NCBI RefSeq assembly: GCF_032191835.1
Contig: NC_083232.1
Location: forward strand, 72,416,001-72,480,000
Direction of reading: 5' to 3'
From: Heteronotia binoei
Lineage: Eukaryota
DNA length: 64,000 nucleotides
The notes under the pieces were generated by a model. That model made no database searches. It saw only the letters and a program-made list of their open reading frames with translations, and was not told where the DNA came from. This document shows, piece by piece, positions 1 to 64,000 of the stretch. The position numbers were made by a program, and so were the translations under genes. The first letter of the stretch is position 1. Each line of letters opens with the position of its first letter.

Positions 1-340
1 CCTGCCAACTGAAAATGCCTTCAGTAACTTAACTACTCTAAAGGGATAACAACAGGAGGTGCTGATGTCAAGATTTGCCCTAAAGCATTTTTTGAAAATA
101 AAAAAGGACAAGAATATTTCCAAAAGCTGACAAATCAAACCTCATTGTGGGTTGGATCACACAAATCTGTTCTACTAGCAAAGGTGCTTTCATCTAGCAG
201 CAAGAGTCCTCCCCCTCTGGCAACATTTTGGAGGAATGTGAACAGATCCACAGGGTGGAACCCCATAGACAACTGCATGCTACTACCGCCAAGTGTTTTT
301 AGAAAGTGGGCTGGGTCAGATGGGGCTTCTGCACTTGAGA

Positions 341-512
341 TAAGAACATAAGAGAAGCCATGTCAGATCAGGCCAATGGCCCATCCAGTTCAACACTCTG
401 TGTCACACAATGGCCGAAAAAACCAGGCGCCATCATGAGGTCCATCAGTGGGGTCAGGACACTAGAAGCACTCCCACTGTGTCCTCCAAGCACCAAGACT
501 ACAGAGCATCAC
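341..512 (-). mobile_element. CR1 LINE 3' end fragment
   Basis: TAAGAACATAAGAGAAGCCATG is the reverse complement of a TCTTATGTTCTTA tail. Homologous to 56890-57115 and 59309-59473. Confidence 0.75.
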
Positions 513-2920
513 TGTGGTTAATAGTCACTGATGGACCTTTGCTCCATATGTTTATCCAATCCCCTCTTGAGATGTGGTATGCTATGCAGATTTTAAAACA
601 AAAACATTGTTTTGACATCAGCTGCCATCACAGCACAAGGATCTTTGCTTTGTTGATGCAAGAAAATGTTTTAAAATAATAGGTTCATTTCTAAAAGGCA
701 TCCTGTTGAACATATGAAGCTGCCTTATACTGAATCAGACCCTCAGTCCATCAAAGTGGATTGGTTAACAATGGAGAGGAAAAAGAAATATGCAAGAGAT
801 ATCTCTGGACATGGCTCCCCTTCTAACACTGCAAAACAGCCTCCTCCTTTTGAAAGATCCAGTAAGTGTATCTTCGGTGTCTATTCTTCCAGTCATTAAT
901 AACATTCCAAGGTTTCTGAAGTTTTGGCATCTGAGCCTGAAACTTTAAGGACTACTGCTCGGGTAAACCTTGTCTCCTTTGAGTTAAGAACGATATGCGA
1001 TTATAGCTGAGCTTCTCCACATTCATACAATGCATACGGCCACTCCTATGAAGTAGATCTCTGTCAACATGCATTGTCAAGAGCTAACAATAGATTACTT
1101 TTCAAAGCAGAAGATGTATTTGAAATATTTGCAGTTACATAGGTGAATAAGAAGCCTCTGAACTGCTGATTCGTTTTTTTGCTGGCCTCCTCCTCCTTAT
1201 AACTCTTCCACTTGTGAATGAGCTCACTTCTTTCCAAGTGATCACAAGTACAAGGGAAGAAGCAAAAAATCTGACACTGTGGGCTACTCCTTGTTTTCTG
1301 TTTAACTGGATTTTTCAGGCAGTTGCTTCAAATCTCCACCCTTTGGAATGAGTCAAATCAGTTACACACCACAGATAATCACATGGCATAAGCAAAAATA
1401 AAGCACAGTTCAGGACTGTTTGGGGGAAAAGATTAATACAGCAAACTAGATGTTTGTTCAAGAGACAAGCTCCTGCTTCACTTGAGGTAGAAGAACTACA
1501 GAAAAATATGAAAAAGACGCCTCCAGAACATTGTTTGGAAGGACAATGAACAAAATGAAAAAAAAAAATTCCTGTCCCAATTCACATTTTTGGAACTCAA
1601 AATGGAACCTGTTCAGCACAGTAAATCCAGTAAACTGCTAAGATCAACAGAGTGTTCTGCTTCCAGCTTTCAGAAATATTATAAAAGAGCATCTCAAGAG
1701 GTTTAAACCAATCGGCTATTTTCTAGTAGGAACCTATTAGTTATCATCTATGTCAAACGTCTGTATTGAAAATATTTCTTTTAAAAGGTGGATTGGATCC
1801 TGCATATTCATTCTGTTGGCAGAGGCACTGTCCTTGGACATAATGAGCCTTCACCAATTCAAGAAGGGCTTTGGCACCGCCACTAGCATAGCAGATCCCA
1901 CCATATCCAACTCAGTAGGTATTTCTGAATTTCTTCCAGTTTTATCCTTATACACAAAATGAGTGTTAACAAACATAGCTCAAATTTTGTGTGCTGCTGT
2001 ATGCACCTGCTGAGCAGGTAATTTGAAAATGCAAAGACAGACAGCAATGATAATACACGCAATAAAAGCGCTCTGCATTTTTAAACAGCACTTCTTCAGA
2101 TTACACATTGTTTCCTTATCACCTTCATCTAAGCACATAAAGAATACTGATGGGCTAGACTTTTCTGCAAACAGCTCTTTCCTTCATGGAGTATGAATAA
2201 GAGGATCAAACTGTGCAAAACATTTGGCGCATTAAAAGAGAACAGGTGGAATTAAATTAACTCCAGTCATTCATGAAGTAAATCGTCACTTGTTTTGTTC
2301 GTTTTGATGAAGATGATTTCTTTCCTCTTTGCCTAAACAAGCAAAATATTAAGCAGACTGATCACACACAAGGTGTACATGTGGCCTGCTCAAGGGATTT
2401 GTCAAGTATCAATATTTCTCAATCACCAGTCTTTTGTTGTTAAATCAAAAGTTGCTTTATTGTAGAAACTCAGAAGCTTTACCAAGGACAGAATCCTTGG
2501 AAGTAATGATGTATACATGGTTACATAGTTACTATATAGGATTACTTCAAAGGATATATACAGATGCAATCTGAGTCACAGGTTAAAAGGTTACTACATA
2601 GTGTCTCTTTTATTACTAAGGAATTTAGGCTATTAAAAACATCTCCCTTTCTCACACTTCTCTGAGACCTGATAAGAACTGTCTGTGTGAATCTGGGGGA
2701 GAGGCACCTCACAGCTTTACCAGCCAGGCTGTAGCGTAAACATCCTTGGGCTACATAGATTTACTGCTTGCCCAACCGTTGTAAAAAGGAGGGGGGCGGT
2801 GGATACTATTGGCCTGCTCTCTGTCTAAGAAACCATCATGGCACTTAGAAATATGCATGCTTGATAGTGTTCCATATGCAGGAGTATAGGTGATCCAAAG
2901 ATTCACTTCCATACTTCATA

Positions 2921-3143
2921 GCAAGTGTGGTGGTGGAAAGTGTTGACAAGTCACAGATGACTTACGGCAACCCCTGGAGGGGTTTACAAGGCAAGAGAGG
3001 TTCAGAGGTAGTTTGCTGTTGCCTGCCTCCATGTCATGACCCTGGGTATTCCTTGGAGGTCTCCCATCCAAATACTAGCCAGGGCTGACTCTGTTTAGCT
3101 TCTGAGACCTGACAAGCTCTGCTAGTCTGTGCTATCCAGGCCA
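2921..3143 (-). mobile_element. 5S rRNA-derived SINE with Sauria/Bov-B-like tail
   Basis: GGAGGTCTCCCATCCAAATACTAGCCAGGGC...GCTTCTGAGA is a diverged reverse complement of the 5S internal region, followed by a GACTTACGGCAACCC-type tail. A more degraded copy lies at ~8120-8335. Confidence 0.68.
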
Positions 3144-3300
3144 GGAATAACATAGCATGTACCATTTACATTTTGTTTATTTACAAGATTTTTACCCCAC
3201 CATAAGGCCATCAAGGCAGCTAAATTAAAAAATACAAATTAAAATAGTATCTTAAAATCCATTAAAATCAACGCACAAATACATCATTAAAACAACAGAT

Positions 3301-3490
3301 CCAAGTTTGAGTCCAGTGGCACCTTTAAGACCAACAAAGCTTTGTTCAAGGTATAAGTTTTCCATGTGCAAGCACATTTCCTCAGACACACGAAAGCTTA
3401 TACTTTGAATACAACTAAGGCCTTAAAGGTGCCACTGGACTCAAACTTGGTTCTGCTGCTTCACACCAACATGGCTACCCACTTCAGTCT
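3301..3490 (+). mobile_element. Penelope-like fold-back fragment with degenerate hammerhead core
   Basis: Inverted arms 3301-3362 and 3392-3450 plus a 3' tail. The minus strand reads CTGAGGA-A-ATGTG-CTTG-CACAT-G-GAAA. Confidence 0.6.
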
Positions 3491-3788
3491 ATCAACATTA
3501 AAACAAATTAAAAACAAAACTAGTACAAAAGATAAAAACTGGAGAGGAATGTGGGATCACTGAGGGAATGTCAAGTGAAACAAAAAAGTCTTCACCTGTT
3601 GGCCAGAGATAGTGACAGAAGGGACAGGCAGATCTCCCTGGGGAGTGAAATTCAGAGTTTTGGTGCAACTACAACAGTTCTTGGGGAACTGTGTTAACAG
3701 ATCTGATGACAACACCAAATCAAAGGATAAACTGCAAATAAAGGAAGCAAAGACTCCACACCTTTTATTGTAATGTGCCTTTAGGAAA

Positions 3789-3925
3789 ATCCAAGTGGGC
3801 AGCTATGTTGAACTGAAGCAGCAGAATACATTTTGAGTGCAGTAGCACCTTTAAGGCTAACCAAGTTTTATTCAAGCTGAGAGTTTTTGTGTGCATGCAC
3901 ACTACCTCAGACACACTGGAATGGA
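3789..3925 (-). mobile_element. Penelope-like 3' fragment (same family as 3301-3490)
   Basis: Reverse complement of the tail and arm of 3301-3490. Hammerhead-like core is mutated (CTGAGGT...GTGTGCATGCACAC...AAAA). Confidence 0.55.
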
Positions 3926-6900
3926 GGTGTCTGCCTTTATAAAGACGGTTTTTACTTTTGCTTGATGGGATTTCTTGCATGAATGAAACCTCCCCCAGTC
4001 ATGTAAGTTTATATCTTTGTCTGCAGATTTTTTTTTTTAGTATAAAGTGTCAGTACATTGCTCAGATTCAAACTTACAGGAAGGAAGCAGATTTCCTCAT
4101 CCCGTTTGCATTTATAGATTGCCAAGTTATCAGTCTGATGAACTCTGGCTACAAGTCTTAAACACACAGACACACAAATACACACACTCTCATTTTGCTG
4201 AAATGTAGGCTAGAACAGGAATGACGCACAGACGTCCACAGTAAAGAACCGGGACACAAGAAATACAAACATGCGCTACACTGCAGATATATGACTTCTG
4301 AAAAGATATAAAAACAAAGCAACATTTGTGTATACCTTGCTTTTCACCCCAGTGGGGATCCAAAGGGTCTTACAACATTCTCCCCTTCTCTGTTCCATCC
4401 TCACAACAACCCTCTGACGTAAGTGAGATGAAGAGCATGTGACTGGACCAAAATCACACAGCAAACTTCCATGGCACAGCTGTGATTCTAACCTGGGTCT
4501 TCTGGACCACTGTCTGCCACCCTAACCACTAAACCATGCTGGCTCTCTCAAGACAGAAGAATTTCACACCTCAAAATACCAAAGCATCCTAAACTATATT
4601 CAATTACTGAGCCTTGGTTGAAGCACAATGTACCCAGAGCTTAGCTATTTGTTGTGGGTTAACAAGTATGTTTGTATAACACTTAAATATGTGTTAAACT
4701 TAAAACACTTTGGTAAAAGAGTCACACCCTCCCACCTCTCAAAAGGCTTATTTATATACTGCATTGTTAGCCTGCCCTTCCTCCAAAGAGGTTATGTCAA
4801 CTTAATGGTTCTCTCTACACAATAACCCTGAGAGGTAGGATAGGCCAAGAAAGAATGACTGGTCACCCAAGCAGCTTCATGGTCTGCTATGGGTTTTCCT
4901 AGCCTCAGTCCAGCTGCTAACTATACCATCATGCTGCCTTACTACTATTAATAAGCAAATACATTTTTGGAGTTGAACTGTTACTGTCATGTATGTTTTC
5001 CTTCTAAGGAATGCATTATTTAAGGCATTATAACAACTAAGAAATGGGATATTAGGGAAATTCAGTGTGTCCAAGTGAGTTTTCATGATACCATATAACT
5101 ATCATTTAAGAACTTGAGGAATTTCTCTGTTCTTTAGTAGGAGAAGGAACCTGTGCCTACGTACAAGATCTGCTGTTCATTGATAATCAGGAAAAAAAAT
5201 TATTTGAGACAGGCTATGCTTTTGGCTTTGTTTCTTTTAAAAATATATCTTGAGACCTATCCTAATGGGGCACCAGATTTTTTTCTGAATCACCCAGAGA
5301 TCAGTCAGGTAACACATAAATATCACTTGAAAGAAGGATAACTTATGTTGTTTCTCTAAATGCACTAGGAAGAAAACTGGAGGGGGGAGTGTTACAAAAC
5401 AATCAACCAGATTGAAGATGCAACAGAACCCAGAGGAATGCAAGCTAAAAAAGTTATGTGTCCAACGTCTGAACCCACACTCCCCTCCCCACTATGCTGA
5501 TGTACTTGAATGTTGGGTGCACGTAGTTGTGCAGCAAACCGTTCCCAGCCACAAAATACTATTAAGACAGAAACTCCATTCATCTCGAGGACAGTTCAAA
5601 GAACTTAATATGAAGCTGGCTGGATGCCAGCACATGCTTTCCTGTTTGCAATTTCTTTCAGCCAACAGGTCTTTGAAAATGTGCTCATCAGAGCTTCTAA
5701 CTATAGGAAGGAAACGTCTACAACAGTAAAGCTTAATTTATCCATGTTCTTACATAGAAAAATACAAATTTGTTATTATTTCCACAGGCTGCCAAACTTC
5801 ATGCTACTTTGGCAGTCCACAACAATCTTTCTTGAAGTTTCTTGAAAACTAGGTTGCTGGACATGGGAAGGTTTAACTATTACCCCATCCGTCCTATTCT
5901 CTTTCACTGAAACCTCACCCCTCCCCAGGGCTGCAACTGTCCCAGTGTAGAAGGATTCCTCCCCCCACCTCAGTCTTTGCTCACTGTCTTTCCCTACTGA
6001 AGTTAACTGCAACCTGGAGGTCTTGTTTCAATGGGGGAAGTGGTACCAGAAGGAAGAGTTAAACCTCCCTTGAATACAGCCACAGCCCCATTCTGAATTG
6101 GACCTCGTGACTGCATATTAGAATTTTAAAAGCCACACTAGGAAATCCAGTCAGGGATCTCCAACGTAATCTATAGCCTCATTCAGAGCAATCGAGATCC
6201 ATAATATTCAGAGCACTAAGTCAGGAGAAGAGTAGCAGAAAAGAATGTTATTGTTAGCCCTGTTAGTCAACAAGCCAGGCAACTGAAATGCAGAAAGATC
6301 AATGAACTTAATTTGTTCTACATAAAACTATATTCTCATTCTGTTTCTTTCTTCCTCCCGCTCCGTGCCCCAGTCATATGTACAAATAAAGACATTTATG
6401 GTATCCTATTTATATCCCAAAATTCCTATCATAAAAAGTACACAGTCGCATTATAAAGCATGAAGAACTAAGATGCTGTTTTAAGAGATTACTTGTCCAA
6501 CTCTTTCTGAGGTAAAAGTTACAGTGTAGTCAGTTTTACCACAGAATACATTTTAGATATTAAAAAGGCATCTCTAAATTATATAGTTGTAAAAAAAGAA
6601 AGGGGTATCCACAAATGGCACAGTTGTAATTTAACTGAGAAATAGATAAGCATTTTTAAGGACATGGGAACTTCTATGCCTCAAAGATAGTTATATCAAT
6701 AGGCCCTCTGTACCCTCACTTGTTCCACCATAGACTAAATGAGGCATAAGTCCTATTATAGAGCTCCATGAGATCATGCTGTTAATTAGTACAGCATAAA
6801 GCACATGCACCACAAAGCAAACAATGGTAATAGAGGAACAGAATGCCCTAAAAGCACATTGTGCATTTCTGTTGCTGACTCTAATTTGGTCTGGCGTACG

Positions 6901-7694
6901 CAGCTCCCTCGGAACTATGACAGTGCTATCCTAATCTAAGTACACTCTTTTAAGTTGACTGATTCAGTGATTTAGAAGGGGGCAATTTTGCTTAGGATGG
7001 CACTGCAAGTTGCTTTGACTTTTCTGGAAGATAATGGAATAAGATGAATAACTTGCAAAGAATCTTTATTTATGATTTTATTTAACACAGTTCTCTTTTT
7101 CAGTGCAGTTCCAAGCAAAATTACACCTTTCAACATTGAATGAAGTCAGTGGGCTTAAAAGGATGTCTGCCTTTCATCAACTAAAAAGTCGCTTAGCAAT
7201 CACAATGGAGGAGTAACAGAGCTGGAGCTGAAGACATGCCAACATTAAGCTGACATGAGCATGCACTTGAGCTGATGCTGAATTTAGGCCCAGATCTTGC
7301 TCCTCCCCCTTATTTAACATATGCAGAATTTCAATTAAAGACTAACTAGCTAAGCATGATGTATGAAGGGAGGTGCACGGATAACTGAAGTTAGCATCTC
7401 CACTCCAAACTGTAATTTTAATGAAGATTTATAGACCTGGGTTGGGCGGCAGTCAGGGGAGGGGGGGTGGAGATGAAGCCCACTTAATTCATACATTCGT
7501 ACATTACAGGTAAATAGACCAGGTTTCTCCAGTGACAATGGGAAAGAGGGAGGGTCATATGACACATGCCTGTTTACAGCAGCAACACTAGTTGGAACAA
7601 AATGTTGATTTAAGGTGACATAGGAATGCAGCCGGAGACAGAAAAAGATTGTATGACATCATTTTGGCATCTCAACTACACTTGTTGGCAAAAC

Positions 7695-7876
7695 CAGGGC
7701 TTTGTTTGTAGCAGGAACTCCATTGCATATTAGGCCACACCTTCCTGATGTAGCCAATCCTCCAAGAGTTTACAGGGCTCTTAGTACAGGGCCTATTGTA
7801 AGCTCCAGGATGATTGGCTACATCAGGGGTGTGTGGCCTAATATGCAAATGAGTTCTTGCTACAAAAAAAGCCCTG
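7695..7876. mobile_element. Palindromic hAT-type MITE (182 bp)
   Basis: Near-perfect hairpin over the whole length and a perfect 8-bp TSD GGCAAAAC. Confidence 0.88.
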
Positions 7877-8563
7877 GGCAAAACAACGCACATAGTTCAT
7901 AATCACTGGAGATCAGTGAGTGGGGGTGAGCAATCTAAAGCAGTGGCCCCCAACCTTTTTGACCCCAGGGACCGGCTACTTGCATACAAATTCTATGAAC
8001 AGCCAACTTGTTTGCATAAAATATGGCACTAATTTTTTCATGTGCAATCTTTTTATTTGTATTTTTAAAATATGTCCATGTGTGTGGGTATGCATGTGTG
8101 TATGCGTACACCTGAAAGACATGTTGACTTCTGGTGACTGTAGGGAGGTGGCTGAGTAAAGTCTGCCCCTGCCTCTGGTATTCCAGGGAGGTCTCCCTTC
8201 CACGTAATTGCCAGAGTCGACCTTGCTTAGCTTCTTTGATCTGACAATTATTTATGATGAAATCTCCCACGCAAATGTTATCTGGAGCTCCTTTCAGTAT
8301 TACAAGGAATAGGGCTTGCCTGGGCTATCCAGGCAACTGCAATCCTAAGAGGAGTTACTCCCTTGAAGTCAATGGGCTCAGCAGGGTGTAACTTTACTTC
8401 AAGTTGCACTGTAAGGGCTGGCGGTTTATACTTTCCTTCTGTTATGCCTTTGAGATAAGGGCACTTAATCCAAACTTTTAGTCATGACAACAGGATTTTC
8501 CCTCCAAGTCTTTCCTTCACAATGGTAACAAAATACCCACAGCCCCATAATTCTGCAAGTTAC

Positions 8564-8675
8564 CTTTCCACATCTCAGAAGTTATGTGAGGGGCCACTGG
8601 GGCAAGCATAATACAGAGAGTTGCCAAGGCATCTTCAAATTCCACACTGTGGAGAATAAGCCGCGGGGAGACTTG
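8564..8675 (-). CDS. LARS2: LARS2 coding exon (~exon 20), 112 bp
   Basis: TACAG|CAA...AAAG|GTAACT. Encodes [37 protein letters not shown](G) (APxAPHxxxExW motif). Phase 0-1. The next exon was not found in 1-8563. Confidence 0.95.
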
Positions 8676-9687
8676 CTGTAACAAAGAAGAATGGGCTTTG
8701 TGAATATCTTACTATTGAATAAGGTGAATGAAAAACAAAGATCAAAAATTAAAAAAAAATCAAGAGCTGTACTCTGCAGCAGTGAAAAGCAGATCCCACA
8801 TTAATACAGGGAGATGTTTAAGGCAGTCCGAATTTTCTGTCTGCAGGACATCAAGATGAATAGGAGCTGGTTATACACACAAACACATGCACACACCCAC
8901 TAGGAAACATAGAAGATTTAGGTTGTCAATGGATACTGCTGACCATTTGGCCTTGACAAAGGAAATGGCACCGGCAAGCCATGGGGCTCTGTGAAGTCCT
9001 CAGAAAAGTCCTCCTGCACATAAAAGTCTATAGGATTAGGGGCCTGAAACTGGAATTCACTGCTTAGTACTATCTTAATTTATAATTCCTCTTGCAAATG
9101 CAAGAGATAAGTGGGACAAGATGGATAACCCTGGCCTGTGTTTTGTTTGGATACACTGTCAGCATTCCATCTCTGCTTTCGATAAAGTCGAGTAACCCAA
9201 TCACTTTCAGAAAAGATGAAGTATTGAAGCTGGGGAAGGGAAGGAATTCTCCAAGGTCCAAGAATGATTAGCTTTTGGCATACAAAGAACCCTTATCTAA
9301 TCCTGTCACCACAGTTTGTTTCCTAGGACATAATAATATCACAGCCACACATAATACACGGAGGCAACTGCTTTGCTTTAGAGCACGGGTGTCAAACTCA
9401 TTTGTTATGAGGGACAGATTTGACATAAATGAGACCTTATCAGGCCGGGCCATATGTATCATAAAATGTAATGCCAGGTAGTGGACATATAAACTTTATA
9501 AAGGACACAAACACAATTAAAGATTTTTTTAACTTAAAATAAAACATGCTTAAAATATTAGCATGCTTGCAATATTCTGTTTTACAGTCTCTGATAAATG
9601 TCACCTCTTCCTATGAATTATTGCACCAAAAATGCAGACAATGTTTGTGCTGTACCAGTCTTGAATGTGTGCTGTTCAGGTGTACAC

Positions 9688-10292
9688 TGTCACGAGCTGG
9701 GGCTGAGTCAGGCAAAGTCCAGGGGCGGTCCAAGGTCGGCAACTCGTGAGCAAGGAGGGTCCAAGGCGCCAAAACAGAATCGTAATCCAGGTATCACAGG
9801 TCAGAGGTTCAGAAGCCGAAGTCAGGGGGTCCAGAGGTCCAAGCCAAAGTCAGGAATCCAAAAGCCAAAGTCAAGAGCCGGAGTGGATGCTAGGATGTCA
9901 GGTATGTGACTAGTTGCTTCCACAAAGCCTCCTCCCAAAGCCCACAACTATATAGCCCTCTGCTGCCTGTTGCTCATTTGGGCTAATTGCTGTCTCAGAG
10001 CAGCAGCCAGGATCCTGCCGAAACTTAAGCATCCTCACACTTAGAAGGGCCAGAATCCTTTCACCAATCAGGGCTCAGGGAGCGTCTTGCTTGTGAGCGT
10101 GCCGCCCTCCTCCGATCCCTGAGGTCCTGACGGAGGCGGTCACGCACACGAGCCACCCGAGAGGGCGAGGCAGGGGGGCTTGGATCTTCTTCAGCAGGAG
10201 GCAGGGGCACTGGTGCAGGTGGCAGAGGCACAGTTGCTTCTGCAGGCTCTGCAGGCTCGGTTTCTTCTGCAGGGTCCCCAGCACCCATGACA
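9688..10292 (-). repeat. 3' LTR (605 bp)
   Basis: Immediately follows the PPT on the minus strand. 604/605 identical to the 5' LTR. Confidence 0.97.
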
Positions 10293-13200
10293 CTATCCCC
10301 CCCCCCAGGGCCTCCCTCCGTCGAGGGGCCTGGGAGGTCGGGGTGGTCGCTGTGGAATTGTTGCACCAAGTCCGGGGCATGAAGATTGTCCACAGGTTCC
10401 CAGGACCGGTCTTCCGGGCCGTATCCCTCCCAGTCCACAAGGTACTGGAGGCCTCCACGATGGTACCGGGAGTCCAGAATCTGGCGCACCTCATATTCTT
10501 CCTCGTCATCCACCAACACCGGTGGTGGCGGCGGTGGGGAAGGAGGCCGAGCTGGGTCAGGGGGTGCAGCTGGAACAAGGAGGGAGCGATGGAACACAGG
10601 GTGAATGCGGAGGTGGGGTGGCAACTGGAGCCTGAAGGCGACGGGGTTTATTTGTTCTACGACGGGGTACGGTCCAATGAACCGTGCATCCAGCTTGTGA
10701 GACCGACCAGGCCGGCGCAGGTAGCGAGTTGAGAGCCACACCTGATCCCCCGGCTGCACTGGAGGACCTTCTTGCCTCTTTCGGTCCGCAGCCCGTTTAT
10801 ATGCCTCCTTGGCCTGATGTAGCTGCTCTCGGAGCAAGTCTTGGCTGGCGCGGAGTTCTTGCAGGTAGGCATCGACGGCGGGGACATTCGTGGGTGGTAG
10901 GATTGCCGGGAAGAACCGAGGGTGGTACCCGTAGGTTGCAGCAAACGGGGTCATTTGGGTGGATGAATGGACCGCGTTGTTGTATGCAAACTCCGCTAGG
11001 GGCAATAGAGTGGTCCAGTCATCCTGCTGGTAACAGGTGTAACAGCGGAGATATTGCTCTAGCGTGGCATTGGTGCGCTCTGTCTGGCCATCTGTCTGTG
11101 GGTGGTAGGCTGAGGACAGGTGCACTCGAGTACCCAGGCTGGAATGGAGGGCTTGCCAGAACCGAGAGGAGAACTGAGGGCCCCGATCGGAGATCAGATG
11201 GGCTGGGAGTCCGTGCAGACGAAAGATGTGTTGCAGGTAAAGCTGGGCCGTCTCCTGAGCTGTGGGAAGTTTCGGGCACGGAACAAAGTGGGCCATCTTG
11301 GTAAATAGGTCGACGACCACCCAGATACAAGTCTGACCCTTGGAGCGCGGAAGTTCCGTGATGAAGTCCATCGAGATGGTCTCCCAGGGTCCTGAAGATG
11401 TGGGCAAGGGCTGTAGCAACCCTGAGGGTTTGGCTGGGATGTCTTTGGCCCGTCGGCAGACGTCACAGGAGCTGACATAACGGGCAACATCAGCGTGAAC
11501 TCGTGGCCACCAGAATTCCCTTGTCAGCAAGTGGGTGGTCTTATGCTGTCCAAAGTGCCCGGCGGGTAACGAGTCGTGGGTCAGGCGTAGCACTTCTGCC
11601 CGCAAGGGCCCGGGCGGCACATAGAGGCGTTCGCGGTGTAGCAAGAGGCTGCCTCGAGTCGTGAACTCGCCTGTTGGGTCATCTTGGAGAGCCTGGAGGT
11701 GTTGCTGGACCCAGGGATCATTGGCCTGGCTAGCCCGAATGTCCTCCACGAGTGCTGGTGAAGTGGAGGTGGCTGCAAATACTGAGGGCGGCAGGATTGG
11801 AGCAGCGGGCGTGGTCTCAGTTGAGGCAGGGGCGTATTCCGGTTTCCGGGAGAGCGCGTCTGCTTTCCGGTTCTGGGTATGGGGGATGTAGGAGATCCGG
11901 AAGTCGAAGCGAGAGAAGAATAGGGACCACCGGATCTGGCGCTGGTTGAGACGGCGGGTGGTCTGGAGGTGTTCCAAGTTCCGGTGATCGGTGAGCACTT
12001 GAACAGGGTGGCGAGCCCCTTCGAGGTAATGTCGCCAAACCTCAAACGCCGCCTTGATCGCGAGCAACTCCCTCTCCCAGATGGTATAGTTCCTCTCTGC
12101 AGCAGTGAGCTGGCGCGAGTAATAGGCGCAGGGCTGGAGTGGCTGGGACGGCTCCTCGCGCTGGGACAGCACTGCTCCCAGGGCCACGTTGGAGGCATCA
12201 GCTTCCACCGTAAAGGGAAGCTGGGAGTCAGGGTATCTCAGGAGTGGCCCGGTGGCAAAGCGAGTCTTCAGGGTGGAGAAGGCGTTATCGGCCTCTGGGG
12301 ACCAGCGGAAGGGTTCTTTGGGGCGGAGTAGTTGAGTCAGGGGTGTGGTCAGGGATGCGTAGGCCGGGATGAATTGCCGATAGTAGTTGGCAAAACCAAG
12401 GAACCGCTGCAGGTCTTTGCGATTCTGAGGAGCCTGCCAGGTCAGGACCGCTTCTACTTTTTTCGGGTCCATGAGGATCCCCTGCGGTGACACAATGTGC
12501 CCAAGGAACTCAACGGAGCGCAGGTCGAAGTCGCACTTCTCCAGCTTGGCGTAGAGGCCATGGGCTCGTAGGCGCTGCAGGACCTGGCGGACGTGCTCGG
12601 CATGCTGGGCAGGATTGCGGGAGTAAATTAAGATGTCATCCAGGTATATGATCGCGAAGCGGTCGAGCAGGTCCCGGAATATGTCATTCATGAACCTCTG
12701 GAAGACAGCGGGGGCATTGGTCAATCCGAAGGGCATCACCAGGTGCTCGTACTGCCCGTATCGGGTCCCAAACGCGGTCTTCCACTCGTCTCCGGGCCGT
12801 ATGCGCACCAAATTGTACGTTCCACGGAGGTCCAGCTTGGTGTAAATTTGGGCCCCCTTTAAGCGATCCAAGAGTTCAGGGATCAGTGGTAGAGGGTACC
12901 GGTCGCGGATGGTGATCTTGTTCAGGGCCCGGTAGTCATTGCACAGCCGGAGCTCCCCACTTTTCTTCTTCACGAAGAGGACTGGAGCAGACAGGGGAGA
13001 GGTTGAGGGTCGGATGAATCCGCGTTTCAGGTTCTTGTCCAGGTAGTCTCGCAGAGCTGCCAACTCAGGCTCCGACATCGGGTACAGACGCCCCACCGGG
13101 AGTGGTGCCCCAGGTACCAAATCAATGGCACAGTCATAGGGTCGGTGAGGGGGAAGCTGATCTGCTCCTGTCTCTTCAAAGACATCGGCGAAGTCCGCAT

Positions 13201-13756
13201 ACTTCTGAGGGAGCTGAGGACCACCACTCGGGATGCCGGCTGCTAGAGTGGTGGGAGGAGTCAGATGGGGGCATGGGTCTCGGAAACGTAGTTCCTGCTG
13301 GGCCCAGTCCACGATGGGGTTGTGCAGCTTCAGCCAGGAAAGGCCCAGAATCAGCGGGAAGCGAGGCATGCGGGCAACATTAAACTGCAGCTGTTCTTGG
13401 TGCTGCTGGACGTGGAAGGTGATGGGGCAGGTCTCCTGGGTGACGGGGCCAGAACGGAGGAGGCGCCCGTCGATAGCCTCCACCAGCGTTGGAGTCTCTT
13501 TTGTCTGCACTGGTATCTGGTGCTGCTTTACAAAGGCGGCATCTACGAAACAGTGGGCCGCTCCCGAGTCCAGCATGGCATATACGAACAGCCAGCGTTC
13601 ATCAGGCAGACGGAGTTTGACTGGTAGCAGGAACGGGCCCGGGGTATCAGTCTGCTGTTCGGAGGACCCAGCTAGTCGCCCCAGGCTGGAGGGCCCACTT
13701 ACGCCTGGGGCTGCTCTTTTGGCGGCGGTGGCAACGAGGGTCCGGGTATCCGACGC
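10061..13756 (-). CDS. pol: Pol frame (-1 relative to gag): protease, RT, RNase H, integrase, chromodomain
   Basis: Frame is open from 13756 (after a TAA at 13757-13759) to TGA at 10061-10063; the ORF track starts at an internal ATG (13576). Motifs: LDSGA (protease), YLDD (RT), DAS/E/TDH (RNase H), HHCC plus D-D-E and GPY (integrase), EYEV...YLVDWEGY...SWEP (chromodomain). Confidence 0.96.
10293..10306 (-). promoter_or_regulatory. Polypurine tract
   Basis: GGGGGGGGGGATAG directly precedes the TG of the 3' LTR on the minus strand. Confidence 0.9.
13664..13723 (-). promoter_or_regulatory. Candidate -1 ribosomal frameshift signal (slippery site plus H-type pseudoknot)
   Basis: G_CCA_AAA_G (13723-13716), then a 6-nt spacer, stem 1 CCCCAGGC/GCCTGGGG (13710-13703 with 13686-13679) and stem 2 GGGCCC/GGGTCC (13696-13691 with 13669-13664). 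Lies in the gag/pol overlap. Confidence 0.65.
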
Positions 13757-14589
13757 TTAGCAGGGCAGCCAGAGGCATAGTGGCCTGCCGTACCGCAGTA
13801 AAGGCACAGATTCTGCGTGCGGCGTCTGGCCTTTTCTTCTGGAGTCAGGCGGGGTCGAGCAGCTCCAAGCTGCATAGGCTCCTCCTCGGCTCTGGTACTA
13901 ACTGGGGATGGGCGAGGAGCCAAGTGGCACGGCGCAGGGAGCTGGCGCCCTCTGGTCTTGGCTTGGCGGCGACTTTCCAGGCGGCCATCAATGCGGAGGC
14001 AGAGGGTGATAAGTCCTTGGAGCGTGGGTGGCGACTCCACCCTGGCCAGTTCATCCAGGACTTCCTCTGCCAGCCCCTCGGTAAACTGGTCCATTTGGGC
14101 AGCCTCATTCCACGCCAAGTCTTGGGCTAGGAGCTTGAATTCGGTGGCATACTGAGCCACTGAGGATTTGCCTTGTTTCAGCGCCCTGATCTTCCGGTTG
14201 GCTGTGGCTGCTTGGACTGGGTTTGAGAAGGCAGCAGACAGGTGGGCCTCAAACCCCTGGTAATCAGTCAGTAGGGGAGAGGACGCAACCAGCAAGGGTG
14301 TGGCCCATTTGGCCGCCTGCCCCTTTAACAGGCTGATGATGAAACACACCTTTGTTTTGTCGTTGGGGAAGTCCCGAGCTCTTAGTTCGAAGTACAGCCG
14401 GCACTGTGCTAGGAAAGCAGGAAATTCTTCCACGGCACCCCCAAATCTGTCAGGTGGGGGAACTGGGCACTTGGCTGGAGCACTGGCCACAGGTTGTTGC
14501 TGCAAGTGTACTACTGCCTGTGTCAGCTGCTGTACCTGGGCTTGGAGCGCAGCCAGTAGTCCTGTGGTTCCACTTGCTTCAGCATCCAT
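13699..14589 (-). CDS. gag: Gag (296 aa), PEG10/RTL-like capsid domain plus CCHC zinc knuckle
   Basis: Uninterrupted ORF with a strong Kozak context (CAGGATGG) and no upstream ATG after the predicted transcription start. Contains PDRFGG...FLAQC...[11 protein letters not shown]...AAKWA capsid motifs and [14 protein letters not shown]. Confidence 0.95.
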
Positions 14590-14614
14590 CCTGTGGAGTG
14601 GGTGTTGGTTGTGG

Positions 14615-14624
14615 GTGGAAGCAA
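14615..14624 (-). promoter_or_regulatory. Self-priming PBS (TTGCTTCCAC)
   Basis: Lies 2 nt inside the 5' LTR end and does not begin with TGG. It is the exact reverse complement of GTGGAAGCAA at 14862-14853 in the LTR. Confidence 0.8.
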
Positions 14625-14626
14625 TC

Positions 14627-15231
14627 TGTCACGAGCTGGGGCTGAGTCAGGCAAAGTCCAGGGGCGGTCCAAGGTCGGCAACTCGTGAGCAAGGAGGGTC
14701 CAAGGCGCCAAAACAGAATCGTAATCCAGGTATCACAGGTCAGAGGTTCAGAAGCCGAAGTCAGGGGGTCCAGAGGTCCAAGCCAAAGTCAGGAATCCAA
14801 AAGCCAAAGTCAAGAGCCGGAGTGGATGCTAGGATGTCAGGTATGTGACTAGTTGCTTCCACAAAGCCTCCTCCCAAAGCCCACAGCTATATAGCCCTCT
14901 GCTGCCTGTTGCTCATTTGGGCTAATTGCTGTCTCAGAGCAGCAGCCAGGATCCTGCCGAAACTTAAGCATCCTCACACTTAGAAGGGCCAGAATCCTTT
15001 CACCAATCAGGGCTCAGGGAGCGTCTTGCTTGTGAGCGTGCCGCCCTCCTCCGATCCCTGAGGTCCTGACGGAGGCGGTCACGCACACGAGCCACCCGAG
15101 AGGGCGAGGCAGGGGGGCTTGGATCTTCTTCAGCAGGAGGCAGGGGCACTGGTGCAGGTGGCAGAGGCACAGTTGCTTCTGCAGGCTCTGCAGGCTCGGT
15201 TTCTTCTGCAGGGTCCCCAGCACCCATGACA
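14627..15231 (-). repeat. 5' LTR (605 bp)
   Basis: Direct repeat of 9688-10292. The only difference found by eye is G14886 versus A9947. Confidence 0.97.
14888..14893 (-). promoter_or_regulatory. LTR TATA box (TATATA); predicted transcription start at ~14862
   Basis: TATATAG lies 31 nt upstream of the PBS-complementary G. Also present at 9949-9954 and in the solo LTR. Confidence 0.72.
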
Positions 15232-16950
15232 TACACATCTGTAAGTTGCAAACCTACTTTTGATTCATTGGCATTCATTACAGATATCTCATGGTCAATG
15301 CTTCGAGGCTAAGACCCAGAGGAACATGAAGCAGTTGGACACTGTGAGCTTTTGTACAGAAGTTGCTTAATGCACTAGTCAAGAACATGTGAAGGCACCA
15401 TGGCATAGACTGAGGACTATGTGCTTGTCTACAAAACTATAATTTTCCCCAGAAAATTTTCCCCTGGGGTGGAACACACTCTCAGCTTAATTTTGATATT
15501 TCTTTTCTAAATAGTTCACATGCTTTCCTATTGAGAAAGACTGGAGGGCATGAGTACAGTGAAAAAGAGGAGAGGAACCCAGTTACACCCATAACAAGCC
15601 CAAAAAAACTCTCCCTCTCTCTGTAGCAAGGCAAAAAGCTCATACCTTCACTAAAACGTTGCTAGTCTTAAAAGCACTCTTTGTAGCACTCCTGATGGTG
15701 GGGACTGGCAAAAGCAGCTCTGGCTCTTTCTTTCCTTCCCTGGGGCACGATGAGGGGGAGGAGCCTCAGCCATTTATTAGAAGGAAGAGAGGTTTGTCTC
15801 AGTAGCTCTCAGGGTGATTAATTGAGCCTGGCAAACTTAATCACCCAGCAGAGCTATAGAGCTAAGCTATAGAGCTCAGCCACTGGCTGAGGCTGCTCTT
15901 CCCTCCTCCTCCCTTTGGGAAAAGAGAGGGGGGAGAGGGAAAGGCTGCTTTGCTGCTCTGGCCTGTCCGGGGAGAAACACAAAATGGCGACCGGAAAAAG
16001 CAGGCAAGGGAAAATGAAGCAGACAAGTCAGTTGCTGGAGGGCCTGATTGGAGCCCTCAGTGGGCCTGATCCGGCCTGCAAGCTGTATGTTTGACACCCT
16101 TGCTTTAGAGGGACAGCCATGCCACTATATACAGAAACACACATACCATTTAAGAATGTTATGATGCAGTAGCTGTTCACAATTGAATGAGCAGCTACTA
16201 AAGCACAGACTAATGCACACCAATGGAGAATGTTTGATAGTTATATGTGTATGCAGAAAAAAACAACTATTACTTTAAAACTGTGCAGGCCCTGCCATCA
16301 ACTTCCTGGAATGCAACCAAAGATCCAGAGACTTCAGCAGAAGCAGAACTTTCCCCTTCTCTCTCCTGTGGCAGCTCACTGAGCTCACACCCCAAATTTT
16401 GTTTCTGGGTGTTGGTGGACTCTCAGGGACAACACAGGGTGAAATGGGGAGTCTCCAGTGGGAATTAATGGAAACTGCCAACCCCTCTTCCTACCACTTT
16501 GGAACTGCATGGTTAAATACCTATCATTCCTTTCTAACTACCAAAAATGAGCTATGAAATAAATAAACCCATGAAGGAGCTGTGTGCTAAGAAACTTCCA
16601 AATAACTTAAAATGGAGGGGGAGGGATAAGCTATACAATCATTACTTTGCATCATTATTTTGCTTGTTGTATTCATGTAAATAGTTATACCCTGCTTTTC
16701 CCCAACTAAACTGTCTCCTTGAGAAAGTTTTTTTAAAAGATGTAATTCATGCACTGCCATATACTTGAACTCTAGAACAATACATTAAATCACATACTGG
16801 TCGGATGAGCTGTGTGCAGTATGCAATAAACCAACTGTAATAATCTCCTTACTGCATTCCACACAACAATCACAGTAACTGTGAAACTGCTGTCTGGGGC
16901 AAGTGTTGCATGTTCTCCAGGTCCAAAATTGGTCCAGGCCTCCTCTCCAT

Positions 16951-17123
16951 GGAAAGGACTTTCTCAGCAGTAGAGCTTCTGTGTTGCATGCAGAAGGTTC
17001 CAAATTCAGTCCTATGCACGTTCAGTTAAAGGGGTCAGGTAGTAACCTGAGACCCCAGAGAGATGCTGCCAGTCTATAATAGACCAAGGGCCTGATTCAG
17101 TATAAGGCAGCTTCATGAACTCA
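16951..17123 (+). mobile_element. Older copy of the CR1-tailed tRNA SINE
   Basis: Ends GATTCAGTATAAGGCAGCTTCATG, shared with 37722-37923. Confidence 0.68.
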
Positions 17124-18751
17124 TCATGGTTTGAATGTCTAGAGAATGTTATACTCTCAAAGTGCTACCTGAAGACTATGTGAAACCAGCTGAATTTTTT
17201 AAAAGCATGCATTACATGCACAAAAATATCTTTTTAGTGACATTCAGAAAGCCTTCTTTGCAGGCTGACAGTTCTGCCCTCAAAACACTTCCTTCTCCAT
17301 TAACAGCTGCCTACAGATTGTTACCCATCAGAAATTTTCCTCACTAGACTTTTTCCAGTGGCACGGTGCTTATGTCCATGGTTACTAGAAAGGATCATTC
17401 AGAGTGAGAAAGAGAACAGATTTTATCGTTTTCTGAAGTGAAACTTTTTAGTTCCAATTTTAGCTTTCAGACTTCCTGGTTTCAAAAACAGTGTGAAAGT
17501 AGATAATCTCAAGTGCTGGTGAAAACATGTTCTTCGGCACTACTGAAGTCCTCTCAGGCTTTACAGCCCACCAACCTGAGAAGAATGCAAGCAGATGGCC
17601 TGAACAGAAAGACATCATTATTACATTAGCCTGAAGACATTTGCAGCTCCAGTACGTTGTTTCAACAAGCCAGGTATTATAACCAAAAACTGTGTGAGAA
17701 TATCAAGTTAAACTCACTCAGAGCAGGGGGATAAATTAAGGCTTCACATACTGCCTGATTTTTTTTCTTGCTGGAAAATATGTTTTAATTTATAGCCATA
17801 AAACCATATTTACAGTGTTATCGAGGGTGATGATTTTGTTATATATTTGATTAATTACAACTAAACTGTAGTGACAAGCCACTTTTAAAAACTTGGAAGC
17901 GCTGTTCAAACAACTAAAAGACTGTGAAGGGTTAATTCTTCACAGAACCAGAGAGCCTTGAGTGACAGGTGGCTTCAAGCAATCTGATTGGTGGGCATCA
18001 GCTGAGGGAAAACGGTATTTTGAGAGAGCTGGATGTTGAGGAGATTTCATTTGGAATTCAGCCTTGACTGAAAGCAGTTTTAACACAGGAGAACTCAGGA
18101 AAGTTGGCAAGGATGAGTGGGTAGATAAAGACTCCCATTCAGGCCAAAGAAAGGGGTAGATCTTCTAGTGAGAAGCAAATTTTCCTACCAAATCAAACAG
18201 GGAGTTAGCTCTGAAGAGTGGAGAGATTCCTGGTCTGATGTGGTTAGAAACTGCCTTTAGAGACCTTGTCAGTTAAAAACTCAAGATGAGTGCTGGTGTT
18301 TCAAGAGAAGGGATGTGGGTACCGGACAAAGTGTACCAAGCTTCTGGGAACCAAATGAATCAGAAAATACTCAAAGAAAGTGTACTACAGTGTTTGGGAA
18401 AACACTGGAACAAAAGTCTCTCAGCATAAAGATTTTAAGTAATTACTGAATAGCTTAAGAAACTCTCATTAATCTAAAACATAAGAACTAAATTCTGTGC
18501 ATGTACTGGTTTTACCTCATTAATATTTAGTTACTTCAGGAATGTTACCCCTGATTTCACCTGAGCCCTCTATGTTGAATAAAATATTTTATTTATTTGA
18601 AATATAAAAACTTTTCAAGTGTCATTTAAGTCATATAAGTTAAAGGGGGCTCCCATTCCTTCCCCTTCCTGGGCTAAGCAAACAGCCAAAATATTACACT
18701 GTGACAGGGGGGACAGCCAGAATTCTTGAGGTCAGAAGAAAACAGATAACT

Positions 18752-18840
18752 GGTGGGGGGGATGTTGTTAGCCGCCCTGAGCCTGCTTCGGTGGGGAGGG
18801 TGGGATATAAATGTGAAAATAAATAAAATAAATAAAACAA
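18752..18840 (+). mobile_element. L2-type 3' end
   Basis: GTTAGCCGCCCTGAGCCTGCTTCGG...GGGATATAAAT followed by an (AAAT)n tail. An inverse copy lies at ~57640-57718. Confidence 0.6.
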
Positions 18841-19091
18841 AAATGGAGAAGAAATCTTGCCTCTGAGGGAGGGAACTGGGTGGGGCTGTCATGTAATTCT
18901 GAAGCATCAACATTACACTGTCTCAAAACGTAATGTGATCAAATGATCTTAGGGGAATGTGGAAGCTAAACATTCAGAGATCTCATCCCAATTGCTGCAG
19001 TTATAACACATATTTTCTGCTAGTTTGGAAGTATAGTGCATATAAGCAGGAGGAAAAGGAAGTTGTAGAACTATTTACATAGTAAACTTAC

Positions 19092-19169
19092 CGACAAAAT
19101 ATTACTGAGACTCATCAGCCGAGAAATTGCAACATTGAACAAGAAATCCTTCAGGAAATATTCTGTTAC
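19092..19169 (-). CDS. LARS2: LARS2 coding exon (~exon 19), 78 bp
   Basis: ATTAG|GTA...TCG|GTAAGT. Encodes VTEYFLKDFLFNVAISRLMSLSNILS, an anticodon-binding helical domain segment. Phase 0-0. Confidence 0.92.
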
Positions 19170-19567
19170 CTAATTAGAATAAAGGCAGAAAAAAACCATT
19201 GATGAAGTAGATTACTGCGTCATTGAGGTTCTCTCACTGTGAAAGACATAAGCAGAAACAAATGTCTGAGGGCCTCGAGGTACATATATACCATCTACAT
19301 GTAATTTTGAATGATCTTGTTTTTGAGCTCAAACAATAACCTTTCTTTATGCACATTTAAGAAAACAAAAGAAGTCTGGAATATGGCTTCCTCCCCCCCC
19401 TCATCAATTAGGCTTGAATATCAATAGGAAAAAAAGATTTTAGTATGCTTTAAAATCCCCGAAGATGAACCCTAAGAAGCAAAAACAGGAGATCTGTTCA
19501 CTGTCTCCTTGTGCATTCAGTAAACACAAAGACAAAGCACACTGCACATTCAGTTAACACAAGGGCA

Positions 19568-19800
19568 AAGCCAGTGTGGTGTAGTAGTTAGAGTGCTGGA
19601 CAAAGAGATGGGAGACTCCAGTTCAAATTGCCACTTTGCCATAAAAGGTTGCTTGGGAACCCTAGGCCTGTTGCATACTCAGCCTAACCTATTTTACAGA
19701 CTTCTGAGATTAAAATGAAGGCAAGGAGAATACACAATGGAGACAACAGGAACCACTTCGGGTTCCCATTGGGAGAATGTCAGGGTATAAATAAATTATA
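19568..19800 (+). mobile_element. Old MIR-like tRNA SINE
   Basis: GCCAGTGTGGTGTAGTAGTTAGAGTG head and A-rich tail. Similar copies at ~27575-27785 (+), ~4322-4530 (-) and ~61985-62200 (-). Confidence 0.6.
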
Positions 19801-20377
19801 AAGACCAGGGTATGAAAGGACAGGTTGCATCATTTACATCTCTCTGCCAGGACTTAAATAACAGTTGAACTTGTTCCACATGTCCAAGGGAACTTCTCCC
19901 TTTTGCTACCTGAAGATACTGCATTGCTTCCGCATTTGGCATGGCAAACAAGAATTTAAAAATGGAAAGAAGGAACAAAGGCAGTTTGTGATGCTGTTTT
20001 GTTTTTCCAAGTAATAAATCCCACTATGTTGTTGAGATGGCCTAACACAGAACCTTGTCTTATATCTGCATGTTAATCTGCTACATACAAAATAGATTTG
20101 GAAAATTGAAAACAAGATTCTCTCCACCCCTCCCCAACCATATGCAGTATGCATGCATATAATACCCAGCCATAAGCTTTCAAACACATATGGTGACAGC
20201 ATACTATACACCTCTGAGAACCAAACACTTTCAAACGGAATGTTTCAAAAGGAATGAAATGCATCTCTTCAAGTTGTCCCACTGAAAAAATCCTCAGTCG
20301 ATTTATTAAACGAGCAGTTATTTTAATTATGCTTCTACAGACTGCTGTAAAGCTCACTGAAAAACTAACAGACCCTT

Positions 20378-20888
20378 TAAAAAAAAAAGGCAGGTAGTCC
20401 CCTGTGCAAGCACCAGTTGTTTCCGACTCTGGGGTGACGTTGCTTTCACAACGTTTTCACGGCAGACTTTTTTACGGAGTGGTTTGCCATTTATCAAAGA
20501 TTTCAGGTTTTCACGGCTGGTAACATCATTAGGGTTTGTAGAATCTTTCGGGATCAAGTGCCGTGTTCTACTGGAGAAAGTTTTCCTTCCAGACGTTTCG
20601 TTCTCCGCAGCTGAGAACGAAACGTCTGGAAGGAAAACTTTCTCCAGTAGAACACGGCACTTGATCCCGAAAGATTCTACAAACCCTAATGGTTTGCCAT
20701 TTCCTTCCCCAGTCATCTACACTTCCCCCACAGCAAGCTGGGTACTCATTTTACCTCGGAAGGATAAAAGGCTGAGTCAACCTCGAGGTGGCTACCTGAA
20801 CCCAGCTTCTGCCGGGATCGAACTCAGGTTGTGAGCAGAGGTTAGGACTGCAGTACTGCAGTTTTACCACTCTGTGCCACGGGGCTCT
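20378..20888 (-). mobile_element. Sauria-type SINE interrupted by a Penelope-like insertion
   Basis: tRNA-like head with A box TGGCACAGAGTGG and B box GAGTTCGATCC. Colinear with 51704-51988. 12-bp TSD TAACAGACCCTT (20366-20377, 20889-20900). Confidence 0.88.
20493..20689 (-). mobile_element. Penelope-like element (PLE) 3' fragment with inverted 5' duplication; perfect palindrome 20527-20691
   Basis: 79-bp perfect arms around a 7-nt loop. 13-bp TSD TGGTTTGCCATTT (20480-20492, 20690-20702). The GAAACGTC...AGAACACGGC...GCCGTGAAA layout resembles squamate Penelope pseudo-LTR ends (from recall). Confidence 0.75.
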
Positions 20889-22022
20889 TAACAGACCCTT
20901 ACCTGACCGTTACATCTTACAGAAACACCCATATCTTGTGCTCTTAACAGCATTTCTGTACAGACCGTGCTACATGAAGACATTTTGTTCATGTATAAAA
21001 GATATACAACAGAAACAATTCCTGCTGTCAGCCACAAACAGCTTCTACTGGGGCCAGGGTCTGGATTAGGGCAACTAATAGCAAGGAAGAGCAGCCTAAG
21101 TATTGTATATGAAACACCAGGGCTTAGGCTGTTTCTTACAGGCGTAACCAGGACAGGAAATGAGAAGTCTGTGCCAGTGTTACGAGGCAGATTCTGAAAT
21201 TTAAACTGAACTCAGAACAACAGACACCTAGAAAATCTTCATATGTCACTTCCTACTATCTACTACTATCTCTATTTGAATTACTTGCATCTATTGTCCA
21301 AGGAGCTCAAGGCAATGTGAGCTCATTTCTTCTCATATAACAACCTTGTGAGGTAGTTAGATTGAAAGCTAATGACCAGCCGCCACACAAACAGAGTGCT
21401 TCTTGACTGAGTGGGCATTTGAAACCAGGCCTCAGTGGTCCAAGTCTGCTGGTTCACTGTCTCCTTTCATGGGCTACCATCTTCCTTCCTTCCCTCTGCC
21501 TATCAATATCAAATCCCCTAGACAGGTGCTAGATATATAGGTCAAACCCCCAAGGCAGATCTAGATATATAGATGCGGAGATGCCCTGGTAGATGTCTCT
21601 CTCTCTCCCTCTTTAATAAGAAGCAAAATTCATGGTAATGTACCTTGTATGATCATCAGCCAGCAACATTTCAGAAATCCTTCCTGTTGTTTTTACAGGA
21701 ATAGTACAGAAGGCATAGTTGTACTATGCACATAGCATAGTAGCTCTTTTCTGGAAATACAACAGTTTAATAAGCTAAATGCACACACAAGAGCCTCAGG
21801 GCATGTCTAGCCTTGTGACATCTGTGGCCATCACTAACACCGTTATAGAACAGTGTGTACTTTCCCCAGGTTATAAGGAGGGAGTTGAGAAGAGGACTTC
21901 AAAGGGCTAATGTTCTACTAATTTTTTTAAAAAGCACTCTAAAATTTCTGCGACAACCAGCAAAATATCATGAAAGACCGAACGGCTCCACCATTTTTAG
22001 AATAGTCAGAATTCTTTCTAAC

Positions 22023-22192
22023 CTCGGAGACCACAAAGTTCTTCTGCTTCCAGATACGTTTGGCTTCAGCTTGCTCTTTTTGATTCAGGAGCTGAGGACT
22101 GGGCAGCGTTCCAGAATCCCTGGCTTCAATAAGTTTGGTTGCTAAGTGCCAGAGGCGAGATTGCCATCTCTGAACCCCAGGGATTGCATCAG
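22023..22192 (-). CDS. LARS2: LARS2 coding exon (~exon 18), 170 bp
   Basis: TTTAG|CT...GAG|GTTAGA. Encodes DAIPGVQRWQSRLWHLATKLIEARDSGTLPSPQLLNQKEQAEAKRIWKQKNFVVSE. Phase 1-0. Confidence 0.93.
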
Positions 22193-22648
22193 CTAAATTT
22201 AATGAAAAATGGCAGGAGAGAAAAGGAGAGAGAGAGAGAGGTTTTCATTAATGCAAGTTAAGGTAACATCTTTCAAGGAATAGACTGTCAGAGAGGATTC
22301 CCACTTGAAATGAGTCAGCGTATAAAACACTGAAAGATCCTGGTTTGCTTTATTAATGTTTAGTTACATAACGGAGTATAAATAATTCTTCCCTGATTTA
22401 ACTCTATCAGCAGCTAAGTGTTATTATTGTTATTAAATATTTTCTGTCATAGTTTTCCAGGGCTGAATGGCTAGTGGTACAAACTCCTTATCAGAGACAC
22501 ATTCCGATGACAGATGCAACAACCCTCTTATGCCTGTCTAAGTGCTTGCAAAGGCGATCAAAGAGACAGAGACTGCTTCAGGGGATGTGTAACTTGAAAG
22601 GGGAAGAAAGCCAGGTTCTGCTGAACTAAGGGATGTGAGTCTATAGTT

Positions 22649-22922
22649 CAGGGCTGGCCAAACCTGCATAATATGAGACCCACATAGAAAGAATGTCAGA
22701 TGTCAGAAGGCAGACAGGCAGTTAGATGGGGGAGGAAGAGGTGGAAAGAAAGCAACTTCAAATGCATTCTCCAAACCACTGTCTGACTTGGCTTGGAGAA
22801 GTGATTTAAAGAGAGAAATGATTTCTCCAAGCTGGCCAATGGAGCAGTGGGGGCTTCGAGAGCTACGCAATATGTATGAAAGAGCCACATGTGTCTCCCA
22901 AGCCTCAGTTTGGCCACCCCTG
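22649..22922. mobile_element. hAT MITE (274 bp)
   Basis: CAGGGCTGGCCAAAC / GTTTGGCCACCCCTG TIRs. 8-bp TSD CTATAGTT/CTATGGTT. Confidence 0.82.
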
Positions 22923-23305
22923 CTATGGTTGCCCTGATTAATAATCCTGGAATGACTACAATTTTGTCATGAGACTTTGTCTTTTAAACATGACTGAGGC
23001 CCAGTCAGCTGGCTGGCCCTTTTACACAGCCAAGCCCTCTTGCGTAGAAGCATCATGTTTGCAAGAGCACCAGATTCGTGTTCATAAGAAAAAGAGGAAA
23101 GCGGTTTTGATAGGGAAAGCTGAAATAACCTTGTGCAATGTGTGTGACTTCGGAGGAAGCCCTCCATTCTTCCAAATTCACTTTGTGACAGGTCTCTTTA
23201 GTAGTAAGTTGTATTAAATATTTTATGACTACTACGAAAATATATTTTTTCATAACCAGAAACCATTCTGCAGGTTGAATGTAAAGTTGAGGAACAGAGG
23301 GATCA

Positions 23306-23548
<243 letters not shown>

Positions 23549-25369
23549 CTACATACCTACTTAAGAACTAGCTTGTTTGTGTTTTACCTTTCTCAAACAA
23601 ATATCTATAAAATGTGTGCTTTGCCCATGGATCTAAAGAAGTGGTGGAAAGAAAACTGTTTGAGCTTGTTCTATCCATAGTTTATCTCTCAGGGGGAAAA
23701 GGGGGAGGGACTATCTAGAGGGCACTATCTCCTAGGAAAGAACAAAAATCCCAGTGCTGTGGGTTAAGCCCCCTATCAAAAATGAAGAGCCTGAGCAGAC
23801 AAGTGATGGCAGCTTCGTAAATCACAGCAAGAACAAAACCTAACAAATGCCAGTTCTACTCCTTGGGCTTCCACTTCAATGTATGAAAAAGGAGAAGGTG
23901 CACAAGACTCAGCTGCAGATTCGGCATCTGGGGATGTAGATTCAACCAACCTCAACTGGCAGCTATTGAGGGTGGGAGATGACCATTGCTACGGCAGTGA
24001 CATTTGAAGCCAAGCCACCTCAGCTGGGTGGTGGTTTCTGGGGCGGGAGGCAGGAGGAGGCAGAGTTGCATTCAAGAGACATGGTGGGAATTTGACGTCC
24101 CACAGGAGTCCAGGGGACCTGGCAGGGCCTACACAAAGTGTGGAGTGCTCTTCAGAAGAGCTATAAGGTCAGCGGAGGAGACTTGCTGCTCCTAGTAGCA
24201 CGAACCATGTGACAGCAGTCAGACAGGGTACTGTAAACGCCTTCTTCTGAACCAAGGCGGCAGGGCAGGGCAGGCAGCATCCTTGGCTAGGGTGAGGTGG
24301 TTTTTTAGCCTTGGGTCCCTGCTGAACCAATAATCAGCAAACATTCACATACACCTATGCTTTCCATATTTAAATACAGGAGCCCTTGTCCCCCTTGGAC
24401 ATCAGTCCCAAATGCATAATCCCCTTACTCAGATAAAACGACCAAACTTGCACAATTTGGGAACAGTCAAAGACAGCTGTGATAGCTTCACTCCTTGTCA
24501 AAACTATGGGATCCCTTATGGTAGTCACCTCAGTTTAAGTAGGCCGAGTAGGCCCCACCCCCCTCAGGTAGACCCCCTCAATGGTCTTCTGCTTATGGAC
24601 TCTGACCTTCAGGTGTGTTGTGGAGTTCATTCTGCTGGGCTGTGAACTGTGTGTTTGTTTGTTTTGTTGCCTTTTCGAAGAATTTGCTGCATAAAGAGTA
24701 AAGGTGTCTTGCCTTCCATTATATATGTGCTGAAAACAGTAATGCGATGGTAGTGGAAAGGTTTAGTCTATAGCCCTGACCCTTGGCGTGTTCCTCTCTA
24801 TGGTACACCTCCTCAGTGCTTGGCTTGTAGTTCCTGTCCCCAACTCTTTTGGTCTGCTGCCCAACACTGACACTGGTGAGATCATAAGTCTGGCTTCCCC
24901 TCTGTCCTGTCATGACTTGGATATTGTCACATGCTTGCAGCTCAGTGGGTCCCATGTCTGGAAAGGCTGACAACTATGGGTCTATTAGTTGCTATGCCCC
25001 TGTCTTCCCCTCTTGAGCTCACTGCAAGCCTCATGAAACTTCAGCCAGGCTGATGTACAACATTACTATGACATCTTCAGCATTTTTATGCGTTTGGTTG
25101 GGGAAAGAGAGAGGGCTGAATCAGGCATCCCACTTTAGGAAACCCCGTTCTAGTGTTCAGTAAAATCGAATGTAAGTTTTGAGCCTGTGTATCAATATTA
25201 CCAGTATTCTCACTCTCTTTACAACTAGCCAACAGCAAACCACTCCATTTCTACCTCAAGAGATTCATCTACTGTTGCTCCATTTTAGGTATCCTGAAAG
25301 GCAATAACCTTTTCCTAAATGTCCCCCTTTGATTTTGTGCTGATCCAATTCCCTCACCACCTAATTTAC

Positions 25370-25473
25370 CAGTAAGATCAATTTCTTCTTTCTTCAAATA
25401 CTGGCCCGTTGTTGCTAGCCTGAATGTCCGATTCTTGATAAGCCCTTGAACTAACAGCTCATTAAAAGGCTCT
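25370..25473 (-). CDS. LARS2: LARS2 coding exon (~exon 16), 104 bp
   Basis: CTCAG|A...ACTG|GTAAAT. Encodes [34 protein letters not shown](G). Phase 2-1. One codon longer than the human exon as I recall it. Confidence 0.94.
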
Positions 25474-26080
25474 CTGAGGAAAGAAAGAGAAAGAATTTTG
25501 CTGAAAATAGCAACAATACACTTTAAGCTTACTGAAGTCCCATCCTTGTTCATGAAAGAACATCAGGCTAACTACCAGAATCAGCCCCAGTGGGGTCTCT
25601 CCATCCAGTTGCTTAGAACTTCATAAAATGGCATCCTACTCATTTTTGACCTCTCTTGTTGGATGTATCCACCAATGGTAGGACTTTTGAGGGTTACTGA
25701 CAGAGTCTGTCCCAGCTGGATTTCCCAGGATATGCATGCTGATAAAAAGAGGCTAAGCTATACAAAGACACCAGTTATTTCAAGAGCATCAAGTCATTTG
25801 AGTTAGGCATCTTGCTGGGACCCAGAATCTAAGACCTCAAGGAAGAAGCGGACTGAACAAAGAGACAAAGGTTGCAATCCTATGGATGCTTTCCTAGGAG
25901 AAAGCCCCACTGAATATCAAGGCACTTATCTCCAATAGACCTGCTTGGGATTGTTCCCAAAATTCATATTCACACCCTACACTGTTTTGCCCTACCTGAG
26001 GAAGACAGAGAGGCTTAATTTCTTCCATTTTATTGTACTGCTGTTAATGTGATTTGCAGGATGTCTATAGATGGTGTGAC

Positions 26081-26289
26081 CAATGCTCCCTCTAAGCTGT
26101 GGGCACATGTGAGCAACAATTCTATTCCGTGAGCTACAAGCATTAAAGTTGTGAGCGAATAACTTAACTGCTGAATAACTTAACTGCTGCTCTGGGGCTA
26201 TCCTTCCTGAGCTGAGGCAAAAATGTGTAAGCCAGAGGCTAAAAAAAATGTGACCTAGCTCACACTAACTCAGCTTAGAGGAAACACTG
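26081..26289. mobile_element. hAT-type MITE (209 bp)
   Basis: CAATGCTCCCTCTAAGCTG / CAGCTTAGAGGAAACACTG TIRs and a perfect 8-bp TSD GGTGTGAC. Related copies at 52798-52995 and ~49786-49915. Confidence 0.82.
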
Positions 26290-26526
26290 GGTGTGACTGA
26301 TATTTTATTAGGTTCACCTGCAGATTAGTACATTTCTGTTTAGCAAGAGAAGATACGTTCATGTGTGAAAGTGTCCACATGTGAGAAAATGCACATCTTT
26401 TGGCACAGCTGACTGTGATGACTAGCAACAAGTGAGCAACATCCTGGCATGTAATTAGTAGTTACAAGCCACGGGTGTGGATTTACTGACACAGACCCAA
26501 TGGCCTTCCATTTGAGACACATCAGC

Positions 26527-26530
<4 letters not shown>

Positions 26531-26588
<58 letters not shown>
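26531..26588. repeat. (GA)29 microsatellite
   Basis: Perfect GA dinucleotide run of 58 bp. Confidence 0.97.
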
Positions 26589-26591
<3 letters not shown>

Positions 26592-26944
26592 GTATGAAAT
26601 CTGAGGGTTCCACATTGACAGTCTTACCGGCAATGATAGCATCATCCAACTGTGAGCAACTGATGTTTCTGTTTCACATCTAAACAGCTGAAGCAACTTT
26701 GTATATCACTGTATACATTCTCATTAAATTTAGCCACAGAAAATGTTATGTTCAATGGACTAAGGTTTTCCATCTTCAGATTGTGAGAACCCATCAAATG
26801 CTGAAAAACACTAATGCTACACCCCTAGTGTGGAAGCCATTATTACACAGCTCCTTTCTGTGCTGCCAGGAGAATGCGACAAGCCCAAGCGCACGAGCAC
26901 AGAGACTTTGTCTTTTTGTTCTCCTTCCAAGATGATGAAATGGG

Positions 26945-27467
26945 CAGGGCTGTAGCCAGGATTTTAATAGTCAAGAGGCTTTTTAAAAAGTAGGAGAAAC
27001 CCTTTCCCATCCACTGTGGGGCTTGCTGCTTCTCAGAAACTTTCTGGGGTAGGGGCAAAAGCTGGAGGCTCTGAAAGTGGCCAAGTCAAGGCAGCCAACG
27101 CTAAAACTCTGGACTCAAGAAGGGACTGTATCTTGCGTGCAAGCAGGGGAGTTTCCTTCCACCTCCCTCTCCCCCACCCCAGCACTTTGCAGCCAGCAGC
27201 TCCATCCATCCCCCCTCCCTGGCTCATTCCATATGGTTTCCTCCACCTTCTGCTCCTGTCTCCCTCCTCGTCACCTGCTGCTTTCACTGCTGCAGTGCAC
27301 TTGCTCAGCTCTCCTGGCTCCGGCTGCCGCTGATGACACTTCTCTAGCTCAGCCATAGCAAAAAAAAAAATCGCGGGCTGTGCTCTGGAGTGCCTCCTGG
27401 AAGTCCAGGGGCCCTGCCTGGAAGTCGGGGGCAGTGTCCCCACAGGCCCTTTGTGGCTACGGGCCTG
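26945..27467. mobile_element. GC-rich hAT MITE (523 bp)
   Basis: CAGGGCTGTAGCC / GGCTACGGGCCTG termini and a perfect 8-bp TSD GAAATGGG. Confidence 0.78.
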
Positions 27468-28591
27468 GAAATGGGGCTCTTGACACATGACTTGGGCTTC
27501 TCAAACTGCTCAGGCAAATTAAGAAAGAGCTGCTGTACAGCCGCCACATCAACAAACACTTTCAGCAGGGTTGTCATGATTAGAGTACTAGACTAGGAAT
27601 TGGGAGACTTGGGTTCAAATCCTAACTCATGCCATGGGAACTCAGTAGGTGATCATTCTCTCTCAGTCTAACCTACCTCACAGGCTGGATGTTGTGGGAA
27701 TAAAATGAAAGAGGGGAGAATGATGTTGTCAGTCATTTTGGGCTGCCATTGGTGAGAAAAATGAAGCATAAGTATTGAAATAAATAGGTGAAACACATGC
27801 AATTAGCTCATTTTCACAATCCACAGGACTCTGTGTACTGCTACAAATGTCAGAAATAAAGATGGAAACCAAAGACAGGCCATGATATAACACATTCCTT
27901 TAAGGCTTGTCTGTGAAATTAACGAAGACAGAGAGTAGAGAAAAAATGATTCAAACAATTCCATCAAATGCAAAAGCTGTTTTCTCACTAAAAATAACTT
28001 GCTTGAAACCACCAGCACTCTCCACAGGCAAATGGGTAAATTTCCAAGCCAGAAGTAATTTTTCAGGGAACGTTTATCTTTTGATGACATGGTGTTAATT
28101 CACATAACTTGCCCTTGTTGATAACAAGCTGTACTTGTTTGCAATGATAAAAGTACAAAGAATCTTACCATTTATGGAAGTTAAAAAACTATACTTGTTT
28201 TGAGAACTAAAAATGCCAGAGGGAGATTGCCTAAAACTGCCCAAGGAAACTGCTTTCTACTGCTTTTCTCCAGTTACTCTATGAAGTGTTCTTAATAGTA
28301 TTGCAGTAACAGCTCCCTCTTATGGCCATCTAACTCATCTCAAACCTGTAGCTGAAAGAAACCCAGGAACAAGCAAGGAGCAAAAAAGAAGTCAGAATTC
28401 AAATACCATAATTTCTAGCAAACAGATGCTTCTTCCTTTCCATAACATACTGCTACCCTTGATCCAGAATTGGTATTGTATAAAAGCGATGAAGAAGAAA
28501 GCAGGGCACAATCACAATTTTCCTAAATCCAACTTTCCTTATTCAATACAAGCCAGTGGGGCAGATTTTTGGTGTTCCTAAATAACATCAA

Positions 28592-28856
28592 AGAAGGGGG
28601 AGGGGAGGAGGAGATTGGATTTATACTGCACCCTTCACTCAGAGCCTCAGAGCAGCTCACAATCTCCTTCCCTTCCTCTCCCCACAACAGACACCTGGTG
28701 AGATAGGTGGGGCTGAGAGACTCTTTTGAGAACAGCTGAGAGAATTGTGACTGACCCAAAGTCACCCAGCTGACTGCATGTGAAGCAGTGGGGAACCAAA
28801 CCCAATTCACCATATTAGAGTCTGCCACTCTTAACCACTACACCAAACTGGCTCTC
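28592..28856 (-). mobile_element. tRNA-derived SINE with L2-like tail
   Basis: Head GAGAGCCAGTTTGGTGTAGTGGTTAAGAGTGGCAGACTC. Colinear with 40625-40890. Confidence 0.82.
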
Positions 28857-29039
28857 TTATTAAACAGTAAATGCAAGGAGCCAGAGGGAGTCTTGTGTGC
28901 CCCCTCCCTTTGAAAAGGCTTTGTTTATAAACCTTTCCAATATTTTTAAAAATTAAATATAGTAGTTCCAATCCTGCTGTTCAGACTATGTACAAGGAGG
29001 GCACAGGCACTATCCAATAGGTGCTTGTGACCATTACAC

Positions 29040-29197
29040 AGGGTTGCCAACCTCCAAGTGTAGTCTGCAGATTCTACACTACCAAAATCAGTTAACCCTG
29101 GAGGAAATGGCAGTGTTGGAGGCTAGACATCTCGCTCTGTTCCCCAAACACCACCCCAAATCTTAAGGAATTTCTCAACCCAGAGCTGGCTACCCTA
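29040..29197. mobile_element. Short hAT-type MITE
   Basis: AGGGTTGCCAACCT / GCTGGCTACCCT termini. Confidence 0.55.
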
Positions 29198-29531
29198 AGG
29201 CATTCACCACAACATACAGGTCTCTTTCAATTGTGCTAATTGTGTTGCTGGGAGCTAGTTTGGGACTCTTAGCAGTCATGAGAGCTGAATGCATTACTGC
29301 AACCTGAAAAACCAGTCTGGCCATTGTGAGAATGTATAAATGAACAAGTGGGTCACTGCAACTTTACAATACCACCTCCACTTCTCTTTAACGTTTGTAC
29401 ACAGCCTAATCTCAGTACAGAAATGCACCGCTGGAGAAGGTAGCCATGTGCCTCCTTTCTCACTGAACGCCAAGCATGCGTTTGAAGATTGAGACTGGGA
29501 TAGTTTTGCACAGGAATCAAATATAGCTTAC

Positions 29532-29669
29532 TTGTGCTTTGTCAGCTTTTGATCATGGCAGAAATGACTGAAGAATCGGGCATAGTACAAATGCATAACG
29601 GCATGCTCCTTTCCTCCGATGTAGAGATCCACAGGCATCCAGTAGTCTGCCAGTTCTTTATGAAAAGGC
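29532..29669 (-). CDS. LARS2: LARS2 coding exon (~exon 15), 138 bp
   Basis: TATAG|G...CACAA|GTAAGC. Encodes [45 protein letters not shown] (YIGGxEHAxxHL motif). Phase 2-2. Confidence 0.97.
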
Positions 29670-30609
29670 CTATAAAAGGACAACAACAAAAGCTGGTGCC
29701 AGAAACATTTATGGAAACCATTCCAATCATCAAGACTCTATTCAGATTGGCTTGCAGGAAGCCTCTATTTGAGATGCTACCATTAGAGGGCAACATGACA
29801 TTATTATTCTTACATCAAAGTACATTCTGAACACTCAAGTGGCTGCTATCATTTGAACTTCAAAATGTATGCCTCGTTATAAAAATCAAATATTCACACT
29901 GCTTGCATGCATTTGTAGAAAGGCAAAAGACAAGCTTCGGATTCAGTGGGAACTCACAGGAGCACAGCTCCTGAACCTTTCTGAGAGTTCCACCTCCTCC
30001 TTCCCACCTTGTCCACTGAATAGTAGATGCAGCTGCATAACATTCCCTGAATGAGCTCCACCACCTATTTTTCTACAAAATGACCCCTGGTATCAGACAT
30101 ATATTGGAGGGGGGGGCATGTTCTGTAGAGAAGGTTCGTTGCCTGTGCATGTTAATGTTCAATCCTGTGCAGAGTTACTGCAGTCTAAACCCACCGGCTG
30201 CAATAAATTTAGACTGGAGTAACAGCATAAGGTGGTACTGTTATGTCTGGAGTGGCTACATATGACAGTCTTTTCCTGGCAAGCTAATTCTCATAACAAT
30301 GAATTAAAACTTTACAACACAGCAAGGTAAATGCTACATTGAGAATGAAAAAAGCAATATTAAGAAAAGTTCAATAAATGATCGTAATGGTATTTCAAAT
30401 AGACTTATAACTTGCCTTTTGTTCATCATAAAATTCAAAGGCGTATACATAGGGTTCCCCGGTTCCCTTCCATGCCTTGTGTAGACCTGCCTTTGCATAG
30501 CTTTAGCAAGGTGGCTGGATTGTATGCCTTCCAGCTGTACCCCCAGACAAAAAGATAATACCTCTAAACAGGCAACTGAAGAATGACATCTCAAATAAAC
30601 TCAGGTTTA

Positions 30610-33600
30610 TCCAAACTGAGGAGGGGGGGCAACATTGGGACCAGATTTAACTGTGCACACATGAGTGGCAGCTGCAGAGAGTCCCCCCCCCCTTGGTGAT
30701 CTGCATTATGCTGATTTCTATGTTTGGTTCTGAATTACTGTATTTGGTATAAAATCACTCTGGGGTGGGGTTGTGTTGTGTTCTGGGTTTTTGCTTCTAT
30801 TGTGCAAACATGTTAATATTTTCAGTTCTATTTTAGTTTTATCTATCTAGCTTTACCTCGGCTGCTTTGTTATCAGTATCTCTGAGCTGTAACTGTTGAG
30901 TTTTAGCTTCAGTTTTAATTTTATAACTATTTAAGCTATTTTATCAGTATTTTATTTTATCAGTGCTCTACTATTTATCACTATTCTATTATTATAGTTT
31001 AATAGTATATATTTTATATTTTTTGCCCAATTAGGGATTATCTTGGTGGGTGTAAATCTGAGGGATTTAGCAGAGCCATATTTTAATTTAATAGCAGCCC
31101 GTAGTTTAAAAACCCTATTAATGTTAAGCCCTTAATTTTATTAGGAATAATTTATATTTTATTAATAATTGGTTTTATATAGGCTAGTCGCTGAAGATAG
31201 ATTAATAATAATGCGGGGGGGGGGAGAGGAAAGATCTGTTCCATATAATGGAGAAGTGCCATCTGCAAAGAGTAAGATGGAGAAATATTTTCAGCAAATT
31301 TCACCAACTGCACTCGCTAACAGGTTTGCCCCTTTACTAAATGATGTGTCAGCTCTGCCAAGTTTTGAGGCTTCTATACTGCCCCCCAGAACCCCACTAT
31401 TGACATGAAAACTTTTGATGAACTATTAAAACCGAATGCTACTAATTGGGAGGTATCTGAGGAGATAGCGATTCTTACTTCTTAGACACATGCAGAAACC
31501 TTGCAAAAATATCTTTTGATCTAACAGGTCAATTTCAAGTCTTTCTGGCTAATTTGCAGGTGTGTGTGTAAAGGGACAGAAATTAGACATGAAAGTGAAG
31601 TTAAAATCATGATGAAGTAGGAGGGGGTACAAAGAATATCAAAGGTATCAACAAAACAACAAAAGTTTATCAGAGACAGCCTCCCTTACATCTGGAACAG
31701 AATACAATACAGTTGTTCTAAATTACTACTGTTGGCAATGCCTGCAAGGCAGAGATGGTATTTGGCTGAGGACAGCTAAGGTTTACATTTGGCACTCCCA
31801 CTTTCACTATCATTCTCCCAGCATGATAGTGGCACCACCCACATTTCACGCCATTTTGTTTTTAGGGGAACTGTACTACCTTTACTGTTATTTAATTTGG
31901 TTTTACTCTGTTTTTGGAATGTAATTTTGCTGTGAACCACCTTGAGCCTGGCTATTGGGAAAGGTGGTCAAAAATTCAAATAAATAAATGGTCAACAAAG
32001 CGGGTGGCAAAAGAATGTCTTGTTTTTCTTCTGGGTCACCACTTTTCATCAATTGATTTAAGATATGTTTCAAGGATTCACAAGTGTGTTTTTTTTGGGG
32101 GGGGGAGGTAGGGTTAAGTTAGAATTTTTTCACTCAAAGATTCCTTCATTAATTTTCTTAAAATGGGATATGTTAAAAACATATGGGATCTTTTGATTCA
32201 ATCTTTTGTTCCAAGGGCAAGGGACCCACTTTTTTCTATGCCATCTATAAGAAAGGAATTTAGACTGGGAATAGGGAAATAGGGGAAATAGAGCAAATCA
32301 TGACTATGGAGTGCCCTAAGATTAGTCCTCACAATAAGGTATTTATTTTGATCTCCTACTGACCAGAGAATCAAGAGATGCTGAGTGATTCGACCTCCCT
32401 TTCCTTGAGGTGAGGAAGGCTGTTTTGCTGGTTAGTTCACCTACAAAGGAAAGTATGCAGGCTCACCTTGAGGGTTTTGAAAGCAATCTGTTGGATCCTT
32501 TGGGTTATTTTCCATTCCTTAGCAAAATCATACACTTTCAAGATTACAAAATGTAATAGTCGCTCCAGAAACTATTAAAGTACAGAAAATTCAGGACAAT
32601 GAAAGGGACCTTTTATATGTTAAGGGACAGTCCACAAAAAATTATTTTGTACCAAAGCTTCTGGTGCTTGGAGCCCTTTTGGTCAAACAGCCATTCCTAC
32701 TGAGTCCCAGATGCAGACAGAGAAAGGAAACCCTGCTGCCTCCAAAGGTGAAAATGAGTGACGAGATAAACAGAAAATATGCTTTCTTTCTTGGAATGTG
32801 GCTGGATGGAATAACAAAAGGAGCGTGAAGAGAACAGGGAAACTCCTGAAAATCTATGATATAATCTTAATACAGGAGACTTGGTTAATGGACTAATATA
32901 TTTATATTAGAGACTTAGACTATTCCATCTATTCTCTTCAGGCTGTAAAAAAAAAACCAAGAGGAGACGCCCTTTGGTTGACATTGCTTGTTGAAGATAT
33001 TGCAGTATTACCTAATTATCCCAACTATGCAATAGTCTTGTATTTGAATTTTCAAAGCCTCTCATTTATGGTGATTACTGCTTATATTCCTCTCACTGTG
33101 CACAAAATAGCTTTGTCTAAATACGAGTAAATTCAACAAATGCTTTCAGTATATTAATTCTTTACATTCGGGGCCTGGTGACTTGAATGCATGCACTGGG
33201 GCTTCCAATGAAGCTTTTAAGGAAAGTGACCAATCTGCAGCTAATTTCCCCATCCGGGTAAGGAAACCAAAGGACATCAAGTTAAATGGAGCAGGGAGGA
33301 AATTAGCTTCCCTAATAGCTAATAATGGTTTGAAGATTCTCAACAGTTGCCCCCAAGTAGGTAACTGAGGATTATACATGTGTAAACCATTGTGGTGCCA
33401 GCATTATTGATTATTTTATTGCTTCCTTTGAATTGTTTGCCTTAACTGAATTTCTCGGAGCAACTGAATACTTGTGTGTGACCATCTCCCTTTAGAAATG
33501 GCCCTTTTGGACCCAGGTAAAGCAAATTATCCATCTCAAGAGTCCTTGCAAGTTTAGGTAAACTCACGTTTGCACTGGAGCCAAACTACAGGGAAGAAAG

Positions 33601-33990
33601 TTGAAGAATTAAGAACCTATCCCAAGGCTATTTTAAAACCTTGATCTCTACTTACACTAAAAACCTAAGAACTTTTAAACATTATAAAGGATTTGGCAGA
33701 TTTATTGATTTATTTCAACCACTGGCTAAAAGTTCTTTTGATGTTACATGGTAAGCTTGTGGTATGATGCAGATTGTAGAGCGTTCAAGCGTGCAATATG
33801 TTATACACACTGCCGGTTTAAAATTTGTAACTCAAGGCATATATATGCTATGGTATCTGCTTGTTAAATGGGAATATAGAGCTGTTGCTAAAAAAAAAAA
33901 AAAAAAAAGGACCTATGGCTGGACTGGAACCATTTAATTTGAGCTACTAGCCTTATCTTGCATCAGTGAAATTCCCAATTCTGCTGTATG
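30610..33990 (+). pseudogene. Degenerate APE-type non-LTR retrotransposon: 5' region, ORF1 remnants and endonuclease; RT absent
   Basis: SWNVAGW...DIILIQETW (32789-32884), GDLNA (~33177), SIIDY (~33401) and WYDADC (~33765), with stops and frameshifts. An L2-like fragment is nested at ~31880-31990. Clade and left boundary are uncertain. Confidence 0.7.
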
Positions 33991-33994
33991 CTGA

Positions 33995-34350
33995 CGGCCG
34001 CTGAGCCATGCCTCTCTTCCTTCTATTGGCTGAGGCTCCTCCCCCTCCTGGTCCCCTGGGCAAGGAAGGAAAGAGCCAGAGCTTCCTTTGCCTTGTTCCC
34101 TGGATTCCATGGGAGAAATACAAAGAAAGCACCTTTAAGACCAACAACTGCTAATGTTTGAAGCATGTTTTAAGTTTTTTTTAAAATTGTGTTTATCTGC
34201 ATCCTTTTTAAAGCTTATATCTCTGCTACCTAATCTTAAATAGATATACACATGGCCTGGCCTGACATGGCCCTGGCTCGACAAGGCCTCATTTACATCA
34301 GATTTGGCCTTCATAACAAATGAGCTCAACATCCCTGTTCTAAACAACTA
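33995..34350. mobile_element. Right half of a hAT MITE (same family as 35236-35791)
   Basis: Colinear with ~35420-35791 and ends AATGAGCTCAACATCCCTG. The left half is absent. Confidence 0.75.
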
Positions 34351-35235
34351 CATAAACCTGTCATATTCTGTTGGGAGATCCCATTATGCAGGTAGCTTTC
34401 CGTTAGTTGTTTAAACAAATTCTCAATGGCTGTTCAGGACTACTGGATTGAATGAATAGTAACAGAAAAGAAAGCATATGTATATCACAACACTATTACA
34501 TAGCATTTTTTTCATGTATTCCTTTCTTGTTGGGATTCTTGGCAGAATAGCAGCAAGAAGCCTTTACCTGAGGCTTTCATACAGTGGACAGTATAAGGAA
34601 GAGTGAGCAACATCTTCAAAAGATTGAGCCACAAATACAAAGGCAGATGCTCATGGGACTAGGATTTTTTTATGATTTTCCACCCACACAAGCCAAAGGC
34701 AAAGTCTGAAAATGGAGGGGAGTAAATGCTCTCCTTCAAGCACAAAATGTTACAACTATGGTTGTATAGTATGATTAAAATGCTGCCCCTGAGACTCTCA
34801 TGTTCTAAACACATTGAATATCCTATTTTGAACTGCCAAAGGATCAAACTACATGAGATATTTTATAATGGGGAACCCAGACTCAACTCATAAGAAAAAC
34901 ATCCTATGTAGTTTTGGACCTTACTCCTTTTAATTCTGTTCTTACTTAGATCAATAAGATCTTTCAAGTAGCCATTAAACAATCCATAATCAGCAAGGTT
35001 AAGTTCATATTTCTTAGTCCAGTTACACTTATAATTTAGGGTGATTTGTTCCAAGTAGCATTTCCTGGGCAACCATGCTTCTGCAGCAGTGAACTAAGGC
35101 CAGTATAGACCAGCAAAGAAAGAAAATGACTCAACCAACTCTGAAATGTCTCCCAGGTGTAATTCATAATTAAAGATCTATAATTTTAAAGCTTGATTTA
35201 CAGCTGCATCACCCACTGTGACATACGTCCTAATG

Positions 35236-35791
35236 CAGGGGTGTCAAACGTGTCCCGGGGGGGCTCCTATCAGGCCCCCGGGCAACTGGCTTTCATCTGC
35301 TTCCTTCTCCCTCTCTCTTGCTTCCTTCTGCATCACAGCTTGCTTAGCCAGGCTTGCTCAATCACACAGGAGCCTCTATTTCCCTCATTTGCTGAGGCTC
35401 CTCTCTTGGGGAGGAAGGGGGAAAGGGATAGCTTACTTTGCTAGGCTGTCTCAATTGCACAGCAGAGCTACTTAGCCAAGCCTCTCTTGCTTCTATTGGC
35501 TGAGGTCCCTCCCCCTCCTGGGGAAAGAAGGAAAGAGCCAGCTTCCTTTGCCCAATTTCCTGGATCCCATGGAAGAGATACAAAGAAAGCACCTTTAAGA
35601 CCAACGAATGCTAATGTTCTAATCATGTTTTATTTTTTAATAAAAAATATTTAATTGCGTTTGTCTGTGCCCTTTATAAAGTTTATACCTCTGCTATCAG
35701 GTATTACATTTTATGACACACATGGCCCAGCTTGACAAGGTCTCATTTGTGTCAGATTCATCCCCCATAACAAATAAGTTTGACACTCCTG
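35236..35791. mobile_element. hAT MITE (556 bp)
   Basis: TIRs CAGGGGTGTCAAAC / GTTTGACACTCCTG. 8-bp TSD TCCTAATG/TCCTGATG. Confidence 0.85.
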
Positions 35792-36980
35792 TCCTGATGG
35801 GACAGTCTCTTAGCACTGGAAAAATGGATGGCAAAGACACTGAGCTGGATCCTGTGACTCCCTTCTGACTTTGCTTTTTCCACCTGCACTAATGGAAGAA
35901 GACCCAGCGTGAGGGAATCATGGGATCCAACAAATTCTTTAAAGTAGTTTATTGTGGCAGTTAAAAATGTGGCTAAAACACTATATTTGTATGGTTGTGA
36001 CAGCATTTTACAATTGATTGTCAGAGGAAGCTTCAGGGTGGTTTTTTGTTTTTGTTTTACTTTCATTTTCACTTCTCTTCTGTGGACGTGTAATCAAAAA
36101 TTACGGGGGGGGGGAGGATAGGTACTATTCTCAAAACATTGATTACATTTGGTCATATGGATGGAGTTTGTCACCATAATTACTATTGGTTCTAAAATTA
36201 ACACTTCACATATGAGGAAATTTTAACAAGGGAAAGCTCTGGATCAACTTGTGCATTCTGTACCATGACAGCATTCTCACTTAATTTGTAGTTTAAAACA
36301 GCCAATCGGTGCACACTTCATTCTGATGTCATGACAAACAGCAATTAACCTCCAAGTAGGCATGAACACAGCTTGTCGTGGTGCATGAACACACTCTTCC
36401 CTCTTCTCCCTCTCTTTTCTTTAAGAGTGTACTGTGTAGAGCCCAGCTCAATTACATTCCAGTTCATCGTGATGTCTACCTGTAGGCACCTCAATGAACT
36501 GGAGTCTGTCTATTCCACAAAACTTGGCATTCTAAACTGGCATTTAACCCCTGGGGTGGGAGGAAACAAAGCCCAATTTGCCAGAGTTCCCTGGATTTGG
36601 ACTGAAACTTCATAAGAAGTTTTCCAATAAGCTCAGCACACTAAAAGAGGAAGGAGGTGGGAAGCGCAAGGGTCATGTGAGAGCACAGACAACAAACAAT
36701 ATTCATGCTTGATTGGAGTTTAATTGCAGGCAGCTCGTTGTAAAGGCTGAATGAAGACTAACGCAAATGATCCTGGGACCAAGCAACAGTGACAAAATCC
36801 CAATACGAATCCCCCACAGGACCTCTTTCCACGCTGTTTAGCATAAGATGATGGCGAAGGATTATCCAGAGCAAAGCTTTGGTTTTTTCCCCCAACCTGA
36901 GCTATAACAAAAAAGGGGATGGCATTAATAATATTAACAGAGAAGTGTGCATTCCTGCATGCAGCACATATAATGACTCA

Positions 36981-37094
<114 letters not shown>

Positions 37095-37721
37095 TTATCA
37101 TCATTAGAGTCCTACGGAGATAAAAATTCAATGCCGGTCTGTTGCCCGAAAACCAATTTGCACATTACAAGAAGTGAGAATCACAGATATCTTACTCGTG
37201 CTTCTGCAAGCCTCACTTCTAACCAAGCACACAAAACAGAGGCCTCATGTCAGAAGTGAAGCAATCAGAAGTGCGATTCTGCTCAGGAATTCCTGTTTCC
37301 ATGAACATGCAAAATCGATTCTGAGTTCTCTTAAAATGTTCAGAAGCCAGCCCGAGATTAATGCACATTTATTACAAACAACAGCAAAGCATCTTTCCAA
37401 CAGGGGTTCCGTTGTTCACAACCCTTTTTGGAACAGCCGTGAAACTTCAAAATTTCTCAGGAACCACAGTCAGCTTCCTTCTATCAGCATCCCAGTGAAT
37501 GCTCAAAGAAAGAGCAACAATCTGTTCCTCGTTCAATGAACAGAGGGAAAGACTATTGGTGCTGCTGCTGGTTGCTTTTGAGTAGCGTGGGAGTCTGAAA
37601 CTCACTGGCAGCCCAGCAAAGACAGAATGTACCTGGCAGGCAAGAACGCTCCAGCTCCGGCCTTCAAACCATTCATATCATTTTATAAGCAAATGGTTTT
37701 GTTATCTAGAGCCCTACGATA

Positions 37722-37923
37722 TGAACATATGAAGCTGCCTTATACTGAATCAGACCTTTGGTCCATCAAAGTCAGTATTGTCTTCTCAGACTGGCAGCGG
37801 CTCTCCAGGGTCTCAAGCTGAGGTTTTTCACACCTATTTGCCTGGACCCTTTTTTGGAGATGCCAGGGATTGAACCTGGGACCTTCTGCTTCCCAAGCAG
37901 ATGCTCTAACACTGAGCCACCGT
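37722..37923 (-). mobile_element. tRNA-derived SINE with CR1-like tail
   Basis: B box GGTTCAATCCC and 10-bp TSD CCCTACGATA. Relatives at ~16951-17123 (+), ~61290-61445 (-) and ~707-775 (partial). Confidence 0.78.
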
Positions 37924-37934
37924 CCCTACGATAC

Positions 37935-38105
37935 CATGGGGCGGAATTCTAGCAGGAGCTCCTTTGCATATTAGGCCACACATCCCTGATGTAGCAATCC
38001 TCCAAGAGCATACAAGGCTCTTTTTAGTAAGCTCTTGAAGGATTGGCTACATCAGGGGTGTGTGGCCTAATATGCAAAGGAGCTCCTGCTAGAATTCTAC
38101 CCCTG
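37935..38105. mobile_element. Palindromic MITE, variant of the 7695 family
   Basis: Shared core CTCCTTTGCATATTAGGCCACAC...GTGTGGCCTAATATGCAAAGGAG with different GAATTCT-containing ends. TSD not resolved. Confidence 0.78.
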
Positions 38106-40296
38106 ATACCGATCTATTCACTGTTAGATATCATCAGGGTTCCCAACTGCATTAACATAGCTGAAGACCATGTGACACCATAGCCACTTAATGTGATGAG
38201 AGGGAAGCAAACTGATCATAAACCCAAGCCTATAAAGTATAAATATTTCAGATACTGCTTACATTTCTTACATTTAGTGTCCTCATACACACATGTATAA
38301 CTTAGTCCTGGGAGTAATTTTCTCTCTCTCCAGGGACAGTGCAAAATGAGTGAACAGAATGACTTTGAAATAAGAACAGCCTGAATACAGGGTGGGGTTT
38401 TTTGGAAGTTTGGAAATAACACTTATTAACCCAACGGTAACAAAATCTGAAATGTTTAAAGAAGTTATTGTTTGTCCTTTCCATTTTCCTGCCCCCAAGG
38501 AAAGATCCCCTTTATGCGGCCCCTAGGGCAATTCTGGTAGTCATTGCATTTCCATAGTACTGAGCATATTGTTCTCTCTCACTTATCTAGCAACCTCGGT
38601 CTTCATGCCACTGGCTGTACTGGAATCATAGGGTAGAGACAGGTCAAACGCTTTCACCAAGTGGGTATTTTTTGATTTCATAATGTTCTGTAGAAGTGAC
38701 AGAGTTACTTATATGGAGAATGGGCTTTGGAGAGACAGGATTAAAAAGTTTGTCAATGTACACCAGTCCTCTCTGGATAGCCTCTTTGGTCTAGAAATCT
38801 TTCTCCAAATCCCATGTCTGTGTGGGGTTGGTTGTATTTACTCAAACCTGATGAATATATTCCAACCCCACAAAAAATTCCTAGGACTATATCATGTAGA
38901 AGACAGGCGAGGGAACTGCAAACTCTGAATAAATAATTGTATTTTTATAATTACCTGTATATAGAGAATTAACACGTCAACATTGTATATAACAAATTTA
39001 CAAGGATAACCATTCATTTTTTAAAATACTCTACCTAGGTGTTCATTGGCCCTGGTGTGATAAGGTCAGATTTCCATATTTAAATTTTTTTTAAAAAAAA
39101 AAAGCACTGCAAAAAGTTTTTTAAAGAGAATTTTGAAAAAAGTTAAACCTAGTAACCTTCCCCTGAACTCTATTTTTCAACAGGCAGTGTTTAATCAATG
39201 GAATCTTTTTAGCTTCATTCTGAATTGGTACAATTCTAGGAAGGTTGTGTAACACAAGGTTCTTCTGAATGTACAGAGTAGCATTCAATGGTGAGGAGAA
39301 AAGAAGACATCCCAAATAACTATTAGCTTAAATGTCTCATGGCTACAGCCTGTTACCGAAACCCATTTCCAAGCCTAAGTGAAGCTAAGATGAACTTTTA
39401 CTTTAGCCACTGGCTTTTTATACAGAAAATATACTGGAAAATATACAGAAAATGCTGAGAATTTTTGTTGTTGAAACCTGCCAGTGTATGAGCTCCTCGA
39501 TCTCAAATGCCTTTTGCAACAAGATCAAGTCCTCATGAGTCACAATACTGAGGCAACTCGTTATCAAAAAGTATCTCTTCGCTCGCGTTTGAATGTCCAG
39601 AGAAAGTGACAGATTTACTGCTTCTGATTTCTGAAGTGTGAATGGCTTGAGATCACTTATGGCACCAACTAGGCAGCCTAACAATACAGAATTCATCATG
39701 TCAAATCTGCCGAGAGCAATGTTCCATTATACGTGTGATGAGAAAAGAGCCTCCCAGGGATACAGGGAAATTCTGACTCTTTCCACCCACACATGCCAAC
39801 CATCCACTGAGTCCTAGGCTTACATAATGAAAATGTAATTCTGCAAATCTGAATTTAGAATCAACAATAATCAAGCAAACAAAAGGCTGAAATATGGTGG
39901 GAATAGCATTCCAATAATTGCCTGCCATTTACACCCAAAGTACTGTCCGAGATACATCTTCACAAATTACAGTTGTGCTACTTGGAGATAACCTTTGTTA
40001 CGTAGACAGGCAATCTGCAGTAAAATAAAGCAGAAAGGATGGGTACATATTTTCCATACACACTGGACAAAAGTAATATGTAAAGGAAGTGTTGTCCTGG
40101 GTTCATACCAATAAGTGAATAATAATCCTTGTTTCCTTAGCAAAAGCAAGTGGAACGACTGAAAGTGATACAAATAAGGCACTGAACTCTTTCTTCTGTT
40201 ATGGAAAACAGGAAGGAAACTAAGGTTCTAAATTGCTTGGTTTTGACAAACGGCAATGCTCAGAAAAGAAATGACAACCATGAGAAAGTGACATTT

Positions 40297-40592
40297 GTAG
40301 AACAGCAAGATTCAAGTTTGTATTTCCAAGGTATGTACTTTTGAGTCAGAGCTCCCTTCATCAGACTCTAGAAAGCTTATACCCTGGAGACCTTGGCTGT
40401 GATCACACCCACTCAAATAATGCACTTTCAATCCACTTTCCAACTGGATCTTGCCCGTTCACACAGTAAACCGCAGTTGGAAAGTGCAAGGAAAGTGCAT
40501 TATCTAGTGTGTGTGATTGCAGCCCTTGTTGGTCTCAAGTGCTCCTGAAGTCTAATCTTGGTCTTCTACTGCAGATCAATGCAGCCATCCAC
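40297..40592 (+). mobile_element. Penelope-like fold-back fragment with nested MITE
   Basis: The minus strand reads CTGATGAAGGGAGCTCTGACTC; the plus strand continues GAAAGCTTATACCCTGG. Interrupted at 40395-40524. Confidence 0.55.
40395..40524. mobile_element. Palindromic MITE, Harbinger-like
   Basis: GGCTGTGATCACAC / GTGTGATTGCAGCC termini and a 3-bp TSD CTT. Confidence 0.65.
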
Positions 40593-40624
40593 CAAAAGGT
40601 CTTTGTAGAGCAGGCAGGCAGGCG

Positions 40625-40890
40625 AAGATAACACTGGATTTATATCCTGCCCTCCACTCTGAATCTCAGAGCAGCTCACAATCTCCTTTACCTGCCTCCC
40701 CCACAACAGACACCCTCTGAGATGGGAGGGGCTGAGAGAGCTTTCATCGAAGCTGCCCTTTCAAGGACAACTGCGCGAGAGCTATGGCTGACCCAAGGCC
40801 ATTCCAACAGCTGCAAGTGGAGGAGTGAGGAATCAAAACTGGTTCTCGCAGATAAGAGTCTGCACACTTAACCACTACACCAAACTGGCT
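40625..40890 (-). mobile_element. tRNA-derived SINE, same family as 28592-28856
   Basis: Colinear copy with the same head and tail. Confidence 0.82.
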
Positions 40891-40998
40891 TTCAATCAAA
40901 CCAAAGATCACACAAAAGGACTTGCATAAAGAAGGAAAATCCATACATAATTTGTAACTGAGTTATAGCCAGGGTACTTGAGGGAAGCATGCACTCAC

Positions 40999-41282
40999 CT
41001 TGGACATAAGCAGTTTATCCAGGAAGCCGCAGAAGTTAAAGGTGAGCCACCTTTTCCAGTAAAGGATGTTATGTTGGGCAACGTGACAGGTAGATCCTCA
41101 TAAGGCACTGGGACAGGACCGCAGTCCTGGCAGTGAATTATGGGAATTGGTGTCCCCCAATATCGCTGTCGTGATACCAGCCAATCTTTTAATTTACTGC
41201 TCGTTAGATGTCCTCCTACTCCTTTATTTCTGGCTTCCTGGGTAATGGCATTTATTGCTTCTTGTCTACTCATACCTGTGAA
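40999..41282 (-). CDS. LARS2: LARS2 coding exon (~exon 13), 284 bp
   Basis: ATCAG|TTC...CCAAG|GTGAGT. Encodes FTGMSRQEA...[26 protein letters not shown]...WINCLCP(R), containing the LeuRS [15 protein letters not shown] motif. Phase 0-2. Confidence 0.97.
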
Positions 41283-42109
41283 CTGATAAGGACAGACATT
41301 TTTGTATCCAGTTAGTCATACTACTGAGGTAGGCAGGGTCATCTTCCTGCACATGGCAAATACTTCACCAACCACAGATCAAAAAAATAAATTCTATATG
41401 TGGATCCAATGGATTTTTTAAAATTTCCTCTTTCTGTTCTCTTTTCAAAGTCTACAGACCACAGTTGTTACTTTTCAGGTTTAAAAATTAGATGGGTCTC
41501 TTTTCCTAGGATAATAATACAACATTTCAGGCCAAGGAGGAACCAAAAAGCCCTTCTTCTAGAACTCCCCCCCCCCTCAATTTCAAATAAAATCTTCCAA
41601 GTATAAAATGGATGTCTCTTATGCAGTCATACATATTTAAAACAGTTTGAGGCCAGGAATCAGAGACCACTGCAGGTGAAGACCTTGGCACTGGGACTTT
41701 CCAGGCCCTCTTTCACTTCTATCACTTACACACTCCAAAAAGCCATTCTTGAAGGATTGATGACCTTCTGGAGCAGAATTCAATCAGGCACAAGGGGCTG
41801 CAATGGAAAACCAGCAACATTCCTGAGCCCTGTATATGATGTCTCTCCATACAAGGGCACAAAACTCTCTGGATTATGATTTGAATCTTTTAGTAAACAC
41901 TTCTTCCATCCAATTACTTGGGAAATATTTGGTAGGCCCAATACTGGAAGCTTTTATGAATGCTAACATTGCCATGAGCTGGATCTAGCCAGCTTTTCAG
42001 TTAATCTCTTGCAATTCCCTGACATACTACAGCTGTCATCCCAAGTTGCTTTTATACATGCATGACTCTCAGCACTGACTTTTGGGATGGTTAAAGAGGG
42101 CAAGGCTGC

Positions 42110-42210
42110 TAAAATTAGGATATTTTGGAGGACGCTGATTCATGGGGTCACCATAAGTCATAAGTGACTTGACAGCACTTCTCTATCTCTCTCTGTCTCT
42201 CTCACACACA
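42110..42210 (+). mobile_element. Bov-B/RTE-like 3' end
   Basis: ATTCATGGGGTCACCATAAGTCATAAGTGACTTGACAGCAC followed by a simple-repeat tail. Confidence 0.5.
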
Positions 42211-42475
42211 GCAACTCTTTCCTTTTTCACCAGCAGAAAAGCTGGCTGGATCCAACTTTCTGTCTTGCTCTAAAGCACTCCATGCATTAAGAACAGTTAT
42301 CATTAAAATCTCCCTCTATGCAGATGTGGCCTTTGTAAATGCATTTCATGTTCTGCATTTATTTATTGAACCTCATGTTTTAAGTCACACAGTTGCTTTC
42401 ATTCTTTTCTTTAAAGAAGCTGAAAGTTGCTCCCAGGCAACCTTGAGAAGGGAGGGATGAAACAAACAAACAAAC

Positions 42476-42591
42476 CTTGCCTGAGCTGGCCAGTCTCTCT
42501 GAGCCATCTGGCAAAGCTTCTATGACATTTTCAGAAGTCAGACCCAAACTCCGAGCAACTTCAGCATCATCTGGTCTAACACAAGGGACTC
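42476..42591 (-). CDS. LARS2: LARS2 coding exon (~exon 12), 116 bp
   Basis: CCCAG|GA...AAG|GTTTGT. Encodes (G)VPCVRPDDAEVARSLGLTSENVIEALPDGSERLASSGK. Phase 1-0. Confidence 0.93.
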
Positions 42592-44420
42592 CTGGGGAGG
42601 GGAGGAAAATAAGCAACATACATTTATTGAACAAAGATGACCTCACCTTATGGTTTTCTTATGGGAGTGCTTTCAAGCTGGTTTCTAATTCATAATTTAG
42701 TAGACAACATAAGGCTAACTTTACACTTCACAAACCAACTGCAGTTTGTTCCTCCAGTGAAAAAATAGCAAATCCTGTAATTCATGGATTCCCCTTCAGT
42801 CACACAGAGAACCATGATTCCAGTCTGCCTGCTTTCATTTGATGTAGTTTAATCTTGATTTACAACTTCCTGGGAAAGAAACAAGCCTCTATATGTCAAG
42901 GAACCCAAATCAGACATTGCAACAATTGGAGACAAATCACAGTCTCCCTGAAACCAGAAAATCTTTTGATCATGGTTCTGTGAGGGTATAAACACACAAA
43001 CCCAAGAATATGACACTTTTCCCCTTCAACTCATGAACAAACTGTGGAGATCTTCTGAAGTACATCAGCTTCTCTGTCCCATATTTCCCAGTTCTTTTCA
43101 GCACACACATCAGGCTTCAAAAATCAAAAAGGATTTTGTTTGATTGCTATCTTTATTTTCACTGAGTTTCTGCATACAACACAGCCCTTAGAGATTTAAG
43201 ATATACATATTGTTCTTCTCATTGTGAAGGTATGTGGGGATCATCTCCATTATCTCTGGCCTACAGTTTTATTCTGAAATGTGAGAGATTTGGAATCTTT
43301 TCTGGTCTTAGTGTTCTTAGTGGTTTGTACCTAACTTTGTTAAGGAATCAAACTGAATATACAAAGTTGCAAAGTCCGCTCTAGTTGCAAGCAAAGATCA
43401 GGATCCAAAGAAATGTGGCACTACTCCTTGAGCCCAAGGATCTGTCTCTAAAATACCAGCTCCCTTGGTGCATGATAAAACTTGCTGTTGAAAAAAGAGA
43501 ACACTTTCAAAAGCCACTACGGAAGGATCAGCTGTTCAAAGAAAAAAAAATCAAGAATTCCATTGGGCTACTGCAAGTTCCTTGATGAAACCTAACTGTG
43601 CAGTCCTACGCACAGTTACATCCAAGTCAACTGAAGTAGTCTGTGGTCATCAAAGCAGGCCTGCAAGATTCAAGCGGCATCAGGGGGCTCCAGACAGCCC
43701 AACTGGGAGAAATGCGGCCAGGCTGCTGAGGGTGAGGAGAAGCTGTGAAGAGGGGCAAACCCGCACTGGTGAGCAGAACATTTAAAAGGAGGTAGTGAAC
43801 CAATTGAAGGCCCGGAAGGCTACGGGCGCATGGAAGACTGTACTTGGTTGCAGGACCACAGGCTGTGAGACTGAAGGTAATAACTGCAGGGAAGCCTTGG
43901 AAGAGCAAGAGGAAGCCAGCGAGGGTGATAAAGTTCACCAAAAAAAGGCTATGCAGGCACAGGTAACAGAAATCAACCATATAACACAGAATGGCAGCAT
44001 TATGCATCTTAGAGAGATTCAGGTCCCCCAACATAGGCACACTGATTTTATGACCAGTCACTCTCTCCCTCCCTCAGCCTAATGTGCCTCACAGGGTTGT
44101 TGAGTTAGCAGAGGGGCAGGTGTGCTGCCTTAAGCACTCTGAAGGAAAAATTAAAGGAAAAAAAAGTTATGCTGACTAAAATAAAATTCACACATACTTT
44201 CTGATTTTATTTTTAACAAATATATGCAGAACACACTATAACCTTAGATAGTCTCTCCCCCGCCCCCCCCCCCCGGGTTTGGTAATTGCATCTCCTTTAT
44301 TTCTCCTTCCACATTTTCTTACAGAAGCCAAACCACTACCTCAGCAGTTTTAAATATGCCGCTATTTCAATAAGTTTTGTAAATAAACATAGCACTGATC
44401 TTTCATCCTGTAGCACTCAC

Positions 44421-44525
44421 CAATTTTAGCATCAAGATAGCCTTCAAACTCTGATTCTGCTGATACGACTACAGGAACCTCCTGATTTGTGAGCAAATTT
44501 ACAGCTGTCACTGAAGTAAGAGAGT
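44421..44525 (-). CDS. LARS2: LARS2 coding exon (~exon 11), 105 bp
   Basis: TGCAG|AC...ATTG|GTGAGT. Encodes (D)[34 protein letters not shown](G). Phase 1-1. Not in the ORF track; found by manual translation. Confidence 0.93.
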
Positions 44526-46202
44526 CTGCAAAAAATGATCATAACAGAAACATAAATGCCAAGACTGCTCAACTTTTATTAAGAGTAACTGTTGCTATGT
44601 CATTCCTCAATCCTCATGCAGCACATCTTGGAGCTCAGATGTCAACTGGAATAAAACTTTACTAGCAACTTTAAATGTAATTACTTTTCAATTAATATAA
44701 ATTTGTTTCAGCTGCTGAAAGATCTTTATGTCTTATTTTTTTTTAGTTTCTCATTCAATTTTCTATTTGTTCTTCCTGAAAAAAGAAATCACTCTTCAGG
44801 TCTGCGTGGAAGGTTTTTATAAATCATCCAGGAAATAACCATATAGAAACATAAAAGCATACTCTTACCATCTTAGGGGCCTCCCCACACTGTACATGGG
44901 GTTAAAGTCAAAAGTTCTTTTCTATTAATACTGAAGCCTTCCTCTTTGTAGGACATGTACCAAAGAATGGCTCCATTGTTAATGGAATGGATTCCTCTCA
45001 TAATTTTAGGAGTGACTGTTTTGGAAGTTTGCTTTTGAGCAATTTCTTTTTAGATTTAAGAGAGCTAATGCTGTCATGGATCACTAGGTGTCAGCATTTG
45101 CACTTTTCTTAATTCTATATTCTGTCAATAGGTGGCACTAATTTTTCTATTTTTTAAAACGGAGGTACAACATAATATTCTGCAATCCTGTATTTTCACT
45201 AACATAAAAATAAAAAAGATAGCAGGGATGGAGAAAGTGAACCATGTACAGTAGGTACATGTTTAAAACTACAGACTTACATGTGTTAGGCTCCTAAACT
45301 CAGGCAAGCAACCAAAGGAATACATATGATAATTGTACAATCATCTTGAATTAAAATAAGCCTAGGTGAAATATTTGACATTTTGTTAAAAAGTACTTTT
45401 CTGTTCTGATAAACATCCAGTCTTGCCCTTAGGGGTCTATCATGTTTTCCACTTTAGTGCTAGATATGACTGAGCATAAGGATGAGGGCTTTAGATCCAC
45501 AGAGAGTCTAGAAAAGCTGTAGTTGAAAGATAAAGCAAACTCTCTTGAGTATTTAGAAAGTGGGCTCATCCTTATTACTACTGGTATTTGAATATTTTTA
45601 TACCATGATTTTCCAAATCTGAAGACTGCTTCTGGTGTCCCTGTATTAGAATTGTGTAGCTCTAAGGTAATAAAAATAGATTACTACAACCATTTTTAGT
45701 TATTAAGTACAAGTTTAAAAAAATAAAGCTTAGATGCAAAACATGTTATTGCAAATCAAAGATGACACCTGAGGATTGAACTGGCATAAACACTCGTCTT
45801 AAAAGCTTGAAAAACCATTCGATCTGACGTCCTCAGAAAACACACTCAGAAAATTTTGTTTTACTTAACTATGGCTAAAAAATTCCAGCCACTAGAATCA
45901 AACCAGAGTTGGAGACAAATAAACATTAAATAAATGCTTGAATAAAAGCATCAGAAGTCAAGAGAGAACATGAATAGCAACAGCAGTAATGGAGCCACCA
46001 GAATCTTGCCCAATCTGAAGTTGTGATTAATAATTTTGGCTCAAGGTCTCTTGACTGGGCAGACTAATGTAAATAAAAAAGAATAAAATATGTGAACCGG
46101 CACATCCTGCTTTTCTTGAAGTCTTTAACAAATCACACACACACAACACTACCTTTGTAAATGGGGTGCTACTAGAACAAAACAAACACAGTGGGGAATC
46201 AC

Positions 46203-46362
46203 CTTTGCCTGGGACAAAGTCCTTCTGGAGGATTTCCTTTAGACAGCTGTTTCCATGCAGCAGCCAATGGCTAGGTAAGATATACAAGTGAGAAGCTCCA
46301 TATATGGCTTCAGGTGTAGATATATAGGCTGATATTGTTACTCCTGCTGGCTTGTTAATAAC
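46203..46362 (-). CDS. LARS2: LARS2 coding exon (~exon 10), 160 bp
   Basis: ATCAG|GTT...AAAG|GTGATT. Encodes VINKPAGVTISAYISTPEAIYGASHLYILPSHWLLHGNSCLKEILQKDFVPGK, the start of the CP1 domain. Phase 0-1. Confidence 0.92.
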
Positions 46363-46553
46363 CTGATATAACAGAAGAAATGTTCCAGGTAAGAAGGTTA
46401 TTGCAGTTTGCCTCCATAACAATACAACATTTTCACAGCACTGGTTGTTCATTTGGCTGCTCTTCTAAGTGTTCCATTCAAATGAGTTGCCCACTCTATG
46501 CATATTTCGTTTGTCATTCTAACAGCTCAATTTGTTAAAATAAAAATCAAGCC

Positions 46554-46965
46554 CAGGGTCCCCCAAAATGGTACCCAGCACTACTTTGTCAGTACCCGGT
46601 GACCTTTTCAGAAAGTGCCCAGAGCCACTGTAAAGCAGGGCTTGCTATTGGCTACCATCATGCAAATGAAAGGGTCTTCCATGGCTACAATAACAGCTGC
46701 AGCCATTACTGGATCAGGAAAGCACCTGAGCTTTCCTTAGTTAGTGTGGTTCTATTCCTTGTTCAGGTTTTCCTTCTTTTTATTCCCTGTTCCTTTTCTC
46801 CCTTGCCACTTTGGCTTTCCTTCATTTCTCTTTATTCCCTTTCTCTGATTCTCTTGCAAAATGAGAAGGGATATATTGCATTTGGGGGTTAGCATCACCA
46901 TTTTGGGTAATATTCACCACACTTTCAAACATGGCCACAGGCTCAAAAAAGTTGAGGAACCCCTG
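46554..46965. mobile_element. Old hAT (Charlie-like) MITE
   Basis: CAGGGTCCCCAA / TTGAGGAACCCCTG termini. Degenerate TSD ATCAAGCC/GTCTAGCC. Confidence 0.5.
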
Positions 46966-47029
46966 GTCTAGCCCCAAATGCAATATATCTTGCTTAATCT
47001 AAGTGTCAAAATTTGCTTAACCTAAGTGC

Positions 47030-47320
47030 CACACAGAATAAATGTCAGATGTTTGAGAATCACAAGACATGAGCATCAGATGTTTGAGGGAAGGGAGGAA
47101 ATAGATGGGGAGGGAGGAGGGAAGGAGAGCTAGAAAGAAAGCAACTTTAACTTTAAATGCCTTCTCCAAGACACCAGCTGACTTTGCTTAGAGAAGTAAT
47201 TTAAAGAGAATTTAAATGCCTTCTCCAAGCTGGCCAATGGGGCAGTGGGGGCTTTGAGAGCCACAGGATACGTGTGAAAGAGCCACATGTGGGTCCCAAG
47301 CCACAGTTTGGCCACCCCTG
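47030..47320. mobile_element. hAT MITE, same family as 22649-22922 (one end missing)
   Basis: Colinear internal sequence ending GTTTGGCCACCCCTG. Confidence 0.72.
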
Positions 47321-47585
47321 GTCTAACCCATTTTCCTAGCCAAAAAAGCCCAAATCAATATATCCATTGAAGTACATCCACACCTGCAATTAAACATTCA
47401 AACAAATCACAGAGCTGCTTGCCAAACCAATCCAAAACAACAAGAAAAGCAGCAAACACTTTATCATCGTGCCGTACTGAATATAGCCTGCTCCAATCTA
47501 GTTCTATTCTAAATTTTCAGTCACATTACAAGAAATATCACTGCAATTTTCTTTGACCACTTAATTCTAAAACTGAGCAACTCAC

Positions 47586-47693
47586 CTTTAACATGAACTC
47601 AAAATAGCATCCAGAACAGTCCCCCAGCCAGTTGGCTTGCATTTCTTTTATCCCATACCACTTGGGGAGCCCAGGCAAAGCATCAAGCATGGC
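47586..47693 (-). CDS. LARS2: LARS2 coding exon (~exon 9), 108 bp
   Basis: GGCAG|GCC...AAG|GTGAG. Encodes [36 protein letters not shown] (LeuRS MQxNWIG-type motif). Phase 0-0. Confidence 0.95.
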
Positions 47694-48280
47694 CTGCCAG
47701 AACAAGAGGGAAAACATCAGGAACACAAACTATGGGGTAGAGGGAAGACCTGGCCCGGGCTTCTTTTTCCCCACCCTCCTCCCTCAGACCTTTGAGGCTG
47801 AGTATGGTGGACAGAAGACTTGGTGTAAAAGAAGAATACATAACCACCCAGTGTCCGGCTAGCCTAGGATGCAGCAAACAAATAACGTCCTCCCTTGTCT
47901 TTTGGCAAACTGTATGGCACATAAGCAATTTGCCACACTGATGAAAATTCTGGATTAATTTAACAAATAAAATGTAAATTATCATGTAAATTAGATTTCA
48001 TAATCTAATCCTGTTTTGCATTTTGGCTCTTTATTACATCTTCTTCACGCCCCTGTAAAAAATGCAACATAATTAAAAAGGAACAGCATATAAGTATTCA
48101 GTCTTCCAAGACCTCCTCTAAAATATTTCTAATCAATACCACTCTTTGTACCCCTGCTTTCTTCCTACCATTTTGTTCTGTGATGTGCCCACACTCACCT
48201 CTGGTGCAAGATGCCTGCCGCTGACATGAAATGCTTTTGTGCCAGTGCCAAGGGCTCTTTCCTCAGGGGAAGGCACCTTG

Positions 48281-48876
48281 TGTCATGGGTGCTGGGGACC
48301 CTGCAGAAGAAGCTGAGCCTGAAGAAGAAACTGTGCCCCTGCCACCTGCACCAGTGCCCCTGCCTCCTGCTGGAGAAGATCCAAGCCCCCCTGCCTCGCC
48401 CTCTCGGGTGGCTCGTGTGCGTGACCGCCTTCGTCAGGACCTCAGGGATCGGAGGAGGGCGGCACGCTCACGAGCAAGACGCTCCCTGAGCCCTGAGTTT
48501 TGAAAGGATTCTGGCCCTTCTAGAGTGAGGATGCTTGAGTCTCAGCAGGATCCTGGCTGCCTCTCTGAGCCAGCAATTAGCCCAAATGGGCAACAGCCAG
48601 CAGAGGGCTATATAGCTGTGGGCTTTGGGAGGAGGCGTTGTGGAAGCAACTAGTCACTTACCTGACGTTCTAGCATCCACTTCGGCTTTTGACTTTGGCT
48701 TCTGGACTCCCTGACTTTGGCTTTGACTTCTGGACCCCCTGACTTCGGCTTCTGAACCTCTGACCTGCGATACCTGGACTGTGATTGGGTTTTGGCGCCT
48801 TGGACCCTCTTTGCTCACCAGCTACAGACCTTGGACTGCCCCTGGACTTTGCCTGACCCGGCCTCAGCCCGTGACA
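48281..48876 (+). mobile_element. Solo LTR of the same chromovirus family (596 bp)
   Basis: TGTCATGGG...CGTGACA with a perfect 5-bp TSD CCTTG (48276-48280, 48877-48881). Roughly 90-92% identical by eye to the 605-bp LTRs. No internal sequence on either side. Confidence 0.96.
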
Positions 48877-51703
48877 CCTTGTACCACAGGGTAGGGGCTG
48901 GTGGACCACAATGAAGAGATTTAACTCAATGGTTAACCTCCCCCCCCTCCATGGTAGTATCAACCTCCCCATGGTAGTACCAAAATGAACACACACGCAA
49001 ATGGAGAGAACCACAAACTAGAAAGAGAAGTTCAAAGAAGCTAAACCCTTCTTCCTCTAAACATTAACACCACCAATCCTAATCAAATCTGGACCACAGT
49101 TAAAAAGTGCCTGCTGCTGTCCTGGCAGTTTGGGGGAGAAAGAAGGGACACTCATCCAGTCTTCCCACCCTCCTGCTGCTGCACTGGGTCAGTGAGGAGA
49201 GGCCAATCTGAAGAGACTGTGAATGCTGGAAGGATCCTGAGGAGCCTAATTTGTCACACTGACTGCCCTGGGAAAGCCCAAGTGCTGACTAAGCTCTGAT
49301 AGCAGCCAGCCCCTTCCAGTTCAGCTGGCCTTCAGAATGCAGCCCTTCTGTCAAGGTCAGCACCCTTGGGAAGCTCTGGAGGAATATCATGGAGGCTCTC
49401 TTGTAAGTGGTGTATGTGGAAGTCTGGGGTAGGGAATTTGCACTTGGCTGCCTTCAGTATGTGTGATGTTCCATCTTAGAGCAAGGGGGTGCAAGGGATG
49501 GGAGGAGTGATGGAGGTGGGAGAAGGGATGGTGTGGGAAGAGAAGCAAGGAGATGTAATGGTGGTTGCTGAATGTCTTGGCTACAGGACGGGAAAGAGAT
49601 GGGCCATTTTGAGGCCTGGCAAAGAAAACTTGAATGGGGGCTAATATGTTAAATGTTTTCCCAGCTTTCACTGTCTTGATACTTAATTTTTAAGTATCTT
49701 TTTTTATCTCAATATTCTTCCACCTTCAACTGCTAGAATGATTCTTTACTGTAGGCTGCATGCTTTTAAAAATAATACTTGTGTCAGGGTTCCTTCTAAG
49801 CTGAGTTAGTGTGAGCTAGCTCACAGTTATGCAGTAGCCAAATCGCTTGCTCACAACTTGAATGCCAATAGTATTAAGGTATTTTTGCTCACAAGACTCT
49901 ACAGCTTATAGGCAGCATTCTTTTGCTCATAAATATTCTTGGCTGGTTATGGTTCTGGATCCACAATGGTTGTTTTTATGATGTTTTATGGTTCTAATAA
50001 ATTTGAATTATCCCTGCATTAATGAGGGATTTGTAAACTGCCTTGGGAGCCACTGGCTGAGAGTGCAGGGTATAAATGTTTTAAATAAATAAATAAACAA
50101 GAGTACAACTCACTCCATAATTGACAATTTGCCACCCACTGCTATTCTCTAGATCCGCTGCTGCGGAAGGCTCTCTCAGGCTGCCTAATGATAGGTTAAG
50201 CCCCAGGAGGAGAGTTGATTGAGTGGGCAGGCTCTCCAATGCAGTGGAAAGAAACAGAAATCTGTACTTTGTCAGAGCTTTCTCTGCCTACACGAATTAA
50301 TAAAAACAAATCCAAGTAAAATAACAGGAGCAGAAACTTAACATGTGAGTTCAAAGGAGAAATAAAGGATGTAGTTAGAGGGTAAAATGTAATGTAATGC
50401 AAATTAAGAGCAAATCCACGGTAAGACAGCACACTCACATAATGTACCAAGAAAAGCAAAGGAACCATTAAGCTATTTGTACTCAGAAGTGAGAACAAAG
50501 AATGTCAGTGCAACCCACATTATTGGGAGGTGAAGGCAGAAGAAACAAACCATGACAAGTATCAGCATTTCACGTGGGGAAAAAAGTATGTTGAAGAAAG
50601 CAGAGCATCCAAGCCAACAAGTGCGAGGCTAGGAATGACCAATTTATAAAAGCCAAAAGGAATAGTTTAGGGGTTATTTCAATAAATATTAATAGAATGG
50701 AAACATGCGGTTTTAGGTCATGCAGATTTGAGAGAAAACATGTTGCTGACCTACAGTTGAACTGTATTTACGTCTTAAAAAACCGAACAGCTGCAACAAT
50801 GAACTCTAATCAGACAGAGAAGGTAGGAAGAATGTTATTATCAATTTAGTTAATAACCAGTACGCACAGTCACACATTAAACATATGTTCAATGTATTTC
50901 AGTGCTTACAAAACAACGTGACTTCATTTTAAGAGACATCATCTGCTTTACCTAACCTGTTTAGGCCAACTGTTTTACTAACACTTTACTAACTTAATGA
51001 CACATCTTATGACATTCCACCTAGATCTATGATGTTGTAGGACCACTTCCCTAATAGCACAGTCTAGAACGAGGGATATCAACCCTTTTTCTTTAATGAG
51101 AGCAACTTCTCACTCACAAAAAAATATCCCAATCTATTTACCAGTTCAACAGCTCTGCAGCCAGTTGGATGTACCCAAGGTCCTTGACCTGTTTGGCAAG
51201 GAGAGGAAGGAGATTCAGCCAGACGAGACGGTTGTGAGCTACTCTTGGGGAGCTACTGGTAGCTTGTAATCAACTGGCTGGCAATCCCTGGTCTACAGCA
51301 ACTATTGTCAGATGCTAGTGTTGGGATCTAACAGTTGCAAAACCAGAACTGGTGCTCAAAAAAGGCACTTACGGGAAGGTTTTTTGATGCAGCACTTTCA
51401 TCAGAGCAGCATTAGAGTGGGATTTGTAGCTAATAACCCGTCCAGAATGATGGGTCCTGTTTGTATGAGATGATACATCAGTGCATGGCCCTGGTGAACC
51501 ACAGGAACAAGGCATATATTTAGAGGCAACACTGGGATGAAACGTGCTTCCCAGTGAAATGATCTGTTATATTGGAAACAACTAACAAGCAGATAGAGAA
51601 GAAATAACTAACACCAGACATAGTTATTACCTGCTATGCCAATTCCTCTTCTGAGGACAAAACTAGACACGATGGCATCCTCAAATCTTTTATGAGGACA
51701 CTG

Positions 51704-51988
51704 AAAAAAGGTGAAGGTAGTCCCCTGTGCAAGCACCAGGCGTTTCCAACTCTGGGGTGATGTTGCTTTTTCAAGGCAGACTTTTTACGGGGTGGTTTGC
51801 CGTTGCTTTTCCCAGTCATCTACACTTCCCCCCCAGCAAGCTGGGTACTCATTTTACCAACCTAGGAAGGATGGAAGGCTGAGTCAACCTGAGCCAGCTA
51901 CCTGAAACCAGCTTCTGCCGGGATCAAACTCAGGTCATGAGCAGAGAGTTCAGACTGCAGTACTGCAGCTTTACCACTCTGTGCCACA
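51704..51988 (-). mobile_element. Sauria-type SINE
   Basis: Same body as 20378-20888 without the insertion. A and B boxes at the right end. Confidence 0.85.
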
Positions 51989-52797
51989 GACATTACTACC
52001 ATTTTAAAGTGACTTAAAAAGGCTGTAAGGGCCTGATCCTGATTGAGCCCGCAGCATGAAGGGTAAGGTGCTCTTGTCCCATCCAGAAAGTACTGGAAAC
52101 AGTTATGGATGTGTATCGGAAGCTGTTTCTGCCCCTGAAAAGGTGTGGGGGGGAGGGGGGAAGCACCTACGACCATTCCGCTGTGGGCCCCTTATGGTAA
52201 CTTTAAAGTGTTCCTCGGGCAGACAAAAGAATGCTATTGGGTTTAGTTTGGCCCTTTGTTTCAAGAAATTAACAGGCATCTGCACTTCACCTTGGGATAT
52301 TACATATATGAGGAATCACAGGGATACCTCTCTCTTTTCATTGCCAGCTCTAGAAATTCCAAACAATTTCCTCCTGCCTCTTTTTCTTGAGGGGAGTATA
52401 GAAAGTACAAAGAGGAGAAAGTACAAAAAAAAATCATCCAGTACAAGAAGGAAAGGAAAACACAGCATTCATCACACATGGGAAAAGAAAGGCTAGATAG
52501 ATTATATGAGAGATACTAAATTAAATCAAAAGGCCAAGAATTAGGCTGAATTGCAGATTCATCACAGTTCCCATGGACAAACCTTAAACATTTCCCAATT
52601 ACGGTAAATACTGAAACACAAAAAAGCCTAGTCCTGTAATAGGACAGAAAGCAAGCTGTTACCAACAGCAGAAATGGTAATTCAGTTGAAGTAATCAATG
52701 GCTGAAAATCCAAGCAATGTTATGCAAATCAGAAGTGAACTGATGACACCTGAATAACAGAAGAGGTAAGTGTGGCTGGCATTGCACACTTCATAAC

Positions 52798-52995
52798 CAA
52801 CGCTCCCTCTAAGCTGTGGTGTCTTGTGAGCAAAAATTCAACTTTGTAAGCTACTGGAGTTGTGAGCAAGTGATTTGACTACTGCATCAAATAGTTTGTT
52901 CTTGGGTCATCCTTCCTGAGCTAAGACAAAAATGTGTGAGCCAAAGGCTAAAAAACTGAGCTAGCTCACACTAACTCAGCTTAGAGGGAACACAG
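52798..52995. mobile_element. hAT-type MITE, same family as 26081-26289
   Basis: Same TIRs and colinear body. The right end abuts a second palindromic element. Confidence 0.75.
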
Positions 52996-53240
52996 ACCAT
53001 TTTTGCACACAGCTTACCTTGCAGTCACAATCCTGTTCCCTCCGCAGAGTACGGTCGGATTTCCCACCATCTGCGCCTAAGTTACAGGAAGTGCCGCAGC
53101 TTTTGCGTAGCAAACGTAAAACCCAGTTTACGTTTGATACGCAAAAGCCGCGGCACTTCCTGTAACTCCGGCGCAGATGGTGGGAAATCTGAGAGGGAAC
53201 AGGATTGTGACTGCGAGGTAAGCTGTGTGCGAAAACGGTC
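52995..53240. mobile_element. CpG-rich palindromic MITE (probably Harbinger-like)
   Basis: GACCATTTTTGCACACAGCTTACC / GGTAAGCTGTGTGCGAAAACGGTC ends, with long near-perfect arms. Confidence 0.72.
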
Positions 53241-54339
53241 ACTGATTGTCATGTGTAATTCCAGCTTGAGCATTCTGCATGTTGAAAGCCAAGGAGCTAT
53301 TAAGAGACGAAAATAAGAACAACCGAACAAGCCCTGCTGAATCAGACCAAAAGTCCACCTAGCTGAGCATCATCTTTTGTTTAGCAGCCAACCACACACT
53401 TTGGAAAGCCCACAAACAGGACAGGAAAACATGAGCTCTACCCTGCTGTTGCCTTCCAGCAGATGGTATTCAGAGATCCTCCCAGGCAGTTCAGCTTAAT
53501 GATTGTGAGCAGAAAACAGGAATTCAGGAAGGACATAAATACTTCAGAAGGAAAGCAGAAGGCACAAATCTTCATCCACAGAATCATACAATTAAATTTG
53601 GGGGCATGCTGTGGTAGCATTTCAGATGTTAATCATGAACAAATGTTTTCCTCAACTTCTGATTGAATTCAGGGAAAAGGAAGTGGAGCAACAGGATAAA
53701 AACCAAACTTTATGGAGAGAAACATTTATTATGGAGAAGAGAATCCAGCAACGAGAGGAAATTTTGATGTAGTTGAAAGATGGCTATCGACAGCAATAGT
53801 TGCTAAGAGACAGAGAAATGAAGGAATTACAGAGCTGGGTGTACCTAGCAAAGTGATGACCTAAATCAAAACCAGATCTGAGATCTTATAAAGAGAAAAC
53901 ATCCTGTCCAAAAGTCAACCTTTCAGTGCTGTTGAAGGTTAATAACGTCTACATCAACAATGAAAGCGTACAGAAGACAAAATCTATGGTTCATCATAGA
54001 ATTCAAATCGCAACTATCCCTCTTCCTTAAACACAGTCTCGAAGAATTTTCTAAAAAGAATGTTACAAAGCATGGATTCATGACATTATATAGCAAATAT
54101 CTGAAGTCAAAGTAACAGTAAATGCAAATGTGAATGAAGGATTCTTTTAGCCACAATTTCAAAATCAAATACATGTAATGCATACATTTCTTTATAAGGC
54201 AGCAAAACTCAGGCAGCCCAATAGCTAAGCAAATTCTTTTTCTGTGATACTAACGATGGGCATCAACTGGGAAAATGTGACCTGCCCTGTTCGTGAACCA
54301 CAGACGATAACAAATTTTTAGACTCTGGGTAGAATGGCC

Positions 54340-55290
54340 TCCCAGCATGCTAGAGACATCAAACTCGCAGGAGATCTCCATCTGACTCTCTTCAACCTGC
54401 CCTCCAAGTCTGGTGAGAACTGGATTTATGGAGTCTGAATTATGGCCCCCTCCAAAGAAGGTGTCCCCAGGAAAGTGCTTTCTGGATAAATGACATGCGG
54501 TCATTTCCCCAGAAACCACTTTCCTGGGGACACCTTCTTGGGGAGGGAGCTATAACTTGGACCTCGTACATCCAAACCTCACCAAATTTGGAGGGCATGT
54601 AGAGGAGAGTCAGCCAGAGATCCCCTTCAAGCTTGGTGCCTCTAGCTTCCACAGGATCTATTGTATACTCTCCTGAATCTGCACCTATCAAAATGACAGT
54701 TGACAGATGGGTCATTGTGACAAGCGCATATAGAATGGATCCTGTGCAAACTAGACACACCAAATGTGAAGGGTTTGTAGTGGAGCAACCTGGGGAGGTC
54801 CGCTACAAGTTTGGTATCTTTAGCTTGCACAGGATCTGTTCTATACAGTCCTGAACCTCTTGAGTCTGCACCGGTCAAAATGACAGCTGACGGGTGGTCA
54901 TTTCAGCAGGCACAGGTTCAGGAGTGTATAGAATAGATCCTGTCTAAATTAGACACATCAAACTCCAGCTGACTCGACTCTACCTGCCCTTCAGGTTTCA
55001 TGATTCTCGCTTGTGCAGAATCTGCTCTATACCCTCCTTAATCTGCACCTGCCAAAATGACTGTCTGTCAGCTGTCATTTTGACAGACACAAGTCCAGGA
55101 GTATACAGAACCAATCCTGCACAAGCTAGAGATACAAAACTTGGAGGGCATACAGAAGACCACTCAGGGAAGGTCTGTGAATTTGGTGTCTTTGGTTTGC
55201 TCAGAATCCTTTCTCTATAATCCTGAACTTGAGCTTGTCAAAATGACTGAGGTTCAGACATTTATAGAGCAGATCCTGTGCTAGCAGAAT
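54340..55290. repeat. Array of degenerate ~180-bp internally palindromic units (unassigned)
   Basis: Repeated TAGCTTGCACAGGATC...CAAAATGAC / GTCATT...GATCCTGTGCAA.CTAGA hairpins, plus a 23-bp perfect inverted repeat (54455-54477 with 54517-54539). Confidence 0.75.
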
Positions 55291-56889
55291 GTGGTGGGTT
55301 TACTCTGTGCTGGGCAGGACAGATAAGCCACCTCCTCAGAAGCAAGACACCTTCTTGAGCCCTCTGTATTTGTCATGGGCAAGGGCAGGGTTGGTATTAG
55401 CCACAAATAATGAGTCCACCAAGTCAAATTTTGTGGATATTAGGTCTTGTAGCTCCCTGGCAGAAAGCCAGATATTTTCTAACCAGTATACCTCATAGGA
55501 CGAGAAAGAACAGTAAAGTATTTATATTTATTTAAATGTTTAAACTTCAACATCAGAGTATCCATGCTGTGTAAAAGAAGGGCTCCCCCTTTTCTTTGCC
55601 AAAACAGTGAAGCATGCCACTTACAGAAAGCTACAAATGTTATATAGTACTTTGTACTTCCAGCTCTAAAGCCACTTATTAAATAAGATAAACTAAATAA
55701 AGACATACAAGCACCAACAATAAATGTAATGTTATTCATTACATCCATTCATTGCAGCAGGTTTCTCATAAGCATATCTAGAACTGAAGCTGTAATATTT
55801 AAGCTATATAGTATTGATTAACTTCAGGCAATAATGATTCGAGCCAACAGCACAGCAGAAGATAATGATGTTATTTGTCAAAACTATTATCTTTGATAGA
55901 TTAGTAATGATCATTTCACCATCTAATAACTCTTTGCTGCAGAATACAGGGACATTATTTTAGTATTCAGTCTGACGAATCCAGTTTTACTGGCTACTCT
56001 GACATCTCATTGTTCTTATTCTCTCTGCAATAGAGACAACAGCTTATTCTATATGAGCGAAGGTCACAAGAATTGGGGAAGCAGGGCTTGTAACACCTGT
56101 TAGAAAAAGAAGCTTTCCAGAACTGGTGAAATCTTAAAAAGGGCTTTCATATATTTGCCTGTTTTTTTTTTTTAAATAATGATGATGGAAGCTGTGTTGG
56201 AGAATCATAAGGAAGGCAAGAATAGAAAGCTGGTAAAAATTCTACAGAAGAGGGAAATTAAAGAATACATTTCCCATTCTCCGGGCAAAGAAGAGCCCTT
56301 TCCCCCATTTTTAAGAACCTTTCATTGAGATGAGGTCATGCTTTCTTGCTCATTAACAGGAAATATTCACTTCACTGTAGATTGCTAGATTATTTAAAAT
56401 ATTCTAAGCAACCTTCCTACCCAAATAGGGTCCCCCAAGGCGGTGAACACGGATGAGGTTGCCCGGTGCTTCTGTGCTTGATATACTGCTGTGGCCTTGC
56501 TTCCTTTGGGAGAAGGAGAGAAATTCTGCTGCATGTGGGCACCAGTTTGAATTGACCAATCCAATTGCTTTTGGTGAAGAGATACAGTAGAAATACCTGG
56601 TCTCAGAGCAGGCACATCCAGTACAGTCACACATGCAGAAATACAAGGGAATTGACCAAATAATTTCAAGTACTGTGGATGTAAACATGTTCAAGCCTAA
56701 TAGCACAGGGTGACTCCAGTTTGTAAACAAGAAGGAAAAATAGACAATGTTCTTCAGTAGGAAGAACTTGATAAAATAGGCCAAGGTGGTGTATTAATTG
56801 TAGCTTCTGTGCTTAATTTTCAGATCAGCTACTTTTACTGTAAGAGGCTGCTAGGAAAAAAAGCAACATAGGATTATAATAAATAAAAA

Positions 56890-57115
56890 TCAGAGGCTAT
56901 TAGCCATAGTGTATTGATGGAACTCTGTCTGAGGCAGTGATGCTCTGTAGTCTTGATGCTGGGGGGGGGAGGGCAACAGTGGGAGGGCTTCTAGTGTCCA
57001 GGCTCCACTGATGGACCTCCTGATGGCACCTGGTTTTTTGGCAACTATGTGACATAAGAGTGTTGGACTGGATGGGCTATTGGCCTCATCTAACATGGTT
57101 TCTCTTATGTTCTTA
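56890..57115 (+). mobile_element. CR1 LINE 3' end fragment
   Basis: Ends CATGGTTTCTCTTATGTTCTTA. Reverse complement of 341-512. Confidence 0.78.
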
Positions 57116-57797
57116 AAAAGCAGGTTAAGGAGGGCATAGCTGTGGAGGTCTGGATCACTCCTGGAAAGAGACATCTAGGGGACCAACTCAACTTTTATGA
57201 CAGAAGAAAGACAGGAGAACGCAGATCTAACTGCCATATAGCTTCAGAACAGAGAGCTCAACCTACAGGTATTTCCAAGCCTACTGTAATAGGACAACAG
57301 CTGGCTTCAACTATTGTATATTGTGAATGTGTAGTTTTAACCATCAATAAGCGTTCTTAAGTTCCAAGAGGAAAACCAGAATTTCACAGATTCTGTGTGG
57401 CCAACTGGGCTTAGCTGCACATCATAAAATGGTTGTTTGGAAGGAACCAGAAAGGTGTTTCTATTAATTTCCTATTCATACACAATTCTAAGTTCAGTCA
57501 CAGACTGATCCAGATTTGCTACAATTGTGCTACAGCGTGTCCAGCTTTACCACTTGCTTATTTCCTTTACCACTTGCTTAAACTTGCTTGTTACCAAGTC
57601 CAACAGTACTAAAAGGAGAGTTATAATAATAATAACAATAATACATTTTATTTATATCCCGCCCTCCCCACCGGAGCAGGCTCAGGGTGGCTCACAACAT
57701 ATTAATCCATTATACAATAAATGTTTGAACTAGCAGCAGGATTACTGCAATCACCTGGAAAAAAGCGTTCAAGCAAAGCATCATTGTGACAAGGTAC

Positions 57798-57947
57798 CAA
57801 GGCTTTTTTTGTAGCAGGAACTCCTTTGCATATTAGATCACACACCCCTGATGTAGCCAATCCTCCAAGAGCTTACAGTAGGCCCAGTAATAAGAGCTCT
57901 GTAAACATCAGGGGTGCAAAGAAGTTCCTGCTACAAAAAAAGCCCTG
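57798..57947. mobile_element. Internally deleted copy of the same palindromic MITE
   Basis: Same termini as 7695-7876 and a perfect 8-bp TSD CAAGGTAC. Confidence 0.85.
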
Positions 57948-59178
57948 CAAGGTACTAGCTTTTTATATGCTACCTGTCTCTCTCTTCAAGGAAACTGCTC
58001 TGCAGTTCATGAGTCTCTTTGTTAGTGGCTGAAGTAATGTCCCACGGAGAGAAGGGGGCTTGCTTACTCTAGAGCAGGGTTTCCCAAACTTTTCTTTTCT
58101 GTGGCCCGGTTATTTTTACACTTCTCCTTTGTGGCCCACTAAAATTTGGGGGTGGAGCCGAAAGGCAGGAATTATGTCATTTCCTGTGGTGTCAAGGACC
58201 AAGTGATGTTACTTCCGGGGCACAATGAACCAAAACTCCTCCTTTTCCTATGATGTCACTTCCAGGGCACTCCCCCAAACCTGCCTCTTCTTCAGAAGTA
58301 AATTCATTTTCAGAAAAATCTCTCTGAAACTCATGTTGAGCCAAAATGGGGGTGGAAAATGGGCGGTTCTCTCTTTTCACCTCCACACCTGCATGCACCT
58401 AGCTGTTTGTGTATTCTCCAGCTTGCAAGCACTCCTAATGCCCATGTTCAATTGCCTGCACCACCTACACATCCCTTCCTCAACAGCACTGGTCAGTGTA
58501 TGCAATTGGGAGTGCTGTTGCCATTGCCATCAGGAATGCCAGCACTGTGTACCACCCACACTGGGCCCTGGCAGCTGCTCTACCTCAAAATATGCTTCCT
58601 TCAGCTGCTACTACTGGACCCCTGCCTCAAGCTACAACCAAGCTTGCTTGGTTTCAAGGAAATCTTTCGATAGCTATTTTTCATACTTTTCTTTGGTTGA
58701 AACACTGGGAAATTGCTGTGAAAGGTAGCAGAGAACTGAATTGCAATTAATGAATTAATTTCAAGTTATATGAAGTTCATACAAGCTTTTCTGTAGTTAT
58801 CCCAAAAAGGATATTTATGAGGGGCTTGCAGCTTTTTACTGGCTGTGTTTCCCACGCCTTTAAAAGCAACCTGTTGTGCAGATACTTAGCCAGTGAACTG
58901 CTTTCATCCTTTTTAATATCTACAGGAGGAGTTTAATTTTGGTGTCAGATAGCTGTTAAAAGCAGGACCAGTAAAATGGTGCCACGTTCATAGTACCATC
59001 TCTTCCAGTGCTGTTGAGATATACCGCAGTAATCTCCAATAATCTCTTTCTGCCCCACATCTCTTACTCTCACTCACTCACACAGAAATCTCATAGAAGG
59101 CCACTTGGCTACAACTGGGGATGCCAACTTTTCATTGGCAGAGCTCCTATGTCTGCAACAACAGTATGATGAACAGAA

Positions 59179-59308
59179 NNNNNNNNNNNNNNNNNNNNNN
59201 NNNNNNNNNNNNNNNNNNNNNNNNNNNNNNNNNNNNNNNNNNNNNNNNNNNNNNNNNNNNNNNNNNNNNNNNNNNNNNNNNNNNNNNNNNNNNNNNNNNN
59301 NNNNNNNN
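59179..59308. other. Run of 130 N (gap or masked sequence)
   Basis: Seen directly in the sequence. Confidence 0.97.
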
Positions 59309-59473
59309 ACATAAACATAAGAGGAGCCATGTTGAATCAGGCCAGTGGACTATCCAGTCCAAAATTCCCTCATACAATGCCCAAAAAGCACCAGAATGTC
59401 CAAAAATGGGGCCAGGGGCACTAGAAGCCCTCCTACTGTTGCTTCCCCCCCTCCCAGCACCAAGAATACAGAC
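59309..59473 (-). mobile_element. CR1 3' end fragment between the two N runs
   Basis: ACATAAGAGGAGCCATGTTGAATCAGGCC...AAGAATACAGAC matches 341-512. Confidence 0.72.
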
Positions 59474-59869
59474 NNNNNNNNNNNNNNNNNNNNNNNNNNN
59501 NNNNNNNNNNNNNNNNNNNNNNNNNNNNNNNNNNNNNNNNNNNNNNNNNNNNNNNNNNNNNNNNNNNNNNNNNNNNNNNNNNNNNNNNNNNNNNNNNNNN
59601 NNNNNNNNNNNNNNNNNNNNNNNNNNNNNNNNNNNNNNNNNNNNNNNNNNNNNNNNNNNNNNNNNNNNNNNNNNNNNNNNNNNNNNNNNNNNNNNNNNNN
59701 NNNNNNNNNNNNNNNNNNNNNNNNNNNNNNNNNNNNNNNNNNNNNNNNNNNNNNNNNNNNNNNNNNNNNNNNNNNNNNNNNNNNNNNNNNNNNNNNNNNN
59801 NNNNNNNNNNNNNNNNNNNNNNNNNNNNNNNNNNNNNNNNNNNNNNNNNNNNNNNNNNNNNNNNNNNNN
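59474..59869. other. Run of 396 N (gap or masked sequence)
   Basis: Seen directly in the sequence. Confidence 0.97.
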
Positions 59870-62614
59870 TGACCCCAGCTAGCAAAAATTCTGCCCAGGG
59901 ATTGTTTGGTGAAAAAAATAGCTACTGGAATGCCCATTCCCTGCCCTTCCTGGCTAAAAAAACCCGCACATACCCTTCTTTGCTGTCCAGGCCTCCCGGG
60001 GAAATCTCCCCAAAAGAACACACTGCAAGGCACATGAAAGCTCATACCTTGAAGAACACTTCATGTGTCTAAAGTGCCAGTGGATACTAGCTTTTCTCTC
60101 AAACAATGGGAGCGGGGGAGAAGGAAGGAGAGACAGCCCAGCTCCTTTCTGCACAACACAGAGATGGGGCGGGGCTAGCTTAGGTGGGGGCAGGGCTAGC
60201 TTTGGCTTTTCTTGTGACCCGGTAGTAAGGATTCCGTGGCCCTGGTATCAGGTCATGACCCTGCAAATGGGAAACACTGTTCTAGAGCACTGTCTTGCCC
60301 AGCACAACAGTGGCCAATCAAATCATAGCAATGATAAGCAATGAAGGCTCTTTCACAATCTTTACTGCATTAAGGAAAGAGAACAAAGCAGATGCGTACA
60401 GGTGTGTTTGGAGAAGAGGTGTTTCCTTAGAACTCCAGTTGAGTTTGCAAGGGCGAAAAAAAGGCCACCCTCAGATTTCAACACAAAATAGCTGTAACGC
60501 ACAAAATAAAATAACAGAAACTACTAAGGCTAGGCAGGAACCTTTTCAAGGAATCTGCATACATTACTAAGTAACTATGGAAACGTACTAATTCCACTCT
60601 GAAGAAGCATCATTAATATTTGAGAGATTTTTTTTGATTAGGAGAAATCTGTTCCTTTTAAAAGATTTTTTTCCTGTTAGAAAAGATTTTCCAAAAACTG
60701 AAGCACAAGTTTTGTAAAACTGCGCATCAAGTGGATGTCTAACACGGATAGACAGCAAAAAATATGTATTTTGTGTCCAACATGCCCTGTTCTGCAGTGT
60801 GTCCAGCTATTTCTGACCTGTCAGATGGATTCTGTGAAAGTCCTAAAGGACTGTCTATAAAGAGGGTCACCACATCACAAGGGAGGAAATGGCAAAGTTG
60901 TGACAAAGGAGGGGCTCAGTACTGTTTGAAATAGGGAAACGTGTAATAGGAGGAAGTTAATAAAGAGCTTTAGAGGAGTAAGATACCTTATGGACATTCC
61001 TGCAAATCTGTGGAGGCCGTTTGATGTGCTAAAGCCAATGTGTTAGTCAACAATGCCACTGTGTTAAAATAAAGTGAGCAAAGCATCCTTCTGTACAAGT
61101 GGGTTCTGTACAAGTGGCATCCTTCTGTACAAGTGGGTTAAACAGCATGTACCCTATGGGGTGAAGTAGTACTGCCCCCTGCTCAATAATACATTGTCTA
61201 GTTTCTGACTCAGAAAGATATATTATTTCCCAAGTATACATTTCCGATGATCTTCTCTTTCATTTAATTTGAGCACATGCGGCTGTTTTATAGGGAATCA
61301 GACCACTGGTCCATCAAGGTCAGATTGTCAAACAAGGCAGCAGTTCTCTAAAGTCTCAGGACATCACCTACTACCTGGTCCTCATAAGTAGAGATGCTGG
61401 GGATCAAACCTGACTTCTTCTGCATGCCAAACAAATGCCCTACCAGGATATGAGGTGCAGACCTGTCACAGTCATCTTCTGCCTTATGCTCAGATGTCAG
61501 ATGCAAAGCTGATGCTAGTATTCAGCAACTCCTAGCTTTATTCCAAATGGAAGTAGTTATACAGATACCCCCATGTACAGAAGAATTTATGTGCGGTTAT
61601 TATCCATCCTTGGCACTTAACTTCTGAAGACAGCAAGAAGAAAAATGGAAGGTGCTGGTTGAGAAAAAGATGAGGAGAAAAAGAGAAGCCAAAAAGGCAA
61701 GCAAAACAGTAGCATTACATCCAGAGGTCATATATCCTACTTGCTTTCCTCCAGCTCATGTAGCCTTTACCCATCTGCTCTGTGTTGTAACTTATTTATT
61801 GGCTAGTTGTCCTAGAAGGAAGCATGGTGGGCCAAGGTTTGATTAGAGCTAACCTATCATATAGCAGATGAAAATCACTGAAAGAAAGCAAGGAAGAAAT
61901 GGTAGGAAAATATATATGAGTCAAATGCTATTAACCGGCAGAGCGTAAGAGATTTGCTAAGGGATAAATTATTTAGAAAATTAATTAATTAATACATGCT
62001 TCATTTGTACCCCACTTTCCTCCCCAAATGGGGACCCAAAGTGGCTTACAACATTCCCCCCTCCTCCATTTTATCTTCACAATGATCAGGTGAATATATG
62101 ACTTGCCCAAGGTTCCCTGATAGGCTTCCATGGCATGGTAGAATGAGGACTTGAAGCTGGGTTTCCAAGATTCTAATCTAACCACTACACCATGCTGGCT
62201 CCTAAGTGCAACACTAAATCTGTCCCAGTTTGTCAGAAAGAAAAAGAAACAGGAAGCAAAAGTAGTACATTAAACATTATTTTTCTTTAAAATAGTTATG
62301 CGCCACACGTATCAGGTCTATTTACCTCAAAAGTACACAAAAGTGTTTGTTTTTATGAGAATATAATATAATAATGCTAACTTAATTATTATAAAAGTTG
62401 CTCTGAAATGCTCTGCTCCTTCAAGCCTGAAAAGTGGTCCAGACACATTATAATAATATAGTATCCATTTTTGTACCAGCACACTTCAGTAGCACCAATG
62501 TCCCCTCATGTTAACAGAATAGAAAGGAAACCTAATCTTAACATACACATGATTGATGTAACCTACAAACTTTCGAGGGCAGGTCTCATTGTTCATCATC
62601 ATTTATACTCACAC

Positions 62615-62758
62615 CTTTGCATAGGCGGATGTTCTAATAAACCACTGTTTGAGATATTTCTTTTCCACTTTTGCTCCTGAGCGCCACGAACAGCCATTTT
62701 CATCCACCTGTTCATTAGCGAGGACAGTCTGGTCCACGGGGTCCCAATTAACCATGGC
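62615..62758 (-). CDS. LARS2: LARS2 coding exon (~exon 8), 144 bp
   Basis: TTTAG|GCC...AAG|GTGTGA. Encodes [48 protein letters not shown], a LeuRS-family signature segment. Phase 0-0. Confidence 0.96.
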
Positions 62759-63439
62759 CTAAATGATGCAAGGGAAGAAGGGACGTAGTAAGCATGTCCA
62801 CTCAAACACAGAGCCAGTGTTTCAGATCTAGTTGGCACAAATTCACTTTTTCTGACTCCCTAACACACATCATTTTGAGAAATTATCTGGTAAGAAGGGA
62901 TTCAATTAATCGTCTCTTTTGGTTACTCCATTAATCTGCTGCAGTAAAAATAAAACAGGGGTCTTAAGGTTCTGAAAGACGAGCAAGATTTAATTTTAAC
63001 GCAAGTTTTCATGGACTACAGCCCACTTGGTCAGATACTTTTAAAGCTCTGTTGGTACACACACCAGAATTTTTTCTCGGTATATTTCCCAAATAGACAA
63101 GGTCATGGAATCAGTTTAACAATGAATGGGATTTTAATTGACCATACTAAAGAACACTTAAATAATTTGCACCAGGATTCAAATTCCAGATGTGCCCCAG
63201 AGTTTGCACTCAGCTGGTTCAATTTTTGACCTTTCCTTTGAACACAAGATCCTTAATGACATATAACAATCTGATTTTAAAATGCCCTTAGTATAAAAAG
63301 CAGTTTTCCAAGTGGCTTGTATAAGGCTACTGCTTGAGAAGGCCCATTAGATGTGTAGAACTAGCTGTGTGGGTTCTTTAGGTCAGGGTTTTAACATTCC
63401 TAGCAAGCTCCAGGAGTTCTAGATGAAGGGACACTGGAT

Positions 63440-63632
63440 AGTTCTGGCCTCTGTCATGGCAGCTGAATAGCAACTTAATATTCAGAGACAGGGTGCCTCT
63501 GAATCCCAGATGCTGACAACAGGGGATGGCTCCTGACTTCACGCCCTGCTTGTGAGCTGGCCACTGCTGGAAACAGGATGGTGCCCCACATGATCTTTTG
63601 GACTGACTCACTAGGCTCTTCTGATGTTCTTA
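63440..63632 (+). mobile_element. Older CR1 3' end fragment
   Basis: Ends GGCTCTTCTGATGTTCTTA. A related minus-strand copy lies at ~53313-53490. Confidence 0.55.
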
Positions 63633-64000
63633 GAAGACAATCCTACAACTAATCTCACAGACTTTTATTAGCATCAGGCTGATTTAAGACAAAAGGGTAA
63701 ATCATTTAGCTCTCAGCTAAGTCAGTGTGAGGCACACCTGATTATAAATTTCTCAGAAACCTCTGCATCAATGCTCTGAATTTTGGGGAAACAGAACGCA
63801 AGTCCAGCAGTGCCTTAAAGACTAACGCTTATTCCAGCGGGCACATCTGTGACTCAGCGCTCACAGATGTTTTGGGGCCACTCAAATTCAACATATTCAC
63901 AGTGCAAAGAAGAAAATATAATGTTGCTAAATAACACACAAACCTTTTCTGCATTGTTTAATCATTCCCAGGAACTGGAACCAGACAACTGGAACCATGT

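What the first reader, a model, noticed from the sequence alone, without database searches (positions are those of the whole stretch)
14615..14893. tRNA-independent self-priming signal in a squamate chromovirus
Seen in sequence: next to the 5' LTR there is no TGG-type tRNA PBS. The minus strand reads ...GTGACA-GA-TTGCTTCCAC. These 10 nt are the exact complement of GTGGAAGCAA (14862-14853), whose first G lies 31 nt downstream of TATATA (14893), where transcription should start. The pairing extends beyond a small internal loop, because R-region GTCAC can pair with the LTR-terminal GTGAC. The first 18 nt of R (GTGGAAGCAACTAGTCAC) and the GTGACA end are invariant in the ~8-10% diverged solo LTR. 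Established: S. pombe Tf1 primes reverse transcription with the 5' end of its own mRNA annealed to the PBS and cut by RNase H, and this has been proposed for vertebrate Tf1/sushi elements. Inference: this intact reptile element uses the same mechanism and could serve as a vertebrate model for testing it.
Basis: partly seen in the sequence, partly recalled or inferred. Interest (0 to 1): 0.75.

Follow-up and report, generated by a model that had tools for sequence, protein, structure and literature searches.

The report
Self-priming lizard LTR retrotransposon
A very young jumping gene, likely from a gecko, lacks the usual tRNA landing site and has ten bases that pair with the predicted start of its own RNA, so it likely primes its own copying, a trick shown in yeast and already predicted for vertebrate members of this group.

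Summary
A young Ty3/gypsy chromovirus (LTRs 604 of 605 identical) has no TGG primer site. The ten bases 2 nt after the LTR are the exact complement of 14862-14853, which lies 31 nt after TATATA. Chance is about 0.4% anywhere in the LTR. Its reverse transcriptase groups with gecko and other squamate elements inside the vertebrate Tf1/sushi clade. Of 15 relatives with a defined LTR end, 11 show the same layout in different letters, among them all three fish-clade loci, each matching its own LTR best. The primers mostly begin at an initiator dinucleotide (17 of 23). Self-priming is therefore very likely, but it is the known hallmark of this group in print, and this scan noted it before in moss chromoviruses. 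Weaker points: RNA reads gave no start site, the solo-LTR invariance is not significant, and the side helices are unsettled. Side finding: Pol reads 76 codons into the 3' LTR. New member of a known kind.

The parts
14627..15231 (-). 5' LTR, 605 nt, TGTCA...TGACA
   Evidence: one mismatch (14886) against the 3' LTR
14888..14893 (-). TATATA, predicted TATA box
   Evidence: similar spacing in 10 of 23 relatives
14853..14862 (-). predicted RNA 5' end and 10-nt self-primer, preceded by T (YR initiator)
   Evidence: start site not observed in RNA
14845..14849 (-).
   Evidence: weak or absent in relatives
14823..14831 (-). candidate arm pairing with 14588-14580 at the gag start (leader helix)
   Evidence: not significant, 12 of 60 shuffles as good
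14679..14688 (-). candidate distal U5 arm pairing with 14638-14629 (10 bp, U5 inverted-repeat-like)
   Evidence: 3 of 100 shuffles as good; broken without compensation in the solo LTR
14625..14626 (-). 2-nt spacer GA between LTR end and PBS
   Evidence: offset 1-3, mostly 2, in relatives
14615..14624 (-). [quoted passage not shown]
14574..14580 (-). 7 nt in early gag that also match the PBS (predicted competitor)
13699..14589 (-). gag, 296 aa (DUF4939, Retrotrans_gag, Ty3 capsid, zinc knuckle)
10061..13756 (-). pol, stop-to-stop 1231 aa in the -1 frame: protease, RT, RNase H, integrase, SH3, chromodomain
10293..10306 (-). polypurine tract (ten G, then ATAG)
10061..10291 (-). last 76 codons of pol, lying inside U3 of the 3' LTR
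9688..10292 (-). 3' LTR, 605 nt
15232..15236 (-). target-site duplication GTGTA, partner at 9683-9687
48281..48876 (+). solo LTR of the same family, 7.6% diverged, duplication CCTTG

Best explanation
This is a recently inserted Ty3/gypsy chromovirus of the vertebrate Tf1/sushi clade whose primer site is complementary to its own LTR, and it likely primes reverse transcription Tf1-style with the predicted first ten bases of its own RNA. Predicted steps: RNA polymerase II starts at 14862 (T|G, 31 nt after TATATA). The 5' end folds onto 14624-14615. The element's RNase H would cut the RNA at or just after base 10, and RT would extend that end through the GA spacer into U5. The layout, clade and covariation are shown here. 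The start site, the cut and the extension are inferred from Tf1.
For: Exact 10-nt complement, 19 of 5000 shuffles. The primer helix is the strongest of all helices between the PBS neighbourhood and the LTR. Its pairing probability is 1.0 for RNAs ending at 14610-14580. In the RT tree the window joins Gekko (0.99), in a squamate group (0.99), in a vertebrate clade (0.98) nested among fungal chromoviruses. Of 15 relatives with LTR ends defined by the LTR pair, 11 have 9-14 nt own-LTR complements; for 10 of the 11, none of the 20 foreign LTR sets matched as well. Two of the four failures have a TGG site and lie at the base of the tree or with the outgroup. Cross-test of the window and three fish-clade loci: own LTR 9-11 nt, foreign 5-8 nt. 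Of 23 relatives with a complement, 17 start it at a YR dinucleotide (background 22%) and 10 have a strict TATA 25-36 nt upstream. Self-priming is described as the common feature of Tf1/sushi elements (PMC10085805).
Against: RNA reads from three raw runs showed no pile-up of ends at 14862. The libraries carry both strands about equally, most reads are 90-95% alike (other copies), and depth over the PBS is only a few reads. In nested folding models the primer:PBS probability falls to 0.38 once early gag is included (to 14560) and to 0.02 at 14400. The fold of R-U5-PBS as a whole is no more stable than shuffles (z 0.27). Two of 13 in-clade relatives (L055, L197) show only 6 and 8 nt. The three-duplex structure needed by Tf1 is not clearly met. 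Host tRNAs could not be screened (no genome).
Confidence: 0.82

Rival explanations
1. The element primes with its own RNA, but not in the Tf1 way. The primer comes from the second RNA of the packaged pair, or transcription starts further upstream and the primer is released by two cuts.
For: No start site was seen in RNA. In-cis pairing is weak in long-RNA folding models. The side helices of the Tf1 structure are not clearly conserved.
Against: Complements in relatives begin sharply at YR dinucleotides about 30 nt after TATA-like boxes, as expected if the primer is the RNA 5' end. With early gag included, pairing is highest for starts at 14862-14866 (0.38) and near zero for starts at 14870-14880.
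Confidence: 0.11
2. A host tRNA half or another small RNA primes at this site, as in some copia elements, and the match to the LTR is secondary.
For: Half-tRNA priming exists in copia lineages (PMC6317226). A tRNA-like repeat in the window (37855-37926) has a 7-nt complement to the PBS. Host tRNAs were not screened.
Against: No TGG, and only 7 nt of match. PMC6317226 found half-tRNA primers only in copia among the plant elements it surveyed. PBS letters differ among relatives and follow each element's own LTR.
Confidence: 0.05
3. The match is chance, or a structural helix for packaging or translation that has no role in priming.
For: Three other internal sites also have 10-nt complements in the LTR. 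A competing hairpin with early gag is predicted.
Against: Position directly after the LTR, 1 of 5000 shuffles at the expected distance from TATA. Recurrence in 11 of 15 relatives, and no alternative primer site.
Confidence: 0.02

Closest known systems
Vertebrate Tf1/sushi chromoviruses (sushi-ichi of Takifugu and kin; GyDB Fungi/Vertebrates cluster; Butler et al. 2001, seen only as cited in PMC10085805, PMC6317226, PMC4600332)
   Same: RT clade; chromodomain at the end of integrase; Gag related to PEG10 (50% to a marsupial PEG10); gag and pol in different frames; LTR ends fitting the Sushi motifs listed in PMC3601003; PBS complementary to its own LTR.
   Different: Squamate host. No AATAAA or ATTAAA in the LTR, whereas the fish-dominated Sushi LTR model has a clear AATAAA (PMC3601003). 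Pol tail of 76 codons in U3, against 3-26 in the fish-clade loci read here. I found no reptile element with a described self-primer in the searches made, but Butler 2001 itself was not readable.
Tf1/Tf2 of Schizosaccharomyces pombe, Tj1, Tosmo1-3, Tcry1
   Same: Self-primer at the predicted RNA 5' end, PBS just after the terminal CA, and an RNase H domain.
   Different: Primer match is 10 nt here (11 nt in Tf1, recalled). Two frames here, against a single ORF or an in-frame stop (PMC10085805). The three-duplex pretzel is only partly supported here. Priming was shown by experiment in Tf1 and is inferred here.
Plant CRM group A chromoviruses (PMC3059260)
   Same: The polyprotein frame runs into the 3' LTR, as pol does here.
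   Different: CRM elements use tRNA-Met, and the LTR-coded part is the CR motif. Here a chromodomain precedes the polypurine tract and the LTR-coded tail has no shown function.

Membership tests
Ty3/gypsy chromovirus | Order PR-RT-RNase H-IN with a C-terminal chromodomain | tested here: met
   Pfam domains in that order, Chromo E 2e-13
Ty3/gypsy chromovirus | Two LTRs TG...CA, target-site duplication, polypurine tract | tested here: met
   605-nt LTRs, 5-bp duplication, G-rich tract
Tf1/sushi group (Fungi/Vertebrates cluster) | RT groups with vertebrate and fungal chromoviruses | tested here: met
   FastTree on 69 RT-RNase H sequences: vertebrate clade 0.98, nested among fungal elements. Tf1 and sushi-ichi themselves were not in the tree.
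Tf1/sushi group (Fungi/Vertebrates cluster) | No tRNA PBS; 10 nt or more, starting 0-5 nt after the LTR, complementary to the 5' LTR (criterion of PMC6317226) | tested here: met
   10 nt at offset 2
Tf1/sushi group (Fungi/Vertebrates cluster) | The self-primer is the 5' end of the RNA | tested here: inconclusive
   No pile-up of read ends at 14862 in three raw RNA runs; indirect support from TATA and initiator spacing
Tf1/sushi group (Fungi/Vertebrates cluster) | Three-duplex pretzel around the PBS | tested here: inconclusive
   Central duplex clear. Two rival 5'-side helices, one broken in the solo LTR. 3'-side helix not above shuffles.
Tf1/sushi group (Fungi/Vertebrates cluster) | RNase H cuts the RNA duplex and RT extends the primer | not testable with these tools
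   RNase H domain present; activity needs biochemistry
tRNA-primed LTR elements | PBS begins with TGG and matches a tRNA 3' end | tested here: not met
   No TGG after the LTR end; host tRNA set not available

The most novel reading that the evidence does not exclude
Beyond the known self-priming, the squamate LTR does double duty. Its U3 encodes a 76-117 residue extension of integrase after the chromodomain (acidic and proline-rich, then arginine-rich). Here the tail ends in an SP-acidic-aromatic motif that also ends several fish elements, and in Podarcis and Anolis it carries RRSAR[LI]. It would be a second, LTR-encoded chromatin-targeting or regulatory module, a vertebrate parallel to the plant CR motif.
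Probability: 0.2. Interest if true: 0.55.

Novelty: new member of a known kind. Interest (0 to 1): 0.27.

Why it matters
It extends the sequence evidence for tRNA-independent priming to a young squamate element, with covariation across gecko-like, fish-clade and fungal relatives. It also gives exact, checkable predictions: RNA start at 14862, a 10-nt primer, and two extra bases at the cDNA end. In the papers I could read, self-priming in vertebrates is implicated rather than demonstrated, so mapping these ends in host tissue would close a small gap. A specialist would not be surprised, since this is the group's published hallmark. The U3-coded integrase tail is the less expected feature, but its function is not shown.

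Tried and rejected
1. Start-site mapping from RNA. One search gave 8 runs and 4 were laid (three raw runs from two samples, one contig set). The only listed pile-up was at 14725 in one run. Depth is higher over R-U5 than over mid-U3 or the internal region, but the fall upstream of about 14880 is gradual and most reads come from diverged copies. No verdict. None of the 40 variants shown falls in the primer or PBS, but 109 more were not shown, so invariance is not claimed.
2. Solo-LTR invariance as evidence: rejected.
3. The GTCAC extension as a shared feature: adjacent helices in relatives are 0 to -4.9 kcal/mol in mixed registers. In the reads about half carry a change at 14845 that keeps a wobble pair.
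4. The distal U5 helix as the conserved stem: -15.6 kcal/mol here and -7.2 in the solo LTR with no compensating change; not above shuffles in relatives.
5. Gag-alignment scans: two found no conserved stretch and one found no relative. RT alignment scans replaced them, and none of the loci placed in the tree fell in the squamate group.
6. Purifying selection on the U3-coded tail: 3 synonymous and 7 non-synonymous changes against the solo LTR, which fits neutrality.
7. Rfam found only a tRNA-like repeat in the window.
8. No host genome is held, so there was no copy survey or tRNA screen.
9. PMC109269 is not held. PMC4340606, PMC7472051 and PMC4585706 gave nothing relevant.
10. Look-ups of earlier scan notes by sequence, by place and for the tail found nothing.

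Full report
Anatomy. The finding lies at the 5' end of a 5544-nt LTR retrotransposon on the minus strand. The 5' LTR is 15231-14627 and the 3' LTR 10292-9688. Both are 605 nt, differ at one site (14886) and are flanked by a GTGTA duplication, so the insertion is very recent. gag runs 14589-13699 and pol 13756-10061 in the -1 frame. Pfam finds capsid and zinc-knuckle domains in Gag, and protease, RT, RNase H, integrase, SH3 and chromodomain in Pol. The overlap has no canonical XXXYYYZ heptamer, though a -27.8 kcal/mol hairpin lies in it, so Gag-Pol expression of this copy is not shown. A solo LTR of the family lies at 48281-48876 with its own 5-bp duplication.

Observation. After the terminal CA come GA and TTGCTTCCAC (14624-14615), the exact complement of 14862-14853, which begins 31 nt after TATATA. 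There is no TGG. A match of 10 nt or more occurred in 19 of 5000 shuffled LTRs, and in 1 of 5000 at 20-50 nt after the TATA position. Of 4319 internal 15-mers, 21 (4 sites, this one included) have such a match. The solo LTR differs at 45 of 595 sites, and 160 of 589 18-nt windows are identical.

Family. The closest named RT is from Gekko japonicus (86%), then Podarcis (73%), snakes and Anolis. Gag relatives are squamate, frog and fish elements and marsupial PEG10. The host is therefore likely a gecko (inference). In a FastTree of 69 RT-RNase H sequences, rooted on two distant records, the window joins Gekko (0.99), inside a squamate group (0.99), inside a vertebrate clade (0.98) nested among fungal chromoviruses. 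Tf1 and sushi-ichi were not in the tree. The clade is identified as Tf1/sushi from its content and from PMC10085805.

Comparative test. I fetched relatives with an RT alignment and examined 163 loci; the 72 distant virus records L085-L156 were left out. A repeat pair flanked RT in 44, and 20 of these ended in ACA or TCA. I dropped five by eye as assembly overlaps or false ends (L007, L026, L053, L054, L178), leaving 15. Of these 15, 11 have a perfect 9-14 nt complement in their own LTR, starting 1-3 nt after the CA. For 10 of the 11, none of 20 foreign LTR sets matched as long (L173: 2 of 20). Four fail. L217 and L223 have a TGG site and fall with the outgroup or at the base of the tree; L055 (6 nt) and L197 (8 nt) have older, diverged LTRs. 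All three fish-clade loci with a defined end (L005, L006, L009) pass. In a four-way cross-test with the window, own-LTR matches are 9-11 nt and foreign ones 5-8 nt.

A looser scan of 76 further loci gave hits in 15, against 5 for a non-reversed control. I kept 12 loci and dropped five rows by eye (first row of L021, L035, second row of L075, L178, L222). Among the 23 relatives so selected, 10 have a strict TATA 25-36 nt before the primer and 4 have one at another distance. In 17 of 23 the primer starts at a pyrimidine-purine step, against a 22% background. The three fish-clade loci have TATA-like words at about -28 to -30 and T|G, as the window does. These counts are conditional on my selection, and four of the 23 belong to one family.

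RNA data. Five indexed runs hold part of the stretch (best share 0.51), and three raw runs of the same species label were added. I laid three raw runs (two samples) and one contig set on 14300-15300. Most reads are 90-95% alike, both strands are about equally covered, depth over the PBS is a few reads, and no read ends pile up at 14862. The start site is neither confirmed nor refuted. Reads that leave the left flank continue into sequence like the right flank, which fits insertion into a multi-copy host repeat; both flanks match other places in the window.

Side helices. Tf1 needs a three-duplex structure around the PBS (PMC10085805). Here two helices compete for the LTR end. The other is a 10-bp helix, 14688-14679 with 14638-14629 (3 of 100 shuffles as good), which is broken without compensation in the solo LTR. 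A 9-bp helix from 14831-14823 to the gag start is not significant (12 of 60). In relatives an ungapped 3'-side helix stood out only in L016, L021, L022, L028, L060 and L076. Early gag carries 7 nt that also match the PBS. With it included, predicted primer pairing falls from 1.0 to 0.38, and to 0.02 for RNA reaching 14400. Nested equilibrium models cannot represent the pseudoknotted Tf1 structure, so this is a caution and not a refutation.

Mechanism. Most likely (0.82) the RNA starts at 14862, its first ten bases anneal to the PBS, RNase H cuts at or just after base 10, and RT extends through the GA spacer into U5. Shown: layout, clade, covariation. Inferred from Tf1: start site, cut, extension. 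Rivals are self-priming by another route (0.11), a tRNA fragment (0.05; a tRNA-like repeat in the window matches only 7 nt) and chance (0.02).

What is known. PMC10085805 (passages and section 28 part 1) calls self-priming a common feature of the Tf1/sushi group. PMC4600332 (passages) says it was demonstrated for Tf1 and implicated from fungi to vertebrates. PMC6317226 (passages) says the same, and the window meets its 10-nt criterion. PMC3601003 (passages) gives the Sushi LTR motifs. PMC11011659 (passages) reports 310 metaviral capsid frames in the anole. Butler 2001 and the Levin papers I saw only as citations, and PMC109269 is not held. No supplements were read; those of PMC6317226 list individual elements and may bear on novelty. 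Searches (listings only, unless named above) showed no paper on a reptile self-primer, but the library lacks most subscription journals. Two earlier scan notes report the same layout in moss chromoviruses (unchecked).

Side finding. Pol continues through the polypurine tract for 76 codons into U3. The solo LTR keeps the frame (9-nt indel) and the stop position. This part is less diverged than the rest of the LTR (10 of 223 versus 35 of 372, p 0.036), but 3 synonymous to 7 non-synonymous changes show no protein-level constraint. Four squamate-clade homologues have about 97-117 residues after the same glycine-rich patch; that this patch marks their LTR start is inferred from the window. Of 58 chromodomain-bearing homologues, 5 end in SP-x-aromatic like this tail and 5 carry RRSxR[LI]; the likeness of the latter to nucleosome-binding motifs is recalled. 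Plant CRM group A elements also code into the 3' LTR (PMC3059260, passages). Searches showed no vertebrate report.

Verdict. The feature is real and is very likely a self-priming signal. It is a new member of a known kind. Interest 0.27.

Noticed in passing
window 10061-10291 (-), same sequence at 15000-15230 and in the solo LTR 48282-48503: Pol reads 76 codons into U3. The frame and stop are kept in the solo LTR. Squamate homologues have similar long tails and several fish ones end in a similar SP-x-aromatic motif. No sign of purifying selection in the one pair tested.
   Followed up: partly
window 14568-14580 (-): The first gag codons hold the two halves of the primer sequence in swapped order and are predicted to compete for the PBS. 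This is a possible switch between translation and priming, or chance.
   Followed up: partly
window 13699-13756 (-): The gag-pol overlap has no canonical XXXYYYZ slippery heptamer, but a strong predicted hairpin (-27.8 kcal/mol) lies in it.
   Followed up: partly
window 14627-15231 (-): No AATAAA or ATTAAA anywhere in the LTR, unlike the published fish Sushi LTR model. R-U5 carries short GACTTTGG-like repeats. The poly(A) signal is unknown.
   Followed up: no
window 9200-9687 and 15232-15900: The element inserted into an older multi-copy repeat. Both flanks match 34001-34344 and 35464-35786, and RNA reads join the two flanks.
   Followed up: partly
window 37855-37926 (-): tRNA-like sequence (Rfam tRNA 54 bits; called Pro-GGG), probably the head of a tRNA-derived SINE. 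It has a 7-nt complement to the PBS.
   Followed up: partly
window 20527-20691, 37938-38103, 53055-53192, 7694-7877: Long near-perfect inverted repeats (58-82 nt arms, short loops), probably non-autonomous DNA transposons.
   Followed up: no
L157-L235: Many contigs in prokaryotic genome bins carry eukaryotic Ty3/gypsy RT, including fish-clade ones (L158, L163). Likely binning contamination.
   Followed up: no
L016, L021, L022, L028, L060, L076: Fungal-clade relatives show a strong 9-13 bp helix just 3' of the PBS, the clearest sign of a pretzel-type side duplex in this set.
   Followed up: partly
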